DNA of 30,929 nucleotides, taken from contig CAXCBS010000001.1 in the NCBI GenBank assembly GCA_963980845.1, positions 1 to 30,929 of the forward strand, read 5' to 3'. Both the position numbers and the translations under genes were made by a program. The stretch is from an uncultured Candidatus Peregrinibacteria bacterium. Lineage in GTDB: Bacteria; Patescibacteriota; Gracilibacteria; UBA1369; UBA12473. A model generated the notes under the pieces. It was given only the letters and a program-made list of their open reading frames with translations. It had not been told where the DNA came from and did no database searches. Positions 1 through 30,929 of this stretch are shown one piece after another. Position 1 is the first letter of the stretch. Every line of letters starts with the position of its first letter.

Positions 1-16
1 TGACTATGCAGAGCGA

Positions 17-511
17 ATGAAGGCTATTGTTGATGGGTTAGAGGGCCTGGATCAAAACATTCAAACTATGTCTATATTAATGGCTCAACAGATGCCAGAG
101 TTGTTTTCATCTGATGTGCAGTTAGCGTTGGAATTGGTGGGGTTGGCTTTTAGATATGCTTTTAAAAATTTCCCAGATGAGGAGGCAGGTGAGTCGAGAT
201 TTGTAAAGCCTACTCAAGAAGAGATTGAGTTATGGGTAGATAAATATGGTCGGGGTCATACTAATTTAGCAAGATTGGTGAATTTTTTTGGTGGATATCC
301 TCCTGGGACGGGCTTATTTAAGAAGCAACTCGCAGAAAGTCTTGGAGGTTCTGTAAATAAATGGAATATAGCTCTTGTAAGAGCAAGAGAAAAGGATTTG
401 CCGTTTACTTTTGCTAGGGTGGAGCCAACTAAGGAGCAGAGAGATCGTTATGAGGCAGAGGGACAAAGAGGTGCCCCTTATGTCTCTTATGCTTTGAGCC
501 GACGGGTTTAG
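17..511 (+). CDS. Hypothetical protein, probably the C-terminal part of a gene starting upstream of the window
   Basis: 164-aa ORF. The frame stays open back to position 2 (GAC TAT GCA GAG CGA ATG), so the true start may be off-window. No recognisable motif. The stop overlaps the priA stop. Confidence 0.6.
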   Translation: MKAIVDGLEGLDQNIQTMSILMAQQMPELFSSDVQLALELVGLAFRYAFKNFPDEEAGESRFVKPTQEEIELWVDKYGRGHTNLARLVNFFGGYPPGTGLFKKQLAESLGGSVNKWNIALVRAREKDLPFTFARVEPTKEQRDRYEAEGQRGAPYVSYALSRRV

Positions 512-2655
512 TTCATCACTACTGGATCGGTGTCTATAGCCCAGCCTTCTTTTAAAGGACTATTTTTGAGGAAGGCGGTGAGAGTAGCGTGTGGATTTGG
601 GCCTTGAATATAAACGTGATAGCGGAATTTGTTGTGTTTTTTGTAAATTAGAGCAGGGGCGCAGTTGATAATGTGGTCTTTGGCTTGGTGGCTTAGGTTG
701 CTTGCTAAGCTTTGTGCTTCTTGTGAACAAGTTTTTTGTTCAAAATGTTTGAAAGTTAGCTTAATAGTGCGGGTAAATGGGGGGTAGTTTAGGGCGCGCC
801 GGGACGCAATTTCGGTTTCGAAGAACGGTAAATACTTATGCCCGGCGGCATTTTCTAAGCTTGGATGGTCCGGATTGTACGTCTGAATAACAACATGACC
901 TTTTTTCTGCGCGCGTCCGGCGCGCCCCGCGACTTGCATCATCAGTTGAAAATTCCTCTCTGCCGCGCGGAAATCTGGAATATGTAGTCCAATATCAGCC
1001 AGTACTACTCCCACCAAAGTCACATTAGGTAAATCCAGTCCTTTACCAATCATTTGTGTCCCTACCAAAATGTCGATTTCTTGATTTTTAAGAGCTTGAT
1101 ATAGTTTGTCGAAACTGTCTTTTTTGCTGGTGGTGTCTTTGTCGGCACGGGCAATTTGAGCACTCGGGAATCGTTTTATAAGTTCATCTTCAACCTGTTG
1201 AGTGCCAATTCCAATGGATTTTATGGCCGCGCCACTACATTCCGGGCAAATTTCTGGCATGTTTTGATTTGCCGCGCAGTGATGGCAAGTAAGCCATTCA
1301 TTCCCAGCCCTTGATTTGTGATGAGTCAGACTCACGTCACAGTTTTTGCATTCTGCGGTATATCCACAGTCCCGACATAGAATAGATGAAGAATGCCCGC
1401 GACGATTTAAAAACAAAATGGCTTGTTCTTTTTTTTCTAGAGTTTCTTGTAACTTGGTATAAAGCGCATCACTAAAAATACTAAAATTCTTTTTGTGTAA
1501 TTCCTCACGCATATCTACCACTTCTACTTCTGGCAACGACCTCCCAAGAATTCTTTCATTGAGTTTAAACAAATTAATGCGTTCTGTTTTAGCGGCATAG
1601 CGAGTTTCAATGTCTGGAGTAGCGCTGCCCAGAACAACTTTCGCTTCAGTTAGAGCAGAGATCTTAAGGGCTACTTTTCGAGCATGATAATGAGGGGATT
1701 TGTCTTGTTTATAACTCCATTCGTGTTCCTCGTCTATAATAATAAGTCCAAGGTTTTTGGATGGTGCGAAAATAGCAGATCGTGATCCAATTATTACCTG
1801 GGCTGTTCCTTCGTGAATACGCCACCATTCACGTTCGCGTTCTCCGAGTGAAAGGCGACTGTGTAGAACTGCTATTTTCTCCTTAAATTCATGGGCAAAA
1901 TATTCGATGAATTGGGGAGTAAGTGAGATTTCCGGAACCATTAAAATTATTTGTTTGCCGCTTGCCACTATTTTTTGGGCTAATTGAAAATATATTTCAG
2001 TTTTTCCAGAGCCAGTGACACCATGAATCAGCGACACTTTTTTGTCACTACTTAACACTCCATCATAAATTTTTTGTTGTTCAGGGGTGAGTGTTTTGGG
2101 TTCGCTTTGTGGAGCCTTACCTAAATTAACGCCAGCAATTTCACCAATAACTTCTTCGAGTAATTCTTTTTTTACCAAGCTGCGTAATGTTGCGAGTGAA
2201 AATTCTCCAAGTTCTTTCCGTGATAGGGTTTTACTAGATTCAAATTGTGCCAAAACCTCTGTTTGCTTGGCCCCTAATTTTTCGGGCGCCTCAATGTTAG
2301 TTCGGCGGAAAGCCATTTCATGCGGCGTTCCTCTTTCAGGTTCCCACATTTTTTTTGGCAGCATCATTTTGAGTACCTTATATAAAGGCGCAAAATAATA
2401 ATCAGCTACCCACTCAGCTAATTCTAATTGCCATGGTGCTAGGATTTCCTCACCTTCTTTAATAGAGAGTATCTCCTTGGGTTCAAATGTAAGTTTTCGT
2501 TCGTGTAATTCACGGACTAGTCCGGTTTTTGTCTGATTGCGTAAAGGAATACGCACCGCATTACCAACGCACACCTTGAGTCCCTTGGGGATTTGATAAG
2601 TTAGGCTTCCATTCTGTTTTCCTATTTTTAATGGGAGTAAAATTTCCGCAAGCAT
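508..2655 (-). CDS. priA: Primosomal protein N' (PriA helicase)
   Basis: Walker A GVTGSGKT, DEEH, GSATP, four CxxC zinc knuckles (CRDC/CKNC/CHHC/CPEC), GTQMIGKGLD and QVAGRAGR. ATG at 2655 (MLAEILLP) is preferred over the TTG start at 2694 in the ORF track. Confidence 0.96.
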   Translation of the reverse strand: MLAEILLPLKIGKQNGSLTYQIPKGLKVCVGNAVRIPLRNQTKTGLVRELHERKLTFEPKEILSIKEGEEILAPWQLELAEWVADYYFAPLYKVLKMMLPKKMWEPERGTPHEMAFRRTNIEAPEKLGAKQTEVLAQFESSKTLSRKELGEFSLATLRSLVKKELLEEVIGEIAGVNLGKAPQSEPKTLTPEQQKIYDGVLSSDKKVSLIHGVTGSGKTEIYFQLAQKIVASGKQIILMVPEISLTPQFIEYFAHEFKEKIAVLHSRLSLGEREREWWRIHEGTAQVIIGSRSAIFAPSKNLGLIIIDEEHEWSYKQDKSPHYHARKVALKISALTEAKVVLGSATPDIETRYAAKTERINLFKLNERILGRSLPEVEVVDMREELHKKNFSIFSDALYTKLQETLEKKEQAILFLNRRGHSSSILCRDCGYTAECKNCDVSLTHHKSRAGNEWLTCHHCAANQNMPEICPECSGAAIKSIGIGTQQVEDELIKRFPSAQIARADKDTTSKKDSFDKLYQALKNQEIDILVGTQMIGKGLDLPNVTLVGVVLADIGLHIPDFRAAERNFQLMMQVAGRAGRAQKKGHVVIQTYNPDHPSLENAAGHKYLPFFETEIASRRALNYPPFTRTIKLTFKHFEQKTCSQEAQSLASNLSHQAKDHIINCAPALIYKKHNKFRYHVYIQGPNPHATLTAFLKNSPLKEGWAIDTDPVVMN

Positions 2656-2726
2656 TATGTGAGTTTGTAAAGTCCTTGTAATATTTTTGGGCAAGTCTCG
2701 TTTCTTTCGAGTGCAAATCTATGATA

Positions 2727-2742
2727 ACCTCATTTTTGAGGT
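2727..2742. promoter_or_regulatory. Short inverted repeat ACCTCA-N4-TGAGGT in the divergent priA / surface-protein intergenic region (possible operator)
   Basis: Perfect 6-bp inverted repeat read directly from the sequence. Function is inferred only. Confidence 0.25.
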
Positions 2743-2766
2743 ATTTACACTTTAACCCATAATCAT

Positions 2767-5700
2767 ATGGTTTTCAAAAAACTTATAAGCGCCCTGACTA
2801 TTGCAGCTCTTGGTGCTTCAATGTTGCCAGGCTTGGCTCTGGCAGTAGTCATTACTGACTCTACTTACGACCTAGAAATGCACGGAGTCTATGTTGATGA
2901 CTCTGGTTATTTGAGTGTCTGGGTGGGAAATTCTGGATCTGAAGATGTTCCAGAGGATACTGCTGGTATCACCAAAATTTATATTGATGATATGGACAAT
3001 GCGGCCTGGAGTTATTCCTGGTCTACTCTGGCTGATACGGAGTTTTTGCTAGCAGATAGCGAAACTGGTTCAGTTCTTCGCCCTCAAACTCTTGAAGGCA
3101 CACACACTGTTATGGCTTGTGTGGATGCTACTGATGTTGTGGAAGAATCTGATGAAGATAATAACTGTGCTACCGAGGAACTCACATTTGGTGATCCTAA
3201 CTTAGTAATGCAAGAAATTGATATTAATACTGATGGCAAGCTGGCTGTTGTTTATGGTAATGAAGGTGATACAGATGTGGATTCTTCTGCGGCTGGTGTT
3301 ACTTATATTTGGATTGATGACATGGATGATCCAGCTTGGACTTATAGCTGGACAACATTGACTAATAAAGACTTTTTTAATGTAGGGGATTCCTCTGCTA
3401 TTCGACCGCAATTTCTAGACGGAGAGCACACAGTGAAAGCTTGTGTTGATTATTTTGATGTTGTTGAAGAATCTGACGAAGATGATAACTGTCTAACTGT
3501 TGAATTTGTAAGTGATATGCCAGATTTGGCAGTGCAAGAAATCGTTCTTGATGACAATTCTTACCTAGACATTACTATTGGTAATGAGGGTGACGTTGAT
3601 GTGGAATCTACCACTGAGGGTCACACCTATATTTATATTGATGATGAGCTTCAATATACTTATTCTTGGACAACTTTGAGTGATAAGAGCTTTTTACAAG
3701 TTGGTAATAGTTCAACTATGAGCCCAACCATGCTTACTGGGGCTCATTCTGTAGAAGTTTGTGTTGATGCTAAGGACGTGGTTTTGGAATCTGACGAGGA
3801 CAATAACTGTTTGGCAGTTGATTTTGATGCTGGTGAACCAGACCTTGTTCTTCAAGACCTTTACCTTGATGGTGAAACTCTTACTATTCAAATGGGTAAC
3901 GAAGGTGATGCCCCAGCCGAAATCACTACCGGTGGTGTTACTTATATTTGGGTAGATGGTGTATTGGATATGACTTATTCATGGAAGACTTTATCTGATC
4001 AAAGTTTTGTTGATGTTGATGGTTCTTCTACTATCCAACCTTTTACTGTAACTTCTGATCAAACTATTGAAGCTTGTGTTGATTATTTAGATTCTGTGGA
4101 AGAATCTGATGAAACTAACAACTGTATGGAAGTTGTTTTTGATGTTGTAGATGATAGTTTTGATCCAGAGCCGCAAGATGATGTTTTAGCAGATTTAGTT
4201 TTGCAGGATATTTATATTGATGAAAGCGACCGTTTAACTGTTCAAGTTGGAAATGAAGGAGTTGTTGATGTAGAAGATACTGTATCTGTTTACATTTATA
4301 TTAATGATTTAGATAATCCACAATATACTTATAGCTCTTCAACTTTGTCTGATACTTCTTTCTTAGAAGTTGATGGTTCTTCAAATATTCAACCAATAAT
4401 AGTTGATGAAGATGAAAGCTATGACATTATGGCCTGTGTTGACGCTTCAGATGTTGTGGAGGAGATTTATGAAGATAACAACTGTATGACTGTTGAAAAC
4501 TTGGTTGTAGAAATTGTTTATGAATACGTGGCTGATGAAGAAGAAGCTGAAGAAACTACCGAAGAAGTTGTTGATGAAGAAGTATTTGAAGATTTTGCTT
4601 CTTTGTGGACAGATTCTGATTACCCAGACGTTCTTTATATGAGTGTGCACTGGGGTTACACTGACCCAGAAGCAAGTATGGACATTACTACTTGGGATGG
4701 CTCTGTGAATTTCGAAGGAGCAACTGTTGGTCGTCCAATGCAAGTAATTGATTTTGAAGAAGATGAAGATTGGATTGATTGGGATAATAGTAATCCAACC
4801 ATGACTAGTTTTGTTTCTAACATTAGTTCTGGCAAAGACGGAATGCTTTTCAAAATCAAAGCTGATCTAGAACCAGATGATGGAGGCTCAGATCCATTTG
4901 TGGATTTCAAATCTGAATACCAAAGTACTAGTATTGAGGTGTTCCTAGATGAACTTGTTGCTGATGGTTCTTATACTTATGAATATAGTGATGATTATAT
5001 TGTAGAGTTTGTGCTTGAGACTCAAGCTGGTTGGCTTGATAAGCTTAAGAAAAAAGCACTACTTCAAGTTCGAATTGGTAATATAGATGGCACTGGTTCT
5101 GAGTCTGGTGAAGAGCATCTTTATACTGTCGACATGGAGGTTAACGAAGGTTCAGTGATCCCAGCTTACATGCCACTACTACTTGAAAATCATGCTGATT
5201 ATTCTGGTTATGATGAGCTTACTCGTGATGATGATATGATGTCACTTACTCTTGATGCTGGTATTTTTGGGCACCAAGATGGGTTCTTGTCTCTGCTTAG
5301 CCTGACTGACGTTACCTTAGAGCGTGGAGTAACATTTGTTGTTACTGACGATGATGGTGACACTGTTTTTGAACAAGAGTTTACAAAAGATGTTGAGCTT
5401 GGAGCATTTGATCTAGATGATGGTTCTGGCAATCAAATTGAAATTGTTAATCTTTTGGCTAATCGTAGTGATTTAGTTGAGAGAGCAGAAGAAATTTTTG
5501 AAGATATGTTCTCTTGGGAAAATCAAGTTTCTCGTTTTGGGGCAGTAATTTCTGATCTTATCGATACCGATGAGTTAGATGATGACCTTATTGACGAGAT
5601 GAACGCTGTATTAGATGAATTACTTGAACTTATTCCTGGTGAAGATGATGAAGAAGTTCTTCCACACCTTTATAAAGACATTACTATTTTGACTGCTACT

Positions 5701-6468
5701 CTTCGTTCTAAAATTAATTCTTACGAAGATGGTGATTTAACTGGTGATGAGCTTAATGATGCGATTGCTCAAGTTTTTGATGTTGCTCAAGTTAAGCTAG
5801 AAACTCAACTAGCAGACGCTGATGCGGCCGCTGGTTATATGCAAGATGTTGATTATGGTTCTTGGTACGCTAAGTATATGGACATGGCCATTGCGCATGC
5901 CTTCTTTGCTGGATACAAAGATACTCATGGAGGTTTAACTGGGCTTATTGGGCCTGCTAATCAACTAACTCGTTTCCAGCTTATTAAGATCATGTCTGAA
6001 TTATCAGCTGGCTTGGATATGGGCTTTGGAGCGTCTTCTTGTGATCCGGATAGCGTTGATCTAACTAGTGAAGTTGACTGGATGGAAGGTCATTGGGCTT
6101 CTGGATATGTTCAATGTCTTTATGATTCATCTGGAGATGATTTGATTATTTTCGATGTAATAGAGGAAGACCTAGATAAGGGAACTAGTCCAGCTCTACG
6201 TTGGGAAGTTATCCAATTTGGTTTTGAAATCCTACAAGCTGAAGTTACTGATTACTCTGACACTGAGTTTACCTTCCCAGACATTGGTGATGGTTCTGGT
6301 GTTTATGATGACACTTCTGATATGATTCAAACTGCTTATGATCTTGGAATTATCACTGGTTATCCAAGTGGTGATTTCGGTCCTTTCAACACTGTGAATC
6401 GGGCTGAAATGTTCAAGATTATTACTCTCTTTGAATCAGTCTTTTCACAAGTTGACGAGACTGTGTAA
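2767..6468 (+). CDS. Large acidic secreted S-layer/surface protein: signal peptide, 5 CARDB (Ig-like) repeats, acidic middle region, C-terminal SLH domains
   Basis: Signal peptide ending in ALA. Five repeats of DL-x-Q...GNEG...CVD-x-D-x-V-x-ES-x-E-x-NNC. SLH-like motifs WYAKYM...AGY...IGPANQLTR and AYDLGIITGYPSGDFGPFNTVNRAEMFKII. Confidence 0.85.
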   Translation: MVFKKLISALTIAALGASMLPGLALAVVITDSTYDLEMHGVYVDDSGYLSVWVGNSGSEDVPEDTAGITKIYIDDMDNAAWSYSWSTLADTEFLLADSETGSVLRPQTLEGTHTVMACVDATDVVEESDEDNNCATEELTFGDPNLVMQEIDINTDGKLAVVYGNEGDTDVDSSAAGVTYIWIDDMDDPAWTYSWTTLTNKDFFNVGDSSAIRPQFLDGEHTVKACVDYFDVVEESDEDDNCLTVEFVSDMPDLAVQEIVLDDNSYLDITIGNEGDVDVESTTEGHTYIYIDDELQYTYSWTTLSDKSFLQVGNSSTMSPTMLTGAHSVEVCVDAKDVVLESDEDNNCLAVDFDAGEPDLVLQDLYLDGETLTIQMGNEGDAPAEITTGGVTYIWVDGVLDMTYSWKTLSDQSFVDVDGSSTIQPFTVTSDQTIEACVDYLDSVEESDETNNCMEVVFDVVDDSFDPEPQDDVLADLVLQDIYIDESDRLTVQVGNEGVVDVEDTVSVYIYINDLDNPQYTYSSSTLSDTSFLEVDGSSNIQPIIVDEDESYDIMACVDASDVVEEIYEDNNCMTVENLVVEIVYEYVADEEEAEETTEEVVDEEVFEDFASLWTDSDYPDVLYMSVHWGYTDPEASMDITTWDGSVNFEGATVGRPMQVIDFEEDEDWIDWDNSNPTMTSFVSNISSGKDGMLFKIKADLEPDDGGSDPFVDFKSEYQSTSIEVFLDELVADGSYTYEYSDDYIVEFVLETQAGWLDKLKKKALLQVRIGNIDGTGSESGEEHLYTVDMEVNEGSVIPAYMPLLLENHADYSGYDELTRDDDMMSLTLDAGIFGHQDGFLSLLSLTDVTLERGVTFVVTDDDGDTVFEQEFTKDVELGAFDLDDGSGNQIEIVNLLANRSDLVERAEEIFEDMFSWENQVSRFGAVISDLIDTDELDDDLIDEMNAVLDELLELIPGEDDEEVLPHLYKDITILTATLRSKINSYEDGDLTGDELNDAIAQVFDVAQVKLETQLADADAAAGYMQDVDYGSWYAKYMDMAIAHAFFAGYKDTHGGLTGLIGPANQLTRFQLIKIMSELSAGLDMGFGASSCDPDSVDLTSEVDWMEGHWASGYVQCLYDSSGDDLIIFDVIEEDLDKGTSPALRWEVIQFGFEILQAEVTDYSDTEFTFPDIGDGSGVYDDTSDMIQTAYDLGIITGYPSGDFGPFNTVNRAEMFKIITLFESVFSQVDETV
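2869..4500 (+). repeat. Five tandem ~105-115-aa CARDB-like protein repeats, each with a C-x15-C pair
   Basis: CVDATDVVEESDEDNNC, CVDYFDVVEESDEDDNC, CVDAKDVVLESDEDNNC, CVDYLDSVEESDETNNC and CVDASDVVEEIYEDNNC. GN(S/E)G recurs in all five, a Y(T/S)YSxxTL-like motif too. Confidence 0.88.
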
Positions 6469-6481
6469 GAGCTCTCTTACA
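6464..6481 (+). terminator. Hairpin TGTAAGAG-CT-CTCTTACA spanning the stop codon, followed by TTT (weak terminator or mRNA-stabilising hairpin)
   Basis: 8-bp perfect inverted repeat seen in the sequence. The U-tract is short and the stem is AT-rich. Confidence 0.35.
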
Positions 6482-6498
6482 TTTAACGTTAATAATTT

Positions 6499-8841
6499 AT
6501 GAAGTTCCCTCCTGCTTCCCGTTGTTACTTATTAAAAACCATAGCCCCCATCTTGGGGGCTTTTGGCCTTCTTATGATGTCTAATGTGGCGCTCGCGGTT
6601 TCGTATGAGTCAGATGTTTATGATGGCACGCACAAGTTACATGCTATTGATACTGAGCATTTTATGATTGAGTTTAGTCCGGCTATTTATAGTGGCACGG
6701 ATTCAGATTCGGATGGAGTGCCAGATTTAGTAGAGGAAGTGGCCGAATACTGCGAAGAAAGCTGGGAAGCGGAGATGGATGATTTGGGAATGCCATCGCC
6801 ACTTGATGATCAAGATTTGGTTTATATGATTTTGGATGATCGAGATTTTTATATTAGTGCGGGAGCGCTTGGAGTAACTGGTATTTTGCCTAATGGTGAG
6901 ACTTATGTGGCTATTGATCCAACGTTATCTAGTGACTTACTAAAAGTGACAATTTCTCATGAACTTTTTCATGTAATTCAATTTGGATATCAGGGTTATT
7001 TTGCTGGTTATGATCAGGATATTAATTTCGCTGAATCTACGGCAACTTGGGCTGAGGAATATGTTTATGATGATGTGAATGACTATTATGATTATCTTTA
7101 TCATTATTTTGATCACACTGATTATTCGATTTTTACTGGGGTTATTCCGGAGGGGAGTTTGTTTGAGTATGCGCTTTCGATTTGGCCCGTGTTTTTAACT
7201 GAATATTACGATGATGATTGGGATATGATAGGAGATGTGGTTGATGCGTATTTTTATGAGGAAACTCCAGATGTTTGGGATTCTTTTGAAGCTTATCGTG
7301 AGATTATTGGAGATAAGGGAGATGATATTCGCGAAATTTATCGTACATTTGCTTATTGGAATTATGTGCGAAGTTATTACAACGAAGGCGAAGAATATCC
7401 GTTTGTAGATATTCATAGGTCTTATGGGTCGCAGGATTATCCGATTGAGGAGGGTAAGGTTCGAAAAGGGGTTTTACCAGCGTTGTATGGCGTGAATTAT
7501 CTGCAATTTGAGGTGGATTCATCTATGGAAGGGGAGGATTTTCAGTTTACTTTGACCAAGTTGGATGAGGTGGATTTTGGATTGGTTTTCTTGCCTGAAA
7601 CTGATGATTATTACATGGAAAGTAGTATGGTTTTAACAATACTTGACGCGGATGATGCGGAGGGTACCGTGACTTTGCCAATTGGTGATGATTACACGAT
7701 GTTTACTGTTATGGTGATGCCGTTATTGGAAGATCCGACAGATGCGGAGGATGATGAGCAGGCTTTTGAAATGGCTTATCCTTATCATTATAATGTTGAG
7801 ATTGGCGAGTTTTTAGATAGTGACGAAGTGGAAATTTCTTTTTCCGAAGAAGCTACAAGCGAGGTTGATGATACTGGTGATGACAAGGAAGGTGATGCTG
7901 CCGGTGAAAACATTGATGAGGGTTGGGGAGAAACCATTGAAGCCGATGAATTAACAGTTTCGGAATTAAGTATGACCTCGGTAGGGGATGATTCCGTGAC
8001 TTTGCGCTGGACGCGAGTAACTGAGGCGGCTGGTTATTATGTTCACTATGGGACTGAGTCAGGAGTTTATGACTTTTTTGAAATGGTTGATGGCGGACAT
8101 ATTACTCATCTGACAGTGTCTGATTTGTGGCCAGAGACTTTCTATTTTGTGGTGACTGCTTATGACGATGATTACGAGGAGAGTGAATATTACAGTAATG
8201 AGGTTGAGGCTACGCTTGATGGAACAACTTTTACTGATGTTTACTTAAGTCATAATAATTACAATGCGATTAAGTTTTTGACTTATTTGGGAGTAATTGA
8301 GGGTTATGGAGACGGGACTTTTAAGCCAAACAAAGAGATCAACCGGGCTGAACTTATGAAAGTGATGGTTTATGGTTGGATGGGTGAAACTCCGGATAGC
8401 GATGAGTACAAGGATTGTTTCCCAGATGTGAATGAAGAATGGTTTGCGCCGTACGTTTGTTACGCCAAGGAACAGGGTTGGGTGCAAGGATTTAATGATG
8501 GGAATTTTTACCCAGCAAATACCGTGAGTAAGGTCGAGGCGCTTAAGATGATTTTGGAATCTTATGGGGTGGATGTGGGGTCAAGTGCCACGTTAAAAGA
8601 CGTGCCATTTGATGGTGTTTATTCCAGTGCTTGGTATGCGCCTTATTTGGAGGCAGCGTACGAAATGGGATTACTCGAAGAAATTGACGGTGATTTTGAG
8701 CCTAATGAGGGCCGTACGCGTGCTGAAGTGGCCGAAGAGATCTATCGCTTACTTGTTTTGGATCTGCAATATGAAGGAGTTTATAACGAGGAGATAGAAG
8801 AAGAGTTTTTGGATGATTATGCAGAGCATTTTTTGCGCTAG
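6499..8841 (+). CDS. Secreted SLH-anchored zinc metalloprotease (HEXXH gluzincin-like, resembling the MXAN_6640 family) with an FN3 domain and 3 SLH repeats
   Basis: Signal peptide. DSDSDGVPD Ca-binding-like loop. SHELFHVIQFGY (6958-6972) plus downstream FAESTATWAEE. FN3 pattern (VTLRW...GYYVHYG...YFVVTAYD). Three SLH motifs (GYGDGTFKPNKEINRAE; GFNDGNFYPANTVSKVE; GDFEPNEGRTRAE). Confidence 0.85.
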   Translation: MKFPPASRCYLLKTIAPILGAFGLLMMSNVALAVSYESDVYDGTHKLHAIDTEHFMIEFSPAIYSGTDSDSDGVPDLVEEVAEYCEESWEAEMDDLGMPSPLDDQDLVYMILDDRDFYISAGALGVTGILPNGETYVAIDPTLSSDLLKVTISHELFHVIQFGYQGYFAGYDQDINFAESTATWAEEYVYDDVNDYYDYLYHYFDHTDYSIFTGVIPEGSLFEYALSIWPVFLTEYYDDDWDMIGDVVDAYFYEETPDVWDSFEAYREIIGDKGDDIREIYRTFAYWNYVRSYYNEGEEYPFVDIHRSYGSQDYPIEEGKVRKGVLPALYGVNYLQFEVDSSMEGEDFQFTLTKLDEVDFGLVFLPETDDYYMESSMVLTILDADDAEGTVTLPIGDDYTMFTVMVMPLLEDPTDAEDDEQAFEMAYPYHYNVEIGEFLDSDEVEISFSEEATSEVDDTGDDKEGDAAGENIDEGWGETIEADELTVSELSMTSVGDDSVTLRWTRVTEAAGYYVHYGTESGVYDFFEMVDGGHITHLTVSDLWPETFYFVVTAYDDDYEESEYYSNEVEATLDGTTFTDVYLSHNNYNAIKFLTYLGVIEGYGDGTFKPNKEINRAELMKVMVYGWMGETPDSDEYKDCFPDVNEEWFAPYVCYAKEQGWVQGFNDGNFYPANTVSKVEALKMILESYGVDVGSSATLKDVPFDGVYSSAWYAPYLEAAYEMGLLEEIDGDFEPNEGRTRAEVAEEIYRLLVLDLQYEGVYNEEIEEEFLDDYAEHFLR

Positions 8842-9218
8842 TTGCCTCCAAAATTAGCAGTAAGCAGCATAAATTGCAGCCCAATATTAAATAGCGTCAC
8901 AGATGCGAAAATTGTGATGGCAAAAGATTTGAAAACTATTTGGTGGCGCGCAGATTTTTTATTGTAGAAAAATAAGTAGAAAAGTCCGAAATAATAGGGG
9001 ATTGAGACTATTGCACCGAGTACGTAAAAAACAACGTTGGCTGGGAGTGGGAACGGGAGTAGTTGTTCGATTATCATGAGGACTGGCCACATGGGTGCGG
9101 ATACAATAATAACCAATGACGCTAGAGCCCCTACATTGGCTTGTAGAGCGTCTAGTAGGATTAAAAGGATGGCACCGATCAAGGTGATGGCTAAGGCGAA
9201 GGAGAGAGGTTTTTTCAT
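8838..9218 (-). CDS. Small integral membrane protein of unknown function (about 4 TM segments)
   Basis: 126-aa, almost entirely hydrophobic ORF filling the gap between neighbours, with a basic loop (NKKSARH). Confidence 0.65.
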   Translation of the reverse strand: MKKPLSFALAITLIGAILLILLDALQANVGALASLVIIVSAPMWPVLMIIEQLLPFPLPANVVFYVLGAIVSIPYYFGLFYLFFYNKKSARHQIVFKSFAITIFASVTLFNIGLQFMLLTANFGGN

Positions 9219-9226
9219 AGGGATTG

Positions 9227-16574: not shown

Positions 16575-17647
16575 ATTAATTCGCTTTCTTGTTCTTTTAG
16601 CTTTTCTACAGCTTTTTTAACATCTTGTGACTTGTTTTTGTCTACGATGAGGAGAGCGTCTTTGGTGTTGATGATGGCGAGGTTAGAAAGGCCGACAGTT
16701 ACGATTGTTTTGTGTGCGTCGTCGTTGTAGATGATGGAGCTTTTGGTATCGACTTCTAAGGTTTGGCCACGAGTTAAATTGGCATCAGGAGTGTCGGCAA
16801 GTTCTTCGTGTAGAGAGAGCCAGGTGCCGATGTCACTCCAACCTAGGTCGGATGGGATGATGCGGACTGTGTTGGGATCAACTTTTTCCATGATGGCGTA
16901 ATCGATTGAGATTTTTTGGCATTCTGGGTATTCGGTATTAAGAACAGTTTCGGCTTCGGGGGTTTCGAGTGCGTCTTGGATGCGGATTAAGCGTTCGTAA
17001 GTGTCTGGGAGGTGGTTTTTATAAGCCTCGAGGATTGTATCAACGCGCCAGACATAATAACCAGTGTTCCAGAGGTAATCACCGGATTCAAGGAATGTTT
17101 TGGCGGTTTCTAGGTCAGGTTTTTCAGCGAATTTTTTAAACTCTAGTACTGGGATGCCGTCTACTTCGCTAATCTTCTGCCCAACTTGAACATAGCCTAG
17201 ATTAACGTTAGGGAATTTAGCGTTTACCTCGATAATGTTAAGAGATTTTTGGTCTTGGGCTATTTTTTCAGCCACTTGAAGTTTGTGGGCAAACTCTTCT
17301 TTGTCTTGAATTAAATGGTCAGCGTAGATCACGGCCATGACTTCTTCGGGGTGTTTTTTTGCAACTACGGCCGCCGCAAGTCCAATGCAAGAAGCTGTGT
17401 CGCGAAGGGCCGGTTCTTCGATAATGTTTTCGTGTGGTATCAGGGGTGCTTGCTCCTTAACAAGTTGTACAAATTTTTTGTTCGTAGCTACGTAAATATC
17501 TTCGGGTTTTAAAAAACTTATTCGTTCTATGGTCTCTTCAAACATGGTTTTGTCGGAGGTAAGACGTTCAAATTGTTTGGGTTTAGTGGAGCGGCTTAGA
17601 GGCCAGAGGCGAGTGCCGGTTCCGCCGGCAAGTACTACTGCTTTCAT
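16571..17647 (-). CDS. manC: Mannose-1-phosphate guanylyltransferase (monofunctional length, no C-terminal PMI cupin)
   Basis: VVLAGGTGTRLWPLSR...PKQF, EEPALRDTA, ADH, FAEKPD, LWNTG, SIDYAIMEK, GWSDIGTW and a left-handed beta-helix-type tail. Confidence 0.9.
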   Translation of the reverse strand: MKAVVLAGGTGTRLWPLSRSTKPKQFERLTSDKTMFEETIERISFLKPEDIYVATNKKFVQLVKEQAPLIPHENIIEEPALRDTASCIGLAAAVVAKKHPEEVMAVIYADHLIQDKEEFAHKLQVAEKIAQDQKSLNIIEVNAKFPNVNLGYVQVGQKISEVDGIPVLEFKKFAEKPDLETAKTFLESGDYLWNTGYYVWRVDTILEAYKNHLPDTYERLIRIQDALETPEAETVLNTEYPECQKISIDYAIMEKVDPNTVRIIPSDLGWSDIGTWLSLHEELADTPDANLTRGQTLEVDTKSSIIYNDDAHKTIVTVGLSNLAIINTKDALLIVDKNKSQDVKKAVEKLKEQESELI

Positions 17648-19194
17648 TTAGATTTTTTGATTAAGGATTCACCGGTCATAATAGCCGGTTTGGGTATGTT
17701 GAGAAGGTCTAAAATTGTTGGGGCAATGTCTTGCAAACCTAGTCCACGCGGTTTTTTGAGCGCGTATTTTTGATCAGAAATTAGTAGGCAAGGGACGGGA
17801 TTTAAGGAGTGAGAGGGTTTTTGTTCCCCATTTGGATAAATCATTTCATCGCAGTTGCCATGATCAGAGGTGAGGATCGTAGTGTAGTTGTGTTTTAGGG
17901 CCGTAGGAATGACTTGCTCTAAGCATTCATCAAGTACTTGGCAGCATTTGATGGCGGCTTTTAGATCGCCAGAATGTCCTACTAAATCGCCGTTGGCATA
18001 GTTCACAATAATCACGTCGTAATCTTCTTTTTTAATAGCGGCTAGGAGTTTTTTAGTGATTTTGTAAGCACTCATTTCGGGTTTGTCGGCATAAGATGGG
18101 CACTTAGGAGAGGGGACTAGAATGCGGTCTTCCCCAGGATAAGGTTTTTCAACTTGAGAGTTAAAAAAGAACGTGACGTGCGCGTATTTTTCGGTTTCAG
18201 CTACGCGGAGTTCGCGCAGACCCTTGTTGCTTAAAACTTGGGCTAGGTTCTTTTTTATAAGTGGTGCGGGGAATAATACTGGGGCTTTTTCTGAATATGG
18301 ACCCATGGCCACAAAATAAGGACGTACTCGTTTTTTTGGTTTGAATCCGAGTTTTTTGATGCCACTGTCTTTGGGTGGTTTTTCTCCTGTTAAAGTCCAA
18401 GCTAATTGTCGGGCTCGGTCGGTGCGGTAATTGAAAAACACAACCGCATCTTTGGATTTGATAGTGGCTTTGGGATTGATAATAATGGGTTCAACGTAAT
18501 AGTCACTTTCAACGTCAGTTTGGTAGGCTGCTTCTATTCCGTTCTGTGGAGTTGCGGCTTTTTCTCCTTTGCCGCAAACAAATAAATTGTAGGCTTTTTT
18601 AGTGCGTTTCCAGTTTTGATCTCGGTCCATGGCATAGTAGCGCCCAATCATGGTTACGACTTCGGCTTTGTCTTCAAGTCCTAGTTTTTTGATGCGGCGG
18701 TCAATCATTTTCAAATACTTCCCCGCGCTTTTTTCTGGAACATCACGGCCGTCTAAAATAGCGTGAATATAGATTTTTTTGGTTTTTTGGCGTTTAGCGG
18801 TTTCGAGTAGGGCAAATAAATGATGAATGTTAGCGTGGAGGGCTTGATCGGAAATCATGCCTATTAAATGTAGTACGTCGTGCTGGCAGGCTTTTTTAAG
18901 GGGGGCAAGTTTGTGGAATTTACCAGATTTGATAGAGCGGTTTATTTCTTCGAGGGATTGCCAAGTAATGCGGCCGGCCCCCATGGTGAAATGTCCTACT
19001 TCCGATCCGCCTTGTGATCCGTTTGGCAGGCCAACGGCTCGACTATCGGTTTTTAGAAAAGTGGTAGGATATTTGCGACGTAATGATTTGTAGTATTTCA
19101 TGTCAGCGCGAGCTGGGGCATTGCCTGGGTCACGAGGTTTTCCTTCTCCAAATCCATCAAGGATTAAAAGAAGAACAGGTTTTTTTGTGGTCAT
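17644..19194 (-). CDS. gpmI: 2,3-bisphosphoglycerate-independent phosphoglycerate mutase
   Basis: LLILDGFG, GSEVGH (catalytic Ser), DGRD, GRYYAMDRD, AETEKYAHVTFF, NGDLVGHSG and TSDHGN. Confidence 0.96.
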   Translation of the reverse strand: MTTKKPVLLLILDGFGEGKPRDPGNAPARADMKYYKSLRRKYPTTFLKTDSRAVGLPNGSQGGSEVGHFTMGAGRITWQSLEEINRSIKSGKFHKLAPLKKACQHDVLHLIGMISDQALHANIHHLFALLETAKRQKTKKIYIHAILDGRDVPEKSAGKYLKMIDRRIKKLGLEDKAEVVTMIGRYYAMDRDQNWKRTKKAYNLFVCGKGEKAATPQNGIEAAYQTDVESDYYVEPIIINPKATIKSKDAVVFFNYRTDRARQLAWTLTGEKPPKDSGIKKLGFKPKKRVRPYFVAMGPYSEKAPVLFPAPLIKKNLAQVLSNKGLRELRVAETEKYAHVTFFFNSQVEKPYPGEDRILVPSPKCPSYADKPEMSAYKITKKLLAAIKKEDYDVIIVNYANGDLVGHSGDLKAAIKCCQVLDECLEQVIPTALKHNYTTILTSDHGNCDEMIYPNGEQKPSHSLNPVPCLLISDQKYALKKPRGLGLQDIAPTILDLLNIPKPAIMTGESLIKKSK

Positions 19195-19949
19195 AATAAG
19201 ATTAAATTTAAGTACCAGTCAGCTATTTGTTGTCCGTAAAAAAGAGCAATTAAAGTTCCGATTATTAGAAAAGGGCCAAAAGCAATCATGGTTTTGCGGC
19301 TGGCAAAACCAGTGGCCAGTAAAAAAATACTGATAATGGCGCCAGCTAAATAACCAAAAAATGTGGCTAAAATTGTGAGTTTAAGTCCCAGAACAAACCC
19401 CATAAAAGCGCCAATGCGTAAGTCTCCACCACCAATCCATTTCCCTTTTGAAACAAGAATTTGACCTAAGAAAAATAATACTAAGATTAAAGCTCCGTAA
19501 AGTCCGCTTAAAAAGGAAGGAGTTCCAGTAAAAAAAGTTCCAACTAGTGCCAAAATAATCGAAGGAATCATGATGACGTCTGGAATTTCTTGGTAAAGCA
19601 AATCGTAAAAGAAAATAAACACAAAAATCATGGCGTAAGCAGCGTATAACGGGAGTGGGGCAACTCCTAGAAGAGCCATGGCTACAAATAGTGAACCAGT
19701 GGAAAGTTCCAAAACTGGATAGTGCCACGGAATATGTTTTTTACATTTTTTGCATTTGCCGCGTAGCCCGATATAACTGATTAAAGGGATTAATTCGAGT
19801 GGTCCTAATTTTTTGTTACATTGCGGACACATTGATGATCCAAAAAAAATGCCTTTTTCATCATTATGAATACGATGAATTAAAACACTTAAAAACGAAC
19901 CTAAAACTAGGCCAAGTATAAATAATAAAAGATAAAAGAAGATAATCAT
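19191..19949 (-). CDS. pilD: Prepilin peptidase (A24 family, type IV pilin processing)
   Basis: GSFLSV, CPQC and CKKC zinc pairs, catalytic Asp motifs FFYD and GGGD, and FGPFL. Confidence 0.92.
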   Translation of the reverse strand: MIIFFYLLLFILGLVLGSFLSVLIHRIHNDEKGIFFGSSMCPQCNKKLGPLELIPLISYIGLRGKCKKCKKHIPWHYPVLELSTGSLFVAMALLGVAPLPLYAAYAMIFVFIFFYDLLYQEIPDVIMIPSIILALVGTFFTGTPSFLSGLYGALILVLFFLGQILVSKGKWIGGGDLRIGAFMGFVLGLKLTILATFFGYLAGAIISIFLLATGFASRKTMIAFGPFLIIGTLIALFYGQQIADWYLNLILL

Positions 19950-21388
19950 GCGGGAGGGTTAAGTTCTGATGCAGCGGCCTCTTCTTGGGCCAGAATTTCG
20001 TTGTAACGATTAGCAGCTAGGTTTCCGACCGAAGAGTCGGGATCAAGAGTGTAGCAGCGTTTGTAATGCTCTTTGGCGGCCTCTAAGTTGTTTTGTTTTT
20101 GAGCGAGCCAGCCTAGATTTAAATAAGCAGCGGAAAGGTTAGAATCAAGAATAAGAGCGTAGTTTAAATGGTGGTCAGCGTTGGCATAATCACCACTGGT
20201 GGTTAAGGCCCATCCAAGTAAGTTGTAGCTCATGGCTGAGTCTGGATGTTCGGTAACAGCTTGCTCTCCAAGTTCAATGGCGCGATCAAGATTGTTTAAT
20301 TTGTCCAGATAGAGCCAGACTGGTCGAATATATAGATTAACGTCAGCAGAATTGATAATTAAAACGTTTTCATAAGCTTCAACTGCTTTTTCGTATTCAG
20401 CGGCCAGGACCGCGGTGTCAGCTAGTTTTTGATAAGCTTGGACGCGCGGTTCATAATCGCTTTCAATGGCTAGTTCAATTTGAGTAACGGCTGAGGAATA
20501 TTCATCAGACCCAAAATAGGCTAAGCCTAGGAAATAGCGGGTTTCGGGTTTGGTAGGATCAAGTTCAAGTGCTTTTTGTAAAGCGTCTTGGGAGTCGCGA
20601 TAACTCTCAAGTGAGAGGTAGGTGTAGCCTAAAATAATCCAGGCATCGCGGTAGCTAGGCTCTTCGCGTAGGATGTCGTAAAGCAAGTTGATTGCTAGGT
20701 TAGATTCACCACTTTCAGAATAACTGCGGGCAGTTAATGTTTTCAAATAATTTGGATTACCGTCTTCGGCTAGTTTAGATTCATCGATAGAGGAGATAAA
20801 AGTTTGGGCGTTTTGAGCTAATTCAGGGAAATCGCCGGCGTTTATTACTTTGTTAAAATCGATTTCAGCATTGTCATAATCTCCTATAAAAGAATTTAAA
20901 AGGGCGCGATAATATAGAACTTCGGTGCTTTCAGCGGGGGCAGTATCAAAATGTTCTTTGGCTGTTTCAAACTGTTCAAGGGCAAGGTAGGTTTTTCCGA
21001 GTAGAACGGTGGCATTTAGATTGGCAGGGTTGTTGGTGTTGGCGGTTTCAAGGACAAGGCGGGCTTTCTCATATTCGTAATTGGAGTAATAAGCATTTCC
21101 TAATTTGTAAAATGGTTCAGAAAGCGTAGGTTCAAGCTCCGTAGCCATTTCAAATTCAGTGATGGCAAGTGGGTAAAAATGGTTATCAAAAAGAGTTGAG
21201 CCTTTTTCAATATGGTCTAAATAAGTGGGATTATTGGATGTATCAGGAGGAGTTTCAATGATTATGTCGATTGGTTCATCCGGAACTTCAAATAAGCTCG
21301 TCATTAGGTTTGGTTGAATAGCAGTTACATAAACCATCCCAAACATAAGGAAAGTAGAGAGAACGAAACCAATTAAAAAGTTTTTCAT
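19946..21388 (-). CDS. Membrane-anchored tetratricopeptide-repeat protein
   Basis: N-terminal hydrophobic anchor followed by many TPR-like units (e.g. AWIILGYTYLSLESYRDSQDALQKALELDP, AYLNLGWLAQKQNNLEAAKEHYKRCYTLDP). Confidence 0.85.
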   Translation of the reverse strand: MKNFLIGFVLSTFLMFGMVYVTAIQPNLMTSLFEVPDEPIDIIIETPPDTSNNPTYLDHIEKGSTLFDNHFYPLAITEFEMATELEPTLSEPFYKLGNAYYSNYEYEKARLVLETANTNNPANLNATVLLGKTYLALEQFETAKEHFDTAPAESTEVLYYRALLNSFIGDYDNAEIDFNKVINAGDFPELAQNAQTFISSIDESKLAEDGNPNYLKTLTARSYSESGESNLAINLLYDILREEPSYRDAWIILGYTYLSLESYRDSQDALQKALELDPTKPETRYFLGLAYFGSDEYSSAVTQIELAIESDYEPRVQAYQKLADTAVLAAEYEKAVEAYENVLIINSADVNLYIRPVWLYLDKLNNLDRAIELGEQAVTEHPDSAMSYNLLGWALTTSGDYANADHHLNYALILDSNLSAAYLNLGWLAQKQNNLEAAKEHYKRCYTLDPDSSVGNLAANRYNEILAQEEAAASELNPPA

Positions 21389-21396
21389 AGGAGGGT

Positions 21397-21867
21397 TTAA
21401 AACTTGGTTTGAGCGTGACAGAGGGCGATAGCTAGGGCGTCGGCCGCGTCGTCAGGGCGAGGAATAGATTTTAATTTAAGGATCAAGGCGACCATTTTTT
21501 GCATTTCGACCTTGGCCGCTTTGCCATTGCCGGTGATGGCAACTTTTATTTGGCCAGGATTGTATTCAAAAATAGGATAGCCTAATCTGTTGACTGTATG
21601 CAAGATAACTCCACGGGCTTCGGCTACTTTTAGAGCGGTGGTCGTGTTTTTGCTAAAATAAAGTTCTTCGATAGCGCATACGTCAGGTTGCCAGGTTTGG
21701 CATATTTCATTGAGATCTGAATGAATTTGGTTAAGACGTGAGGCGTTAGAAAGACTTTTGGGAGTTTGAATATGTCCAAAATCAATGACCTTGGTGATTG
21801 GTCCGTTCACGTCAATTATGCCAAAACCAATGGTCGCTAGCCCGGGATCTATACCTAAAATTCGCAT
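21397..21867 (-). CDS. ruvC: Crossover junction endodeoxyribonuclease RuvC
   Basis: ILGIDPG, AIEELYF, ARGV, GNGKAAK and PDDAADALAIALCH. Confidence 0.96.
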   Translation of the reverse strand: MRILGIDPGLATIGFGIIDVNGPITKVIDFGHIQTPKSLSNASRLNQIHSDLNEICQTWQPDVCAIEELYFSKNTTTALKVAEARGVILHTVNRLGYPIFEYNPGQIKVAITGNGKAAKVEMQKMVALILKLKSIPRPDDAADALAIALCHAQTKF

Positions 21868-21873
21868 GTGCGA

Positions 21874-21882
21874 ATTATACCA
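21874..21882 (-). promoter_or_regulatory. Perfect extended -10 (TG-G-TATAAT) overlapping the pyk stop codon, positioned for a leaderless ruvC transcript
   Basis: Minus strand gtggTATAATtcgcacATG, with a 6-nt spacer to the start codon. Confidence 0.55.
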
Positions 21883-23290
21883 CAGTGGTTGAGATAAAGT
21901 TATTCTTACGACCAGCGTTTACAATTACAACTAAATCACCTTTTTTTGCGATTTTTGATTTTTTAACAATGCCAGGGATTAGTTTGTCAGCCATGCGGTC
22001 GGTTTTAATGCGGGTTTTGGAAACATGGACGTTGTTCATTCCCCAGACTAATTTCAGTTGGCAGGCGATTTTATCATTGTAAGTAATGGCCAGTGTTGGG
22101 ATGCTGGGTCGGTATTTCATGACTTGATGAGCAGTATAGCCAGATTTGGTTATTACAATGATTGCTTTGGCTTTGACGTCTTCGGCAAGCAAGGCGGCAC
22201 TTAGTGAAATTGCATCGCTAACGGGAGCGTTTTCTTCTTGGTGGGGGAGTGTTAAGAGGTGTTCTTTTTGTTGAAGTTCTTTTTCTACGGCGTGGGCAAC
22301 TTTGGCTAAGGTGCTAACTGCGCGAACTGGGTATTTACCAACCGAAGTTTCGCCAGAAAGCATAAAAGCATCAGCGTGATCAAAAATAGCAGTAGCAGCA
22401 TCACTAACTTCGGCGCGGGTGGCGCGTGGGTTATTGATCATTGATTCCAAAATTTGGGTAGCGATGATTGTTGGTTTACCGTGAATAAGTCCAAGGCGCA
22501 CAATTTCTTTTTGGGCAATTGGTACGCGCTCGGCTGGGATCTCTAAACCAAGATCCCCGCGCGCCACCATGATTGCGTCGGCTGCTTTTACAATTCCTTC
22601 TAGATTATTTAGAGCTTCGTGCCTTTCAACTTTGGCAATTATTTGGATATGGGGATGGCCGCGTTTTATAAGTTCGGCGCGCAATGCCTTGATGTCTTTA
22701 GCTGATTTCACAAACGAAAGCGAAACATAATCTATTCCTTGTTTAAGTCCAAAAGTTAAGTCCGCTAAGTCTTTGCGGGTGATGGCCTTGGCGCGCAAGG
22801 AGGCGGTGGGGCAGTTGATGCCTTTGTTGGTTTTGAGTAGGCCTCCAGTTTTTACACGGCAATGGATTTCACGTCCGGTTTTGTGGGTTACTACTAATTC
22901 AAGATAGCCGTCGTCCAGCAAGATAATGTCATCGCGTTTAACGTCTTTGTGTAAATTAGGATAAGGGACGGGAACAACGCCTTCTTTGGCAGTTTTCCGT
23001 CCGGTAATTAGTGTTACGTTTTGGGCTCGTTTAAGTTCAAGTCCTTCATCTGGCATCTTGCCAACTCTAATCTTAGGACCTTGGAGGTCTTGCATAATGG
23101 CCACTTTTTGGCCGGTTTTTTTGCTAGCAGCTCGTAAATTGCGGCAGATTTTTTTCATATGATCATAAGACCCATGCGAAAAATTAAGCCGAGCCACGTT
23201 CATGCCAGCGTTTAACATTTGTTCAATTATTTCTTGTGAATCTGAGGCAGGCCCCAGAGTACAAACAATTCGAGTGTTCTTTTTTAGCAT
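21875..23290 (-). CDS. pyk: Pyruvate kinase
   Basis: TRIVCTLGPAS, ARLNFSHG, DLQGPKIR, KVER, MVARGDLG, ATQILESM, PRATRAE and MLSGETSVGKYP. Confidence 0.96.
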   Translation of the reverse strand: MLKKNTRIVCTLGPASDSQEIIEQMLNAGMNVARLNFSHGSYDHMKKICRNLRAASKKTGQKVAIMQDLQGPKIRVGKMPDEGLELKRAQNVTLITGRKTAKEGVVPVPYPNLHKDVKRDDIILLDDGYLELVVTHKTGREIHCRVKTGGLLKTNKGINCPTASLRAKAITRKDLADLTFGLKQGIDYVSLSFVKSAKDIKALRAELIKRGHPHIQIIAKVERHEALNNLEGIVKAADAIMVARGDLGLEIPAERVPIAQKEIVRLGLIHGKPTIIATQILESMINNPRATRAEVSDAATAIFDHADAFMLSGETSVGKYPVRAVSTLAKVAHAVEKELQQKEHLLTLPHQEENAPVSDAISLSAALLAEDVKAKAIIVITKSGYTAHQVMKYRPSIPTLAITYNDKIACQLKLVWGMNNVHVSKTRIKTDRMADKLIPGIVKKSKIAKKGDLVVIVNAGRKNNFISTTVV

Positions 23291-23317
23291 TTTTAAAGGG
23301 AAGGTAATACGCCCCTT

Positions 23318-23326
23318 ATTATACCA
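23318..23326 (-). promoter_or_regulatory. Extended -10 (TG-G-TATAAT) promoter for pyk
   Basis: Minus strand aaaaTGGTATAATaagg in the glmS-pyk gap, 27 nt upstream of the ATG. Confidence 0.6.
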
Positions 23327-23347
23327 TTTTTTCAGGTTGAGAACAAG

Positions 23348-25135
23348 CTACTTAACAGTTACGCTCTTAGCTAGATTACGTGGCATGTCAGGATTGTTTT
23401 CGCGACCAATGGCGAGATGATAGGCCAGAATTTGGATTGGGATAATGCTCACAATTGGAGAGGCATTACCAGCGTCTGGCACCTTGATCCAATAGTCAAA
23501 AATTTCAGAATTTTCAGGAGAAACACCAATAATATAACCACCACGAGCTTTGATTTCCATGGCATTGCTTAGAATGTCAGATCGGGTTTCATCATTAGCC
23601 ACAATTGCAATACACGGAACACCTTCAGAGATCAGGGCAATTGGCCCGTGTTTAAGTTCTCCTCCGGCAAATCCTTCGGCATGGATGTAGGAAACTTCTT
23701 GCAGTTTAATCGCGGCTTCAAGCGCCATTGGATAGTTAAGCCCTTTCCCAATGATGTACATGCTTTCCACATCAATAATTTTGTCAGCTAAGGCTTTGAT
23801 ATGATCTTCGTAACGTGGATTTAACATATCGTTAATCTTGCCGGCCGTGGCCGCAAGTAGTTGTTGTCCTTCGTTAAGTTTTCCAGCGCAAGCATAGGCC
23901 AGCAAAGTGAGAATTGCCATCTGAGAAGTAGTGGCTTTGGTAGAGGCGACCGCTTTTTCTGGACCGGCTTTAATTGGGATAACTAAATCTGATACGCGGG
24001 CCATGGTGGAGCTTTCCACATTTACAATTGAAGCGATTTTTACACCTTTTTTCTGAGCAACTTCAATAGCTTCTAATGTGTCAGCAGTTTCACCGCTTTG
24101 TGATATGGATAAAAGTAGTGTTTTATCAGTTAAAAAATCTTGGTAACTGGCAAATTCAGATCCAAAAGTGAAATTAACATGCTCTTTGGCAATGCGAGAG
24201 AACAAGTAAGAGCCGGTTAAGGCTACTTTTCCAGCGGTTCCACAGCCAATTAAGAACGTTCCGCGAGCTTCTTCAATGGCTTTGGCCATGGCTTCTATTA
24301 CGTTTGGTTCTTGGTTAATGGCGCGACTTAAAGTGTCTTTTTGCTCCATGATTTCTTTGAGCATAAAATGAGCGTAATCGCCTTTTTCCGCGCTTTGGAT
24401 ATCAAATGTTAGTTCTACGATGCGTTTTTCGATTTGTTCGTCTGATTTGGTGCTGAAAAACTTGGCTCCTTCCTTATCAATTACCACCATTTGTTCGTCA
24501 TCTAAGTACATGACACGTTTGGTGTGTTTATAAAAAGCCGGGACATCAGACCCCAGGAAATATTCATTATCAAGTGGACCAACACCGACAATTAACGGTG
24601 ATCCAGTTCGAGCGGCGATCATTTTCTCTTCATCTTTGTGAATAGCTAAAAACCCGTATCTTCCTTCTAACCTTTTAACAGCTTTTTTTACTCCTTCTTC
24701 AAATCCAATTTCGTTAGTGTACTTCTCGATTAAATGAACAATTGTTTCAGTGTCAGTTTCAGATTTAAATTCAAACCCATCTTTTTTAAGTTCTTCGCGG
24801 AGCTCAACATAGTTTTCAACAATTCCATTGTGAACAAGAGCGATATTACCGCTATGACTTAAGTGTGGGTGGGCGTTTTGGTCGGTTACGCCGCCGTGGG
24901 TGGCCCAGCGAGAATGTCCAATAGCTAGATGGTTAGTCTCTTTGAGCATCTCTGGTTTTAAGTCGTCGGCTTCAGAAATCTTACCTACATGCTTTTCAAG
25001 AAGTAAGTCGCCTTGTTCGTTTTTACAGGCTACTCCCCAGGAGTCATATCCTCGGTATTCAAGATTTTTTAGGCCGTCGATGGCCATTTGGCTAGCATTA
25101 TTTTGAGGGCCTAAATAACCAAAAATTCCACACAT
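23348..25135 (-). CDS. glmS: Glutamine--fructose-6-phosphate aminotransferase (isomerizing)
   Basis: N-terminal MCGIFG, LEYRGYDSWG, GHSRWATHG, HNGIVEN, SQSGETADT, ASTKA, GELKHGP and PRNLAKSVT. Confidence 0.97.
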   Translation of the reverse strand: MCGIFGYLGPQNNASQMAIDGLKNLEYRGYDSWGVACKNEQGDLLLEKHVGKISEADDLKPEMLKETNHLAIGHSRWATHGGVTDQNAHPHLSHSGNIALVHNGIVENYVELREELKKDGFEFKSETDTETIVHLIEKYTNEIGFEEGVKKAVKRLEGRYGFLAIHKDEEKMIAARTGSPLIVGVGPLDNEYFLGSDVPAFYKHTKRVMYLDDEQMVVIDKEGAKFFSTKSDEQIEKRIVELTFDIQSAEKGDYAHFMLKEIMEQKDTLSRAINQEPNVIEAMAKAIEEARGTFLIGCGTAGKVALTGSYLFSRIAKEHVNFTFGSEFASYQDFLTDKTLLLSISQSGETADTLEAIEVAQKKGVKIASIVNVESSTMARVSDLVIPIKAGPEKAVASTKATTSQMAILTLLAYACAGKLNEGQQLLAATAGKINDMLNPRYEDHIKALADKIIDVESMYIIGKGLNYPMALEAAIKLQEVSYIHAEGFAGGELKHGPIALISEGVPCIAIVANDETRSDILSNAMEIKARGGYIIGVSPENSEIFDYWIKVPDAGNASPIVSIIPIQILAYHLAIGRENNPDMPRNLAKSVTVK

Positions 25136-25169
25136 AAAATAGAGAGGTTAGGAACGAGAGAAATTTTAG

Positions 25170-26180
25170 CTAATTTCTCCGTAAAATGCAATTTTTTAAA
25201 CCTTTTGGTTCGGTGGTTAAGTTGCGAGATCCTTTTTTTGTGATTACGAGCAGGTCTTCGATGCGAATTCCAAATTTTCCAGAGTAATAAACGCCGGGTT
25301 CAATTGTGACGACCATGCCGGGTTTAAGTTTGGTTTTAGACTTAGGGGAAAGGCTAGGTAGTTCATGAACTTCGAGACCGAGGCCATGGCCTAGTGAGTG
25401 TAAAAATTCTTCTCCGAGCATTTTGCGGGCTAGTTGATCGATTTGATGTCCGTTTTTGCCTGGTTTTAAGGCTAGTATTGCAGCTTCTTGAGCCTTGAGT
25501 ACAAGATTGTAGGCTTTTTCTTGTTCAATGGTGGGGGAGCCTTTAAACAACATCCGGGTCATATCCGAGGCGTAATTATTAAGAGTAACTCCCATATCTA
25601 TCATAATAATGTCATTTGATTTCAATTTGCGCTTGGAGGGCTCAGAGTGGGGATTGGAAGTATTGGGACCAAAAGCCACGATTGGACCAAATGATTTTTT
25701 AGCACCAGCGCAGAGGGTCTCAATTTGGATTTTCTGTGCTATTTCTTGCTCAGTCACTCCTGTTTTTAAAGATCTTTTTGTTGTTCTAAAAATTTGTTCA
25801 CAAAGCTTTTGTGAGGCACTTATTTTGCGCAACGCAGCCGGGGATTTGATGGCTCTTAAGTTTTCGATTTTTTGCGCGTTATCTTTCCATTTCATTTTAG
25901 GGAAATTTCTCTTCCAACGTTTTAATGAATTGACGCGAATGCTGTGTCCTTCGTATTCAATTAGGTCTAGGCGGTGTTTTTTGATTAGTTTAGACCAGAT
26001 TTTTTTGTCTTTGATGTCTAGGGGAGTGACACCTTTGATTGCTTCGGCTTTTTCAAGGTAGCGACCATCAGTTATAAGGTAAGTTTTACTTCTTGTTTGC
26101 AAAACTCCAGCATTAGAGCTTTTAAGGCCGGTTAAGTAAAAAACATTGGTCAGGTCAGTGATTAGGGAGGCTTTGGCCAT
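25170..26180 (-). CDS. Xaa-Pro aminopeptidase/dipeptidase (M24B family)
   Basis: TDGRY, IDMG, YASDMTR, HSLGHGLGLEVHE, TIEPG and GIRIED metal ligands. Confidence 0.92.
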   Translation of the reverse strand: MAKASLITDLTNVFYLTGLKSSNAGVLQTRSKTYLITDGRYLEKAEAIKGVTPLDIKDKKIWSKLIKKHRLDLIEYEGHSIRVNSLKRWKRNFPKMKWKDNAQKIENLRAIKSPAALRKISASQKLCEQIFRTTKRSLKTGVTEQEIAQKIQIETLCAGAKKSFGPIVAFGPNTSNPHSEPSKRKLKSNDIIMIDMGVTLNNYASDMTRMLFKGSPTIEQEKAYNLVLKAQEAAILALKPGKNGHQIDQLARKMLGEEFLHSLGHGLGLEVHELPSLSPKSKTKLKPGMVVTIEPGVYYSGKFGIRIEDLLVITKKGSRNLTTEPKGLKNCILRRN

Positions 26181-26755
26181 TACACGTTTTTAAGGAAGTA
26201 CTTGATGAGTTCTTCGGGATCAGAAACAGGGTCCTTTAAGCTACGGAAAACTCGATTAATGTCGCCTCGTTTGTAGCCAAGTCCCAGTAGGGCGTGAACA
26301 GCTTCTTCGGGCATTTCCTTGGGTAGTCCTGCTTTTTCGATAGCAAGATTTTTGGCAAGAGGTGCGATTTTTTCTTTGAGTTCGAGAATAATTCTTTCAG
26401 CAGTTTTTTTGCCAATTCCTGGAATTTGTTTGAGGGCATAAACGTTTTCAGATAGAATCGCGGCTTGAATTTCTTCAAGTGGGGAGCTAAGCATTTCTAG
26501 TGCTAATTTTGGTCCAACTCCGTTTACTGAGATAAGAGTTTCAAATAAGTGAAGTTCTTCTTCTTTTTCAAATCCATACAAACTCAAATCATCCTCACGG
26601 ACAACAGTGTGAATATGAAGTTTTAAAGGTAAGTGAAGGTCGGCTTTTTCAGAGATGCGAGCTGGGACTGAAACGCGGTAGCCAACTCCTTGGACATCGA
26701 TTATTAGAGATTTTTCGCGCTTAGAGATACATTTGCCAGAAAGATGAGCGATCAT
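26180..26755 (-). CDS. ruvA: Holliday junction branch migration protein RuvA
   Basis: DVQGVGY, VREDDLSLYGF, HhH motifs VNGVGPKLAL and IPGIGKKTAERIILELK, and ALLGLGY. Confidence 0.96.
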   Translation of the reverse strand: MIAHLSGKCISKREKSLIIDVQGVGYRVSVPARISEKADLHLPLKLHIHTVVREDDLSLYGFEKEEELHLFETLISVNGVGPKLALEMLSSPLEEIQAAILSENVYALKQIPGIGKKTAERIILELKEKIAPLAKNLAIEKAGLPKEMPEEAVHALLGLGYKRGDINRVFRSLKDPVSDPEELIKYFLKNV

Positions 26756-27867
26756 AGGAATTGAGAGATAAATGATTTGTGGAATGCGGCAAACGTACCG
26801 TTTTGTATGTGTTTACGCATTTCGCACATTAAGTCTAACAAAAAGTGAAGGTTGTGGATAGTGAGTAGTCGGAGGGCAGTGATTTCGCTTTCCATGTGTA
26901 AGTGTCGAATGTAGGAAATTGTGGTGGTTTGACAGGTTGAACATGAACAATTTTCTTGCAAAGGAGTGAGTTGTTGTTCAAATTTTTTGTTCTTAATATT
27001 ATGGCGGCCAGTTGGGGTCCAGAAAGCGCCGTGTCGCGCGAGACGAGTGGGGAGTACGCAGTCAAAGAGATCAATGCCGCGCGCCACTCCCTCTACTAAA
27101 TCTTCCGGACTTCCCACACCCATTAGGTAGCGTAATTTATTGTCTGGGAGGTGGGGATGTACTACCTCGAGCGTGCGGTACATATCCTCTTTGCTTTCAC
27201 CAACGCTTAGCCCTCCAATGGCAATTCCCGGGAGATTTAAATCAGCCATGAATTTGGCTGATTCCTCCCGTAAATCGTCATAAACAACTCCTTGAATAAT
27301 TGGGAAAAGCGCTTGTTTGGTTTCGCGGTTTACTTGTAGTTTTTCGTGTTCTTTTTTACAGCGAGCAGCCCAGGCATGAGTGCGTTCCATGGCGTCTTTG
27401 GCATAGCTGTGATTGGAATCGCCAGCTGCGCATTCATCAAAAGCCATAATTATATCGGCACCTAATTTTTCTTGAATTTGGATTGCTTTTTCAGGAGTGA
27501 AATAGTGTTTGTCGCCATTTAGATGTGAATGAAATTCAACTCCATTATCATCGATTTTTCGTTTATCGCTTAAGGAAAAAACTTGAAACCCACCAGAATC
27601 GGTTAGGAGTGGTTTGTCCCAGCCAATCCATTTGTGTAATCCACCGAATTTTTCGACCTGTTCAGCGCTAGGGCGCAAGGTGAGATGATAGGTGTTAGCT
27701 AGGATAATTTCAGCGCCTAAATCCTCAACATCGCGCATTTCAAGGGTTTTGACACCTCCTTTGGTTCCACAGGCCATAAAATTAGGAGTTTCAAAAGAGC
27801 CATGCGGAGTTGAGTAAGATCCAGCACGAGCCAGTCCATCAGATTTTTTTAGTGTAAATTCAAACAT
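26752..27867 (-). CDS. tgt: tRNA-guanine transglycosylase (queuine tRNA-ribosyltransferase), bacterial type
   Basis: TPNFM, LANTYHL, LTDSGGFQVFSL, FDEC, QG, GGLSVGE, YLMGVG, FDCVLPTR and CSCSTC...H zinc site. The true start is most likely ATG 27867; the ORF-track extension overlaps aroC. Confidence 0.95.
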   Translation of the reverse strand: MFEFTLKKSDGLARAGSYSTPHGSFETPNFMACGTKGGVKTLEMRDVEDLGAEIILANTYHLTLRPSAEQVEKFGGLHKWIGWDKPLLTDSGGFQVFSLSDKRKIDDNGVEFHSHLNGDKHYFTPEKAIQIQEKLGADIIMAFDECAAGDSNHSYAKDAMERTHAWAARCKKEHEKLQVNRETKQALFPIIQGVVYDDLREESAKFMADLNLPGIAIGGLSVGESKEDMYRTLEVVHPHLPDNKLRYLMGVGSPEDLVEGVARGIDLFDCVLPTRLARHGAFWTPTGRHNIKNKKFEQQLTPLQENCSCSTCQTTTISYIRHLHMESEITALRLLTIHNLHFLLDLMCEMRKHIQNGTFAAFHKSFISQFL

Positions 27868-27869
27868 TT

Positions 27870-28844
27870 TTAGTTTGTACGCGCGCACAAATTCCGTAAA
27901 TAATGGTCTGCAATTACGAGCCAAGCCATAGCCTCTACAACAGGTACAGCACGGGGGGCAAGGCAAGGGTCGTGGCGACCATCTATTTTAACTGAGGCGG
28001 TTGGTTTTAGGGCGACGCGTAGGGTTATTGGTTTTCCATTGGTGATTCCACCGTAAATGCCGGTTTCAATTTCATTATTTTCAGATCCTTTTAGGTTTGC
28101 AACATCAAATCCAGCTCCGTATTCAAATCCAAGAACAGCGTTAATTCCGAGCATGGCTTTGGCTAAATCGGCTTTGAATTTATCAAAAACAGGCTCGCCG
28201 AGTCCTACTGGACAGTTTTCGATTTGAGCCTCAATAGTGGCACCGAGTGAATCACCAGCTTCTTTGGCAGCTAGAATAGCTGTTTCCATTTGCTTGGCAG
28301 TTTCGAGGTTGGCGGCACGTACTGTGTTTTGCTCAATTACCGTCAGATCTGGGTCAGAGTAGGTAAGATCTCCAATTTGTTTGGTATAGGCTGTTATTTT
28401 AACTTTAGGGAGGATTTTCTTGGCAATGGCAGCGCTAGCAACCCGCATAGCGGTTTCGCGGGCCGAAGATCGTCCGCCGCCACGGTGATCGCGGTGTCCG
28501 TATTTTAGTTCGTAGGTTTCGTCAGCATGTCCTTTTCGAAATTCGTTTTTAATTTTTTCGTAATCTGCGGAATGTTGATCGCAATTATGAATTATGAGTG
28601 AAATAGGAGTGCCTGTGGTTTTACCTTCAAAAACTCCGGATAGGATTTCTACTTTATCAGCTTCATCGCGGCTTGTTGTTACGGCGCTTTGTCCCGGTCG
28701 ACGTCGATCTAAGTCTGGTTGAATGTCAAATTCAGATAGTTCTAGTCCGGCTGGGACACCATCAATAACCGCGCCGATAGCTTTCCCGTGGGATTCACCC
28801 CAGGTAGTAACGCGGAATATTTGTCCGAAAGTGTTTCCCGGCAT
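27870..28844 (-). CDS. aroC: Chorismate synthase (compact, 324 aa)
   Basis: TTWGESHG, RRRPG, GKTTGTPI, GHAD, GGGRSSARETA, GGITNG, KPTAS and GRHDPC signatures. Confidence 0.94.
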   Translation of the reverse strand: MPGNTFGQIFRVTTWGESHGKAIGAVIDGVPAGLELSEFDIQPDLDRRRPGQSAVTTSRDEADKVEILSGVFEGKTTGTPISLIIHNCDQHSADYEKIKNEFRKGHADETYELKYGHRDHRGGGRSSARETAMRVASAAIAKKILPKVKITAYTKQIGDLTYSDPDLTVIEQNTVRAANLETAKQMETAILAAKEAGDSLGATIEAQIENCPVGLGEPVFDKFKADLAKAMLGINAVLGFEYGAGFDVANLKGSENNEIETGIYGGITNGKPITLRVALKPTASVKIDGRHDPCLAPRAVPVVEAMAWLVIADHYLRNLCARTN

Positions 28845-28855
28845 AATAAGAAAAA

Positions 28856-29560
28856 TTAAGCTTCTTCTTTTTCTTCAGCTTCAGCTTCCTCGGCAGGAGC
28901 TTCAGCTTCCTCAGCAGGAGCTTCAGCTTCTTCAGCAGGAGCTTCAGCTTCCTCAGTAGGAGCTTCGGCAGTTTCTTCTGTCTCAGCTTCAGCTTCTTCA
29001 GTTGGTTCATCCTTGGCTTCGTCCTTAGCAGGAGCCTCTTCAGTTTCTTCTGTCTCAGCTTCAGCTTCTTCAGTTGGTTCATCCTTGGCTTCGTCCTCGG
29101 CAGGAGCCTCTTCAGCTTCCGCCTCAGATTTTTCTGGTTCACTATCTTCGGCTTCTTCTTCTGAAGCGCTCGCTTCGCTCTCGCTGGCGTTTAATCCACG
29201 ATAGCTTTCACGTTTTTTCTTAAGTTTTTCCTGTAGTTTTGCTTCTTCAGCGTCTTCTTTGTCACGCTCTTTTTGTAGTTCTTCATTGATTTTGTCTTCA
29301 ACAGAGTTTACAGATTTTTTCTTAGGTCCGCGAGCTTGAATTTCAGCTTGTTTAGCTTCGGCAGCCTTGCGTGCTGCTTCGAATTTCTCAATGCGTCCAG
29401 CAGTGTCTACAGTTTTCTTTTTACCAGTGTAAAAAGGGTGACATTTGGAACAGAGCTCAGTGGAATAAGATTCTTTAGTTGAGCCAACAGTGATGACGTT
29501 TCCACAAGTACAAGTGATAGTGGCGCCGTCGTGGTAAGTTGGATGAATTCCAGTTTTCAT
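28856..29560 (-). CDS. rpmE: 50S ribosomal protein L31 (zinc-binding type) with a ~160-aa charged and acidic C-terminal extension
   Basis: MKTGIHPTY...CTCG...[10 protein letters not shown]...GRIEKF in the first ~70 aa, continuing in frame into a K/E-rich then E/A-rich low-complexity tail. Confidence 0.92.
28880..28963. repeat. 4 x 21-bp near-perfect tandem repeat encoding (EEAEAPA)-like units
   Basis: TTCAGCTTCCTC(G/A)GCAGGAGC-like units start at 28880, 28901, 28922 and 28943. Confidence 0.9.
28969..29112. repeat. 2 x 72-bp tandem duplication encoding EEAPA(E/K)[18 protein letters not shown]
   Basis: Near-identical copies start at 28969 and 29041. Confidence 0.9.
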
Positions 29561-30900
29561 GATTTAGAACGTGATTTAGAAGATTTTTTAGTCGATTGCT
29601 TCTTATCAGAAGCGGAGGAAGTATATTTCATTAGAATCAGGATTGCAAGCGCAAATAACAGGATAAATCCGATTGTCAAACCAAGTACTCTGGCTAGTTT
29701 GTTTTGAGTAAGGTTTAAAACTAGTTCTCGAAACTCTCCGTTTTCATCGAAAACTTGCAAAACAGAGGGGAGCAACATATCTGATGAAATGGTAGTGCGA
29801 TACTCAGCTTCTTCGCCAAGTAAGCGCCCATCTTTGGTAAACCAACGGAAAATCATTTTACTAGAGTCACCGTCAGGGTCATAAGAATTAGCAGCACTTA
29901 AAACAATTATTTGATCGCCAGTATCAGGGTCAGTGGCTTGATATTCTTCATATTCAATAACTGGGCCATGATTTTCGGGATATTCATCTTGAGTGTCTAA
30001 TAAGTCATCGTTGTCATCATTGGGGTCAGCGTTGTTACCAACACCATCGGAGTCTGAGTCTACCCATTCGGTTTCATCTACTGGGAAAGAATCTTGTCCA
30101 TCATTATAGCCGTCACCGTCTGTGTCTGGGTTTTGGGGGTCAGTGGTGGTGGTGTTGGAGTTGGTGTTGGTGTCTCCAGTTTCTCCTTCTGTGGAAGATA
30201 AGAAAATTCCTTGTTCTTCGTCATCTGTTAAGCCGTCATTATCATCATCATTGTCAGCGTTGTTTCCTTGGCCGTCACCGTCTGTGTCAGTAGTTTCGGT
30301 AGGGTCTAGAGGCAAATCGTCTTCTTCGTCATTAGTGCCATCATTGTCATCATCATCGTCAGAGTTGTCACCAACGCCATCACCGTCAGTATCAGTGGTT
30401 TCAGTGTCATCAAGTGGGAAATCATCTTCTTCATCAGGGGTTCCATCATTGTCATCATCTGGGTCTTGGGAATTGCCAACACCGTCACCGTCATAGTCGT
30501 AATCAATAGTTTTAGTAAAAGAAGTGGAATTGTTGTCAGTGTTATCATTCGTGTCATCCCAGGGGTAAATTGTGACATTAACCTCATAAGTGCCAGCCGT
30601 AGGTGTCCAATCAACAAAAACTGTGTCAGTGTTTTCACTTAGAGCAGAAACTGCCTGATCAGTCCCAATTTGTTCTCCTGTGGTTAAATTCAAAAATCGA
30701 ACCGACCCTAATTGGTCACGATCGCTAGAATTATGGATCGTGGCGTAAATGCGCACGGTTTGATTATGGACAATGGAGGTGTCGGAAAGGGAAATCGTGC
30801 TTTCTGATAGCCAAAGATCGGAAGCTTGCACTAAGGGAGCCCCTATAACTAGGAGAGAGAGGGCAATGACCCAGATACATGCTCTTGAGGAAAGACGCAT
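29557..30900 (-). CDS. Membrane-anchored surface protein: signal peptide, CARDB-like domain, thrombospondin type 3-like Ca-binding repeats, PKD-like domain, C-terminal TM with basic tail
   Basis: Signal peptide ending in VQA. D(T/Y)DGDG...DDDNDG repeats. [11 protein letters not shown]...FRW (PKD-like). C-terminal hydrophobic helix followed by [15 protein letters not shown]. Confidence 0.82.
29968..30504 (-). repeat. 35-aa-period TSP3-like Asp-rich repeats
   Basis: [35 protein letters not shown], then [35 protein letters not shown], then [20 protein letters not shown], plus later partial copies. Confidence 0.85.
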
Positions 30901-30929
30901 ATTAAGGGACGTTAAATTAATGAGGGTTG

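Follow-up and report, generated by a model that had tools for sequence, protein, structure and literature searches.

A ribosomal protein L31 with a conserved charged helix and a repeat-built acidic tail, among at least six acidic-tailed ribosomal proteins of a Candidatus Peregrinibacteria genome

Few proteins are as highly conserved as those of the ribosome, of which bL31, a bridge protein, usually measures 65 to 80 aa. The window analyzed here, a 30,929-nt stretch of DNA from an uncultured Candidatus Peregrinibacteria bacterium, contains an rpmE gene whose frame runs through 234 codons without an internal stop, as seen in both the ORF list and the translation, which is 3.3 times the usual length of about 70 aa. 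This raises the question of what the additional residues are, whether they belong to the protein, and whether they are a peculiarity of L31. A first-pass annotation of the same DNA had described the protein as tripled in length, which the residue count bears out, and had placed the feature at 28856-29350; this range does contain the extension (residues 71 to 234) but excludes the core, the full ORF being 28856-29560 (Table 1).

Table 1. Positions of the features at the rpmE locus and of the tailed ribosomal protein genes elsewhere in the genome
Feature	Position	Strand	Description and basis
rpmE CDS	28856..29560	minus	234 aa; TAA stop at 28856-28858; ORF list and translation
bL31 core, residues 1-66	29363..29560	minus	Zn ribbon and HPFYTG...D..GR...F segment; Pfam, alignment, AF2
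Basic linker, residues 67-86	29303..29362	minus	PKKK patch; low conservation, AF2 coil
Charged helix, residues 87-128	29177..29302	minus	E/K/R-rich; AF2 and conservation in family
Polyanionic disordered tail, residues 129-234	28859..29176	minus	E/A/D/P/T low complexity; pLDDT, composition
72-bp tandem repeat	28950..29119		x2.4, 91% matches; TRF, codon listing
21-bp tandem repeat	28877..28966		x4.3, 94% matches; 7-aa unit EEAEAPA; TRF, codon listing
ATGA overlap, rpmE start codon and stop of upstream membrane-protein gene	29557..29560	minus	ORF coordinates, sequence
11-nt spacer, rpmE stop to aroC start	28845..28855	minus	ORF coordinates, sequence
Gene upstream of rpmE	29557..30900	minus	447 aa; ORF list
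bS6	C19:7329-8072 (L087)	minus	247 aa; E/A/P/K-rich acidic C-terminal tail
bS16	C126:1658-2218 (L088)	+	186 aa; E/A/P/K-rich acidic C-terminal tail
uL10	C34:9331-10254 (L089)	+	307 aa as called, probably ~284 from an internal Met; acidic E/A/P/K-rich C-terminal tail
bL25	C81:5776-6447 (L094)	+	223 aa; E/A/P/K-rich acidic C-terminal tail
bL19	C122:977-1633 (L135)	minus	217 aa (218-aa open frame); acidic E/A/P/K-rich tail; 132 bits

With respect to the identity of the protein, the Pfam model Ribosomal_L31 (PF01197, 65 positions) matches residues 1 to 61 at 89.6 bits (cut-off, 27), and the NCBIfam type-A equivalogs NF000612 and TIGR00105 score 88 bits (cut-off, 70) and 84 bits (cut-off, 38.35), while the type-B model NF002462, at 46.9 bits, falls well short of its cut-off of 86. 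All four Zn-ligand cysteines (CxC ... CxxC) are found, at C17, C19, C37, and C40, and on every sequence criterion tested the protein is classed as Zn-type L31 (type A, C+ form), in line with the Zn-type core of about 70 aa proposed in the first-pass annotation. It shares with canonical type A bL31 (Escherichia coli RpmE, Thermus, and Mycobacterium) the four cysteines, the conserved HPFYTG...GR..F segment, and the status of a single-copy ribosomal protein, and its residues 1 to 66 match solved chains at 66 to 69 bits. Across a 26-sequence alignment (A1), the columns H41, P42, F43, Y44, T45, G46, D52, G55, R56, and F60 are invariant, the last four lying in the D..GR...F stretch through which bL31 touches the 30S head, and the core is 86 to 94% identical to those of the closest relatives. 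The structure predicted by AlphaFold2 (AF2) from a 26-sequence alignment places beta-strands at residues 10 to 34 (pLDDT of about 92) and a helix at residues 56 to 76 (pLDDT of 76 to 94), the latter including the conserved GR...F segment. The best named relatives are CPR metagenome-assembled genomes (MAGs) assigned to Moraniibacteriota, Peribacteria, Uhrbacteria, and Saccharibacteria, with 50 to 69% identity over the core. A second L31 match was not found in the protein's own genome (1.43 Mb in 224 contigs, 88.8% complete), and from the status of rpmE as the sole L31 gene we infer that the protein is incorporated into the 70S ribosome and sits at bridge B1b/c. The exact 234-aa sequence is absent from a collection of 15 billion proteins.

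The difference from canonical bL31 lies in the 168 residues that follow the core. The 45 matched chains of solved structures are mostly 39 to 97 aa long, the longer ones (125 to 148 aa) being an L16-L31 fusion, chains in which the L31 match starts 36 to 50 residues in, or the type B form, and none of these 45 PDB sequences has a C-terminal extension nearing 165 aa. The extension described here begins with a basic linker that is 40 to 45% identical to those of the closest relatives and that AF2 renders as coil (residues 77 to 86, with the PKKK patch; pLDDT of around 63). It continues as the K/E-rich helical segment pointed out in the first-pass annotation, which AF2 predicts as one unbroken 42-residue helix (residues 87 to 128; pLDDT of 91 to 96) that would measure about 6 nm if straight. 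Residues 67 to 122 consist of 25% D/E and 29% K/R. Within the genus, helix residues 87 to 122 are 75 to 83% identical between species, and the helix can still be made out in further genera of this family (L009, L013, P0006, and P0007); it has conserved I/L positions, which could mark a binding face. As an E/K/R-rich segment predicted to form a single helix with pLDDT above 90, it resembles ER/K single alpha-helix domains, but such spacers are mostly not conserved in sequence, whereas this one is, which suggests a contact surface. We consider that the helix probably makes a contact or serves as a stiff stalk.

Residues 123 to 234 (112 aa) comprise 47% D/E, 26 to 27% A, 8% P, and 6% T, with a net charge of −48 and one bulky hydrophobic residue, and pLDDT, which is a mere proxy for disorder of the tail, remains below 50 across residues 129 to 234, where no structure is predicted. 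The low-complexity E/A/D/P/T tail of the first-pass annotation is thereby recovered, as are the 72-bp and 21-bp tandem repeats from which it was said to be built, both of which TRF detects (Table 1); translated, the two complete 72-bp copies give 24-aa units that differ at two residues. Compared with the closest relatives, the tail is about 25% identical with heavy gaps, and the likeness is one of composition only. Judged by these alignments, the extension is made of two parts of unlike evolution, a conserved helix and a tail that is free in sequence and length and constant in charge.

Low-complexity GAA/GCT DNA leaves several frames open by chance, so that an open frame alone is weak evidence for translation; the +1 frame of the tail DNA is likewise open and would read as a basic, K/L/R-rich peptide. 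That the tail belongs to the translated product is indicated by the tight spacing of the locus, the in-frame tails of congeners, repeated assemblies of relatives' genes, and codon usage. Downstream, the aroC ORF (27870-28844) follows at the short distance given in Table 1, and without the tail a compact operon would hold about 500 nt of noncoding DNA; among relatives, the gap between the L31 gene and aroC is equally tight at any tail length. All four species of the genus encode L31 proteins with in-frame acidic tails (168, 174, 200, and 234 aa), and the long L31 proteins of relatives are letter-identical on 6 and on 11 independently assembled contigs (ENA, JGI, and NCBI). The tail codons favor GAA, GCT, CCT/CCA, and ACT and shun GCG and CCG, a usage that agrees with that of the rpmE core, of other ribosomal protein genes, and of the genome. 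Misassembly of this short-read contig could have altered the exact number of repeat copies.

Among close relatives, L31 proteins span 138 to 234 aa and their tails about 18 to 112 aa. The acidic tail is kept in 4 of 4 species of the genus and in all 7 of the other close or family-level relatives' sequences inspected; in two close relatives, P0004 and P0005, it is only about 18 aa long with the helix kept, indicating that a long L31 tail is not required. Within a sister species, the L31 gene of the representative genome (L016, 200 aa) and that of a metagenome contig (L112, 186 aa) show no mismatches over 561 nt, and their sole difference is one 42-bp in-frame indel corresponding to exactly one repeat unit, in flanking DNA that is 99.5 to 100% identical. 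This difference represents a strain-level copy-number polymorphism, or possibly the collapse of one unit by the assembler; the 42-bp unit is short beside typical read lengths. The first-pass annotation had proposed "recent or ongoing expansion" of the repeats and had called for a comparison of rpmE lengths and copy numbers in relatives: the spread in length and the one-unit difference within a sister species support that proposal.

A separate observation concerns P0022 (JGI), which belongs to a sister genus. Its L31 is 204 aa long, lacks the cysteines, and is interrupted around the Zn ribbon by 14 inserted residues, and it retains the charged helix and ends in a long acidic tail, indicating that the family holds both C+ and C− forms of L31 with the same extension.

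At the level of the order, an L31 match was found in 39 of 41 genomes, all of them extended (open frames of 91 to 235 aa), and in a sample of the phylum, whose genomes measure 0.4 to 2.1 Mb, L31 was found in 386 of 401, the 150 frames listed measuring 73 to 201 aa and mostly 85 to 140 aa. The tails of the 20 longest frames extracted from the phylum sample are 23 to 100 aa long and range in net charge from +24 to −22. Among the L31 proteins found (those of the order, the phylum frames listed, and the 20 longest extracted), the 234-aa protein is the longest and the most acidic. The L31 tails of other families, in the order as in the phylum, are basic or neutral, indicating that no single charge is universally needed, and from these sequences tail charge is lineage dependent, being basic, neutral, or acidic. 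The basic, A/K/P-rich (histone-H1-like) tails of other CPR bacteria (P0012 to P0027, L141, L144, and L151 to L154) occupy the same position and are likewise of low complexity and prone to repeats, but they differ in charge, with net values of +16 to +24 compared to −48 in the 234-aa protein. In P0012 to P0027, a conserved KWGxPxGDxPAEEVxKEE motif follows the core and precedes the basic tail, and by its sequence this extension is organized differently. A search of proteins of 411 to 2,000 aa for an L31 core, which would have revealed fused or longer forms elsewhere, found none, although this is weak evidence.

The acidic tail is not confined to L31. A genome-wide scan for acidic low-complexity segments followed by Pfam annotation recovered bS6, bS16, uL10, and bL25, and a motif search recovered bL19, all with acidic tails, which measure 38 to 135 aa (Table 1). 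Together with bL31, the six tails sum to 582 residues with a net charge of −186. The bL19 tail is overlapped by a spurious ORF of greater length that runs antisense to it, and the number of tailed ribosomal proteins is hence at least six, as others may have been missed. As controls, bL17 (127-aa frame) and bL21 (114-aa frame) are of normal length, and uS2 (281-aa frame) is at most slightly long. The uL10 frames measure 258 to 309 aa in the genus versus 174 to 210 aa in the rest of the order, and the bS16 frames measure 182 to 213 aa versus 106 to 207 aa; since both are longest in the genus, tail growth appears to have been concerted in this lineage. Of the 1,453 called ORFs, only three, namely, bL31, uL10, and bS16, contain the hexapeptide EAPAEE (three times each), which is additionally present in bL19. 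A shared origin of the tails or gene conversion between them was rejected, as the longest DNA string common to any two ribosomal protein tails is 20 nt, which points to convergent composition and codon use. The L31 tail is thus one instance of a lineage-wide habit of placing charged low-complexity tails on a subset of ribosomal proteins, and this habit probably recurs in the phylum. Directly downstream of bS16, a KH-domain-like protein (C126:2237-2662, plus strand; KH assigned by eye) has an acidic A/P/E/V-rich tail end (…APAEEAAPVEEAAPVEETAP…), and at least one ribosome-associated protein is therefore tailed as well.

With respect to the composition of the genome as a whole, about 7% of crude ORFs hold acidic low-complexity stretches. 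Many other ORFs (e.g., C20:2559-5501, C54:264-956, C54:1452-2231, and C101:2204-5134) contain extreme acidic low-complexity runs whose flavor is unlike that of the ribosomal protein tails, consisting of EEEEVV repeats, D/W/E-rich runs, or DDDDGG repeats, and these ORFs are mostly without a Pfam match. The crude proteome is net acidic, with 14.3% D+E against 11.0% K+R and a median pI of 5.7. The first-pass annotation had remarked that several cytosolic enzymes in the window are very Lys-rich; this is true of three window proteins (K above 10%, pI above 9.5) but does not describe the proteome, and the idea of a Lys-rich cytosol in need of an acidic chaperone was set aside on the same grounds.

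Encoded acidic tails of this kind can be compared with a known modification. In E. coli and Pseudomonas, RimK adds a posttranslational poly-glutamate tail of a few to about 15 Glu to bS6 and is not known to extend other ribosomal proteins. The RimK product is likewise a polyanionic C-terminal tail of a ribosomal protein that projects into solvent, whereas the tails observed here are genetically encoded, 38 to 135 aa long, and present on six proteins including bS6. Enlargement of ribosomal proteins in CPR bacteria, L31 included, is already known: L31, S6, and L25 are listed among the large ribosomal proteins of these bacteria (Tsurumaki et al., bioRxiv 10.1101/2022.01.07.475337). The trait shared with the enlarged proteins in the parts of that preprint consulted is a large L31, with which the lengths predominating among the listed frames of our phylum sample agree. 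A term search of the preprint returned "acidic" zero times and "extension" once, and its retrieved passages do not mention charge, repeats, or a conserved helix. Likewise, a full-text literature search combined with a term search of the papers, as far as their text was retrieved, found no description of acidic tails on CPR ribosomal proteins, the sole relevant statement being the one on the large size of L31, S6, and L25.

We put slightly better than even confidence in a composite reading in which bL31 is a three-module protein with a slippage-driven tail, one of at least six tails in a ribosome-wide anionic fringe; the descriptive part of this reading is much firmer than the function inferred from it. 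The core is expected to make the contacts known from other bacteria, with the central protuberance of the 50S subunit and with the head of the 30S subunit, and the helix would serve as a stiff stalk or spacer, or as a 30S-head docking element, keeping the tail clear of the intersubunit bridge. The tail grows and shrinks through replication slippage of in-frame 21-, 42-, and 72-bp units, while selection on composition, not on sequence, would keep the tails acidic, interspersed with prolines, and devoid of hydrophobic residues. The six tails would jointly surround the ribosome with a fringe that is hydrated and negatively charged (an electrostatic or entropic brush), that would cut nonspecific sticking of ribosomes to one another, to nucleic acids, or to basic proteins, and that might buffer or bind cations, an effect that would probably be quantitative and dispensable and not a discrete switch. 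The retention of the acidic frame in all relatives inspected, despite an open +1 frame, argues for selection on charge. A more far-reaching version, which we put forward only tentatively, holds that the ribosome of the genus is purposely covered by at least six encoded polyanionic disordered tails (about 580 residues and a net charge of about −186) that form a selected and evolvable "anionic brush" whose length is rapidly tuned by slippage, with the bL31 tail held away from the 30S head by the conserved 6-nm charged helix. If true, the brush would alter, inside an ultra-small cell, the contacts that ribosomes make with each other, with cations, and with mRNA or the nucleoid, and these bacteria would have in it a protein-based analogue of the expansion segments or acidic stalks of eukaryotes.

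Other explanations account for part of the same evidence. In the main one, the tails may be a near-neutral by-product that has no function, with GAA/GCT-rich DNA slipping at an exposed, unconstrained C terminus and yielding a harmless acidic peptide of which only hydrophobic or basic variants are purged. The wide range of tail lengths among close relatives, down to about 18 aa in P0004 and P0005, the copy-number variation inside a sister species, the unconserved tail sequence, and the acidic low-complexity segments in roughly 7% of ORFs all fit this explanation, and given that last figure a mutational bias could explain much of the pattern without function. We nonetheless regard it as possible without favoring it, as it sits poorly with an acidic frame held in every family member examined although the +1 frame is open, with tails on the same six ribosomal proteins while bL17 and bL21 have none, with a tail motif (EAPAEE) limited to ribosomal proteins, and with the joint lengthening of the L31, uL10, and bS16 tails in the same genus. 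An L31-specific regulator, in which the tail at bridge B1b/c serves as an RNA mimic, as a modulator of subunit association or hibernation, or as a tether for a partner, seems improbable to us. In the 70S structures of E. coli and Thermus, bL31 touches the 30S head with its C-terminal part, so that the extension emerges near the bridge, helix residues 87 to 122 are conserved almost like the core, which would suggest a specific contact, and the L31 tail is the longest and most acidic of the six. However, equivalent tails are found on five ribosomal proteins at unrelated sites (bS6, bS16, uL10, bL19, and bL25), close relatives keep the helix with nearly no acidic tail, in other parts of the phylum L31 has a basic or neutral tail, and no candidate partner was identified. 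The first-pass annotation had framed the possible roles of the tail around the position of L31 at bridge B1b, and this framing is not supported, since the tails at other sites together with the 18-aa tails of P0004 and P0005 make a bridge, RNA-mimic, or tether role specific to L31 less likely than a general property of the ribosome surface. Least probable is an artefact, whether through misassembly of the repeats or because the tail is absent from the mature protein (untranslated or proteolytically removed). The genome is a short-read MAG broken into 224 contigs, the exact protein is missing from the 15-billion-protein collection, and low-complexity DNA leaves several frames open by chance, but the same in-frame architecture is present in all congeners and family members, the proteins of relatives have been assembled identically many times, the tail stops 11 nt before aroC as in relatives, and codon usage is typical of coding sequence, with the exact copy number alone being liable to error.

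Under the composite reading of an anionic fringe, the six-protein set together with the conserved L31 helix is of more interest than the L31 tail alone. Six ribosomal proteins have each gained about 38 to 135 acidic disordered residues, which indicates a ribosome surface that is evolving quickly, and in the sister species the tail copy number is still changing between near-identical genomes. The tailed ribosomal proteins could guide cryo-EM and cryo-ET of CPR ribosomes, in which rRNA is reduced and assembly factors are fewer, and the repeat copy number could be used as a strain-level marker. In addition, long ribosomal proteins should not be thrown out as errors by annotation or length filters. 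The importance of these results is tempered by the earlier reports of ribosomal protein enlargement in CPR bacteria, by the commonness of low-complexity tails in the genome, and by a function that is only inferred.

We also made several observations on the neighboring genes. The 447-aa protein encoded upstream of rpmE gave no significant Pfam match. It has a signal-like N-terminal segment and a C-terminal transmembrane helix followed by a K/S-rich tail, and it contains many DxDGDGxGNxxDxDDDNDG repeats that by eye resemble calcium-binding, thrombospondin-type-3-like repeats; its gene includes a 105-bp DNA repeat (x2.2). Downstream, the aroC ORF shares 97 nt with the tgt ORF as called, which starts from a TTG at 27966. 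The Pfam match of tgt starts at residue 44, and the protein is 404 aa long here compared to 379 aa in a relative, indicating that the true tgt start probably lies further downstream.
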